A stretch of 63,498 nt of DNA, the filler included, from Atractiella rhizophila (lineage: Eukaryota): NCBI GenBank assembly GCA_021432655.1. It is 5 parts of 5 records of this genome, joined end to end, with 100 filler letters (N's around TTAATTAATTAA, not from the genome) between each part and the next. Parts side by side here need not be neighbours in the genome. Positions count along the whole stretch, not along the records: positions 1 to 28,107 come from MU271680.1; 4 more parts are not named here. One strand, given 5' to 3'. A program made the translations under genes and the position numbers. This document shows positions 1 to 63,498 of the stretch, piece by piece (position 1 is the first letter of the stretch; each line of letters begins with the position of its first letter). Below the pieces are notes generated by a model. That model did not search any database. It was not told where the DNA came from and saw nothing but the letters and a program-made list of their open reading frames with translations.

Positions 1-2518
1 ACAATCGGTGCCACTGCAAGCTACAATGGCATGCTGGTCGGCACAATTGTCCGGAATACAAACATTGATATCGTTCTGAAGCAAATCAGTCATCGAAGTT
101 GGAGTAAGGAGGAACCCACAAAGACAGCAGCGTGAAACCCAATGATGCAGCCAGAGCAGATGCAATCGCCATTATCGCAATCAATTCCAACATTCGGCTC
201 ACAATTAGTCGGTACACTAGCCGGGATTGAGTGGAATGAAAAAGCCTGGATGACAGCCGCACCATAACCCAAAAGTCTCATCATTAACCTATCAGTTCTG
301 GTCGTGAGTAACACTAAATCCCTAAGGCGAGACAGAAACTGACCGCAGACTTCGCGTATCCAGGCTCACATTGGGTAGTCGAGCAGACACAAAGGCCAGA
401 AAGATCACAGTCGATGGTGGCATGTTGGTCAGGACAACTAGAGGGAACGCAGCGCAAGAGCTGATCCTCTGTTTACATCATGATTGACGGTGCGTTAGTA
501 TGTTAAGCTACAAAAGAAAAGCATACGAATGTATCCTGATCTGCAGTCGCCGCACGTGCAAGCGTCGGGATCACACTCGATCGCATAGTTAGGAGGACAG
601 GTGGCAGGAACACTGAAACAACAGTCAGTGTCAAGAAGAGAAAGATCTACGAAGTCTGACCATCTTCCATGGGTGTCGTCATTTGCCTGATGGGAGTTTG
701 GGATATTAAGCCTTTAAGGGGGTGATGGAGAGAACTGACTGAAGATATCTCATAACCGAGCTTGCAATGAGTAGCTGAGCACACGCAGTTACCCAAAATA
801 TCGCAGTCAATGGCTTGGTTGATGTCAGGACACGTTACGGGTTCGCAGAAGCCAGTTATCTCATGTACTGTCAACTCGTCTGAATTAGCTCCCAGCAGAG
901 ATAATGTTGGATCAACGTACATGTATAGCCAAGGTTACAACCTGCACAACTGCACTCTCCAGCTACACAAATGATGGACTGATTAGGGACACAAGTGGTT
1001 GGGAAACAAAGGCCGGAAGTGGTGTCACCTATACAAAGGACAACTTAGTCCTTTCTTTACGTTGTGATGGAAAAATGAGAGTACGACTAAAGCCCTCAAC
1101 GCATGCATTACAATCGCATGCGGTATTGGTTGCACCAGGACAGGTGGTAAGGGAATTAGGAGTGCAATCCGTTGGTACGCTGTGCTCTTGATGTCAAGGA
1201 TAATTTTCTGTTGAAGAGTAAAGGAACTGACCAACGTCCATTTGTAGGGCCAGGAACCTGGTTCCGTCAGTCAACAGCTGAGTCTTTCTATGAATTGTTG
1301 TAAAGAGAAGAAGTACGATAGAATGGACGAAGCCAGATTTGCAAAGTGTGGTCGAGCAAACGCAATTTCCATTGATATCACAAGTAATGACGGCATTGAG
1401 ATCTGGGCAGGTGCTGGGGACACAACGATCTTGGTTATCCACTGAAGCAAGAGCCATAAGGCCACACAACTCTGACTCGGAGAGAAATGGTGACGCACAG
1501 GTATAACCTGCAACGCAACCTGAGCAAGAGCAAGAGGTGGGGGAGCAACTGATGCCTCCGTTCGGCATGCAGGTCGTCGGAACGCTGTGGAAGATTTCGA
1601 GTAAGAGGTCAGACCGTCCTCAGAGAGGGCAAGGATTTACCATCGCCCAGCATTTGGACCGCTCTGAAAGCTCAGTCAGTACCTGTCGCACTCAGCAACG
1701 CCGCGTAAGCACCAACCGTTGCTAATGTAAAACCAGTTTTACAACTAGTTGTTGAACAGGAGCACGTCTGGCCGGTGCAGGTAATCGCTTGATTAATGTC
1801 AGGACAAGTGGAGGGGACACAGAGTCCGGATCCCGCGTCACCTAAGTTGAAACTCAATAATTGCCACGAAGATTAATTAAAAGGGAGCAGACGAACGCGT
1901 GTATCCGGAACTACATGTGCAGGAGCAGTCTCCTCCTGGGGTACATGCCACCTGAGAATTGGGGATACAGGTGTTGGGGACGCTACCCGAATGAAGTCAG
2001 CATCCATCCTCATCACCAGAGAAAAGGGAAAAGGAAGCAAACCAATTTCCGGCATTCGCTCCTGTTCCAGCGACATATCCAGGCCTGCAAGCGCACGTGG
2101 GAGTAGTTGAACAGGTGACAACGTTGTTAGGACGACAATTTGGAGGCGTTGGCTGAGAGAGTACCGGCTGAACATATGTGAGTTGCAGACCCAAGCAGAA
2201 GGTCCATGTAAAAGGAAGACATACTGGAAGCGAGATACTTAAACAGACACAAATACCTCCGTTAATGCTCGTAGATCCCAAAATATTCAGATTAAGAATT
2301 GAATCGACAAAAGCGCAGCCTGAAATGAGTGTTACGCCTACAGCAGAGCGAGGAACACTTAGTAAACAAACCCAATATCATTGTGAAGAGAAAGACCCAC
2401 GTTTGTCCAGTTCCGAATGGTGCTCTTGATGGGACCGCTTGACCGCTGGAGCAAGTGCAGAAGAGAGTACCTGTGCTGGAAGGAGTAAAAGAGGGAGAAG
2501 AACGGAGATTTTAAACAT
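1..2518 (-). CDS. Secreted Cys-rich repeat protein with EGF/laminin-like six-Cys modules; multi-exon; 3' end runs off the window
   Basis: ATG at 2518 gives MFKISVLLPLLLLPAQVLSSALAPAVKR (signal peptide then KR). About 12 exon-sized repeats follow, e.g. CVPSTCPDINQAITCTGQTCSCSTTSCKTGF, CVPSTCPDLNAVITCDINGNCVCSTTLCKSGF and VPATCPPNYAIECDPDACTCGDCRSGY, separated by short GT-AG introns. Confidence 0.85.
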
Positions 2519-3464
2519 GCTGAAGAAAAGTTAAAGAATGTATGTAAACTAATGAAAGACAGAAAGAGCGCAGAGAGTGGGACGGGCTAGAGAGAAAACA
2601 AACAAGGCTTTGAATGAGAGCTCTGAAAGCTTCCTTGGTTCTTTAAAGGGAGAGCCATAAAAATGTGATCGAAATTGTGAACCTTGAGCTTGGGATTTAT
2701 TGAAGGTGAGACGATTAATCGATGCGACTCCTCAATTGAGATCGTCAGCACTCTTTCTCCAAAGTTGTCGAGTCGATGCACGATCGTACGTTAATCCCAA
2801 TCCATCCATTCATTCAAGAATTCAGTAAGACGACCTTAAGTTCCGACTTGCGTTGTACCTCTGTGAGTTGTCTCATTCCTATCCCCATATCTTTCTCACT
2901 CGTGGGTGGTGTACTTGAAACAGAACTCTACTAGTTCGGTCCGTCTATACGTGTTGTCGATCGTGAAGACGGATTATTTGATGAGTTTTGAACGAATGCT
3001 AGAAGCTGTTGAGAGTTTATCCTACAGCCTTGCTTAAAGTTGTCAATAGGCTCACACTCAGCATTCTGGCTCGGGGGAAACAAACTCACTTTGACGTCTT
3101 CACTGTCCAACAAGGGGTAAATTGGGTGCGCATCATTCAAGAGATTTTCAGGCTACTGGTACCTGTATGCTATCACTGCAGACATGGCCCACAAACGGTC
3201 TTCGACGTATTCAAACGCATCAAATCTTACTTGAGCATTCAAACTAAGTGACTCATTTCTATCACCTATCATTCTCATCCTGCTGCCCTTGGCGCACCGA
3301 CACTAGGCGCGCGGGAAAGCGTTTGACTTCTCTCGCCTCCTGCCTTTACCAATCGAAACAGGAACCAACAGTAGCGCCTCGTAGGACTCCAATCAAAGTC
3401 TACGCTTGCTCCTTTCTGCGCACTCATTACTCCACAAGCCAATTTTTCTCACTTCTCTGAATAG

Positions 3465-4048
3465 CATCTTACCCACGGATGGCACACGTCCCTTCTTCTG
3501 GGCATGATCAGTTGCCAGAGAATTCGGTTCCAGGTACAGTTTCCAAGTCCTGTCAGGTTTCCAAACTCTCTGGGTAAACCCTCATGTAGGTTCTCAATCT
3601 ACTAACGGGTCATATTCTCTGCTCTTGAACTGGGTTAAGCTCAACCAATTTTTGGAAAAAGTATCCTAACCCATGGATTCACCTAAAAGGAAGTGAAGGA
3701 GGCATGTAATGCGTACAGAGATTGGGTCATTTGTAGCATGAACAGATGCCAAGGTAAAACAATCCGTCTATTCATTCATTCACCTATTATGGCGACCCAA
3801 GTTTCAACGTTATCACAACCAACTGCTGTGAAAGTCTCGCTGATCCGGTATGAATTGAACTGAACATAAGTGAAGGATGAGGAAGCGTGGGCTTCCATCC
3901 AACAACGTTGAGCTGGGAAAGTGAAGTTTTGCTGGGTGAATGGACGAAACATGTATGCCCAATTTGCGTTCTCCTCTCCCGGAGCATAACGCCTTTCTGC
4001 GAGATTGAAGTGTACTTTAGAAGAGTACAAATCCAGAGAAGTGAGCAT
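3465..4048 (-). CDS. Hypothetical protein (probably spliced; boundaries uncertain)
   Basis: 90-aa ORF 3776-4048 ends near a GTGAAT donor-like site and further exon-like segments lie downstream. No recognisable motif. Confidence 0.25.
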
Positions 4049-5392
4049 CTCAAACAGTTTTTATAGCCATGTCAAACAAAAGGGATGCTGCTGCTTATCG
4101 GTGTTGGTGATTGGATCACACAAGGACAACACCTGAGCCTAGAATAGGAATATTTGTCGAAGAGTGACTTATTCAATAATCATGACCTTGATCTCTAGAT
4201 TCTGTGATCCACTCGATCTCCCTATGAATTCTCGACATTACGAGCGACTTACGCGCAATTGAGCTCGTCCCACTTGTCTTTCCATCTTTCCATTACCACT
4301 ATGTATCACCCAACCTCCTCCACGTCTCCATCCCATCTCCTAACTTTGACCATTGGACCCTGAAAGCATTGTCGCCGCTTTGACATCGAGCGTGAAATGG
4401 TGTTGGTCCCAAATTATGGTTTGAAAGGGAACGCAAGGACTCGCGTGAAAGCCAGGCGGGCGGGGAGACTGGGGCGGGAAGGTCGGTTCGGTTTCGGCCG
4501 CGGCAAAGATCAGCGGCTACGTACCCCACACCTTCAATAGCTGAGCGTCTCAGCAAAACACCACTCTCAAATAATAATCAAACGACCAAGTTGAAAGAAG
4601 CAAAATAGTCAAGTAATGTCCAACCCACTCTCGCTTTCGGCTGCGTCACTTCAGCGTCTGTCTGCCCTCCATTCATTACCCCCCGAAGCGTGGAAAAAGA
4701 GCGGAGGACATAAGAGGACAGGGGTTCAGGTTTACACTGGCAGTTATGATGGACAGAAGGTTTATAGGGGTGTGGGTATAGCGGGAGTGATGAAGGAGGA
4801 AGCGTTCGAGGTGGTCGGGAGGAGGGAGGAGTGGGATGAATGGTACGCACTTTTTCTGCGCCGGAATCTGTTTGTGTATGGAGTACTTGCGTTGCATGCT
4901 GTGAAGTGTGAGAGCTAAGACGAAGAGAATTTGATATATTAAAATTCTAGAAGGAACGGGCTGGCTCAGAAGAGAAGTGAAGAATTAAACGAGAAGTTGA
5001 GCGAGAATTGTAGGCTGTCTGTGTTCTCTTCCAACGTGGGTTCGGTCAGAGTGAGAATGCGACAATTGTCTTACGACTCTAACTTTGACTTCCTGTGGGA
5101 GAGAAAACATTTCCTGTAGTTCGTACTTCGCGGGAAGGCTCCGCTGAATCGGGAGCGCTTGCACTTTCATTTCCGTTTCGACAACAAGAGAAATGGCTGT
5201 CTTGTGTTCTCTGACCTGGGCGAACATGCCACCTGGTGCCTGCTCTTACTCTGCGTCGTTTCCGCATGTCACTACCCCTCGACCGAAGTGACTCTTAAGA
5301 GCGGGAAGAGAAAGAGAGTGACACAAAACAAACGCGTAGATTAGTAGGGATGACGAGTAGCAGGCATTCTGATCATGTTCAGCCCTGCGAGT

Positions 5393-5799
5393 TCAATCTT
5401 GTTCCTTCTTCTGCTTCCGCCTGGCCCTCTGTAGACGTTCTCTATTATGGAATGCATGAAAGGGGATGAGGCGGATTGATAGGAGTTGAACTCTCTCCTC
5501 CAGTTCGCCTATTTGTATAGTTATACAGATGAAGCCATATCCAATTTTGTTTTTGAGCTTGCAAGTCGCAATGCTTTTTGGCAACCGTTCAACGCATGCA
5601 ATGCGACCTGTTGACCCAATAAGAAGAGGTATACACCAGCAGAGATTCTTCTCAAGAAACCGCTTACAAGTTTGAGAGGCAGTGTAGTTCCGAGACCTTG
5701 TGCATTTATTTCAAAGTTCTGACATGATCCCCTGACGGTCAGGTACGAATCAGGGAATTTGGTCGAAAATTTGGACGACCAGACGAGCTTGACGTACAT
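5393..5799 (-). CDS. Hypothetical small protein
   Basis: ORFs 5521-5826 and 5393-5584 may be joined by a short intron near 5610-5635. No motif recognised. Confidence 0.2.
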
Positions 5800-6150
5800 G
5801 GTAATGAAAGGTATTATGGGCAGCAAGTACGCATTTCTACTCTTTAAAATTCCGTTTTGACCTGGTATCTAGGACCCGAGATCTGTCTCTTGTTGAACGA
5901 GTCGAAGTCGCCAACAATGGATCGATTTATTTTTGCACCACTTCTATCGAACACCCTCAAATTCCAAAGGTCAGCGGACGCATTCGAGCCACCATTTCAC
6001 TTAACGGTTGGGTACTGGAAGATCATGTCCCCCCTCCGGCTCCAACGTGGAAAGACGCGAAGCAAGAACCGAAAGGTTATACCAAAATATTTTACTACTT
6101 ACAGGTGGATGTTAAGACTTTTTTGCCCAACCTAATAACGACAAAGTATC

Positions 6151-8112
6151 TTGCTAGACGTCAGTCCCAATTTCCCTTCATTGAACAAAATTAGCGGTAT
6201 TGAAATTTTATTAGGTCCTCTGTGCATTTCGCGGATTATTAATTACTTCAACAAGCACGGATCGTCATTCACTGAGTCCACTTACGAACTTGACTATGAA
6301 GGCGAGGACGATGCTCCCGAAGGAACCGAACTGGAAAAGAAGTCATCCGTTTCCAGCTCGATTAAGCATCAAGAGTCCATCGAGCACCAAGAGGTGATCT
6401 CGGACGAATCCTATATGGTAGAGGAGAAAAGAAAAAGACGGAAGTCGACCAGAAGGGACAGCACCAGTCGGAAGAAGGAAGACATCGCTCCATCGCTAGC
6501 CGAGAGCACTCTTCCGGTTCCCACTCCTCGTGCCCTCACAATTTTCCCTGTTGCTTCTGTTTCTGGAGCTGAAGGACCAGTGACCGAGGGTTTGGAGAAG
6601 TTTAGCGCTGCTATAGACTTGAAGACTGCTGGATGGAAGAAATCTTTCGATGTGAGCGAGTCAGCTATCTGGACAAAGTCCTGCGGGGATGGAAAGATGC
6701 CGATGGTGAAGGGAGAGTCAATTGTGAGGGATGAAGAAGAGGAGATTTCCACAGAGAGTGTGCTTGGAGTCATCCTCAGCCACGCCGCAAGAAGGGTATG
6801 GGATCAGCAGTGGGTGAGCTCGGCTTTGGTGAAGGGGCAGACGGATGAGGATAAGGTCCTCTCCGAAATCTGGAAAGGCGTGTTCCCTCATCTCGACAAC
6901 CGTTTCATCTATCTGCGCCGAGGCATCCACCGAAGTGACGTCGATTCACTGAATGGAGCCATCGATATCGTATCTTGCTCCGTTCCAGCGAAACGAGCGT
7001 CCTCTACAGCCTTCGATGAAGTCCACTTCTCAGGTTTCAGACTCGAACCGCTCCCTGGTGGAGGTGTCAGCGTCGTCCACGCCAACCATCACGATCCCAC
7101 CGATCGATCCCTGAACGCTGCTGTCATCAAAGTCCTTGCCACCTCAATCGCTCAACGCCCAAAGGCTCTCAATGAATGCATTAATAAGTACGGGTATCCG
7201 CCACATTTTGTGCGATGGGAGGAAGGCGGCTGGAATCTTACCGACGATGGAGGGAACGTTGAGGACGGAGAGCTTTGGTTTCAAGCGGAGAAGTCAGAGG
7301 GAGGTGAGACTAAGGATCAGAAATGCTGGCTCAAGGTCAGTCACGACATCCCTTTCCTATTGTTGCCTCTAACGGCCGACTGCAGTGGAGCCAAAGGATG
7401 TACCCTCGTGGTATTAACATTTCGGTGGCGAATGAGGATGTCATCGCAGACGTCTCGATTGTCAAGGGTCTCCAACGGGTAGTGCAGCTAACTTGGAATC
7501 CATCATTCTCAGACGGGAAGGTGAAGCTAATGGTCTCCTCTTCCAGCGAAGGCCGCAGTCCCTCGTTCGCATCCTTTAATGGACAGAAGGTAGAAAGCAC
7601 AATTGACACGTCGGTTCGTGCCAACGATTCCAAGCCTTCGAAATCTGGTAAACGCTCAGTTGAAGCCGCACCTAAGGTGACCAGCCGTGAGGTATGAGTT
7701 TGTCTCGTCCGTTGGTGGACCTTTCTCATGATTTGCGCAGAACTTCTCGTCACCAGAACCAGTGTCACCGCCGCTTGAGAAATCGTTTCTTCCGCCTCCT
7801 CTGCCTGTTAAATCAGCCGCCGACTCCTCATCCGTCCCTTCAGGGCTCGAGACATCCTCGGGATCTACTCGCGCTCGTTCTACGTCCCGTTCGGACGTAG
7901 AGACTCTTGATAATCGCAACTCTGTTATGCCGAAGACTCCCAATCTTATCGGCGGTTACAGACCCCCTTCAGTCGCCACCAGCGTGACCGAAAAAGCCCT
8001 CCCTGAAGATGCTATGCTCATCATCTCTAAGGATTTGTATTTTACCCGCCAACAAGTCTTTTTGATGTTAGGAATGATGGCGTTTGCTTTCTTGTGGGGT
8101 AAATTCCTCTAA
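6151..8112 (+). CDS. START/SRPBCC-like lipid-binding domain protein with a C-terminal transmembrane anchor
   Basis: START-like motifs: GWKKS, MPMVKGE, RRVWDQ, SGFRLEPLPGGGVSVVH, INKYGYPP. Introns near 7336-7386 and 7692-7740 link the three ORFs. Ends in hydrophobic VFLMLGMMAFAFLWGKFL*. Start codon uncertain (first in-frame ATG 6415). Confidence 0.65.
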
Positions 8113-8394
8113 TCAACGGACTGGCACTTCGATGAGGATGCATGGAGAATGTTTGGATGGCTCATATGAGCTGTTTTGTGCAAATGAAAAAATTGGGATA
8201 TATTTTGTCCGTCGCTCGCTCAGTCTGTGTCTTATTTAGGTATCACCTCGACTCCTTCATTCCTCTGCTTTTTATTCTGGATTTCCACCTTCCTTATTTT
8301 CCTATCGGGAATTGTCTGTAGCTGCGCTCAAAGTGAAATGCATGCGAATCATCAAATTCTCGTTGCCGGTCTGAGGGACCTTGACATCATTAAT

Positions 8395-10719
8395 CTACAA
8401 CGTCCATCGAGGAGCATTGCTTCCCTCCCTGTCCAGCTTCCTATTCTTCTGCTGATATATGAAGTGTAGCAGCAAAGCGACAATGGCTGTCATGATAAGG
8501 AATCTGAAGATTCCAATGAGTGACTAGTTTGGTAAAGATCAGTGAAAGGTGCTTGCCCGAAGTTCACCCAGTTTCCAGTTGGGAAGGCAGGCTTCTCTTT
8601 GGACACGTAAATCCAAACACCAATCATTTGTCCACATCCTCCAAAGCTCACATTCAAGGGGACAGCAATTGTCGCTCCTGTCGTACCACGAGAGTTGGTG
8701 GAAATCCAACCCAGCAAAGGTGGGATACAGGCGAATGCTCCTGACACGGCCATGAAGAGGACGCTACCGTATCAAATGAGCCCGGTATCCGCATTGGGAA
8801 TGCAAAAGAGAAGATGCCTCACATGTAACGTCCGGTGTAATTGTTACCAGGGAGGGATGCTTCCAATGCAAAAGCCAACGCCGCTATCGTAGCTGTTATC
8901 GCGCATGCTAGACCACGCCGGTTATAATGATCTCCCAAGAACGCAGTGAGAAGCGTGATGGGGTACGCGAACGCGTCTAGTTTTCCAACGTCAATTATTT
9001 GTCAAAGGGGGGAATGTTGGCGAATACACACATGGTGGTACACTTTAAAAATAATTAGTTCAAGCAGTTTAATAGGACTCAGAGGACGCACGAGAAAAGG
9101 TTCGCGTGGAGTGATGTGTACCCCAATCCATTGACTAGGTAATAGAGGTATAAGCAACTACCGAAGGGAATTTAGATACTAACTGATGGAAGGGCTAAAC
9201 AAGCTCAAGCTTGAGAATGGAGCAGAAATGCCAATGTATGCCAGCTATCCCAGTTTGCCGATCGTCAATACTGTTCCAGCTGACGCCCAAACACAGAGAC
9301 CTACATAATGGAGGTATAACCTCCATTCACACAGCACCTTTTTCGTCTCTGCCCACGTCACCTTCTCCCCACCTTTGCTCCCATCCAAGCCAGCCAGTCT
9401 CGCTGCACTGAGCGCTTTCTCGTCAGTCGAGAGCCACTTTGCACGTTCTGGAAAATCGGGGAGGCAGAACCAGACAATAAAAGCGAGAAGACCTGGTTAT
9501 CGACATATGCATAATCAAGTAAGAGGAACTCAGAAGTAAAAGAAAGACCTACAAGAGGGGATGCCTTCGAGGATAAAGATCCATCTGCTCGCCGAAATTG
9601 GAAACCGCTCCGGAGAAGGAGAGGGGATAAAGGACGAACCGCCAAGCGTGCAATCCTGCTTTATCATCTAGCTTTGTAATCCCGTACGCGAGAGCTCCTC
9701 CAAAAGCACCAGCAAGCGTAGCGGAGGCAAGGATCAGAGCAGCGCGGAGAGAACGTTCTTCCGGGCGATACCAGAAAGTCAGACTATCCATCCATGCATC
9801 AGGGTTGCAAGTATATCGTTAAATGGAAGAAACGTACTAGTATACCAATCCTGGAAATAAACCAGCTTCCACTGCGCCAAGGAGAAAGCGGACAACAACG
9901 AGACTGGCGTAGCCCTGAACAGCTCCTCTATGGGGCAAACGTCATTGCTCCTCATCGGAAGGATGGAGACGGCGCACAAGCACATCGTAAGTACTCCCCA
10001 CGTAAAACATAGGATCGCAATCCAGCGGGAAGGACGGAGTTTCTTCAGCCTGCAATCGGTTGAACCGAAATAACAAGAATGTGTCAGTCCACACTTTTTG
10101 ACAGGGTGACAGCCATGTGGGACATACATGATGTTTGAAGGTGTCTCGAAAAGTGTGTATCCCAAGCTGCGTGGTGAAGAAATCGTGAGCGCTAAATATC
10201 TAGTGTGGAGAAAGGGGACACACAAGAACAGCATCAACGCTACGTTGAGCTGATGATCAGATATTCCCAGATCTGCCGTCCTTCACCGGGATCGAGGAAA
10301 TCTTGAGCTCACCATTTTGATGAAGGGAGAAAACGAACAGGTTGTGATGCTTCTCTGAAGCTGCAATTTTTGCATTCCCAATCTGAAATCCAAGTCAGCA
10401 CTTCAGAAATCTCCAGACAGAAGACATACGTTACTTCTATCTAAATAGCAGAAGAGATATATGATCGCTGAGAGGGGCAGAATACGCAAGTCCTATCCAA
10501 TTAGGCAGATGAGCACCCGAAACAAAGACTGAAAATGAGACGAACTTGTTTCTTGACTAGCTTTCTGCTCGCAATCTCGTCGTAAGAACGTCCCTCCTTC
10601 CCTTCTCGTCCATCTACATCCTTGCCAGTCTCTGACAGAGCTTCTAATCCACCTTCCAGCTTCTCATCCTGATATTTATCGTCACGAGCATCCTTTGTCG
10701 CCTCCCGCAAGTTCAACAT
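8395..10719 (-). CDS. MFS transporter, anion:cation symporter (Tna1/Dal5-like) family
   Basis: Exons encode LFETPSNI, LKKLRPSRWIAILCFTWG, LTFWYRPEERSLRAA, AGAFGGALAYGI..LHAWR and GQMIGVWIY..PAFPTG. C-terminus NAPRWTL* at 8395; ATG at 10719. Confidence 0.9.
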
Positions 10720-10972
10720 CGTAAACAGCTCCAAAAATCGAAATCGATGTGGTCCAACTGCAGACGGTTGGGGATGCTGATGCAACGAGGAACAACTCGT
10801 GGCTAGCGAGCGCTAGAAAAGGAAAGCACGTAACATGCAACATTTTCCAATTCGAGTAGGATGATCATTTCTCCTTTGTATTGTTTCCTATTTTGGAATG
10901 ACTTAGTCTTTAGTTTAGACCAGAGACGTAGTGAAGGAACTGTCAAACGGGACACAAGATCTTTCTATTTGT

Positions 10973-13900
10973 ATGGCTCAGCAAATGGCTACCACCTCTC
11001 TCCGCCAGTCCATCCAAACTATCGTACTCGGCGGCGGTCACGCAGGGGTTGAAGCCTCATGTGCGGCTGCCAGGGTCGGAGCGAAGACCATGTTGGTTAC
11101 CCAGAGGTGGGATACAGTGGGAGAAATGAGTTGCAACCCATCGTGGGGAGGTATTGGCAAGGGGACATTGATTAGGGAGCTCGATGCTCTGGATGGGGTT
11201 GCGGGAAGGGCGGCTGGTGAGCTTTTCTCACTTTTTGTTGTGTCTGCAATTTTGTTCTGTTCCTTGGAATGAGCCAAATTGCATTTAATATATTCGTACA
11301 TATGCACGAGAATATGCAAGCATGGAACAAAGGCGCATATGGCACTTTTTGACCGTTTTGCAATTTTTGCAGCGACAGTCGCTGAAGCTAGAACTCTAGT
11401 TTTATTTTTTCCAAGACGATGCTCTGAAGCCAAATCTTCCTAGCTGAACCTTATTGAACTTACGTTCTACGTGATTCAACTGCCTATTGTTACTTGAGCT
11501 TGCACTGCGTTGTAATGAGGGGCAAATGCATACGTTGGAGACTGTCTTCAGGTAGCGCTCCCTGGTCACATGTCGCTCTGTTCTGCACGAAGAAGGCCTT
11601 GCCGTACGCCGCTAAAGGTAATATCACAATAGCACCACAGTGAAAGTAAAGTGCGGATATATGTTAAGCAAGATACTGTCGTCAGCAAAGAAGTTTGCAG
11701 TAGGTTCTTAAATTTTCATTAACGGTTCCATTGTCGCCCATCATTCTTCCTTTCAAGGCGAGCTCAAGTAGCTTTGTTCGACTTTTTAGTCCTAATCTGT
11801 GCTTCTGTAATCCAGATCAAGCCAGTCTACAACATCGCGTCCTCAATCGTTCGAAAGGTCCAGCGGTCTGGGGTCTACGAGCACAAGTCTCTCGCAAGCT
11901 CTATAAATCCGAAATTCAACGCGTCGTTTCTTCACACAACAACCTAACGGTGAAAGAGGGCATTGTTTCGGACCTCCTGTTATCGGACGATGGAAGAAAA
12001 GTACGAGGTGTGCGCTTGGAGACCGGAGAGGAGGTAGAGTGCGAAACATTGGTTATTTGTACCGGCACATTTCTTGGAGGAGAAATACATCTGGGTTTGT
12101 TCCCTCCTGTCTCAGAACGGAATATGCAATAACGAGGCGGGATAGGGAGGAAAGTCGTACCTCTCGGGCGAATGCCCAGTGAAGGAGAACCAGAAGTACC
12201 CGCTTCAGCTCTCTCACTCGCTTTCAAGAAAGCAGGCTTTAAGCTGGGCAGACTGAAGACAGGAACGCCGCCTAGGTTGAAAGGAGCCAGCATCAACTAT
12301 AAGGGGATGATGACGTAAGTTCTACTTTATTCCATTTGATGGTCGAACTGAAGGAGGATGTGTCCATAGTTCGGAAGGCGATCAACCGCCTGTTCCTTTT
12401 GGCGAGCTCGGAGAAGGTGTGAGGACCGATGTTTGTGTTCTCCTTCATTCACGTTGAAGACAATCGTTGACCCATGGTAGGGAGAGCAAATAAGATGCTA
12501 TCTTACCCGTACAACAAAAGAAACGGCTAACATTGCACGCTCCAATATGGATAAAAGTATGTATGTAAAAGAAGAGGTAAATGGTACGTTGTTTTCTCAT
12601 TTATTGGATGTGACATACCATCAGAATCGGATTTATCTTTCCACCAGGGCCACGGTATTGCCCCTCATTTGAGGCCAAAGTCATACGATTCGAGAAGAAG
12701 GAATCACACCAGGTTTGGTTGGAACCGGAAGACTGCGATCAAGGTATGTACATACCCTCGCTCGCGCTTCATTAGCATTCCTGACAAATGATCTCAAAGA
12801 GATAATTTACCCTCAGGGCTTGTCGATATCTCATCCTGAGGACGTTCAACTCCAGCTCCTCCGCTCAATTCCTGGTCTAGAACACGTGGAGATGCTACGA
12901 CCGGGCTATGGAGTGGAATATGATTACATTGACCCTACTGGACTCAAACGTTCGTTCCTCCTACTTCATTTCCTCCCCGAATCATCCCGCTTCGTAGACA
13001 CTCTCGAGACGCGAGCGATTGATGGCCTCTTCCTCGCTGGGCAGATTAACGGGACCACCGGCTATGAGGAAGCGGCATCGCAAGGCGTCATAGCTGGTAT
13101 TAATGCAGGAAACAAAGCTCTTCGAAGAGAGCCTTTAACTTTAACAAGGGCGGATGGGTATATTGGAGTCATGATTGTGAGCTTCGTCTTCTTCCCAAAG
13201 AGCTTGGCCTGTGTTAATAGACGAGCAGGATGATTTAGTCACGAAAGGCGTACAGGAGCCTTGTATCAATTCTCACTCGCTTTAAGGATGCATTGTTAAA
13301 GCGACTTTGCAGACCGGATGTTCACGTCACGGACAGAGTATCGAATGACACTCAGGCCGGATAATGCCGACGTTCGATTGACAGCCAAAGGTAACAAACC
13401 CACTCGCCTTTCTCGCACCTCTAAGCTGTAGTCAGGACATGCTATTGGAGCCATCAGTCCTCGCCGCTGGGCTTATTTCAACAACACCCGCTCTCAACTC
13501 GAAGATGGGAGGAAAATGCTACAAGAATTTATTCTTTCTGCACGACGATGGCGGACTGCTGGAATACAGATTCAGGATGACGTCGGTGCCATCAAGTTAG
13601 TGAAGACACCCTTCTGAATTCCTGCTGACTGAACGCACAGCGCCATGGATTTGCTTCGTTATGAGAACGTTCATCCTTCAGCATTGACGCATTTGATTCC
13701 CCAATTGTCGAATCTCGAAGCTCGAATATTGGACCGCTTAAAGATTGAAGGTGTGTGGTTCCCCTTTGTGGTTTTATTGCTCTCGTCTGACTTGAGCTTA
13801 GGAGCGTATAAGTAAGTGGTTATGCATGCCAAAGCTAGCTCCTGATCAAGGTCCAGGGTTCGCCTAAGGAGGCAAGAGGCAGAGATTCGAGCATTCGAGA

Positions 13901-14155
13901 GAGACGAGAATCTGCCTTTAGATCCGAATATGAACTATATGTCATTAGAATCGCTTAGCATAGAGGTGAGGCAACGTTTGATGAAATATCGCCCGGCTAC
14001 TTTTGTGCGCTTTTTTCACTTCTGCTTGAAGGAGAAGCCTCTCTTGACGGGTCTTGTAGGGTGCTGCGCGACGGCTGGAAGGAATCACACCTGCTGGATT
14101 GACCGAGTTATCGGAACACTTGAGCCGTCAACGCGGGTCTGTAGCAATACCATGA
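10973..14155 (+). CDS. MTO1: tRNA uridine-5-carboxymethylaminomethyl modification enzyme, GidA/MnmG family (mitochondrial)
   Basis: [78 protein letters not shown] and [11 protein letters not shown]. Spliced C-terminus [13 protein letters not shown]...VAIP*. Confidence 0.95.
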
Positions 14156-14340
14156 TTTTATGGGATAATGGTAACTACTTCACATGATTATCGTGTATAG
14201 GCACTGAGAGTAATCTATTTGTTCACAATTCCTAAATTGGTTCATATATATCGATAAACAACAAATAAACCCCTTTACTACGGCTTATGCACAGATTAAC
14301 AACTGAAGATATGCACAAGTACCCGAAGCTGCGTGTCTTA

Positions 14341-17199
14341 TTAAGGGATTGGAAAACCATCCAGCGGGTTTCTGAGAGGGTACGAAGGAATCGAGTTCAC
14401 GACAATAGGAGGGTATGAACTAGGTGGCGCAGACACCATGGTAGGATATAAGTTAGGTAGGGTAGTCATCGGTTGTGCGTAGTATGAGGTACGAGGTAAG
14501 TGTGAGGAAGAGTTGGGGAAGACAAGATGGGCCACATCTCCCATTGTGCCCATATATTGGCGAATGATGTCTTGATCTACAACAGGAGTTGCAGGGGAAG
14601 ATGGAGCCAATGCCTGTCCGAAATCTTGAGAGATGTGCGATGGAAGGATATCTTCGAATACCGGACCCCAACAACTTGGCGCAGAATAGTGGATGTCCCT
14701 TGGATCGTCGAAGCCAGCTGCTGGCGGACTGAATCCTGAAGCGTTCGATGACGCAGGGGAGCTGTTGCTATTACTTCCGGCGCGGAAGATGTGTGTTGCT
14801 TCGCTTCCTCTAAGGTCAGCCGTATTAGCAGATGGCGAATCCGACACCTTCAGGTTCTCCATCCCTTCAATGACTGGTCGAACGTCGGCGTAAGAGTAGC
14901 CGCTGCAGCGTAACATGTGGAGCGCAATGGAGAGAAGTTGATCCGGAAGGCGGGCGATGACCTGTTGAAAACGCTGTGGAAGATCGGGGACGAAGCAGAA
15001 ACAAGCGAAGGCGGTTCGAATCATGGCCCCTGAGGATAGACGATCTGTGATTGTTTGATCCTGCCAAGTTTTCACGTAAGCAAGGAGGATACTCTGTATG
15101 GTCGCAGCGAAAACTCACATCGTGTAGAACTTGAAGGCAGGCTAAGACGTTTCTTATCTCTTGCTCCACCCGTCCCTCGCTCTCCTTCGTCAGACGCTCC
15201 AAGTCCAATATTCTCTTCTCCACTTCATCCTTCTTCATAACCTTCTCCTCTCCCTGCAGACCTCCACGGATTAACAGCTCTCTGTACTTCTGGCTCGCGA
15301 CGAGTCTCGCAAAGAGCCCACGATGGGCTATACAGACAGTGCGGGCGACGTGGAGGATGACATTGATAGAAAGGAAGTTGGGATGATTCGTCGGCTGAGG
15401 CCCTTGCTTCGCACTCCTAAGTCTCGTCTGAAAGGTCGATAAATCGTCTTGCACATCTTTTACGAAGGCCCAAAACCGCCGCAAACGATTTCTTTCATTG
15501 CCAAAACGTTGACGAGCGATGGGAGAAGTCCATTGTTTGACGAGAAAGCGGGTGAGAACTGCTACTCTCGTTGTCTATCCTCCCACATCAGCAACTTGAC
15601 CGTGCCTTGGGAGAGAGAGTGGGACGAAAAGAATACCAAGGCGACATATTGATCGTCGAGACTCGGATTGGGGCCGAATCGGGATAGGTCGTCGAGCTTT
15701 CGACTGTGTGGCGCAGACGAAGAGGGGAGGAGGAACATGTCAAGACCATAGGGGTACCGGCGAAACATCATCTTTACATCGTCGTCGCTCAAGGCGAGAG
15801 CGTCTCCGCTCGCAACCGCCGAGAAGGCGTCTCTCCCAAATATTGCAGGAGCAAGACGTCTCAAGACCTCTGGACGTATTGCGAGGTCCTGTCGGGTCGT
15901 CCCTACCATCAGTGACTTGGCACGGCACGGGGGCAAGACGCACAACGCAGCTCCTGAAATGACTCGCGGCGGCGAGAATGTAAGGCCGCCCGATTTTGCA
16001 TGTGTAATCCATCGCGTCTACGACCGATTCTAGTACGATGAGAGTGACGAGGCTCTCAACAGTCGGCTTTCTAAGCAGTCCCACTTCGTCGCACTTCTTG
16101 ACAGCAAAATTGAGAATGCTTCCACAGAAAGTCTCCCTGGCCGTCCCAACTGCATAGGAATTCTCTACGGTGGCCACTTCGGAGGGATTGGAGTGGAAGA
16201 AGGCTTCGTATTCTTTTGATGCGTGTTCGGTGCCAACAATGGACGAATGAGGAGAGTACCGAGAACCGATATACATCATGCAGGCTGCTGAGATCTGTCA
16301 TAATACTAACCATTGAGAAGTTGCGGAATAGAAACAGAGGAGAAACATGCCTGCTCTTCCGGACAAGACATCTGGCTCAATCGTCCTCCGGCCCCATACC
16401 AACGGTCGAGTAAGTTTGGATAGAGGAATTCCGTGAGTGGGGTCTTGATGCATCTCTTTTGCACTGACCCAATCGCACACGATTATCAGGACAAGTTAAC
16501 GGTGAGCTCCAAACCAATCGGAAATGTTGACAGGTCACTCACGCTGCAGCAGGGTACCATAAAGCTGGGCTTCCAGCTCTGTTACCACCAATCCTCGCTC
16601 AGGTGAGTTGGGAATGAGATCCTTTTGAAAAGGTACAGGAAGATTGATCCTTTTCATTCATAAATCTATGCATCCAAACGAATGAAGAATTAGGAGTGCT
16701 CACTCTGGAAGGTCAAGTTGACCCCGTCCTCCTGCACCTTTTCTCATATTTCGTTTGTCTGCTTCCTCCTTCGCCGTCTTGCTCTTCCAATATTCGAAAG
16801 TACACTTCACTCCTTTAGACCGGCAATTCGCACACGTCACATCTTGCTCCTTCTGGGCGGAACTAATGGGGGGAGGCAGGCGATCGGCGTCGTACGTGCA
16901 TTTTGCACGGCGTTTTCGACATCTATCCGCAACATATCAGTCGCTCTCCAATTTTGCAATTAGGCGAGAGAGGTGGCACACCTATCGCATGCCTTGGCTA
17001 TTCGTAAACGAGGGAGAAGAGTGGTATGTGTTGACGTCGAAGGTGCATTTATAGCAGTGCCTGGAAGAGAAGCGGGGAAGGTGGAAGGAGAGTAATCTCC
17101 TCCTACTGACGCTGCGTGTAAACTCTTGGTATGGCCTGTTCGTCCTACTTCGAACGGTTCGGTGTAGCTTGATGACCAGTTAAGGGGATGCTGGAACAC
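14341..17199 (-). CDS. Zn(II)2Cys6 fungal transcription factor
   Basis: Splicing near 16980-16925 gives ACDRCRKRRAKCTYDADRLPPPISSAQKEQDVTCANCRSKGVKCTFEY. A middle-homology-like region (PTVESLVTLIVL) and an S/P-rich tail follow. Start codon not located. Confidence 0.8.
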
Positions 17200-18192
17200 T
17201 GTGCTCGAACGTCAGCGAACGAGTTTGAATGAAGATAAAAAGGGAGAAGCGATACTTACTTTTTGGAACTTTTCGAGCGGAGACCACTCAAACGGAGTAT
17301 ATCGAGCTGTCACTGTGAAAGCGGTCTTCAAATAACGATGAAATATTGTACGTCTAGTATAAGCTCGCCGAGCGAGAGGCAGAGATTGAAAATTGGCTGA
17401 AAATGAGATGCGGCGAATGAAATGAACAGAAGCGAAAGGAGTGATGTAATTGGAAGATGTTTCTTGCCCTTGACAAATTTAGGCGACTAGCAATGCTGTA
17501 AGACAACCCTGTAAACGCCACAACTGACAATAGGTCCTGCAGGAGCAGGAGAAGCAGTTGCCAATTGCTGAATTTGGCACCGGCAATGGTCAGGGCAAGA
17601 TCAGCATCGCGTGGTTGAAGCCGGGCTGACTACGACTATGATTTCGAAATGTCTCACTACGGCAGCTTAACTCGGTCACGTAACAGCATACAGAAGCAAT
17701 AAAGTGTAATATCTATTGAATGCAATCTTGATGGAACAAGATGAGTGTGCAACAGTGTATTAACGTAGTGAGGGACAACAGGAGCAGGTGGAGCTGGGAG
17801 GATATAGATAGCGAGCGAATGTGGTGATTGACTTGGAAGGGAGGAACAGGTGCGTCTATCTTGCCAGCTGTATGGCGACTGCATCTATTCAAATTTTGGT
17901 TGTTTGTTTGACGCTTCTAGTTTCTAAGAGTTACCTTCTGAAACTTCTCGATAGTGTACTGTACTGTAGAGTCAAAGCGCTTCTTCACGCCTTTTGCTTT
18001 GCTGCATCACAGCGCGATTGGTCAACCACCCTATCGATTGCGCCGTCTATAAAGATATCGGGTATAGGACAGCAGAGCAAGAGAGTGAAAAAAAGAGCGC
18101 CAATTTACATCACACATTCCTTCTCACACCAAAACAACAACAATAACCATCTTTTCATTTTATTTGCATCATTGATCGATTTCTCAGACCGT

Positions 18193-19941
18193 TTACCAGA
18201 CGACGGCCCTGAGGTTGGTGGTTCCGCTGGGGAATCCGGTAGCGTCAGCGACCGCGTTAGACTTGAGAGAAGCCTGGAGGGAGGCAGGGGAACTGTTTCA
18301 TTTGTCCATTCATCATCAGTCATCTTGTTCTTCCTAGGCGAGGAAACGTACGCGTTAGCCTTGCTAAGTTCAACAGCCAAGATACCAGCGACACCGGGAG
18401 CAGCCATGGAGGTTCCGGAGAGAGTCGCGGTCGCGGTGGTGGAGCCAATGTAGGCAGAGCGGACGGAGACGCCAAGGAAGTGAACCTGTTTGTGTGACGT
18501 TTCGTCAATCTTTTGATCAGAGGAGAAGTGATGAAGGGCATACGTCGATGACGGCACCGTAGTTGCTGAAGGAAGCCTTAGCCTTAGCGGAGCTGATGGC
18601 ACCTGCAGTCGCAAATGAGAATATTTTCTGTGTATGGAAAGAATCAACATACCAACTGTAACCGCAGAAGTTACGCGGGCAGGGCTGTAGTTTCCAGCGT
18701 TGGCACTATTTTTCCTTCAGTATGTGCTCGGATCTATTCAAAGACCTTACTTGTCGTTTCCGGCTAAGCCCCCAGCCGTCAATTCGTTTGCACAAGATGG
18801 GAGGGAAGGAGAGACATACCAGCAATGGTGACGTGGACACCAGCACTGACAGCACCGCTGACAGCAGAGTCAACGGATGTAGATGCGCTTCCACCGAGAG
18901 AGAGGTTGATGACAGAGGGTCTGCCAGAAGCAGCACCAGCGTTGGCACTATCATCCAAACTGTTAGCTTCGTGGGTAGTGATAAGAAAAGTGCTCTCACG
19001 CCCAGTTGACGCCAGAAATAACGTCAGAGAAGGATCCAGAGCCGGAGTCGCTCAGGACCTTGACGGCGATGATGGAAGCGCTGGTAGCAGGTCCGAATCC
19101 AGAGCCAGCGGCGATACCCATGGTGTGAGTTCCTGTAAAACAATTACAGTCAGGATCCACTCTGTACAAAAGGTACAAGTCCGTCGAAGGGAATGATCGC
19201 GGGTAGCGTACCATGTCCGTTTCCGTCCTAAAATACGTGAGCGATGGAGCAAGCTGCAGAGAGAGACACATACAGCGTTGGCATATCCTCCGAAGGTCGC
19301 TCCCCAGCTGGCGCGGCCTCCGAAAGCGCTGTGTGCGGTGTAAACTCCAGTATCGACGGAGTAGCTGCATGGCTCAGTCAGATTTTATTTTGACAGGCAA
19401 AAGACGTACATGTTAACACCGGATCCAGTCTGCCTCTTATTGAGGTGGGCAACTACGGGCTCAGGAGACCTCTCCTCGAGGCTAGTTTCCTGAACATCAA
19501 AGTTGATGGTGATGGTTCCGTCCTGTTTTTTTTTATGTCAGCGTCCCGTGGAGGGACACGGGGAGAAACCGAACCTCCTCGACGAATTCAACGTTGTCGT
19601 CAGCCAATACCTGGTCAAGAACAGCAGGCGAGAGCTCGGCAGCGTAAGCATTGATGATGGTCCAATCGTCGTAAATAACATTGGCGACGATATCCGTGCC
19701 AACTTCAGCGATGCCCGCGACGTCTCCCTGCAGGACCCATTAATGAGCTCATTTGGGAAAAAGAGAAGAAAGAGCGTACAATGGAGGCAATGGAAGCACC
19801 CTTGTCAGCTCCGTCCTTCAGCTTGACAATGTAGCGGTTGGCAGCGCCAGGAGTCTCAGCTCGCCTGTACTTGGGGTGAACGTTGGTGGGAGCTGCAAGG
19901 ACTCCGGCAGTGAGCGTCAAGAGAGTCGCAAGAGAAAGCAT
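18193..19941 (-). CDS. Secreted subtilisin-like serine protease (S8, proteinase K subfamily) with I9 propeptide
   Basis: Signal peptide MLSLATLLTLTAGVLA; propeptide RYIVKLKD; catalytic motifs VDTG, GHG|THTMG and SGTSMAAP; also IIAVKVL, NLSLGG and AGND. Ends NLRAVVW*. Confidence 0.93.
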
Positions 19942-20759
19942 GATTGCAAGTGCTAGAGATGTTGCTGTGAAGCTTGAGGACTGCTGTGATGGGTTGAGCT
20001 GCCTTGAAGTTCACGACCTCGATTGGCCTGCTTTTATAGCTTTCCTGGGACCTCCCATGAATTCTGGTCATCTCCCTTCATCTCCTCCAAGCAGGTTGCC
20101 AAGCCTGCACTTGCAACGCTACAGGCTTCCCGATAATAAAAAAACAGGAAGAGGAGCGTGGTCTCTGCATCCCCCACTGCTGAAACACGCGGGAGGGTAG
20201 GTAGTTGGGAAGCAGTATCGTGTTCGAAGGCGATAGAATGATAAGGATGATGACAGCGGGGCTGACAAGATGACGAATTGCACGTTATTTGTTGTACATC
20301 TGAAGTCATCTACATCGCGTGCAGCAATCCCTAAGTGTTTTTACTTATTTCCTCGTCGCTTGAATTTCAACATTCCTTGCGGCAGAACCTCACACCAATG
20401 GAAAGGTTCCGAGGTCCTACTCCTGCTTCAATCTTCTAGGATCGAAGCGCAGCGATAATTGCAACCGATAGTCGAGAAGGAGGATTGAACTGAACTAAGT
20501 CTCGTTCCTGGTCCCGTTTCTGAAGCGGTCTGAAAATTAATACACTCTCCGCTCGGCGGGTCTGAAAGCGGGGTGTGAAAAGCATGATAGCATGATAGCT
20601 TTAATCACGTTGCTGGCGTAAATGCGTCTATCTCTGAGCCATACTTACCTCCCATTCTCTCGAAAGTCTTGTCGATACTGTTGTCAGTTCAGTGACCGGA
20701 AGAAAGCGGATGACAACTATCTTTCCTCCCTTCTGTCAAATTCACTACGTTTGCACCGC

Positions 20760-21381
20760 TCACGATTCAAGCTTCCCGCCAACGGACGCGATGATCGAGG
20801 CTCTATCTCTCAGCATTCCTGCGCGTGAGCAACGGGACAAAGCATCTACAAACATTTCGAGACTATCGCTAGAGGCAACTGGCATCCCGTTTAGCATTAA
20901 AAGCTCCAAAAATCCAGCGGGGAGCACACGTGTCATTGATTTCTCAAATTCTGTCATCTTAGAGCTACAGTGGTACCATGATGACGCGAGACTTCCAAGG
21001 TGGAATGTCTAAGGCCCCAAGAGGTCGATTGGATGTTTCATCGGGTCCCTCAAGGTGCTTGAATTCAACGGGTTTGACACAGAACCATTGATGATGTGTC
21101 GACGTCTCGCAAAGATTGATGCGGAAGGAACACGCGGGTTTGCATGAGCACCTGTGGAAATGAGTGGAGGTGGAGGTGGAACATACATGGTTGACAGTTC
21201 TGCGCAGGCTCAGGGCCGGATAGCCTGTACGACTCCTTAGAACACGGTTGCAAAAATGATGCAATTGGTCAAAATCTACCTTACATCTATGGAGGCTGCA
21301 TGACCCGGAACCGGCCAAGGTTGTGTTGAAAATTGACCATGGCATGGTGCGAGCAGTAGCACCAAACCTTGAGCATTGCAC
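20760..21381 (-). CDS. Hypothetical Cys/His-rich protein
   Basis: 138-aa ORF containing RCSCKPACSFRINL...WFC...FKH, followed by a 65-aa ORF on the same strand. Confidence 0.25.
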
Positions 21382-21523
21382 TCGTCAAAGAGTGAAAGCC
21401 CACCGCTCTTCTCATTACAACCGCACAACATCTCCTCATAAAGTAACACCTCCCAGGGATAGATGAGATATCACAGCATTGCACATAGACGGCTGACGGA
21501 AGCAAACACACGATATACGTCTA

Positions 21524-23507
21524 TTATTTTTTCAGACCCCTTACCTTTCCCTTTGCCCTTCCCCTTCCTCGGCTAGGACCTGGAATGGGAAGTTCCAGGA
21601 CAGGTTTCGTACCGCCTCCCGGTCTCATTCTCAAGTTTCTGATGAGCTCCGCATCCTCCCTCGTTGTTCTTACAGGTCGGCGAACGCTCCTCTCTCCCTC
21701 AGTAGTAAAGTCTTCTATATCATCCCCTTCCTCCGAATCATTGAACTCCAACCCATCTTCGCGCGGCACCGTCCCATCGAATTCAATTAAATCAACCCCG
21801 TCTTTCTTGATCTGGTCCATAGTTCGTCCAGTAAGCAGACTCTTATCCTTTAGATCGGTGCTCGTATCCTCCTTAAATATCCTGCCTCCCTTGGTCGCGA
21901 GTTGTAAGATCCAATTCCTCCTAATCTGTGCGGCTCCGTTATACTTGGACTTTGAATATTTGACATTTCCAATTTCGTGTGTAAAAGCGATCTTGATGTG
22001 ATAGCGTTTTCCGATCAGCTCCACAATGAACCCTCGTGTTTTCTTTGAGCTATGATTTGAGCGTTGAGACCGTGTCAAGACGCCCCCATCATCAGCTGCA
22101 GAGGTTACAGCTCGATATGCTTTCCCCAACCGCTGTTCTTGAATGTAGCCGGGCCACTTAGAAATATCTTGGGCTAAAGAGCTAGGTCCCACATCTGAGT
22201 CTTCAGAGGTTGAAGGGTCGAGATCACCTCCTGAATTCGAGTCGTGAACAAGATATGTCCCAAAATCCCAAACGCCTTTACAGTTTTCAATAATAAGTTC
22301 AGGACAATACGGTAGAGTTGAAGACAGACCAGTGGCACCTATGCCTCCGCCTTCGTGAAAAGAGTAGCTAGGTTAAATCAGCTTCTGCTCTCCGGAAGTA
22401 ATTAAGAGACGTACAATAAAGGGTGTATCTCTGTCTCCACAGCAAGAACTCTGCGCCCTCTTTCAGAGAGCGGAGAGAGACCTTTCGGAATGGCGAAGGA
22501 GAGGGTGCCGCCATCGTTACGCCCGAAGCGGTGAACAGTGTCACAAGTCGGACATTTATTAGGAGCAACAGGGTGAGCGGTAGTGCATTGTAAGCGAAGG
22601 TCAAAGTGGTTCGCTGTCGCGTGCTAGACGGTGATGCTTTAAGATCCTGAACGTTGTGACAGGAAGGTACGAACATGCTGTTGCCTTCAAATACACTTCA
22701 GTGCGCGAAATCATGTCAGCGCGGTAAACGTACAATGTAAAATGGTTCCTCTGCTCGGCAGCTGGGAACCGTTCCACGTATGCAGCATACCGCTCGGGCC
22801 ATCCCCAAGTAAATGTCCTTGCCTTCTTCGGCCTTCGAAGTACCACGGGGTCTTCATCCATTGCCACTTCCTCAACGGGTGGATCTCCTTGATGAGATAA
22901 TGGCGTTTCTTCGATAATTGTATCTTCGATATCGAACTGTGTTTGGGTTCGCATGAGTGGGCGAGGACTTTGTCTCTGAGTAGGATAGCTAAACTCTTCT
23001 CCAGTTCTCAGCATATCCTGGACAATCGTATCCTCAATGATAGTTTCCTCCACGAGAGGAGAAAGAGCCCGAGGAGGTGGCAGCGCGAAAGATAAGCCTT
23101 GCGTCTGTGACGGCTGCTTGAACGTCTGGGATTTGCTCATCTCCAGCTCGCCATCGTGCATATCAAAATCTCTGATTCCTTTAATTCCCTCTCGAACAGC
23201 AGTTAAAGGCGACATTAAGTTATTCTGCACTTGGTTGTATTCCTCTCGTGCAACGGACGGGGGGGTTGGTTCGATTGACACAGGTCCATGTTGCAAGCTC
23301 GCAAGTTCATCCAGATCTTCCGTTTTCCTTTCAGGCATGGCCATTGGGAAGGGAGAAGGAGAAGGCGTGTCCCCGTAGAAATGGTGATAATCCACCGGCC
23401 CTGGCTCTTTTGGCGGTCGTGATTGCAGGATGCTCAGCCTGCCCAGATGTCAGCAACGACTCTGGAGGGAGGAACGAGGAACTCAAGTACTCAAGATACC
23501 GTAACAT
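21524..23507 (-). CDS. Stand-alone LigD 3'-phosphoesterase (PE / LigD_N) domain protein with a long low-complexity N-terminus
   Basis: Removing introns 22733-22685, 22674-22624, 22414-22368 and 22329-22276 yields FTLQQHHATANHFDLRLQ...SFAIPKGL...VLAVETEIHPLFYSFHEGGGIGATGVWDFGTY...FIVELIGKRY...NWIL...SLLTGRTMDQI, matching the PE consensus motifs in order. Probable ATG at 23507 with one short intron. Confidence 0.85.
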
Positions 23508-23788
23508 GGTGCCTCGTCAATTACAAGTATCGAGAAAGCACTTTGAAGCGTCAAATCGTTATGACTGGGCACACAGTCATTTGCAGAGTTTCGGCCCCTA
23601 AGGTTTGTCATTCCTGGCCAAGGGGACACATATGAAAGCAAAGTTGCGAAAGTGCAAGGGCGATGTATTCTTTTGAAATACCAAATGTTTAGTGATTTTT
23701 ACAGTTGGCAACATTTTATATAAAACTTTATTTGTACAACCCGGATTCACTTCCCAACTTCTCAACTAATTTCTTGCCCGTCCCTCTT

Positions 23789-25615
23789 TCAAAGCTTCGT
23801 CAATTCTGGGGTTCCTTTTGCGGGTGGCCCGGAGAATCTGGTCTGAAGGAAGATCTTTTGAATACCGTCCTTTGGATCTCTCTTTTCGAAGGCGTAGTAT
23901 GCTTTATCCGCATCAGCAAGGTCGAAGCGATGTGTAACCATCAGTGTTGGGTCGAGTTTGCGTTCTTGGATCATTTGAAGGAGTTCCTTCCAATCTGTAG
24001 TCATGGTCTTGGTTAATACGCGCTTTCGGGAGGGTACTGGTGAAGAACGAACACTTGTGACAAGGTGCTTGGCCACATCCAATCAACGCGACTCCGCGTT
24101 GCATCATGGAACCAATATTGAGGTGGTTGACCTAGGTAAAAATTGAGCTCTGGCATCAGATTTTTTTGGGACCCACAAAGCCTGCATAGACGCCAGTGAT
24201 ACCACATCTACCCCAAGCTCTGGTACTCGTAATCATTTCATCTGTCCAACGAATGAATCACGCCATCTCTGACATGATGTGGAAACTTACTCAGCAACTC
24301 GCTGGTATCTGTCTCCAACCCAGTCGCAATCTCAATCTTGTGCAGCAAGCTCTTAGGATACTCTCCTGCTGCACACTCAAGGGCGACATCGATCCCGCCT
24401 GGTACCATTTCCAAGAGTGCATCCTTGACTGTCTTCTTCCCAAGAGTTGAGTAATCGAGCGTTTCAAGGCCTGGAATCTTCGATTTGGCCCATTCCAACC
24501 TCCAGTTTGAATCGATACCAATCACTCGGGCGGCGCCGTCCATTTTTGCGAAGATTGCGGCCATGATACCAATAGGTCCCATTCCTTCAAGGAGATGTTA
24601 GAGGCTTTGCCGAAAGGAAATGCCATATAGAGGAAGTGAACCAACCCCAGATTGCAACAACATCGCCTTTTTCAACTTTGGTGTACTTGACGGTATGATA
24701 AGAGGTGCAAAGGACGTCGGAAAGATAAAGAGCTGGGGAACACATGGTTGGTGGCTTGGAAAGGTGAATGGGCTTGACGTACCGGCTTCATCAGGGACGT
24801 CGTCTGGAATAGGCAACAGATTGACATCGCCTAAAGGTACGCGAACGAATTCAGCTTGTCCGCCTCCAAACCCGCCAGTCAAATGGGAATATCCAAAAAA
24901 CCCTTTATGTCACAAGTCAGTCCAGTTTGTCAAAAATTAAATGCTAAGAAGATATGAACGAACCAGCGGTACGCTGCCCATACATAGTGCTCATAACCTT
25001 TGACCCATTCGTGTTTTCGCAAGTGCTCGAGAGGTTCTCTTTGCAGAACCGACAGTTTCCACAGGCGATTTGAAAAGAGGCGACAACGCGCTGTCCTGGC
25101 TTCACTTTCGTAATCCTCGATCCGATCTGTTTACTCGACGATTGATCAAGTTGAGCTAACATTTGGGGAGGAAACCAACTTTGTCCACGACACCCATAAA
25201 CTCGTGGCCTAAAATATCGCCGCTTTGCATTTGCACGATGGCTGCACCATTTTTGGCTTCAGCAACAGCAAGGAACCAACTTAGGATCAGGGACAAACCG
25301 CCATGAAGAAGATGGAGGTCAGAACCGCATATCGTTGAGCCAGTGACTTTCACGATGACGTCGTTGTCGTCAATTATCTTCGGCTTGTAAGTCTCCGCTG
25401 TTCCTCCCATTAACCACTAATTCTGGAATAAATTTATTCGAAAGAGCTCACACATCGTAACCTTCCCTTTCCCTTGCCATGTAAGAGCAATCATTTTTTC
25501 CGAAGTATCCGCCCATTCTTCTACATTTTTGGAGGGGTTTGAAGTGCTCTGTGTCAGAATTTTCGGGTCTTGACCGAGTGTTCCTGCGGCGAGGTTTGCA
25601 AAGTATGTTAGCCAT
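23789..25615 (-). CDS. Zinc-dependent medium-chain dehydrogenase (formaldehyde dehydrogenase-like / YbdR-like)
   Basis: [22 protein letters not shown]...[15 protein letters not shown] and MVTHRFDL. The ATG at 25615 is one base out of frame; the next in-frame ATG is at 25494 (MIALTWQG). Confidence 0.92.
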
Positions 25616-26233
25616 TTGTGTCGTGTTGCAAGATGTTTGAGTTGTTTGTTGTTTCCTGATAAAAGAGCTGGAAAGAGAGATACTTCGAGCTGATTCGATT
25701 GGGGGAGCTTTTATGTTTTAGGGAGCTCATACACTTATACCTGGCTTTATACCCATCACCAAGCATTGTGACGTCAAATGTGAGGTAGTGAGGTAGGTGT
25801 GGTAAAAGGTGGCATAAATAGCGCACGTGACAATGAAGAAGACATATAGAAGGCCGTTCAAGTTAGGAACGCGGGTCGACTTATAGCTTACAGGAAATAG
25901 GACATAGTACGAAATATTCGCTAATTGAGCAAGTGCTATGTCTCGTCTTCCCAACACTGCTTCGTCCTTGTCTCAAATCGGCAAATTCTGTCTCAGCCTG
26001 TCCTAACAGTCCAACATGAATGAACCATCAGTGAAGTCTACTGATCGCTGCTGATAAGACATCGAAAGTGTAGGAAGGTTACCTAACTATAGCCGGGAGG
26101 TCAGACCCTATATTAGACTATCGGAGGTATTGTGACAATGAGGATGGACAAGGGCAGAAGATTTTGTAAGAAGGATCACATTAATCACACAGAAATTTTG
26201 AGCTCAAAATTAAATCACATCAACAAGTGCCCA

Positions 26234-28107
26234 TCAAAGGTTTACGAAATCGTCAAAATTGACCTGGTCCGTCCCATTGCCTTCAGCAAGGCTCATCATC
26301 GCATCAACCGCTACCGATCCTTCAGCTCCTGTCCCATTCGAATCAATCGGCATCTCCTGCACCTGACCAGCATCCAATCCCGCAAAATCCTTCAGGAAGT
26401 CCTCAGCTCGGAGCCCATCGAGGTTGAGTGAGATCTCGTTCTCTCCCCCTCCTCCATCTGCCGCATTCGTTGCCTCAGAGAGCAGTTTCATGATCTCATC
26501 TTCGGTGTTCTGTGCAGGCTGTGGTGCAGCTTGGCCCTGGAGTTGGAGCTGGTAGGCTTCTTTGGTCCTGTCGCGTTGAGACTCGAGGGCTTTGCGTGAC
26601 AATTCAAGCCTTTGTTGTTCCTCTTGAAGACGGCCTGACTTCCTATCGGCGGAAATCCCAACATGTGAGCCTTCAGAAGCATATAGAAAGGAGGAACACA
26701 AACCTCGCAAGCTCTGCTCTCATCCTTCCCAGTTCGGTCCGCTCCGCTTCCACCTCCCTCTTCATGCTCTCCACCCTCCTCTTCTCATACTCCAACACCT
26801 GTTCAAACCTCTCAAAGTTCTTCACCTTCATCTCAAGCTTCGAAGTCAATCCTTCCACCACAGACAAAACCTTCTTCTGTAATGCCAGGTCCTCCTGAAG
26901 GAACAGACCGGACGCTTTCGTCGTCGCCGTCTTGAGAGACAAAAGAGCCAGGTCCTTGTTCGACTTTGTTTGGACTCCGTTGGAATGATCATCCGCGGTC
27001 CCATTCGTCATCGTAGCAGGCGGAGGCGAAGGTTTCGGAGGATGATCAGCCGGGTCTTCCTTTTCAGTGTCCATTTCGACATCATTGTCCTCCTTCTCTC
27101 CGTCCTTCTTTTCGCTTTCTTCTTCCTTCTTCTCTTCTTCCTTCCTTCGTTTCGTCAATCCATTCTTCAACCTCTCCATCACACCCTGTACCCCTCTTTG
27201 CTCCCCCGCTGCTAAAGCCGCCGTTTCCGGATCCACAAGTCCGGCGAGGAATGCGACCACAGAAAGGACCGGATTGTCCAGCTTGGTGAGAGGAGGGTGC
27301 TGAAAATCGGTAAGGAGGGACTTGGCGTCCTCCGGCGGTTGAAATGGCGCATTAATTGGGAGACGAAGGAAGTGAGCGAGGCATTGCGTCCTCGACCTGG
27401 TGCCCACATGTCGCGCAACATTATCCCATGCATCTGTATTAGGGTCCGTCGACGCATCCGCGTACATCTCGAGTGCCTCGAGGAGGCGTAACGTCTCTTC
27501 ATCCTTCCAATCGTCCTTAGAGTCGAAGTTGGCCAATGAGTCGGATGGGTCGGTGACTACTTTGATGAAGTCGCCATTGGATAGGTTCATGGGGAATCGA
27601 GCGGAGAGATAACATGAGTGACAGACTGTCGTCTCTTCTTCCGTTCCGGTCACAGTTTCATCTTCGTCCTTCCTTTTTCCTCCGATTGAACGATAACGCA
27701 CTCTTCCGCACTCCACACCACAGGAATCGCACTGGTAGACCAACTTCTCCTGTCCTCCTTCGAATTCTTCACCTTCGGCCTTCAAGACCTCCTTCGCCCC
27801 TTCTTTCGCCTCCTCCTCCGAGAGTTTGACGGCATCCTTCCCACCGCTCCGATGCTGGAAAATCGACTTGGTCAGCTCAAGCGTAGGAGTCGTCCCGATT
27901 GTTCGCGCAATCTCATCCGTTTTCTTTCCCGGTACGACCTGCGGAAGAGTGGGCTCAGCAGAGGTGCCTGGGTGAAGTAGTTGTGGCGCGAGACCGCGCG
28001 GTGTGTCGATGAGGACGCGGAAGTGGCCGGTGAAGGGAGGGACGAGGGTTGATGGTCGAGTTGACGGGTCGATCTACAAAAGCATGGGAATCAGCATTTC
28101 CCAAAAG
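26234..28107 (-). CDS. RSC8: SWI/SNF-RSC complex subunit, Swi3/Rsc8/Ssr2 family; 5' part lost at contig end
   Basis: IDPSTRPSTLVPPFTGHFRVLIDTPRGL; ZZ-like CDSCGVEC...CHSCY; SANT WKDEETLRLLEALEMY..WDNVARHVGTRSRTQCLAHFLRLPI; NPVLSVVAFLAGLVDP; coiled coil KLEMKVKNFERFE. Confidence 0.92.
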
Positions 28108-28207
28108 NNNNNNNNNNNNNNNNNNNNNNNNNNNNNNNNNNNNNNNNNNNNTTAATTAATTAANNNNNNNNNNNNNNNNNNNNNNNNNNNNNNNNNNNNN
28201 NNNNNNN
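28108..28207. other. Artificial contig linker (100 bp: N run, TTAATTAATTAA, N run)
   Basis: N runs flank a six-frame stop 12-mer; the same structure occurs four times in the window. Confidence 0.97.
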
Positions 28208-28254
28208 CCAAATGTGAAGCACAGGTTGGAAAGAGGTACGCCTTAACCTAAGTT

Positions 28255-31231
28255 GCTCCCATGATATGTCAAAGCTTCTAAGGCTCTTGCACATGCCGAG
28301 AGCGAACGAGTGAGTGCAGCGCGTAACGCCTTAAGTATGGCTAGGACCAGAGACAAGTGCTTCTGGACATCTGGAGGCTTCGTTTTACCGCCAAAGCTGA
28401 GACAATTCTTGTCAGGGGTACGTTAGGGCAGAATTATTAAATTATTCTAGTAGGACATAAGAAAGGTCGTAATTATTATCTATCGATACATCTCATCAAT
28501 GCCTCAACATTCGTCTACTGTTATTTTACAGTAAATTGATCACCAACAAGCGAAAATTTCTTTACACAATTGTAGTGTCTGCAAATAAGAGTGTACTGAC
28601 GCATGCCGCGGACCGTCAGGTCCCATATCACAGTATGAGTTCATGCGACTGATAGAATCATGTCAACGCTCTCGATCAGGACGGTGACATTAATTCCACG
28701 AGAGATATGAAGGAATGGACATCTCGATATCAACATCACATTACAATAATCTCATTCTTTTTCGCATCGCACAAACATCAACATCTTACACTTCATGCGT
28801 TTAGAGAGAGCTGAGGTTTTATAAATTTAACTCGGGTCATTTACAGAGTTAAATAGACGGCACTTCACAAATAGTGTAGCAATTGGTGGTCTACACAAGT
28901 TAACTCGATCAGATCAGTCTCAGTACAGGATCCAGATCGTTCTGTCATCCTCAATGATATCAAGCGACTAGGATCGATGGATGGAAGAACAAACAGGGTT
29001 CAAAAGAATCATACACATGAGTTGTCACTTTCATTTCTGGGTTCCTTTGTGAGGGAATAGTAGGCGACAACAACTTGGATCGAAATCGCTGCATTTCAAT
29101 GCGTCTGCATTAAATCATCATTAGCGAGTATGGTGGGGGAGGAAAGGAGAGGACAAGAATGGGAAGGCTCACTGGCTTGATTTTGAAATGTAAAGAGATG
29201 AGGGAGAAGACGAAGATCTAAAGATGGATATCTGAGGACAGCTGGACGGAAAAAGGGACAAGGAAAACGGACCTTGAGATCTTGTACAAGGTAGTAGAAC
29301 ACGCGTAGCCCATCTGGATCTTCGCTGTTGGTAACTTCTACCAGACTTCCAAGTTTGGCGGTCTATTCACCACAACAAACACAGCATCAGCACCCCCGAC
29401 CAAAATCAACCAAAAAAACATAGCCAAACCGGCAAGAAGGAGCAAAGAAGGACATACCTCAAAGCTAATATGATCGCCACCGACCCTAACCTCCAACTCC
29501 TGCTTTCCCACAATATTCTTCTTAGGCCATGAATTATCGTCTTCCTTTGTGATCTCGCTCTCCAACACTATTCTCTTCAGTTCCTCCACCGCCAGCGGAC
29601 TCAGGTAAAGCTCCTTCCGGATCAGGGAATCGTTTCGATAGTTGGAGTTGTTCGCATATCGAAGTCGACCCTTGGAGTACTCGAATTCGAGGAACTCGTG
29701 TCCGTGGCGACCTTGATGGCCGGTGCTGTTCGGCCGTTAGTTAGGACAGCTCCCATGATATGTCAAAGCTTCTAAGGCTCTTGCACATGCCGAGAGCGAA
29801 CGAGTGAGTGCAGCGCGTAACGCCTTAAGTATGGCTAGGACCAGAGACAAGTGCTTCTGGACATCTGGAGGCTTCGTTTTACCGCCAAAGCTGAGACAAT
29901 TCTTGTCAGGGGTACGTTAGGGCAGAATTATTAAATTATTCTAGTAGGACATAGAAAGGTCGTAATTATTATCTATCGATACATCTCATCAATGCCTCAA
30001 CATTCGTCTACTGTTATTTTACAGTAAATTGATCACCAACAAGCGAAAATTTCTTTACACAATTGTAGTGTCTGGTGTACTGACGCATGCCGCGGACCGT
30101 CAGGTCCCATATCACAGTATGAGTTCATGCGACTGATAGAATCATGTCAACGCTCTCGATCAGGACGGTGACATTAATTCCACGAGAGATATGAAGGAAT
30201 GGACATCTCGATATCAACATCACATTACAATAATCTCATTCTTTTTCGCATCGCAAAAACATCAACATCTTACACTTCATGCGTTTAGAGAGAGCTGAGG
30301 TTTTATAAATTTAACTCGGGTCATTTACAGAGTTAAATAGACGGCACTTCACAAATAGTGTAGCAATTGGTGGTCTACGCAAGTTAACTCGATCAGATCA
30401 GTCTCAGTACAGGATCCAGATCGTTCTGTCATCCTCAATGATATCAAGCGACTAGGATCGATGGATGGAAGAACAAACAGGGTTCAAAAGAATCATACAC
30501 ATGAGTTGTCACTTTCATTTCTGGGTTCCTTTGTGAGGGAATAGTAGGCGACAACAACTTGGATCGAAATCGCTGCATTTCAATGCGTCTGCATTAAATC
30601 ATCATTAGCGAGTATGGTGGGGGAGGAGAGGAGAGGAGATGAAGGAAACGCTCACTGGCTTGATTTTGAAATGTAAAGAGATGAGGGAGAAGACGAAGAT
30701 CTAAAGATGGATGTCTGAGGACAGCTGGACGGCAAAGAATAGAAGAAAACGGACCTTGAGATCTTGTACAAGGTAGTAGAACACGCGTAGCCCATCTGGA
30801 TCTTCGCTGTTGGTCACTTCTACCAGACTTCCAAGTTTGGCGGTCTATTCACCACAACAAACACAGCATCAGCACCCCCGACCAAAATCAACCAAAAAAA
30901 CATAGCCAAACCGGCAAGAAGGAGCAAAGAAGGACATACCTCAAAGCTAATATGATCGCCACCGACCCTAACCTCCAACTCCTGCTTTCCCACAATATTC
31001 TTCTTAGGCCATGAATTATCGTCTTCCTTTGTGATCTCGCTCTCCAACACTATTCTCTTCAGTTCCTCCACCGCCAGCGGACTCAGGTAAAGCTCCTTCC
31101 GGATCAGGGAATCGTTTCGATAGTTGGAGTTGTTCGCATATCGAAGTCGACCTTTGGAGTACTCGAATTCGAGGAACTCGTGTCCGTGGCGACCTTGATG
31201 GCCGGTGCTGTTCGGCCGTTAGTTAGGACAG
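28255..31231. repeat. Direct tandem duplication of about 1.49 kb (28255-29749 and 29749-31231) covering most of mago nashi and its 3' flank
   Basis: Near-identical units start GCTCCCATGATATGTCAAAGC and end GTTAGTTAGGACAG, with a few SNPs and small indels. Confidence 0.95.
29096..29749 (-). pseudogene. 5'-truncated mago nashi copy: lacks exon 1 but keeps branch point, acceptor and intact exons 2-5
   Basis: Encodes the same protein as the upstream copy from [16 protein letters not shown] to FKIKPTH*. The break lies inside intron 1. Confidence 0.75.
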
Positions 31232-31293
31232 TTGGCGTAAGTCATGGGGAAGACGTACTAGTAGCGTAGGTAGAAGGGGTCGTTGGATGCCAT
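30580..31293 (-). CDS. mago: Mago nashi, exon junction complex core protein
   Basis: Spliced product [50 protein letters not shown]...[13 protein letters not shown]...[10 protein letters not shown]...[30 protein letters not shown]. Confidence 0.96.
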
Positions 31294-31474
31294 GCTGGAT
31301 GAGATTTGGAGGACGAGTGGATTAGAGCGTGACTATGGAGCTCACTATGTATCATTGATCCTTACTTCATCCAGACTGCATCGGTTTCTGCTTAAGTCTA
31401 GCTAGAATCTAGCAGGATCTAGCGTTGCTGCCCATTGCTGTTGCTCTTATATACTACTTTGGTACTTCGTCACC

Positions 31475-34301
31475 ATGTCCCTCTCGCCCATACGTCCCTC
31501 CGAGCGCCTCTTCTCCCCTGTCCGCTGGGACTCAAACGATGTCTTCTCGTCCATCTTTGGTTACGGCTCTTTCGAGGCACAAGAACTGGAGAAAGGCTGG
31601 ATTGCGCTGCAAAGCGGCAGCATGACAGACAACCGTGGTTTGTCGTGTAATTATTGTTGCTGACTTTTGCAGACAAATGTTTGGTTGTTCTTTGAATAGG
31701 ATATGCGCTCCCAGATGTATACGTGAATTCAGATGCAAAAGCGAAGGGAGATCTCGTAAAGAAGAGTAACGAACACGAAAAATGCGTTGCAGAAATCAGT
31801 CTGTCCTTTCTCCTTTCTTAGCAAATGTAAATCCGCTTACCAACTCCCTCAACAGCAACAGCGACATCTTCCTCCCCTTCGCATCTGCAAGCACAAAACA
31901 TCACGCAGATACCTCCCAAACTCGCTTTTCGGATAACCAAGCGAAGCACCGACAAACCCTCATCGTCATCAGCCGTCGCAGCTAGCACGCTTGCAACAGC
32001 GTCATCTTTCTCTCAGTTGTCCAGCGAGCCATCAAGTAACACATCCGCAATAGACAGTGGAAGAGAAACCATCAGCAAGAACACGTCCGATCAGTCGATT
32101 GCAACCTCGATTGCCTGTCCGATTCTGGCTCCAGCATCATCTTCAATGTTAGCTACACCTTCTTCGGCTTTGGCTCAGGAGTTGAAAGTCGAAGGACGTG
32201 GGAGTGAGCAGTCGTATCGTTCTGTTCAGACCCACAACGAAGTCTCAATGGACACGGGGAACGACAGCGATCGGGAGAAAAACGGGGGACAGGACAGAGA
32301 TAAGGAGAAAGGAAAGAGGAAAGGGGAAAGGGGACGTTCGAGATCTCCCCCCGCCAACCGTGCTACGTCGTACACGAATTACGAAGTAAGGAGTGTGTCA
32401 AGAGGAAGGCGGAGGGACAGGTCTAATTCTTCGGAAAGCAGGAAAGAGAAAGAGAAGGGGAAAGTGTGGCACAAGGACGGAGAGAGGGAGACGGAGATGG
32501 GAGACGGAGAGATGCTTCCTCCTCCCCTACCCTTCCGCCCTCCGAAATCCAATGAACGCAAAGAAAGGGAAAACGAGAGGGATCGTCCCTCTCCTCTGTC
32601 GGGGTCAAGATCAACCGCGTCGGAATCACGATTAAGACGTCGATCAGCTTCTCCAGCGACCATCCGACGACCCATCTCTTTTTCGACAGACCTCCGGCGC
32701 TCCCCTGTTCCTTCCCGCCATCCTGACATCCCCTACGGAAGACGACCGTCCCCCGCTCCCACCGCACCAGTGACGCGGTCTGTTTCGTCCCAGAGGGATG
32801 GCGAACGCCGAGGGAGGGATTGGGATCGCTCGAGTCGAAGGAGCCCATCTGCTATCGACTTCATCGAAAGCACTCGGCGTATCGATCGCTCACGAGAAGG
32901 TGAAGGCCGGAAACAGCCCCAAGTGTTGAAGTTCCCTTACAACCTACCAGGAGACGAACGAACCACTATCCCGACACGCGATCCACGGCCGTATGGACGG
33001 CGGACGAGTCCAGCGAGGACCGTTCCCCCCAAATTGACAAAGGGGAGGAGGGGATCCGCTGCTTCCCCGCCGCCGTTGCGTGTTCATCAGGTAGTGGAAG
33101 GCAGGGGAGGAGGAGGAGGAGCCTGTCCCCCTTCGAGCGAAGGAGAGATGATGAGGATAGAGGGAGGGCTGTGGACATGGAAGAATATGATCCGTTGCGC
33201 CCCTCCACTTCTGCTTCGTCCTCTGCTTCTGGCCCAGGGTTTAGCAAGGATTTATTCTCGACTCCGGACCAGAATAGAGTGTCGTATAGCAGACGCCCCT
33301 CACCCCCGCGTACTGCACCTATTGCACCATCATCCTCTGTCCGACCGGCAGGATGGGAAGGGGCTCGCGGCAGAGCTTGGCCAGAGCGTGTAAGAGTGGA
33401 CGACTCGGAAACAAGTCTCGGAAGCCGCTTCTCGCCTCAATTTTCATCGACAGCGACTGCAAGCGCGGGAAAGGGGACCCTCCGCCCCATCACTTCGCCA
33501 GCCCAGGTGAACCAGCCACTTTCGCCGAGATCTTTGGACATCAACGAGTTGCTGGCAACTTATAGACCACCAAATGAGGATGAGGATGGACGCAACAATG
33601 GAGAAGGTAATCTTGACGGATCCATTGGAGGCGTGAAAATGGCTAGAGATGGGAGCCTAGTGTCGCGGATGAGCTTTCGTCCTTCGCTTTCCGTGGAAAA
33701 TGACGAACTTGGCCTCCAAAACATCCACGCCAAGTTTCCACGTTATGTCATCATGCCCTTCTCACTCCGACTTCCCAATGTGGACGACATTAGGCCTTCT
33801 ATATGGAACATCATGGATTACTTCTGTTGCGGCTACCGAATCTTCACCGCTAACGAATCCTTGCTCCATCTCTTTTCTTCTTCTCGAGGCGAGGCGCGCC
33901 GTCGACTATTTGGAGGAGACGGGAATTGGATTGATCCTGCTCGCTGGATACGGTTGAAGAAGGAGCACAGCGGACGACAGCTAGCCGAAGGGGACAAGAG
34001 AAGAAAACTTCCTCCGAAACCTTTACACTTTTGGATATCCCGAGACTTCAGCCGTTTGCAAGAGAGAACACAATTCATCATCTACGTCGGATATCAGAAT
34101 GAGATTGAAGCAGTCATTGCCGCCAAATTCTTTAGTTTCAAAGAGTTCTTTCAGCGCCGTGAGCACAGTCCGGGCTCGGTCAAATCGATGATGGGGGACG
34201 GGCGGGAGGTGGAGAGTTCTCAGAGCAGAGATAACTTCTGGAGGATCGAAACTGATATCAATGGACTTGTTTCTTTCGATTTACAGATTCCAGGTCACTG
34301 A
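31475..34301 (+). CDS. Hypothetical RS/P-rich protein with a globular-looking C-terminal part; may be two genes or frameshifted
   Basis: Small exons from ATG 31475, an RS-rich ORF 32017-33393 and an overlapping ORF 33171-34301 in another frame. Confidence 0.45.
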
Positions 34302-34788
34302 CCTGCCATTTTCAGTCTCAGCTTGTATCCCTGCCTTTTGACTTTCTTGAATATTGCTGTTACCCCAACTTGTATACGCTTGCAGCTTGTCAACCGAACA
34401 CAAACGTTCCACCGTCATTCGTAGCTGCTGGACGTAGTAAGCCTGGAACCAGCAGCCTCGTCGCGTTCTCAAACCGTTTTGCAGTGACGGCATTATCTGA
34501 GGAGGAATTGCAAGGTGATAATTAGACAGTGTACGTGCCATTGAAGGAAATAAGAAAAATAGATGAGATGCTCGAACGAGGGTACATATTGTTGATGGTT
34601 TCTAGATTCTGCATGCTGCCCGAACGCAAGTCAAACGACATCCATCAAATCTATTTTCTCATACGATAATCAGAGTTAATTCAAGCCGGTACCAGACAGT
34701 GAGAGAAGAGAGGCAGCAAAATGACATCTATAGAAGCGAATCCGGCGCTCAAGAGAGCCCTTTCCTAAGCAAGCAAGGTAGGAAAAAT

Positions 34789-37033
34789 TCAGCCATCTCC
34801 TCCCAGCCTGAGCATGGCTAGGTCTAGGATTTTGACCCACTCCTCCTCCTGTGCCTCCAACGCAACTCCATCCAGTTGCACTTCAAAAACGCCCATCGCC
34901 TCCTCTGTCCACTCTTCCGCGACCGCGAATCCCCTCACCCTCTCCGTCCAGCTCTCCCATTCCATTCCCCAGGCTTCATGAGGACTCTTGATTCCAACGC
35001 TGGAGGGGATGCGCGAGTGAATGAGATAGAGAGTGATGAGGGGCGGTGCCACATCGAACGCGCGGGCGAGGAGGTGGCAGGAGGCAGCGGAGGGCGCTTG
35101 AAGGAGAGAGCGGACAAGGGAAGGGTATTGAAAAGCCTTCACGAGCACCATAACTGCCGAGCAAACCAGCATTAGTCCATCTGTTGCATCGCAATGGTCA
35201 GGGATGAACTCACCAGCTTTCAAGGCTTCATAAGCCTCTTCCAATGCCTGCTTGGCAAGCGGTTGCTCCTCCTCTCCTTCCTCTTCATCCGGCTTCAAGC
35301 CTCTCATACCAGAGCAGATCCTGCATCCAAATTCAGGCGGACATCTTCCGTCATCCTTCTCCGGGTCCACGTCCTCCTCGAGATCGATGACCCCGTCGAC
35401 TAACTTCTTCACCACCTTCTCAACCAAACCCATCTCCCATCCCAATCTTTCCGCCGCCTCCTTCTCCCTCTCTTTCCCCGGAGGACTCGGGGCTCTTCCG
35501 TTCCCGAGAGAAGCAGATGAGGCGACAGCGCCCCCGCGACCGAAGATAGCACGACCAGCAATACGACCACCGAAGCCAACACGCTCTTCCTTTTCCTTCT
35601 TCCCCTCCAGCTCCTGCATCTTTCCTGCAGAAGCGATCGACCGCGCAGACCAGGAAAGCATACTCTTCCAGATACACGCAGTCGCAAGCCCTACGATCCA
35701 TTTCTCCACCGCTTCGTTCTTCACTCCTGTTCCGCCACCGAACCGATGGACGAGGAAGGACTTCGCCCCGCCCAAGATTTGAGCCAACTCCTTGACGTAA
35801 GTAGGTGAGTTGTTGGGCAGTGAGCAAGTTTGGTTTTGGTTTTGGTTTTGAAACACATTCGGAGCAGGGGAGAGAGAACGAGGAGATGCATGTCCACTGC
35901 CGTACCCATGGCTTTGGACAAGTTCTCGGTCCTCGATCCTTGCGCTATTGCAAACGACTCCAATCTTTTTCTTCACTCCGTCCACGACGGGTAACATAAC
36001 TCGATTGACTATTTCCTCGAACTTCACCTTCCATCCCTCCAATGCACTGACAGTACCATCCGTTCCAGCGATCTTCCGTCTCTTGATTTCACCAACGACA
36101 CGACACAGCGCATCTGCGACGGCCCAAGCAGCAGCTGCAACGTCCAGTGCTGCCTTTTGAGGTGCAGGCAGAGCATCCGGGGACATTACCTTCGGGGCGA
36201 CGGGAAGAGACAGAGGAAGGCTCAATAATGGAAGGAGGAGCGCCGAAAGGCGGGACAGTAGCACGGAGAGCGTGCGAGAGACAGCGGAGCGGAGGAGAGA
36301 GCGGAGGAGGTAGTGGTCTGGCAGAGAGCCGGTCAAGGCGCTGTTGTGCAACAAGTCAGCATGAAAGTGTCTCAAACAGTGTGCGCGATAACCGATGACA
36401 TAACCCCGGAAAACTTGTGCGCAGCAGTCAAATGTCAACATCGCCATGGCGATTCCATCGAGTTTTCACCACATCTGAATATCTCACTACGAACAATAAT
36501 CAAGGGGAAGATATTCCAACCTTCTGGTTGACATGCCGGTTCACTACGCTTGAAGTCATACTTGCCAAGAAACGCAAGTCTGATTTGAAAGCCAAATCGC
36601 TCGCTACCGTTAACCAACAAAGAAACGAAACTCACCTCTCGACCGTGGCGGCGAACTCTTTCGCTCGCTCCCTTTCCACTGCTCCTCCCCTCCCAAAAAT
36701 CTTATTTCCCTTCTCCGCCAGCTCCAGTGCGACCTTCTCGACATAGCTCTGTCCCACTAGTCCAATGCCGGACAGTACAGGAGTCCCAGGAATGGAACCG
36801 TTGACCGGAGAAGAGGGTGCAGTGTGTGCAGCGCCAGAAGAATTAACTCCGGCGTGGAGCGTGGAATTGGAGCGCTCAGAAGTCGAGCGACGGCCGAGTG
36901 TGGTGAGTGTGGAGAGGAGGGAGCTGCCGGATGAACCGGAGGAAGTCGGTGTTAGAGGTGTTGGAGCAGCAGACGAGGAAGACGGAGGAGACGAGCGGAA
37001 AATCTTCTTGGCTGCAGATGATGGGTTCGACAT
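34789..37033 (-). CDS. Hypothetical helical protein with a Ser-rich N-terminus
   Basis: ORF 36632-37033 ends at a GTGAGT donor and can splice to an acceptor near 36350 into the 552-aa ORF. Confidence 0.7.
35828..35850. repeat. (TTTTGG)n microsatellite encoding a Gln-Asn repeat
   Basis: TTTGGTTTTGGTTTTGGTTTTGA reads as QNQNQNQ on the minus strand. Confidence 0.8.
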
Positions 37034-37629
37034 GTCTTATTCTATCGTTCTATTCGTTCTATTCTATTCCTTTGTCCTGGATTCGATGGTGACGACGTAA
37101 AATGTAAAGGGATGTGGCGGATCCTCAACTCCTGACAGTTTCGTGCAGGAGCGAGTTGAGACGGGTGTTGAAAATTTCGCAAATTAGGGTGGCTGGTCGA
37201 GATCGGTTACGACCGAGAGTTTTATTTGAACGATTATCGAGGCGCCAGTGCGGACTCCACTTCTACACCATTCCCAGAATCGTCATGAGCTGAAAATTCT
37301 ACCTCCATAACAACGAAAACTTGGACAATGGGACAAACCTGAACAATTTTTGGTTTCGTATGGAGGGGTCTATCATCCGTTCGCTTTCTTGTAAAAAATG
37401 CAGATATCTGAATCCCAGATGGGAATTAGAGCAGCTCTCAGCTTTTTTAAGAGAACCTGGTGGTTGAATCACGACTTCGACCCAACTCACCAACCTTATC
37501 GCCTTTCACCCACACATCCGACCGGCTCAAAGTGGCTACACTATTTTCCTGCGCATTTTTGGCAGATCCTTCAGCGTCTTTTAGCAGCACAGCTCATAGG
37601 TAGGTCGAGAAATAAAGAGGAGGAACATC

Positions 37630-38213
37630 ATGTCGTACAACAAGGAAAAAGACCTTTCTTCAGACCTCCCTCCCGCCAAATCCCACAAGATCCGAATCAC
37701 CCTCACCTCCAAGAACCTCAAGGCAGTTGAGACAGGTGTGTTATCCTCTTTCTCTTTCGCTGGCAGGGGCTGGAGAGTGATGTTGCAATGTAGTATGCTC
37801 CCGGCTGTTGGAGTCAGCGAAGAAGCAGGGCGTCCTTCAGGTCAAAGGACCGGTGAGGATGCCGACGAAGGTATTGAAGATCACAACGAGGAAGACTGTG
37901 TGTAACCCTCTTCGTTTCATGCAATCTAGAGAGCTAAAAAGATTGCCGGAATAGCCTTGTGGTGAGGGATCGAAGACATGGGACCGCTATGAGCTCAAGA
38001 TTTACAAACGTTTCATCGACCTCAACTCGCCTGCAGAGACAGTTAAGCAGATTGTTCGTCATTTCATCCTCCTCTCTTTCGCCACGTCCAACCTTCCATC
38101 CTTCCCCATCTCTCGTTCTATTCCTCGCAATACTGATACCAATGCGCGTTGCGGGACAGACCAAGATGGACATCGAACCTGGAGTCGAGGTCGAGGTCAC
38201 TATTGCTGCCTAG
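37630..38213 (+). CDS. RPS20: 40S ribosomal protein S20 (uS10)
   Basis: [58 protein letters not shown] and [13 protein letters not shown] across three introns. Confidence 0.97.
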
Positions 38214-38989
38214 AGGCTGTCAAGTGGTTGCATGTAGGAGCAGGATTTATGCATTATGTCAGTATGCAAAAATGGGTTACTTTTCCCTATCTGGTGGGGA
38301 GTTGTCAGATCAGGTATTCCATGTCGTGCTGGACGGGAGGCTGGCGACAAGTCTGTATGAAAACGTGTTTCGCATCGATTTATTGTCGTAAATTGACTGT
38401 GAGGACGAGTAGCGTATGAAAACGCCTAACTCATCTTCCCCGCTAGCGGATGATTTCTAATGTACAGATATGTTCAGGAAACTCATTCAGTAGGAAACTC
38501 ATTCAGTCTGGATTCTTGAGGCAGATTAGATATTCTCCAACATCACGGCTGGAATTGTGGGGAGGCGCTAATGTGTTCATTAGCTGATCAGCGATATGGC
38601 CAATCATGGTCATTTTAGCCGTCTAACTCTGCAGGTGGACTGCAAGTCAACCTATTGATCCCGTTCCTGCCTGATTGTGCGTATACCAGCTCCCTCCCGT
38701 TATTCTTAACCTGCGCAACCGGGGAGGATTTGAGATCTTCAAAGTAAACAGATTGCCGTAGTACGTCGCAACAAACGCCGTTCCAACTGTATACGCCCCA
38801 TTTCTAGTCACCGCAGTGTTGTTGCTCTCTCCCACACCTCAACCAGCGTGAATCAAAGTTTCCAACGGAGAAGGCGGCGCGATCTGCCATCCTGATTGGA
38901 CATGAACTGCGCAAAGGTACTACGGACTGCAGGTCCTGCTTTTGAATAAAACACACAGTCGTCCCCTTGCTATCAGGCCTCGAAGAGAA

Positions 38990-41065
38990 ATGTATTTGCA
39001 CGCTTCATTCTTCGGTCTCTTTCTGACCGCTCTATCTCTCCCTCCGCAGCGCCCATTCAGCAATTCTGATTCACCCCCATTAAGAGCATTATCTGAAGGG
39101 CAATGGGATCTCACGAAACAACCACACCGTGACGATACCTCTGCTTTCGCATTTGATACCATTTCGAATTTGTTACAACACTGGCCCAACACTCGTTTGC
39201 GAAACGGTGAGCTTTACCTGGCTAAAACCAAAGTACCGAGTTGACTGCTTCAGAGCTTAGGTCATAACATTGTGCCTGGTCCGTCCTCCTTCGTAGAAAG
39301 TATACGGCATTGAAAGATGGCAGGCCTAATTAAACCCGGTACAATTTTATACCATGGTACACCTTCGCCTCCTAAATCCTCTCACTCACACTAACAATCC
39401 GAAAGGCGCGGATGGTAACACCACGCCAACTGTTCCTGAGTGGTTTGCCTTCGCACCTGGTGAGACTCTTTAATACGTTTGCAAGCTTAGACCCTGCTCA
39501 CATTTTGCAACAGAGCATTCCTCTGGCTTTGCACGGCAGGGTTGGCATCTGACAATCGTGGTCGAACGTCCCATCAAATGCCTTTACTTTGATGGGAGTT
39601 CTGGAGCCAAAATGCCATATGGCAGTCTCGTCTGTTTCTTCCGTTGAGCCTGTAGCGTGTCCCTTGCTCAATAGTGTTGGATCAGGATACTCAGGATCTG
39701 ATACAGAATGGTGGATTTGAGGAAAGGACAGATGAGAGGCGAAGGATACGAGACATATGTGCTTGGGGCAAGAAACGAGATGTTGAAGCTTTTGTGAGGT
39801 AAGCCTTTGACCATGAGTGAACTAGCTTGACTGATGGATCCACAGAACGGAACAAGACTTGTGCGTTTCTATTCACTTTGAGCAATGGAATTGAAGGAAC
39901 GTACAGCGAAATTATGCTCTGTGACCCGTCCTCTCCATCAGTGAAAATCGTTTCTTGGCAACAGCTACCTTGGATTCTGCATGATCGACCACAGAGAGGT
40001 CCCGGACGAGGGCCTGGTGGACCTGGAAGAGGACCTGGTGGACCGGGAGGATGGCCTCCTCCGCCTGACGAAGAGACTTTCGTCCCCAACACTATTCCCG
40101 ATTTTCCTCCGCGATTCAGCTTCTCCGAAGCCCATACATTAGAGACCATCAATGCAGGATCTCGACACAACACCTATCCAGGAAATGAAAATGTGGAACT
40201 CTTCCTTTCTCACCTCGTCTCCTTTTACGATACAGAAAGGTTTCCCTCCCTCATTGAAAGTAGGCGGGGGCGGAAGAGGATGGATCACCGGCTGATTGAT
40301 TTGTCGAAAGAAGATATAAATCGTTTCCAAAATTTGTCCTGGGAACTTGCTTGGGAGGAAAGCGGGGGAAGAGTCGATTGGCGTCGCATCATACGATCGT
40401 TGAAGGACCGTCACTACCGTCGGCTTACGACAATGAAGCAGATATTGTTCGGTTCTTCCAAAAATTTACCAGACGACGAAAAGCGATTTAACCTCACCGT
40501 TTTACAAGCTCACGTCACTCTTGCTCCCTACCTTTTCACCCTCCCCACATTGGATAACGTAACTCGTAAAGAGTGGATTGTGCCTGCTTGGCAACAGTGT
40601 TCGTTCGCTCACACAGCTTTCCTGCCATCGACCTTGGCTGGGGAGACGAAAGCGGACAGGTTCATCAAAAAGAGTGTGGAGGTCGTGGAGACGGAAATTT
40701 GCCGTGTTGCATCTCTTATCCTCGCTGAAGGAGCTGCCAAAGCAGCAGGGAAAGGAGAAGCTATTGACAAAACCCTGGACATTTGGCGGGAACAGTTGCG
40801 AAGCTTGTTTGAATGGCTAGATTGGAGCGAATGGGTTGTCTGCGAACCTGAATGTTCTGTCGAGGTATGCATCTTCTCTTCTCTAGCAACATAGTCCCAA
40901 TGATTATCTCAGGAGATTTGTTACCTCCCTACCTGGCCATACTTTCGAGGAGCTTTTGGTCGTGGCGAACCAGAGGGTGGTCCAGATCAGTCATGGTGGT
41001 ACCCCAAGCCTACTTGCATCAGAAAGTTTGAGCCATATACAACCAACGCTGCTTTTGATGCATAA
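38990..41065 (+). CDS. Secreted uncharacterised fungal protein, probably YOR389W-like family
   Basis: Signal peptide; motifs LLQHWPNTRLRNGH, PGTILYHG, PEWFAF..EHS, LYFDGSSGAK, DTQD and EIMLCD; C-terminal WLDW..C.PEC..EICYLPTWP. Family assigned from remembered motifs. Confidence 0.75.
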
Positions 41066-42200
41066 TGTGTAACTAGAATGAACCCCGATGGAATTCTGAA
41101 TATCATACACGGTAGCAACAATCCCAGAGAGCAACACTAAGCCTTCTTTGTTTTATTGAGCTTGTCGAATCTGTTCAGAAATACCACTCCACCAAACAGA
41201 GCTGCGACAGTCCACTTCAGCTAAAAGGTAACACATTGTTAGATAATGACGTTTCAAATAAGAAGACGGATACCTTTTCTGCGCCAGTCACTCTGGAACT
41301 GGAGCACTTCTTCCACATCAACGCTGTTTCTAGAACATGCGCTATCCCCAAAATCTTAATGATAAGAGGGAAAATGTTTCTAATGACACACAATTAGTTC
41401 AATGGCGCCTTTATCTAGGTCGTAGAGGAGAAACGCACGGATTGTTTGTTTTGGTTTCTACAGCCTGGCGAAAAGCGACGAGATAACCGGAGGGGTTATA
41501 CGCTGCAGTGAGAAGGAAGACTGCGAACCTGAATGTTCTGTCGAGGTATGCACCTTCTCTTCTCTAGCAACATAGTCCCAATGATTATCTCAGGAGATTT
41601 GTTACCTCCCTACCTGGCCTTACTTTCGAGGAGCGATTGGTCGTGGCGAACCAGAGCATGGTCCAGATCAGTCATGGTGGTACCCGAAGCCTACTTGCAT
41701 CAGAAAATTTGAGCCATATACAACCAACGCTGCTTCTGATGCGTAATGTGTAACTAGAGTGAACCCCGATGAAATTTTGAATATCGTACACAGTAGCAAC
41801 AATCCCAGAGAGCAATTCTTAAGCCTTCTTCGGTTTATTGAGCTTGTCGAATCTGTTCAGGAATACCACTCCACCAAACAGAGCTGCGACAGTCCACTTC
41901 AGCTAAAAGGTAACACAATATTAAATAATGACGCCTTCAAATAAGAAGACGGATACCCTTTCTGCGCCAGTCACTCTGGAACTGGAGCACTTCTTCCACA
42001 TCAACCCTGTTTCCAGAACATGCGCTATCCCCAAAATCTTAATGATAAGAGGGAAAATGTTTCTAATGACGCACTATTAGTTCAATGCCGCCTTTATCTA
42101 GGCCGTAGAGGAGAAACGCACGGATTGTTTGTTTTGGTTTCTACAGCCTGGCGAAAAGCGACGAGATAACCGGAGGGGTTATACGCTGCAGTGAGAAGGA
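40840..42200. repeat. Direct tandem duplication of about 680 bp (40840-41519 and 41521-42200) covering the convergent 3' ends of two genes
   Basis: Units start CTGCGAACCTGAATGTTCTG and end CGCTGCAGTGAGAAGGAAG, with scattered substitutions. Confidence 0.95.
41137..41519 (-). pseudogene. 5'-truncated duplicate of the TMEM254-like gene
   Basis: Copy of the 3' exons ending LNKTKKA*, with no start codon. Confidence 0.65.
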
Positions 42201-42285
42201 AGGCGACTGCGCCACCAGCTATGAGGAGAGTCGAATCAGTCGGCGGGGGAAGGGAAAATTTTGGTCCGGCAGGGGCAGACGACAT
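41819..42285 (-). CDS. Small membrane protein, TMEM254/DUF4499-like
   Basis: MSSAPAGPKFSLPP..LLIAGGAVAFLLTAAY, then IIKILGIAHVLETGLMWKKC, then LKWTVAALFGGVVFLNRFDKLNKPKKA*. The AHxxE and W..FG pattern is recalled for this family. Confidence 0.6.
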
Positions 42286-43519
42286 CTGCGCATTAGCAAT
42301 GGAAGCAAATGTCAATGTCAGGGCGCCGCTATCTCAACCTTTAGAATAAACAAGCGACTTCAATCTCTACATCAACAACACGTTACAAGGTATGTAACCT
42401 TCAGGACCTCTTATATCCTGCACGGTGGGATAGAATGTGCATCCAAGCCCGACTGAACATTGAAGAGGTGGAGAGGTCTTGAAATAAAATCATTTATCGC
42501 TTGTCCACCCTCAGCAGCTTTCACCACAGTGTGTTATTCTGCATCTTGTCATAGAAACTGTGAGACGTTAAGGGCTCAACACAGGGATAATGAAGGACCC
42601 AAAAATTCTTCAGCTCATTGCTGACTGAACGTATCATTGCCGCCGCAGGCACTCAGTTAGAGAACTCACCTTACAAAACTTCAGTCAAGGGATAAGAACA
42701 ATCGAAACTTAGCAGCCACGATGGTGCTGCCATCGTCCTCTTTATTGGCACGATTGAATTGCAACTGGAACGGACAGCCACGGCAATCGGCTGGGCAATC
42801 GGTAACTGTTTCCCGCTTCCACTGCGATGACTTCTTCGCGACGTTGGAATAGATAGTATGTGATGCATTGGGATATTTCGAAAGATAGTGATGTTTAGTT
42901 ACTACACATAAAGGTTGCATAAAGACCAAGGCAAACATTAGTCCTAACTTTCCGTCGATGCGATCGATGCTGATTGAGGTTGATATATGATATGGTGCAG
43001 GTCACCTTCGACTTAGCATGTCACGGTCGGTTCATCGTTCAGGGGAGGGGCACGTCGAAGCTTGCTTACGACGCAAAGGATGCCAGACTCATTCGAGTGG
43101 CTGCGCTGGAGCTGCCAGAGTAGCATCGCCGCCACAACCTCCTTGTTAGGTCACGTAGTGGATTCCGTTGAGGCGACATGCGGCACAACGACAGCAGCCG
43201 CCTTCCTGGCAGCATCTCGCAACCATCCAGGCATCACTCGATGGGACGACTCCATCAATCCAGAAAATCTGAATCACTGAATGGTGTAGTTTAGTGATGT
43301 TCTCAGGATGCTTAGTCGTAGTCTCGTCCTGGGCGAACGCAATTCTCATGATCACTTTTATTTTATTTATCGCCTGAGCACCTGAGCTCCTCAGCGGTCT
43401 GCCTTTCAAAGTTCCCGTATTCGCGTTCAAGTTAGGAATGTATTTGTGAGATGCCGGGAGCAAGACTGATATTCCCCTTTATATTTTAGGAGTCGTTGTC
43501 ATTATTTTACCCTGAAGCA

Positions 43520-45052
43520 ATGCGAACACCAATTGTGCTCATTTCTGAGCGCGACAACGAGTTATACGACACCTTTACGTTGGGTCTAGACTGGACCGAC
43601 TCCTTTGAAGACGCCTTCCCAATGGTCCGAAAAATTTCTTTGCACTTCCTACCTTGGGATTGGACTGGACGCCTCACGAGAAAGCAGAAGATTCGCTTTC
43701 TGCCAAGTTGGCAGAATTATCTTTCAGACACAATTCATATCTATCTGAGCCCGTTACAATGCGCTTTGGAGCTCGTGGGGCACCCTATGCCGCTGGAAGG
43801 CACATACCAGGCTGAAGGTGACGAGACTGTCACCGTCGAGTTAGCTTTTGGCCTAGAAGCTCAGATATCAACCTTCCCCATCACTCTGCCAAGCTTTTCC
43901 TTTGCTAAGCTCCCAAGCCCTAGAATTTCACATCTCCAGCTTACAACCATTCCTCCACCTACAAAATGTCCAATCGCTTCTCTGCCTCCAGAACTTTTAT
44001 CACTTATTTTGGAGCAGCTTGTCCGAGACCACCCTGATGCTTATAAAGCTTGCTCTAGCGTTTGTAAACTTTGGCAGGATCACATGCGTGTCTTGGATCC
44101 GGAGCCCTCTTCGGGATTTGTCAAGTGTCAAAGACTCGCGTCTGATCCTGGAATGAGAAAACTCTGGACCACTTTACAGTGTGGTTTAGTTGATTCTCTA
44201 AACGTAGATTTTCGGAACCTAGTCGATTTAGCAGTTCGGTTTCAACAAACAATAACCACTGTCAAACTGCATTGTCCTGACAGGTCTGACAAGGGGAACA
44301 ACTTGACCAGTTTGGCAGAGCTGAGCTCAATACAATCTTTGGCCCTTTTCGATTGGCCACAGCAGTCATTGCTTAACTTCCTTGAAACCACTCGCTCCTG
44401 GCCCAAAATATACAAGATCCACTTGTCATGTTGGCGTGATAGTGCAAGCTTGCCTCCTGACTTGTCTTTGAAGGAAACATACATTCGGCTACCATCGCCA
44501 GCCAACCTATTTGATGTGACGCTTGAGCATCTCTACATACCAACGTTTATCTATCCTATCTTCTCTGGACCAAAATTATCTTATTTACACCTCCAAAGTT
44601 GCCTTTTTATTGCATTTGCGTCAATCTTTCATCCCCAGAAAGAGCTGACGGTCAATTTCGATCCATCGTCATGGTTCGAACATCTCGACCTCACCAACTT
44701 GGTATTTTCAAAAAGCCTGCAGCCCACCGTACTGCTTGACATGGACAAACTACGCCTTGATGGCGGCCACGAAGACAGCAACCTCGTCTCACACGATTTG
44801 TTCTCAAGTCGCGAGTTGCATTCTGTCCGTCTTTTCCACATCGAGCTACATTTTTGTTGCATCGATTTTCATGGATTCACGGATTTCCTAACATCCTATG
44901 CGCCAAGGCTGCTCTCCGTGCGCCTTTTCTTTGGCGAATGGCGGCAAGAGGACCTTAGGATAGCATTCATCCTAGCGTCTGAGCTTTATGGGAACCACAT
45001 GGAGGAATTCTTCAGCCTTGAAGAGTCACCTGAAGACGATATTGTGACATAG
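43520..45052 (+). CDS. Intronless F-box-like protein with an LRR/RNI-like C-terminus and an unassigned N-terminal domain
   Basis: IASLPPELLSLILEQL...CSSVCKLWQ F-box-like motif followed by LxxLxL repeats. Confidence 0.75.
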   Translation: MRTPIVLISERDNELYDTFTLGLDWTDSFEDAFPMVRKISLHFLPWDWTGRLTRKQKIRFLPSWQNYLSDTIHIYLSPLQCALELVGHPMPLEGTYQAEGDETVTVELAFGLEAQISTFPITLPSFSFAKLPSPRISHLQLTTIPPPTKCPIASLPPELLSLILEQLVRDHPDAYKACSSVCKLWQDHMRVLDPEPSSGFVKCQRLASDPGMRKLWTTLQCGLVDSLNVDFRNLVDLAVRFQQTITTVKLHCPDRSDKGNNLTSLAELSSIQSLALFDWPQQSLLNFLETTRSWPKIYKIHLSCWRDSASLPPDLSLKETYIRLPSPANLFDVTLEHLYIPTFIYPIFSGPKLSYLHLQSCLFIAFASIFHPQKELTVNFDPSSWFEHLDLTNLVFSKSLQPTVLLDMDKLRLDGGHEDSNLVSHDLFSSRELHSVRLFHIELHFCCIDFHGFTDFLTSYAPRLLSVRLFFGEWRQEDLRIAFILASELYGNHMEEFFSLEESPEDDIVT

Positions 45053-45258
45053 CTTCGCCATTTTGATCTTTCCACTGGCACCAGAGCAATTCCTGCTTAC
45101 TCTCCCACTTCGCTCTTCTGTGCAATGGAATTCGGAATTGCAGGAGCCTTCAGTGTTTTAAATGAATGTTAAGCTTTTGCGTCTGAATATGGGAAGGAGA
45201 GATTAAGTGGCCAAAGTGTAACAGATTGTATCAGCATTGTAGTTATCTATATCCGCAC

Positions 45259-47011
45259 CTATATCGCATCAATCAGGAGCCCAGAATCCTTAAGCTCGCC
45301 TTGCATCCACCCAGATGATTTCCTTACCGCCTTCAGCGCAGGTATTGCTGCCCAGATTTCTAGAAGCTTTGCGCGATTTTCAAACTGCATGCTCTGAAAG
45401 ATAATATTAGGCCCTCCTGATTGCCGGTATGAGTTCATGAATGTGTTCCAATGATCGCCCTCGAAGCGGAAAGGTATAGCTGCGGCGACGAAAGAGCATT
45501 CCTTCTGCTGAACCACCTCAAGCAACTTTTTGCACACAGCTTCGTTTACAGAGTCAGTCACTTCCTGGTCTTGCATAGGCTCGAGCATCAACTCAAATCC
45601 TAGCATTCCGTCCGATCCCCGCAGGCAAAAGTCAGTTTGAAGCTCGTGCCACCGTAAGTGGTCGCAGTGGATGGAGAGTCCTAAAGCAGAGGAAGCGGCA
45701 AATAGTAGCTGGTTCTCATTGGGGTGGTGAGAAATGAGTTGGAGCACGACGGTGATCCAGAGTTCGTCCTTCCTCTGTATGAGTAAATCGTGGACGGTAC
45801 TGCACCAAGTCAAACAGTCGGAAGCCGTGTTGACGCAGAAAGTGAGGGCTATGAGGTGAACAGACTGCTTGAAGAAGTGGTTATAAGAAGCTTGGTCCAG
45901 GTCCCCATGTGACACCACAATTTCCTTCAATTTCAAGAAGGAGCATGGCTCGGTAGTAAAGTTGTTTGCTTGCAAGCGAAGATCTATGGACATCAGAGAT
46001 ATCCGCTCCAGATCGGTTTGCTGACAAAACATAGGCATGATCTGGCAAATTGGAAGCAGAGAATCCCAACTGATGCTGAGATCTTTCAGATGGGGGAAGT
46101 AAGGGATGATTCCAGGCGAAGCTGTACTGACAGCTCTGTCATCATCATCGTCGATGTTGATTTCGAGAATCTGAAGAGATTCTTTAAAGAAATGCAAGCA
46201 GGCGATAACATCTCGACAGGACGTCCCCACACCCATCCAAACAAATTCCCTAAGGTGCTCTAAAGGTGAGGAAGGTAGGAATCGGGAGATTGGTCCATGA
46301 CCTATCGTGGTTAAGTAGAGACTCCGAATGTTTGGGAAACGAGGCATTGCTTCGAATCTATCTCCACAACTGAAGGGCAAGGAGATCCCGAGTTCACGCA
46401 AGTCCGGTGACTGTGCATTTAACTTGTGAATCATTGGCTGTAAATGGGAATCTGTAGGAGCATAAGCCATGCTTGGAATTATCGAGTGCAGACCAAGCGC
46501 ACCTTCATCGTCAATCGCAACCGCAGCATAGAAACACTCAATGCCCTCGAGTACGCGTATCAGCTGATAGGATGGCGCAAAGTCTTCCTTCAGACGGATC
46601 ATGAAGCAGATTGATTTCACCGCTCTGCGCTTGCCACGTTCGATAAACTCCAACAGACCAGAGAGTTTTCTCGGGTCGATATCGTTAGCCGACCATCCAA
46701 GATCGCTCTCAATCCAAACTTCCTCAGCTGGGTGCCAATCCAATTGACGTCGCGAGTGGAAAGTCGCGAGAGTTAGAGAGCAGAACTTGCGGCACAGCGA
46801 GTTTGGCAATACTAAGGCGTTGGATTGGGATTGACCACGCTTTTGATATTAGTGCGAAGGAAAGGAATTGGGTTGCCCCGGCGTCCGACATGGCGTCGTG
46901 GAGTTGTTCCAGTATCATCTGAAAGAGTTCCCCTGGAAGGTAGCTAAAGGGTGCAAACTGGTGCCCTTCATCTGCCACTGAGCCTGCAGAAGCTGGGTTG
47001 CGCATTTCCAT
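45259..47011 (-). CDS. F-box-like/LRR protein split across two frames (probable intron, or a frameshift)
   Basis: FSYLPGELFQMILEQL...ALISKAWSIPIQRL, then a 516-aa ORF with FPNIRSLYL and FPHLKDLSI repeats. Confidence 0.7.
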
Positions 47012-47377
47012 GATTAACGGTGTAAGGGTATTCTACCTGTGTCTTGGACAAGGGCAGAAAGACAGGGGAAGACTAACGTTCCAACAACGATAACATGAAA
47101 GACTTCGACGGAGAGGATGTTTTCGCTAACTTTTTTTGCGCTACAAAGACTGATTGATCCTGTCAAAATAAAATTCAATCCAATGCCTGACCGACTCCGA
47201 TTACTGTAATATGAACCTAAGGGATAGTGACCGTGGCTGTGCACATGTTCAATGGACATATTTGATGTGGACTGGAAGTGCTCTCCCTGGTCGCTTTGAT
47301 ACGCTAGTACAGCGAGCTCTTCAGTAGAACGTCATGATAACTAATTCCCTTCGTACAGTCATTATATATATACAAAT

Positions 47378-49818
47378 CTAGAAAAAGCTGGTAGGGCCAG
47401 CCACTACGACTGGCTTCTCCTTCTTGAATGATTTGATTGTCTAGTGGACGATATCAGACGGGCATATGGTGCAACCAAGGAAGCTTACCTCTTTCGACAC
47501 CCTCAAGTGGTCCGCAATGAGATCCACAGGTGCTGGACCAACAGTCAGTTAATGAAGCCAGAAGGCAAAAGACGGACTCAGAGCCATCCATTGATTAAGG
47601 GCAATATCAGCATAGTGATCACTCTTGAAGACCTCGAGGAAAACACAAGGCGTATCCCTAATAGCAATGACCTGGGATTCTGCACACAGAACGAGGAAGC
47701 TTACGAAATGCATTCAGAATATGTGCCTCCATTCTGCGTGATGTATCCAACATCTTCGGCAACAGTTAGGGTTGACCAAAAAAGGTTGCAATATAGGCGT
47801 ACCTCCAGGATGAAACTAAGTACAAATCACTTAGTAGTTGTAAACTGGAGAAGAAGGTACAGACCTCGTATGTTGCGGCGTTTGAGTTGGCGGCGAAAAC
47901 TCCAATTCGGAGAGTGCCTATATGGAATGTAAATGCCAGCGTTGCTTACGTCCAACCAAAACTAGTACCGTTGATTACGTAGGACTTGATACAGAAGGTA
48001 TCAGTCTCGGTTTTTAGAGCACGAGTGAGGCTTACCCATCTACGGTGTGGTTAGCCATGAACACGGTAAAAGAGAGGAGGAAACGTACTCATCAGAGTTA
48101 GGATGCCAGTGAAGCTCCCTAATAGCTCCAGGATTGATTGTCACAAGCGCAGCAGCGATAGCTGTACTGGCAGGGAAGTTGGACGAATCAACAATCTTAA
48201 CGCTCCCTGCACAACTGTCAAACCAGCCACCGTGCTGAAAAATGAAACAGACCTCCAGATAGTTGCTTGGCTTGTTGTTGGCTCAACGCGTATACGTAGG
48301 AGCTATGGGATTGATCAGTACAAGAACCGGCACCAAGTGGCGGAAGGCTGACTTCGGTACTTCTCCAAAAGGACTAACAATGTCCTGTTTCTGTTCATCG
48401 ACTGAATCTGGCACCGGAGCCTTGAAGATGTACAACTGGCTTCCGGGAAGATCTGAGAAAGCTGTCGACTGAGCGGAAAATCCGAAATTCTTGTCTAAGA
48501 CGCCCATAGGAGTGTGGATAAGCCTGTAGTCCCGATAAGTGAAGCGATGTATTCCATGAAGAAGCGGCGTACCAATCGGTTAACAAAAAGGTAGAGTCTT
48601 CGTCCTGTTTTCGGTTAAGCAGGGATCTTACTCCTTGGGCAAAAACTCACAAACCCTCCATCATCCTAATGCAAAGTCAGACGAAATCGTTAATAGGAGA
48701 TTGACTTACGAAGACGAGTAAAAATTCAGCGCCGTCAGGATCGTCATCTGTGGCTTGAAGGACATGCCTGCAATTGAGTTAGAGCGAACAACAGTGAGCA
48801 AGTTGACTCGACCTACGGGACGCCAGCAGGGAAGAACTATGAACGGATTTAGTACCAACATAACTGGTAACCTTGAAATCAATCTTACCCAAAGGTCTCC
48901 AGCATTGGTCTTTCCGACGAAATTCCTTCCGTCAGGACTTCCGAAATTGTCAGAACTTCAACAAACGGAGCAGAAAGAGAGCGGACTCGACAGCCGAGCT
49001 GAATAAGTATTAGTAGATTCGTGGATGGTTCTTTCACAAAACATACACAATTACGGATCCTTTGAGGACGTAAGCCCATCTGTGAGATCAATCACTTAGC
49101 TGGAGCTCAAAACAAACAGAATCGATCGCACTCAGAAGCGCCTGTGCTTTTTTTTAGTAAAGGACGGTGAGAAAATACCAGGAGACATACTATGCCAGTG
49201 AAGTTCTCGAATCGCGCCAGCTTGAAGCCTCATGTTGACGCCTGCCAACTGGTCAACTCACTGGGAAAAGGAAGTGAAAATGACAAACCAGCCATCTGAG
49301 TGGCAATGGGCAAGTGAATGACCGTTTGTTGCCTCGCCCATCCGCCGTCCTCAACACGATTGTGCGACAACGCGAAAGGCCACCTTTGAATTTTTGAGTT
49401 TTTCTCTCAAATGGACAAGTGAAGAAAAGCTACTTGGCGTTATACACTTGTCCATGATCCGTGGTCGGCTGTCGAACGGTCACTATTCTGCCTTTGAGAA
49501 AATCGGGGAACGTACAGGGGCGACCGTATCAGGGTTCTGATTCTGAATCTGTGGATTCTGAGGTCCCATAAAGTCTGCTCCATTGCTTCCTCGAATTGGT
49601 ACGACGGGATCGCTCGCGTTATCCCATGTCAAAGGTTCGTTAGTCGAATTCGAAACAGCAGGGCCAGTGTTGGTACTGCCAGGAATAGCGACATGTTGTT
49701 CGACTCCATTGATTGCTCTAACTTCTAGCTTCACTTCAGCCTCGTCGCCCACGATGACAGGTGACGAATGAGCTAGCCAGGCTGACGCGAGAAAGTTCAA
49801 GATAGTGGAGTGCTTCAT
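47378..49818 (-). CDS. oxdC: Secreted oxalate decarboxylase (bicupin), many small exons
   Basis: Signal peptide; [65 protein letters not shown] and VLDKNFG. Ends [14 protein letters not shown]. Confidence 0.92.
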
Positions 49819-51330
49819 GGTCTCTTGAGTCGTTAAAGTCTCAGAGGGAAACTTGAGGGATCTTTTGCAAAGTGACTGCCTTTATGTAGGAGACATTTAA
49901 GCTCTCATGATCGCTTCACCCTCCTCACCACACTAAAAGAAGGCTGACAGAATAACTCTGCATACCACCTCACGGCCAAGAAAAACCATTTTCGCTTTGC
50001 GTCCCTTCGTCTCGACGAAATCACCCAGAACGCGCAGGAGTACGACTATCGGGACATCATCCTTTCCGTCCATAGGCCTTCAAGGCACCATTGCTCGAGA
50101 CCAGTCCCGCTGGCGAAACCTACTCTGGAATATTTTTAGGCCCCGCTCAATTGCAGGCTAGCTGAAGAAAGTTTCGCCACCCCCGCCGCTGGTCGCAAGC
50201 ATCACAGGATAAATATCTGGACAGTGAGGAGACGCGTGTCGATTACTGTCGCAACGGAAAATTTGTTGAGTAGTCGCGACTTTGACGACAAGTATAGATC
50301 TCCTCTCGTCGGGCGGCCCTCAATGATCCTGTTTGCACTACATTACATTATGCTGTGAACGAGCTGAGGACCGGGGCGAGCACCCTTGGCAATTTCATCT
50401 CACGCAGCTGCTCAGCAGGACAACCCTCATCAGAAGAAAGAGGAAGCGGAGATGAAAGAAAGAGAAGCAAATGGATCTCTTGGAGAGTTGATAGAAAGCT
50501 CTTCACTCCTATTCTCATATAGGAAACAGCGCCGTTCTAGACGCAAACGTAGCACCTACCGACGTGCGTCAAGTAGCAACGAATGTGTGACTGTCTGAAC
50601 CAAACAAGTGGTGACTATTGAGCCGGCTGCAAAGGCTTCAACGACCTCCTGCTCACAACTTCACTCGCATTTTATTCGAAAAATATTGTTGACGGAATGG
50701 TTTAGCTTCTCGCCGCTAAAAGAGCGAATGTATTCATCCATCCCTCTGCACACACACCAAGTGCAGCACAACACCACCGGTGGCTCTTTTAAATAAATTA
50801 ATCATTCCCCATGTATTTCATCTCTGCTGGAACGAAGATGTAATAAATGAAGATGGCCTGTTGTAGCGGATAGCAGCCATTTCTGTGCGCCTGGATGAGG
50901 AAAACGTTGCGGGAGCGGAACAGAGAAGGTGGAAGAACACTGCGAATGACAAATTAAACATTAGATATCCGTCGTGCTCGTTATACGCAGTCCTCCCGAC
51001 CACAGCAATTGATTGACCTTTGCCAGAAGAAAAGAACGCACGCCTGTGGCTTCCTCAAACTTCGAATGGTCCGAAATCAGATCCATGACAGCATCACACA
51101 AATCATTCTCTGCCCCACCGCTGTCCAGATCCCCTGCCAGATTTCATTGAGCACAAGAAAGACATTGAAATTTGAACACCATCGTTTTTTCTTCTGGTCG
51201 CTCATCCAAACGGGCGGAACCTAATCCGGAAGCATTCCCCAGACGCCACTACGTCACATTATCTATCGCAGCTTTATCAATCTACATCTTCCACTCGCCA
51301 ACAACGCTTCACCGCGAGCCATAACAAGTT

Positions 51331-52762
51331 ATGACCCGCGAAACATCGCCCAAGCCACTCAGCCGCGCTCGGGAGCTGCTCTCCAAAGCCGCGGCCCCGT
51401 TCACAGTCGTCCTCCCACCAAGGGCAGTACCAACGCACGACGATCTTACCGCGGGCGACTATGAAACCACCCAGCCGAGCTTGCTCAGCCCGAGCAATCC
51501 GGCTTTCACGTATGAGCGCGGGGAGGGACCGAATGGTGGCATATTGGTCAATCGGAGGAGGGTGAGGAGGAAAGGTGAGCTTTTTGTTGTCGGAACAAGC
51601 TTCGAGGAGGGGAGGGGCATTCAGCCTAGTTGGGAAGGTTTGAGGGAGATCAGTGCATCGATCGTTGGTCTGTTTGACTGACAGGATGGTTCCATCTTTT
51701 GTTGTTGATGAAAGCAGAGTGAAGTTCATGCTGCATCAAAATGAACGCACTTTATTCTCATCCTTATTTCCCAGCTGCTAATGGAGAAATACCGACACCT
51801 GCATCAGAAAGCTGATTCAACGCCCAGATGGAAGGAGTTCAGCCTCCGAATCAGACGGCGCAATCTCCGAAGTCGACGTCCACTCCACGCCTCCCACCTC
51901 TCCCGCCGTCTCCACGACCTCCATCCCCTCCACCGGCGCAACCAAACCCACCGTCCCTGGACCCGTTTCTCCCTCCGAAATGCCCACCAAACCCGCCACC
52001 GCAGACGCACCTCCCACCTCTCCAATCGCAACCGAAGGTCGCTCTCCACGACGGAGCTCCACGATCCACTTCGCCCCTCTCCCCACCGGCAAACCCAAGA
52101 ACCGCTCCAACAGCATCTCCCTCGGCGTCTCCGCGCGCGCCAGTTTGATCAACGGATCCCCGGGCGCGCCGTTGACGAGGACGTTGAGTCCGGAGAGGGT
52201 GAATAGCGCCATACAGGCACAGAAGGAGGATGGGGATACCAAGTTCGTCATGCGAGCGAGCGAATTGGCCAAGGAGGCGGGGAGGACGGGGAAGGATGGG
52301 AAGGAGGAAAAGAGGGAGGCTGGTGCACGGGAGAAGAAGAAAACGGATGGTGCACAGGTTTCGGTGCCTGAGGAGGAGGATACTGTGGAGGAGGATGGCG
52401 GAGATGCGCTTAGGAGATCCAGTACTGGAACTTTTTCGGTATCCGAAGAGAAGGACGAGGCGCTTTCTCCTTTCCCTTCCTCTTCCACTACTAAATCCCG
52501 CACTACTTTGTCGGGCATGAAGGAACGAATGGAAGCGAGAAAAAAGGCGATCGAACGCAAGAAACATGTCTTGAATGGAACGGACGGAGCAGACAATATG
52601 GAAGAAGTGGACGTGGACGTCCCCGCGGATGTGGAGGATGAGGAAGGAGGGGAAGAGGCGGACGAGAGCGAGGATGAGAGCGCTAGGAGAAGCAAGATCG
52701 TTCAGGCCGCTGCGACTGAAGTTTATCATCGTCACCGAAAGAGCTCGCAGGGTAGCAGTTGA
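51331..52762 (+). CDS. Hypothetical low-complexity protein
   Basis: First exon from ATG 51331 ends at a GTGAGC donor. The long final exon contains IHFAPLP..RSNSISLGVSAR and acidic tracts. Exact splicing unresolved. Confidence 0.6.
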
Positions 52763-53321
52763 AGGAGTACAGCGCAGAATGCCTATTTGGTTTGGCTTTT
52801 GCCTTTTGGTTAATATTGAGATATGAGGAATGGCCACCGGCCACGGTTTGTTTCGTGCTTCAGTATCTGTGTTTCAGTGCCCAATGTTGTTGATCATGAT
52901 ATGGTTAAGGAGGAAAAGGTTGGAGAATTCGCTGTGTAAATTTTGTCCTTCTGCTGCCTGAATACGGCACTTTCCCATGTAGATAATTGTCAAGCTATTG
53001 TATTGTCTTTGGACCATCGACTTTCCCAACAGAATGACACACCTTCAGACACAGAGTAAGAATATTTCATTTACGAAGACCTATTACCCTCCTTATGTAC
53101 AGGATTTTCCACCTAAAATGTCCATCGTGCTGAATACCCGCTAGGTATGACGACTATGCCGATCCGACAACGTTAAACAGAACATAGAAAGATCCAAAGC
53201 CTAAGATACACTGATCGAGTAGAGAAAGAGAAGGGGAAGGGATGTGTAGGTGAATGTTGATCAATAGGAGTAAAAAGGACTGTAGTGTTAAAACGTCGGT
53301 ATTGGTATTGATCGTGAACAG

Positions 53322-55190
53322 TTAAAATTCATGTTCGAGGGCTTTACACCTCATTAGTTCCGTTGCATCCTCAGGGAAATGGGACGCACCATCCTCGTCG
53401 CCCGTCCTCCTCCTACCCGCTCCCTGTCCCTGTCTCCCAGAACCGACAGGTTCATCGTAAGCCCTCGCATCCGCTTCACCACCAAAGAACCCGATTCCCT
53501 CCCTCCTCTCCCACTCATCTCCTCCTCCTCCTCCACTATTCCCAACCCGAGAATTATCCTCGTACGTCCTCTTCCTCGCCCTCTCCATCCTATCGAACCT
53601 ATCCGGCTCCTGTCGCGAACTCGTGCCCGTGACGAGGTTGCGGATCTTCGACCCTCCCCCTCCATGATGTCTCCCCGAATGTGCTGAAGAAGCGGCGTTG
53701 GAGTCCTGGAGGCCATCGGTGGCGTAAAACTCCTCGACGTCTTCGTCCCTTCCGGACCTATGAGCTTTGTTCCTCGCGGACGAAGCTCCGGTGGCATAGT
53801 CGTATCCGTCTTCTACCTCTTCCGCATCAATCACATCTTTCCCTATTCGTCCCATGCGAATTAGTCATGCTGAATGATGAAATGGAGGAGGGAATACGAA
53901 CAGGGCGATAGGCGTTCCAAAGCTTTGTGTCGCGGTCCGCCGGAGTAGAGGTCGTCTTTTGGTGGCGGTTCAGGCCCTCTTCCGTCCCACGAAGCGGATT
54001 GAGACGGAGATCCAGAGGATGCATCGTCCTCGTAGTCGTTGTAGGCAGTACGTTCTGGGTGAGAGGAAAACAGGTTAGTTGGGGTCGTTCGTTTGAAACA
54101 AAGTGGTAATATAAAATAAGAGGAAGTTTAAGTGCTAACATGCTTATGGTCATGCACGCCAATCAATGGATATACTAGAGCAGAACTGATCCAAAGTCTG
54201 CAGGATAATGTCAACTGGACGCTGTAATTAGATGCAGAAGACATCGACGTCTAAACACACATATAAAACACACATAAATGCGGGCACGGTCTCGTCACAA
54301 CGGAATTATCCGCTCAGTTTATCAGAAAGTATCAGTATGTTCTGGGAGTTAGTTGCATAAGTCACATATACCCTGATGCAGCGTTCTAACATTGGCTGTT
54401 ACTTGAAATAGGAGTTTTTAAATTGACATGACAAGTTTAATGTCTAACCCTAGGTCCAAGGTACAGAGGCTGTTCACTTCAGAATTATGACTAGTTCCGC
54501 GGTTCTCCCCTCCCAAGTACTGTTCCTTCTAGCAACAGTGCAACCACTCAATCATTGCATTTGATGAAATGGCAATGCATAGAGGAGGACGAGAAGACTT
54601 GTCGTATACTGATATAGAGAAAGAATAGCCTGATACGAACCAAGGCTAGATGGGGTTACAGGACAAGGCACAAAATGGCACCTATTCAAACACTCACATC
54701 CCCTCGTCCACAGAGTTCTGTAGAACTAGAGAGCATGGGACCTTACGCTCTTCAAGCTCACGCTTTGGAGAGACAAAGGGAGATGAGCACTGACATCTCG
54801 AGGTACGTTTGGCTCAGGAGATAGCCAAGACAACCTGCAGGGGAATTGTTCCACTCCGATCCAGTACCAACCCAACGCAGCACCCATGTCAAACCCAAAA
54901 AGAGACAACGTACCCTCATACCGGTTGGCCCACTGGCGCTTCGGATTCTTCTTCGGGTCCTTCACATGGACCAGCCCATACCTGATCGCCCACTTTGGCG
55001 TCCTCGCCCTGTTCTTATTGTTCCTGATGTTCTGGAGGTAGAAGTTGTGGAAGTGGCCGGGGAAGTAGCCGCAGAGGGTGAGGATGATGTTGAGGAAGAA
55101 ATCCTTGCCGACTCCGAATCGGACGAGGACGGCGAGCGGTGGCGCGAACCAGCCGCAGACTATGACTATGGAGCTGCACCATAGACGCAT
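53322..55190 (-). CDS. Pmp3/UPF0057 proteolipid-family protein with a long hydrophilic tail
   Basis: PPLAVLVRFGVGKDFFLNIILTLCGYFPG. Intron 54913-54055 joins RYE|ERTAYNDY in frame. Ends ALEHEF*. Confidence 0.85.
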
Positions 55191-56174
55191 TCGATTCAAC
55201 CCATCTTTAAGGAGGAGAGGAGGAGAAGGATGAACGGACTAGAAGAGGATAGAGGCCTTCTTGTGTTTGACGGTATGAGTGAGATCCTTCTTCGAGGGGG
55301 CCTTTCATAGTACACGGTCAGCTTACTAGCACTGCAATAATAAAAGAATAAGAGAATGCATGCCTTAATTTTGACCATGTTCGCAACCGCGAGTGCGCCT
55401 CGCCTCCAGGCTACAGTAAGTTATGAGCGCACGGTCGTTCGGGATGCTGTCCGCTGGCCGGGTTGCGAGCTGCGAATGTGCGAGCGGGAGAGCTGTGTCT
55501 TAGCGTGGCAAAGGCGTAAAGACTGCCGTATGAGAGAGGCTGAGTGCGAGAGTGCGAGTGCAGGTCACCGCAATCGATTTCAAGTCTTTGTTGGTTCCGT
55601 CGGGTTACACTTAGTGTCGGAGTAGTGATGGGCTAACTAGAGAAGCACTAACAAAGCCGTTCCCATAATAAATCTGTTTCCTCCAGCAGAACTGAGGCAA
55701 GCCCCATGGTTGGTGAAACAGTGGTTTTATTCTCTTTGTGAGCTTAACAGAGTGCTCAATTTACAGACGTTATTATATTGTGAGCCTTTCTTTCTGTGCT
55801 TGATATGTCAACTGCACGTTCGGACCATTTTCAAGGAAAGGTCTCTAAGGCTTGAGACCTGGGCACTTTAATTTACTGTTGGGAAATGTCGTTGTGATGC
55901 ATGATGCATCATGTTCCAATTCGTTCGAATAGTCTAGCAAAAGATATAAAGCCATCAATAAGTTCAAACTAGCCATCAGCTACACGCTTGCTGCAATTTA
56001 TCCAAACGAATCCATCGTAGTTTCTGAATTCCCTTTCACCTGTGAGGCGGTTGAATTCAGCAATTTACAGACCTGTCAAGTATGACAAGTGAATCAGTAA
56101 TGCGATGAGCACGATAAATACGTAGCATGCCTACGAGAGAACCTAACACCGTGACTTAGCTCCAGACTCTAGAC

Positions 56175-57755
56175 ATGGAGTCACATCAGCACGAAGGAGT
56201 GCCAATTTTCCATTTCTATCAATACGACCGAGACGACGACGTCGATTTACACACTGCAGAGCCACATCCGCTTTCAGAGTCTCCATACGAACAGGTCGTT
56301 CTGAGCTGGACGCAGTCCTTTGCTCTATCCACTTCCGTAGAAAAGATATATCTACACCTCTTGGCTTCAGATTGGGATGGAGAGTGCGAACGACAACACG
56401 TGGTTGATGTGCCAACCCATGCATCTTCCCTCCATATCTACTACGCAGGATATAAGGAGCAGAAACGAACGACAGACGTGGTGATACTTGACCCACTCAA
56501 AGTCTTCATCGCTGATTCTCAGCTTCAACATCAAGTGGTTCGTACTTTCCAAGCCAGCGTCACGCGTACATCTGGAGCCCTATCCATTGATCCTGACGAT
56601 TTTGCTTTCATCCCCTCCGGATGGAGGACTTCTGCTATCTTTCAACTTTCCACGAAAACCTCCGAACCCCTTTTTGACAGATTACCACTTGAAACTTTGG
56701 ACAAGATCCTCGAATCAGTATTAGAGCATGAAGAGGGATACGAACTTTGTACCACGACTTGCTCTGCGTGGAAGGAACGAGCGCTGATATTGATGGTCGA
56801 GCCATCCAACGGCCAGCTCAAGTTAAGGCATCTGACCTCGTTTCCTCAAATCATGAAATGTTGGAATCAACTCAACTTCTTAGTCGAAGATGTGGAAGCA
56901 GGAGTGGATTTCCAACGTCTCGTCTATGCAACTCTGGATTTCCAGCCTGCAGTCACAGAGATCGAACTTGATTGTCCTCCTTCTTTCAGAGCGCAAGGGG
57001 CCCTCAGTTTGTTGGAAGAATTGAGCACCATTAGTCGCCCTGGACTTTCCAATTGGCCTCAAACTATCTTGGAGAGCTTCTTACGGAACACTAAATCGTG
57101 GGACAATTTCGAGACACTTCATCTGACAAGCACTGATCGAGCGCTGATATTACGACAGGAAATCAATGCCGTGCCGACTTTCAGACCTGGACCATCCGAA
57201 CTCACTCTCCTCGTCTTGAGCAACCTTTACATCACACCCATCATCGCATCCTTATTGGACGCTCCAAATCTCAAAGACCTCACGCTTGAAAATTGTTTGC
57301 CTTTTGACCTGGCGGCGCATTCGCGACATCCAACTATCACCAACTTCGTCTTCCGCTTCTCCGATCCATCCAACAAAATAGGTCGCTTTGAATTTCGGCA
57401 CACTCTCATCCTCTCCCGCCCACTCAATCTCTCAGTCTTTCCCAATCTCACAGATGTAGTCATCGAAGGAGGACATGAAAACAGCGGCGTCCTCCCCATC
57501 AATACATTTCAAACGCCAGTGCTCCTCCTCTTGGTGAATTTGAAGGAACTCGAGCTCCGCTTCTGTTCGTTGGAATTCGATGGCTTCATACCTCTCATTG
57601 AACGGCTTTTGCCTAGAGAGGCGATGGTTTGGGTTCACCTCTTTTATGGCGAATGGACCAACTTGGACGTACAAACGGCTGCAGTAAGAGCTGGCGAACT
57701 CGGTGGTAATAATTTGGATGATTATGAGAGACCATACTTTTACTTGGGTGGTTAA
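56175..57755 (+). CDS. Intronless F-box-like/LRR protein, paralog of 43520-45052
   Basis: FDRLPLETLDKILESV...TTTCSAWK. Shares motifs with the paralog: KI.LH.L..DW.G, W.Q..L..FL..T.SW, GGHE.S and LF.GEW. Confidence 0.8.
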   Translation: MESHQHEGVPIFHFYQYDRDDDVDLHTAEPHPLSESPYEQVVLSWTQSFALSTSVEKIYLHLLASDWDGECERQHVVDVPTHASSLHIYYAGYKEQKRTTDVVILDPLKVFIADSQLQHQVVRTFQASVTRTSGALSIDPDDFAFIPSGWRTSAIFQLSTKTSEPLFDRLPLETLDKILESVLEHEEGYELCTTTCSAWKERALILMVEPSNGQLKLRHLTSFPQIMKCWNQLNFLVEDVEAGVDFQRLVYATLDFQPAVTEIELDCPPSFRAQGALSLLEELSTISRPGLSNWPQTILESFLRNTKSWDNFETLHLTSTDRALILRQEINAVPTFRPGPSELTLLVLSNLYITPIIASLLDAPNLKDLTLENCLPFDLAAHSRHPTITNFVFRFSDPSNKIGRFEFRHTLILSRPLNLSVFPNLTDVVIEGGHENSGVLPINTFQTPVLLLLVNLKELELRFCSLEFDGFIPLIERLLPREAMVWVHLFYGEWTNLDVQTAAVRAGELGGNNLDDYERPYFYLGG

Positions 57756-58825
57756 ATAGAAACCTTGCACTAAATTTGACAAAATTGTGTCTTTCAGATC
57801 GTCTCTTTCGTTCACAAAAGGGTATCCTTTGGACGAGCATCCAAACCAACATTGAAATTTCATGACCAGTATTTCTACCTTGAATATTGAATAGCACAAA
57901 GACATGAAATACATTTGACAACGCGGGAGCGGCTACGAATGGGATGAAAGTGCCAAGACCGGAAGATCATGAAGAAAATCATGGCCGGTTTTGAAAATGA
58001 CGTGTGTCACGAAATTGCACACTTCAAAAACCTCCTGGAAGAATGCAAGGAGCGTACGATAGTTAAGATTGCGACTCTGAAGAATGTCGGGGCTTGTTCC
58101 ACGTAATAAACACCTCACAGACAGCATTGAAAACATGAACAGCAGATCGCCAGGCATACTAGAATCGCCTTTGGTAAATCTTTTGACAATTAAAACAAAG
58201 CCTAAAGCGTTGAATGTTGTGTCCACTGGGTCGCCGTCTGTCCTCATTCCTGCTACCAAACAACGCAGAAACAAAGCGACGGGGCAGCCTGCATGTTCTG
58301 TTCTAACAAAAGTTTCTTCTTCAATTTTGCTACAAAGTGTCGACGCCCACATATTCGACAAATCATAGAAACACCAGCGTGTCTTAGCCTCGCAGCTCGA
58401 AGAAGTTTAGCTCTTCGAAACCCAAGATCAGATTTAACATTGCAGTCCTGTCTATGGAGGACGAAAAGGAGACCGGTACAGGTACTGGCTTGCCGCGTTC
58501 AACCTCACTTTCCCCCTACTAAACTTTTGCCATTCAAATGCTAGAGAACGGTGGGGACTCATCGAGGTCGACGTTGTTCTTCCAATGAGATTGCCAAAGA
58601 CGAGTTCGCGAGTTCCTCGAACGGCGTAGAATCTGAAGTGACTACTGAAAAGACGAAACTATGTTTGCGAATGAGCACGACTTGAGGACAACACATAAGT
58701 TTCGAACAGGACTTCAATTCAAGTGGTGTTAGTCTACACAGGAGTTGTAGTCACTCCGAGACTGACCGGACAAATGAACTCTAACGAGTTTTGAAACGCT
58801 GGTGTGTAAGTCGTACTTTATGTTT

Positions 58826-58925
58826 NNNNNNNNNNNNNNNNNNNNNNNNNNNNNNNNNNNNNNNNNNNNTTAATTAATTAANNNNNNNNNNNNNNNNNNN
58901 NNNNNNNNNNNNNNNNNNNNNNNNN
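58826..58925. other. Artificial contig linker
   Basis: N run / TTAATTAATTAA / N run. Confidence 0.97.
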
Positions 58926-59594
58926 TGCGATGAGGGGAGAAGGCGCGCGGAGGTGGGTGCTCGTGCGCAGAGCAGAGCGAAGGAGAGACATCGTCGATTT
59001 TTGGGTGGTGTTCAAGTCTGCTGGGGGGACGATTGGGGACTTGAGGGGCTCCGTTGCTGCTTGTCTCTCTTCCAGACTCACACTGAAAGGACTTCGAATT
59101 ATTTTGCATTTATATAAACAACAATTCAGCGATTTCATCTCACTTTCCATACCGGAGTCAAGTCATTTCAGTCAAATCGTAGTACCTAGAAGCGTCCAAC
59201 GTCAAGGCTCCCACCAGGGCCGCCACTGATTCCTGGGAGCCTGAGTGCTGTTGTTGAAGGAGCGGTCATTCTGTTGAAGTTTCCTGTCGTAGAGCATCCG
59301 CCTCTTCTCATCCTCCAATACCTCTTTCGCTGTAAGGATCTGTTCGGTTATAGCGTTAGGCAAAAAGTGAGGAGTCAAGGAACAACTGTACTAGTTTGAA
59401 AATACCGTCATCTGTCAGATATGTTATCTCTATTCGAGTGAAAGTGGAATAGAAACTCACGTCCACCTTTATCAGGGTGAACTTGCAGCAAAAGGGTTAG
59501 CCTCATGTGGCATGGACGACGAAATACATACACTGCAGCGAAAGTTTCTTGTAAGCTTTGTTAATTTCTGATAAGTTGGCTGTTTGATCAATTT

Positions 59595-60840
59595 TCAGCA
59601 ACTTGGAAGGATGATCAGCTCGACAGTATTAGAAACCTTCACCATTGGAGAGCTCACTTGGTAATAGTTCAGCTTTTGCATATAACCAAATATGCTCTCC
59701 ATCACACTCGTCCTCATCTGCTGTATTTTCGATTTAAATCCATCACTTTCCTCCTCCTTCGTCTTCAAAGCAACTTTCAGCTCCGCTACCTCCTTTCTGC
59801 TCTCGTTCAGCAAAGCTTTTGCGTTGTTAAGGTGACAGAGTTGCTCTTTCGCCTCCACAGAGGCTTGGTTCCTTTCCGTTGTTATTTTGTTCCGGAGGTC
59901 CGTAACCAGAGTCTGATACTGAGAGACTTCAGCTTCTCGCGCCAATCGCTCCTGCGCAGCCTTCTCCTCGTATTTGTTTTTCAGCTCTGAGGATATACGG
60001 CGCTGCATATCCGCGCCATAAGTCTCGAATACGAGTCTCTCTTCTTCGATATTTAGATGCAATCGGGAACACGCCGATCGATCGCACTTTGCCGTGCAAA
60101 TGGAGGCAATGCGCAAGTCTGGGAAATTCCATCCATGAGACGCGGCGAACGGGCAGAATCGCTCAAGGGGACAGCTACCGGTCCTAGCTTTGATTATGCA
60201 TGGTTGATCGTTCGTGGTCTCTCGAGCTTCAGAGAAGAGGCCGAATGTGGAAAGCTTCGCCTGTGCCTCGGAGATGTTGTTTTTCTCGAGCAACTCTCGG
60301 ACGCTGGAGGCTGACGTCGTTCTGTCAAAACACCATGAGACAAGTTCAAGAGGATTCTCGGGTGGAAACGCACTGCTTCGGTTTGGCGTATCCACTCGGT
60401 GAGTATTGTGCAGAAGACCTGGCACCTCAACGTTGGCACGCTCGAGGCAAGGTAACACTACTCACGAAGCATTTAAAGTGTATGAATACTGAGTGGATCG
60501 CTCAGTCGGCCTTGCAGTTTGTTCGATATCAACTATTTCTGGGGTGCGATATCCAGAGGATGACGATCCAGCGAAAGGCGACGAGGTGTTCCGGTTGATC
60601 TCTTCATCGCTATCGAACCCATCTCGAGGCGGCGGAGCATTCTTCCTTCCAGACCTGTCGGAAATGCCGCTGGAAGATTCACTGGTCGGAGGGGAAGTGG
60701 AGTTGCTGTCATCTTCTTCATGACTGTCAGAATACTTTTGATAGGGCGGATTGTATTTTCTTCTTGTGCTGTCATGTTCTTCATGATTGTCAGGACGCTT
60801 TCGATGGGGTGGATCGTATTTTCCACTTGTCCTGTCGATT
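59595..60840 (-). CDS. Hypothetical protein with a Cys/His cluster and a coiled coil (partial model)
   Basis: 287-aa ORF with CPLERFCPFAASH and CTAKCDRSACSRLH followed by an E/K/L heptad region. Upstream exon-like segment at about 60480-60840. Confidence 0.55.
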
Positions 60841-61026
60841 CTATTAATTATCTATTAGTATTTTGAGTACAGTTGAGGATAGCTCATACGGCGTTCCGCC
60901 TTCGTTGAGATTCCATTGTCCCTGACGACATCCCAGGCTTGGAACAATTAACGCCACGATTTATGATAGTAGACAAGAGACTCACTCTTCCTTTACCTCT
61001 CGTCTCCAAACTTTCTCCACCTTCCA

Positions 61027-61126
61027 NNNNNNNNNNNNNNNNNNNNNNNNNNNNNNNNNNNNNNNNNNNNTTAATTAATTAANNNNNNNNNNNNNNNNNN
61101 NNNNNNNNNNNNNNNNNNNNNNNNNN
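61027..61126. other. Artificial contig linker
   Basis: N run / TTAATTAATTAA / N run. Confidence 0.97.
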
Positions 61127-61703
61127 CTTCTAAGGTGGTAAAGGAACGTTTGAGGGTCACAAATCTGTTCTGATCATCGAAATTGAGCGAAATTTGAGTG
61201 TGGGGGGTGAAAATTGTGGTCTGGAGGAGGGGGAAGGCGATAGGTGTGACCAAATGTAATCCTAGCCACCAGCTGAGAGAATCTGATGCTGGATGGAGCT
61301 AGGGGACAGGGATTGGTGGTCACAGATGATGACATTGATAGGAAACACATACCTAGGGGACAGGGATTGGTGGTCAAAGATGATGACCGCCTAAACTGCC
61401 CCCTAGGGGGCTAAAACTCCGAAGTGAAGCAAACACAACAAAGGTGGCTGACCACACAACACAAGACCATGAAATATAATACCTAATCCAACACTCCCAC
61501 CTGGGCAGCTACCTCTTGAAGCTCCCACCAAATCCAAGAACCAAAGAAAGCTCCCACCGAATGTAAACAGCGTTGAATAGTATGACACAAAAAGACATGT
61601 TAATTGATTGTCTAAAACAACTAGAGAGATCCTCGTACCGCTTAGAGCGGCGTCTTATAACCCCCAGAAGGAGGACAGAGTTATATTGCGCCCGATAACT
61701 GCC

Positions 61704-62327
61704 TCATACACTTGGGTAGGGGCGCAGACCCATCATTTCACGGAATTTGGAGACTCCAGCAACCGGTAAAGCCTTGGTGAGGATGTCTGCAGGCATAGAC
61801 TCGCCAGGACAGAAGACTGGGGCGATGAGTCCAGATTCTACTGTGTCCCTGAGCCAGTAGAAGCGAAGATCCAAGTGCTTCATGCGCCCGTGGTGCTCCA
61901 GATTCTTGCTGACTTGCAAAGCGCTGTTGCTGTCCGTGAAAAGTGTTGTCGAACCTTTTGGAGCGAATCCAATCTCTTGCAGAAGACTTCTGAGCCAAAC
62001 CACCTCTTGCCCTGCTGATACCCCTGAGATGTACTCTGCCTCCGTGGTTGAGAGTGCCACAAGAGACTGCAACTTGCTACTCCAGCTAACAGCTCCTCCT
62101 CCAACGGTTAAGAGGTATCCTCCAGTAGAGCGGCCAGTATCCTTGCAACCTGCAAAGTCTGCATCACAATATGCCTTGAATGGTTGAGAGATATCACAAT
62201 CTGAGGCAGAGTACTCAATGCACATGTCCTGAGTGCCCTTGAGATAGCGCATGAGGTGTTTGGCAGCTTCCCAGTGCCTCTTGCCAGGATTGGACAGGAA
62301 TTTTCCGAGGACAGAGACAGTGTGGGC
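61704..62327 (-). mobile_element. Ty1/copia LTR retrotransposon pol fragment (RT C-terminus plus RNase H)
   Basis: HLMRYLKGT, YCDADFAGCKDTGRSTGGY, VSWSSKLQSLVALSTTEAEY, KHLDLRFYWLRD and MPADILTKAL. Frame is open to the contig edge. Confidence 0.95.
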
Positions 62328-62427
62328 NNNNNNNNNNNNNNNNNNNNNNNNNNNNNNNNNNNNNNNNNNNNTTAATTAATTAANNNNNNNNNNNNNNNNN
62401 NNNNNNNNNNNNNNNNNNNNNNNNNNN
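62328..62427. other. Artificial contig linker
   Basis: N run / TTAATTAATTAA / N run. Confidence 0.97.
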
Positions 62428-62450
62428 CCTGATGCTTATAGGGATCGATA

Positions 62451-62717
62451 GATGACCATCACATCCTCGTCGAACCCGCCGTCGCGGCTCTTGCACTTTT
62501 CTATGCAGATGGAGTGCCAGAACTCTTGAAGAAGACATGCAAGGATCTGCTGAAGGATAGAGCACCGGTGTTTGTCATTGTTGTTTGTGGAGGGAGTCAG
62601 GAGTCGATGGCAAAGTGGATGGAGTGGAAAAGACGGTTTGAGGATGTGGCGCTGCGGGATATTAAGGTCTTTCGTGGCTGGATGGGTGAAGGTGACGGTT
62701 CGTTTCCACAAACCTGA
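62451..62717 (+). CDS. C-terminal exon of a PLP-dependent L-serine/threonine dehydratase (Cha1-like), partial
   Basis: After an AG acceptor: DHHILVEPAVAALALFYADG...VFVIVVCGGS. LVEPA and VCGGS are the family's C-terminal motifs. Confidence 0.7.
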   Translation, partial: DDHHILVEPAVAALALFYADGVPELLKKTCKDLLKDRAPVFVIVVCGGSQESMAKWMEWKRRFEDVALRDIKVFRGWMGEGDGSFPQT

Positions 62718-62940
62718 TCCCACCAAATATGGTTACAGTGTATCGTTATATCTCATTTGGACTTCCAGATACCAATGGAACCTGTTGAAATATCAAGGCA
62801 TAAATGAAACATCCTCCATCCATGACTTTATGATAGCTGACAACATTGCTTAGACGAAGCATTACGTCCTGCAACAGGATATCAGCTCGCACAAAGCAGT
62901 GACGTTAGAGCACTACCTCAATCAGTTTGACGCGTCGTCG

Positions 62941-63498
62941 TTAATTTTCCGTTTCATCAATCTTCTGAAGCAGATTGTCGCAGTCGTCTACATCGGAAGT
63001 GGCAAAACAGTCCGAGTAAAGCTGACGGGCGCGACCAACTTCCTCTCGCGCGACGGGGTATTGGGACGATTGGAAGAGGAGTTGGCCCAGCCTCTCTCTG
63101 CTCCGGGCTTCGTAGCAGCCACCAACTGCTTTGCTCAAATTGACTGCTTCCTGCAGAACGTCGATTGCTTTGAACACACTCTGGGAGTCTCCAGTGTAAA
63201 CCGTGCTTATACCGAAAAGACAATTAAGTTGACCTCCTAGGTCTTGAGCCAGGAGGTACAGCTCTTTCGCCTCCTCGAAACGGCTGAGCGCTTCATCCAT
63301 CCGACCCCGATGCTGCTCAGTCTCCCCGATGCTGCAAATGCAGTGGGCTTGGCCCTGCCGATCTTCTACCACCTGGTACAGCTCCTTCGCCTCCTCGAAA
63401 CGCCGCAGCGCTTCCTCCATCTGACCCCCATGCTGCTCAATCTCCCCGATGCTGCGAATGCAGTGGGCTTGCCCCAGCCGATCTTCTACCACCTGGTA
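62941..63498 (-). CDS. TPR repeat protein C-terminus with 40-aa repeats; possible fungal NLR; partial
   Basis: VEDRLGQAHCIRSIGEIEQHGGQMEEALRRFEEAKELYQV and VEDRQGQAHCICSIGETEQHRGRMDEALSRFEEAKELY, on a 120-nt period. Confidence 0.85.
   Translation of the reverse strand, partial: YQVVEDRLGQAHCIRSIGEIEQHGGQMEEALRRFEEAKELYQVVEDRQGQAHCICSIGETEQHRGRMDEALSRFEEAKELYLLAQDLGGQLNCLFGISTVYTGDSQSVFKAIDVLQEAVNLSKAVGGCYEARSRERLGQLLFQSSQYPVAREEVGRARQLYSDCFATSDVDDCDNLLQKIDETEN

Follow-up and report, generated by a model that had tools for sequence, protein, structure and literature searches.

A candidate intron-containing gene for a stand-alone LigD-type 3'-phosphoesterase in the fungus Atractiella rhizophila

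Bacterial and archaeal 3'-phosphoesterase (PE) enzymes have been studied in detail. For the Pseudomonas aeruginosa enzyme (PaePE), two papers (PMC3082917, PMC3300020) report that His42, His48, Asp50, Arg52, His84 and Tyr88 are required for both activities, that the effects of Arg14, Asp15, Glu21, Gln40 and Glu82 are confined to the 3'-phosphomonoesterase, and that Lys66 and Arg76 affect the diesterase. Arg14, Asp15 and Glu21 belong to the N-peptide, which boosts the 3'-phosphatase activity of the Pseudomonas enzyme. By 2010–2011 the Shuman laboratory had pointed out stand-alone PE homologues in eukaryal proteomes (PMC3082917, PMC3300020), and a review (PMC8656161) mentions them again. The literature searched contained neither an assay nor a knockout of a eukaryal PE homologue, and no study of a fungal PE; PMC12686926, which refers to a calcineurin-like phosphoesterase, was set aside.

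Here we analyse a candidate gene on the minus strand (23507..21524) of a 63,498-nucleotide stretch of DNA (the window) from Atractiella rhizophila (Pucciniomycotina). We put at roughly 0.75 the probability that this is a genuine nuclear spliceosomal gene for a LigD-type PE that would make ligatable or extendable 3'-OH ends from blocked 3' ends.

Gene structure and the splice model

The stop-to-stop open reading frames at the locus are three fragments, which lie in different frames (22601-23449, 22402-22623 and 21524-22372). The original prediction had assembled these by removing four introns (leaving 23507-23491, 23438-22734, 22684-22675, 22623-22415 and 22367-21524), which yields an open 594-residue frame with GT..AG introns of 52, 49, 51 and 47 nt and every junction in frame. 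Those four introns stand, but a fifth, at 22329-22276, was overlooked. Once it is also removed, the translation is identical at 576/576 residues to KAH8916105.1, a deposited "hypothetical protein" of A. rhizophila (576 residues, Pfam PF13298 precomputed) that was located through a search with the last exon. The gene is thus hidden, as it had been described, only with respect to a prokaryote-style ORF track. The match also identifies the window as DNA of A. rhizophila. All the peptides originally listed are present in the 594-residue product, which is spliced through the micro-exon at 22675-22684. The model comprises six coding exons and five introns of 47–54 nt:

23491..23507, minus strand: coding exon 1, 17 nt, with the ATG at 23507, the same start as in the public model
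23439..23490, minus strand: intron 1, 52 nt, GTACTT..CAG, from the spliced translation
22734..23438, minus strand: exon 2, encoding the N-terminal extension with the S/TQ cluster, two acidic-hydrophobic repeats and RRPKK, and the start of the PE domain (..NHFTL)
22685..22733, minus strand: intron 2, 49 nt, GTACGT..AAG, from the spliced translation
22675..22684, minus strand: micro-exon 3, 10 nt, which completes Leu241 and encodes Gln242, Gln243 and His244
22624..22674, minus strand: intron 3, 51 nt, GTTCGT..TAG, from the spliced translation
22415..22623, minus strand: exon 4, encoding H-x-D-x-R (H250, D252, R254), the 23-residue Cys/His loop, SFAIPKG and LAVETEIHPL
22368..22414, minus strand: intron 4, 47 nt, GTACGT..TAG, from the spliced translation
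22330..22367, minus strand: exon 5, 38 nt, ..FYSFHEGGGIGATG, carrying Tyr315, from the public model
22276..22329, minus strand: intron 5, 54 nt, GTCTGT..AAG, a stop-free in-frame stretch that the public model splices out
21524..22275, minus strand: exon 6, encoding VWDFGTY, the ~70-residue acidic β5–β6 insert, β6–β8, SLLTGRTMDQI and an acidic then basic tail

The ATG at 23507 is the first after an in-frame TGA 12 nt upstream, with Met38 or Met40 in exon 2 as alternative predicted starts, and exon 6 ends with a TAA stop codon at 21524-21526. The contents of exon 4 are supported by alignments to PE structures. Micro-exon 3 carries the Q-x-H equivalent to Gln40 and His42 of PaePE, so an exon of only 10 nt supplies a metal ligand. 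The five spliceosomal introns rule out bacterial contamination.

An exon of 10 nt is unusual, and the frame would also stay open if intron 5, which has no stop and preserves the phase, were retained. The real product might therefore lack the Q-x-H or carry an 18-residue insert. Alternative splicings were scored with a family HMM whose 11 source sequences were Microbotryomycete relatives, none of them from Atractiella. The public five-intron model scores 161.9 bits and the four-intron model, which retains intron 5, 147.4 bits (14.5 lower). When the micro-exon is skipped through a single GT..AG intron, 5 of the 50 routes tried keep an open frame, and these score 128.7–146.6 bits, 15–33 below the model that includes it. 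The reading frame also depends on the micro-exon, since exons 1 and 2 together contribute 722 nt, and exon 4 cannot begin further upstream, because its acceptor TAG is an in-frame stop. Comparison with relatives points the same way: the micro-exon aligns without gaps to VQNH, IQQH and IQKH of fungal and bacterial relatives, and removal of intron 5 gives the same EG..VWD spacing as in the Pseudohyphozyma relative, again with a gapless alignment. Set against these scores and alignments, an error at the micro-exon or at intron 5 appears extremely improbable. The five-intron gene structure is supported by homology, its exon junctions being predicted. The 23-residue Cys/His loop was also considered as an additional intron and rejected, because a stretch lacking any AG dinucleotide cannot hold a GT-AG intron.

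Four sequencing runs (X1–X4) yielded six contigs of 151–260 nt at depth 2–4, none of them with joints. The X4 contig is unspliced or DNA-like, since it is colinear with 22263-22522, running across intron 4 and the greater part of intron 5. These same contigs, which are environmental and near-identical to the gene, differ from it at nine single bases, eight exonic and one in intron 5. Of the eight exonic changes, five are synonymous and at third positions, and the sole indel is 3 nt long; at a depth of 2–3 these differences could be errors. The synonymous differences and the 3-nt indel lend weak support to the reading as a genuine gene.

A Pfam search of 20 raw ORFs of the window identified SWI3-like, GIDA/MTO1-like and subtilase pieces near the gene, all of housekeeping type, and no link to other repair genes within the window. 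Gene order is uninformative here.

Family membership, predicted fold and active site

Membership of the LigD PE family is solid. Pfam PF13298 (LigD_N) matches residues 281-338 of the 576-residue protein at 38.1 bits (E 1.8e-9), above its gathering score of 31.1 bits, and exon 4 by itself matches at E 1.3e-6 (28.9 bits), which makes the originally reported motifs more than a chance pattern. LigD_N is the only Pfam family found in the protein at E up to 0.1, in line with the prediction of a ligase-free PE protein; the ATP-dependent ligase (PF01068/PF04679) and Prim-Pol domains of DNA ligase D proper are absent at that threshold. The NCBIfam model TIGR02777 (LigD_PE_dom) scores 36.4 bits and does not reach its cut-off of 144, so the protein is a divergent relative of the bacterial domain rather than an equivalog.

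Structural comparisons return the same family. A sequence search of the PDB gave five distinct sequences (nine entries), all of them PE: 5dmp, 3p4h, 3p43, 3n9b and 2lj6. An AlphaFold model built from a 16-sequence alignment has a mean pLDDT of 56 over the whole chain, with the barrel strands at 81–90 when averaged over 10-residue blocks. All seven Foldseek matches at E ≤ 0.001 are PE structures, and the following match has an E of 0.1. With VIA-align, the predicted model superposes on the Methanocella PE (5dmp) with Z 15.5 and an rmsd of 2.3 Å over 146 residues, and on the Pseudomonas LigD PE (3n9b), the comparison originally suggested, with Z 14.3 and an rmsd of 2.2 Å over 137 residues; the best unrelated chain has Z 3.0. 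A structure search of the ESM Atlas, which used the Atlas's own model, placed the aligned part within LigD_N for 10 of 10 rows. In the predicted model, residues ~236-486 are an eight-stranded β-barrel of the LigD PE type, and this is the only recognisable domain.

All six residues that are essential in PE enzymes are kept, as H244, H250, D252, R254, H311 and Y315. Their spacing is the same as that of His42, His48, Asp50, Arg52, His84 and Tyr88 of PaePE. The metal ligands His42, His48 and Asp50 thus correspond to H244, H250 and D252, and the phosphate ligands Arg52 and His84, together with Tyr88, to R254, H311 and Y315. Aligned to the Methanosarcina barkeri enzyme MbaPE (3p43), the six fall on His36, His42, Asp44, Arg46, His78 and Tyr82 (residue names as in PMC3082917; the chain numbering is offset by one). 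Among 16 fungal and bacterial sequences, H250, D252, R254 and H311 are invariant and H244 is nearly so. Q242, K291 and E309 are the equivalents of Gln40, Lys66 and Glu82 of PaePE.

The active site had been described as intact, and this holds for the six essential residues but not for every position. The N-peptide, which reads KRD..T.EP in bacteria and AKDFQTP in Microbotryomycetes, is KARTFT in Atractiella, with Thr at the Asp15 position; an equivalent of Glu21 is not evident in the MAFFT alignment, which is unreliable here. The column of Arg76 holds Val303 with Arg302 adjoining it, off by one, and HMMER and MAFFT disagree on the register at this point.

Residues 1 to ~235 form an N-terminal extension that is absent from eight aligned relatives and, like the S/TQ cluster within it, was observed in Atractiella alone. 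It had been called disordered, and most of it is indeed of low confidence (pLDDT mostly <50), but residues 66-96 are predicted to be helical with a pLDDT of ~75. The extension contains two acidic-hydrophobic repeats (VEETIIEDTIV and IEDTIIEET) and RRPKK. The S/TQ sites noted in the original prediction are a real cluster, with six within residues 109-172; an equal density arises in 0.16% of shuffles of the whole protein and in 0.06% of shuffles of the N-terminus alone. Compared with Pfam, residues 1-232 give no match except Flagellin_C at E 0.17, well under its cut-off. The Atlas holds no usable match for the extension by features, and by structure the TM scores are 0.20–0.31. A fold search matched the helix at 64-105 alone (Z ≤ 3.0), and no fold can be named.

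Two inserts interrupt the barrel at low pLDDT. The loop at residues 257-279 is 23 residues long, contains three Cys and two His, has a pLDDT <50 and is seen only in Atractiella. The other, of ~70 residues after VWDFGTY, is largely acidic and is common to the Microbotryomycete proteins. In the predicted model these inserts could alter or occlude substrate access. A tail, acidic and then basic, follows at residues 487-576.

Proposed function and alternative readings

We infer the catalysis, substrate and cellular role of the Atractiella protein by analogy with the PEs characterised in bacteria and archaea. Mn2+ would be bound by His244, His250 and Asp252 and the scissile or terminal phosphate by Arg254 and His311, with Tyr315 completing the site. 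A blocked 3' end, carrying either a 3'-phosphate or a 3'-terminal ribonucleotide, would be converted to a ligatable or extendable 3'-OH. Having no ligase or polymerase domain itself, the protein would have to pass this product on to repair ligases and polymerases of the fungus. Because the N-peptide is only partly kept, a competent, ribonucleoside-resecting phosphodiesterase is the safer prediction from the sequence, and the phosphomonoesterase activity may be weaker.

The same chemistry might instead act on RNA, healing 3'-phosphate or 2',3'-cyclic-phosphate ends in RNA repair or in tRNA and snRNA end metabolism. Neither a fused ligase or polymerase domain nor a DNA-repair neighbour in the window ties the fungal protein to NHEJ, and both observations would fit an RNA substrate. 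However, all characterised members act on DNA ends in NHEJ contexts and an RNA-binding domain is absent by Pfam, and we consider this reading unlikely. A protein that is catalytically weak or inert would be a different matter: the barrel could serve as a binder or scaffold for nucleic-acid ends, or the gene could be barely expressed. The degenerate N-peptide, the shifted Arg76 register, the two large low-confidence inserts in the barrel and a score far under the bacterial equivalog cut-off are what such a relic might show. It is difficult to reconcile with retention of the six residues essential for both PE activities together with the Gln40, Lys66 and Glu82 equivalents, with a frame that stays open across six exons, and with the predominance of synonymous differences in the related environmental contigs; we judge a relic to be very unlikely.

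The preferred reading, a PE that heals 3' ends, can be extended further. The Pucciniomycotina PE could be a working nuclear 3'-end healer that cleans ribonucleotide- or phosphate-blocked 3' ends and, in Atractiella, is placed under checkpoint-kinase control through its S/TQ cluster. If true, this would be a repair route undescribed in eukaryotes, in which, for example, ends at genomic ribonucleotides are cleaned for the eukaryotic ligation machinery. We regard this extended proposal as decidedly doubtful. Nuclear location and damage regulation of the Atractiella protein, which the original prediction had suggested, stay speculation because the eight aligned relatives have no counterpart of any of the N-terminal extension.

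The Atractiella PE, already deposited, belongs to a known family of which it is a somewhat elaborated representative, and as such is not surprising; current understanding is unchanged, because both protein and domain are already in public databases. What the locus adds is a basidiomycete lineage that maintains a PE gene with all essential residues across five introns, and the protein would be a sensible choice for a first biochemical test of a PE from a eukaryote. The locus also carries a warning for annotation, since prokaryote-style ORF tracks miss the gene and an in-frame intron is easily overlooked.

Comparison with relatives and known systems

As named relatives, our searches recovered stand-alone PE proteins from Rhodotorula, Rhodosporidiobolus, Sporobolomyces and Pseudohyphozyma, with multidomain bacterial-type LigD coming next. 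A search of representative proteins with the C-terminal half as the query gave 12 proteins at E ≤ 0.001, one of them the species' own partial model (P0002); of nine that were looked up, seven are Microbotryomycete and two unnamed. A word-based profile search, in which 7999 candidates were scored, returned 20 matches: the Atractiella protein itself, 10 named Microbotryomycete proteins, two unnamed Logan proteins (one with PF13298) and seven multidomain bacterial-type LigD proteins. The bacterial matches carry PF01068, PF04679 and PF21686. A search for shorter forms gave one match among 15 candidates, the species' own partial duplicate. These family searches are too insensitive to support a claim that PE is absent from other fungal groups.

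The closest relatives are from the Microbotryomycetes, in the same subphylum (for example, Rhodotorula graminis XP_018270146.1, R. toruloides KAJ8292562.1 and Pseudohyphozyma bogoriensis KAI5475413.1). These stand-alone proteins are 27–33% identical to the Atractiella protein over the PE region and, as in Atractiella, LigD_N is their only DNA-repair domain. They share with it the barrel, the long acidic insert after VWDxGTY, the RGFVxELxGxRY strand, the SLLTxRTMxEI end and the charged tail. The Atractiella protein differs in being ~160 residues longer at the N-terminus, where the S/TQ cluster and the acidic repeats lie, and in the 23-residue Cys/His loop between β2 and β3. In the xKDF motif of the N-peptide it has Thr where the Microbotryomycete proteins have Asp. 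It retains Glu at the Glu82 position, which is occupied by N, Q, V, S, I, L, R or D in the Microbotryomycete proteins.

In eukaryotes, blocked 3' ends are converted to 3'-OH by Tpp1/PNKP-type HAD phosphatases, Apn1/Apn2 and Tdp1. Their folds and mechanisms are unrelated to those of PE, so the analogy is functional only, and none of these enzymes is among the matches of our searches.

The PE domain of P. aeruginosa LigD (3n9b/3n9d/2lj6) has the same fold, with 137 of 148 residues aligned, and His42, His48, Asp50, Arg52, His84, Tyr88, Gln40, Lys66 and Glu82 all have equivalents in Atractiella, whereas Arg14, Asp15 and Glu21 of its N-peptide are kept only in part. The Atractiella protein differs from P. 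aeruginosa LigD in that it has no fused ligase or polymerase domains and is encoded by a eukaryotic gene with introns. The archaeal stand-alone PEs of Methanocella paludicola (5dmp), Methanosarcina barkeri (3p43) and Candidatus Korarchaeum (3p4h) are, like the Atractiella protein, ligase-free. They align to its predicted structure with Z 15.5, 12.2 and 12.0, respectively, at 32–35% identity over the aligned core, and have the same six active-site residues; 5dmp also shares the C-terminal motif S(V/L)LTGRTMD(E/Q)I. Unlike the Atractiella protein, these archaeal enzymes are minimal (117–169 residues) and have neither inserts nor extensions. They work with archaeal Ku, ligase and polymerase, and the activity that is predicted for the fungal protein is experimentally established in the archaeal ones.

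Genomic setting of the PE gene

Raw open reading frames with Pfam matches elsewhere in the window, together with its N runs, are as follows:

12673-13230, (+), GIDA (MTO1-like)
18105-18713, (-), subtilase fragment
26676-28073, (-), SWIRM-assoc_1 and Myb (SWI3-like chromatin remodeller subunit)
28108-28207, 58826-58925, 61027-61126 and 62328-62427, four pairs of 44-N runs, with 12 bases within each pair

The SWI3-like, MTO1-like and subtilase reading frames are ordinary eukaryotic neighbours of the PE gene. The four pairs of N runs were classed as masked or withheld stretches. Their coordinates are those of the 100 filler letters between the parts of the window.

Short contigs from four public runs, each from a different study, match parts of the PE gene at 95-100% identity (window 21665-23352), and A. 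rhizophila or close strains are therefore present in other samples. Outside the window, A. rhizophila also has a 263-amino-acid partial model, BT69DRAFT_1341392 (P0002), which in a protein search matches the C-terminal end of the PE protein at 100% identity. Its gene lies on a different contig of the public assembly from the PE gene, and may be a duplicate or haplotig of it.

Segments of the PE protein not shared with aligned relatives

22544-22612, (-), 23-amino-acid loop between β2 and β3 (residues 257-279)
22993-23183, (-), S/TQ cluster with six dipeptides in 64 residues (residues 109-172)

The loop contains Cys257, Cys268 and Cys271 together with His261 and His275, has a pLDDT below 50 in the predicted model, and has a counterpart in none of the 15 other aligned sequences. 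This Cys/His loop could bind a metal. The S/TQ density of residues 109-172 was matched by 0.06-0.16% of shuffle trials, and this region shows no conservation among relatives.

Fungal relatives and their annotation

Rhodosporidiobolus azoricus encodes two PE paralogues (P0022 and P0024) on one 300-kb contig, with locus numbers that differ by three, in what looks like a local duplication within the PE family. The Rhodotorula toruloides relative KAJ8292562.1 (P0004) is named 'Multifunctional ... end joining DNA repair protein LigD' at source. This name is an overstatement, because the protein has 373 amino acids and LigD_N is its sole Pfam match (E up to 0.01).
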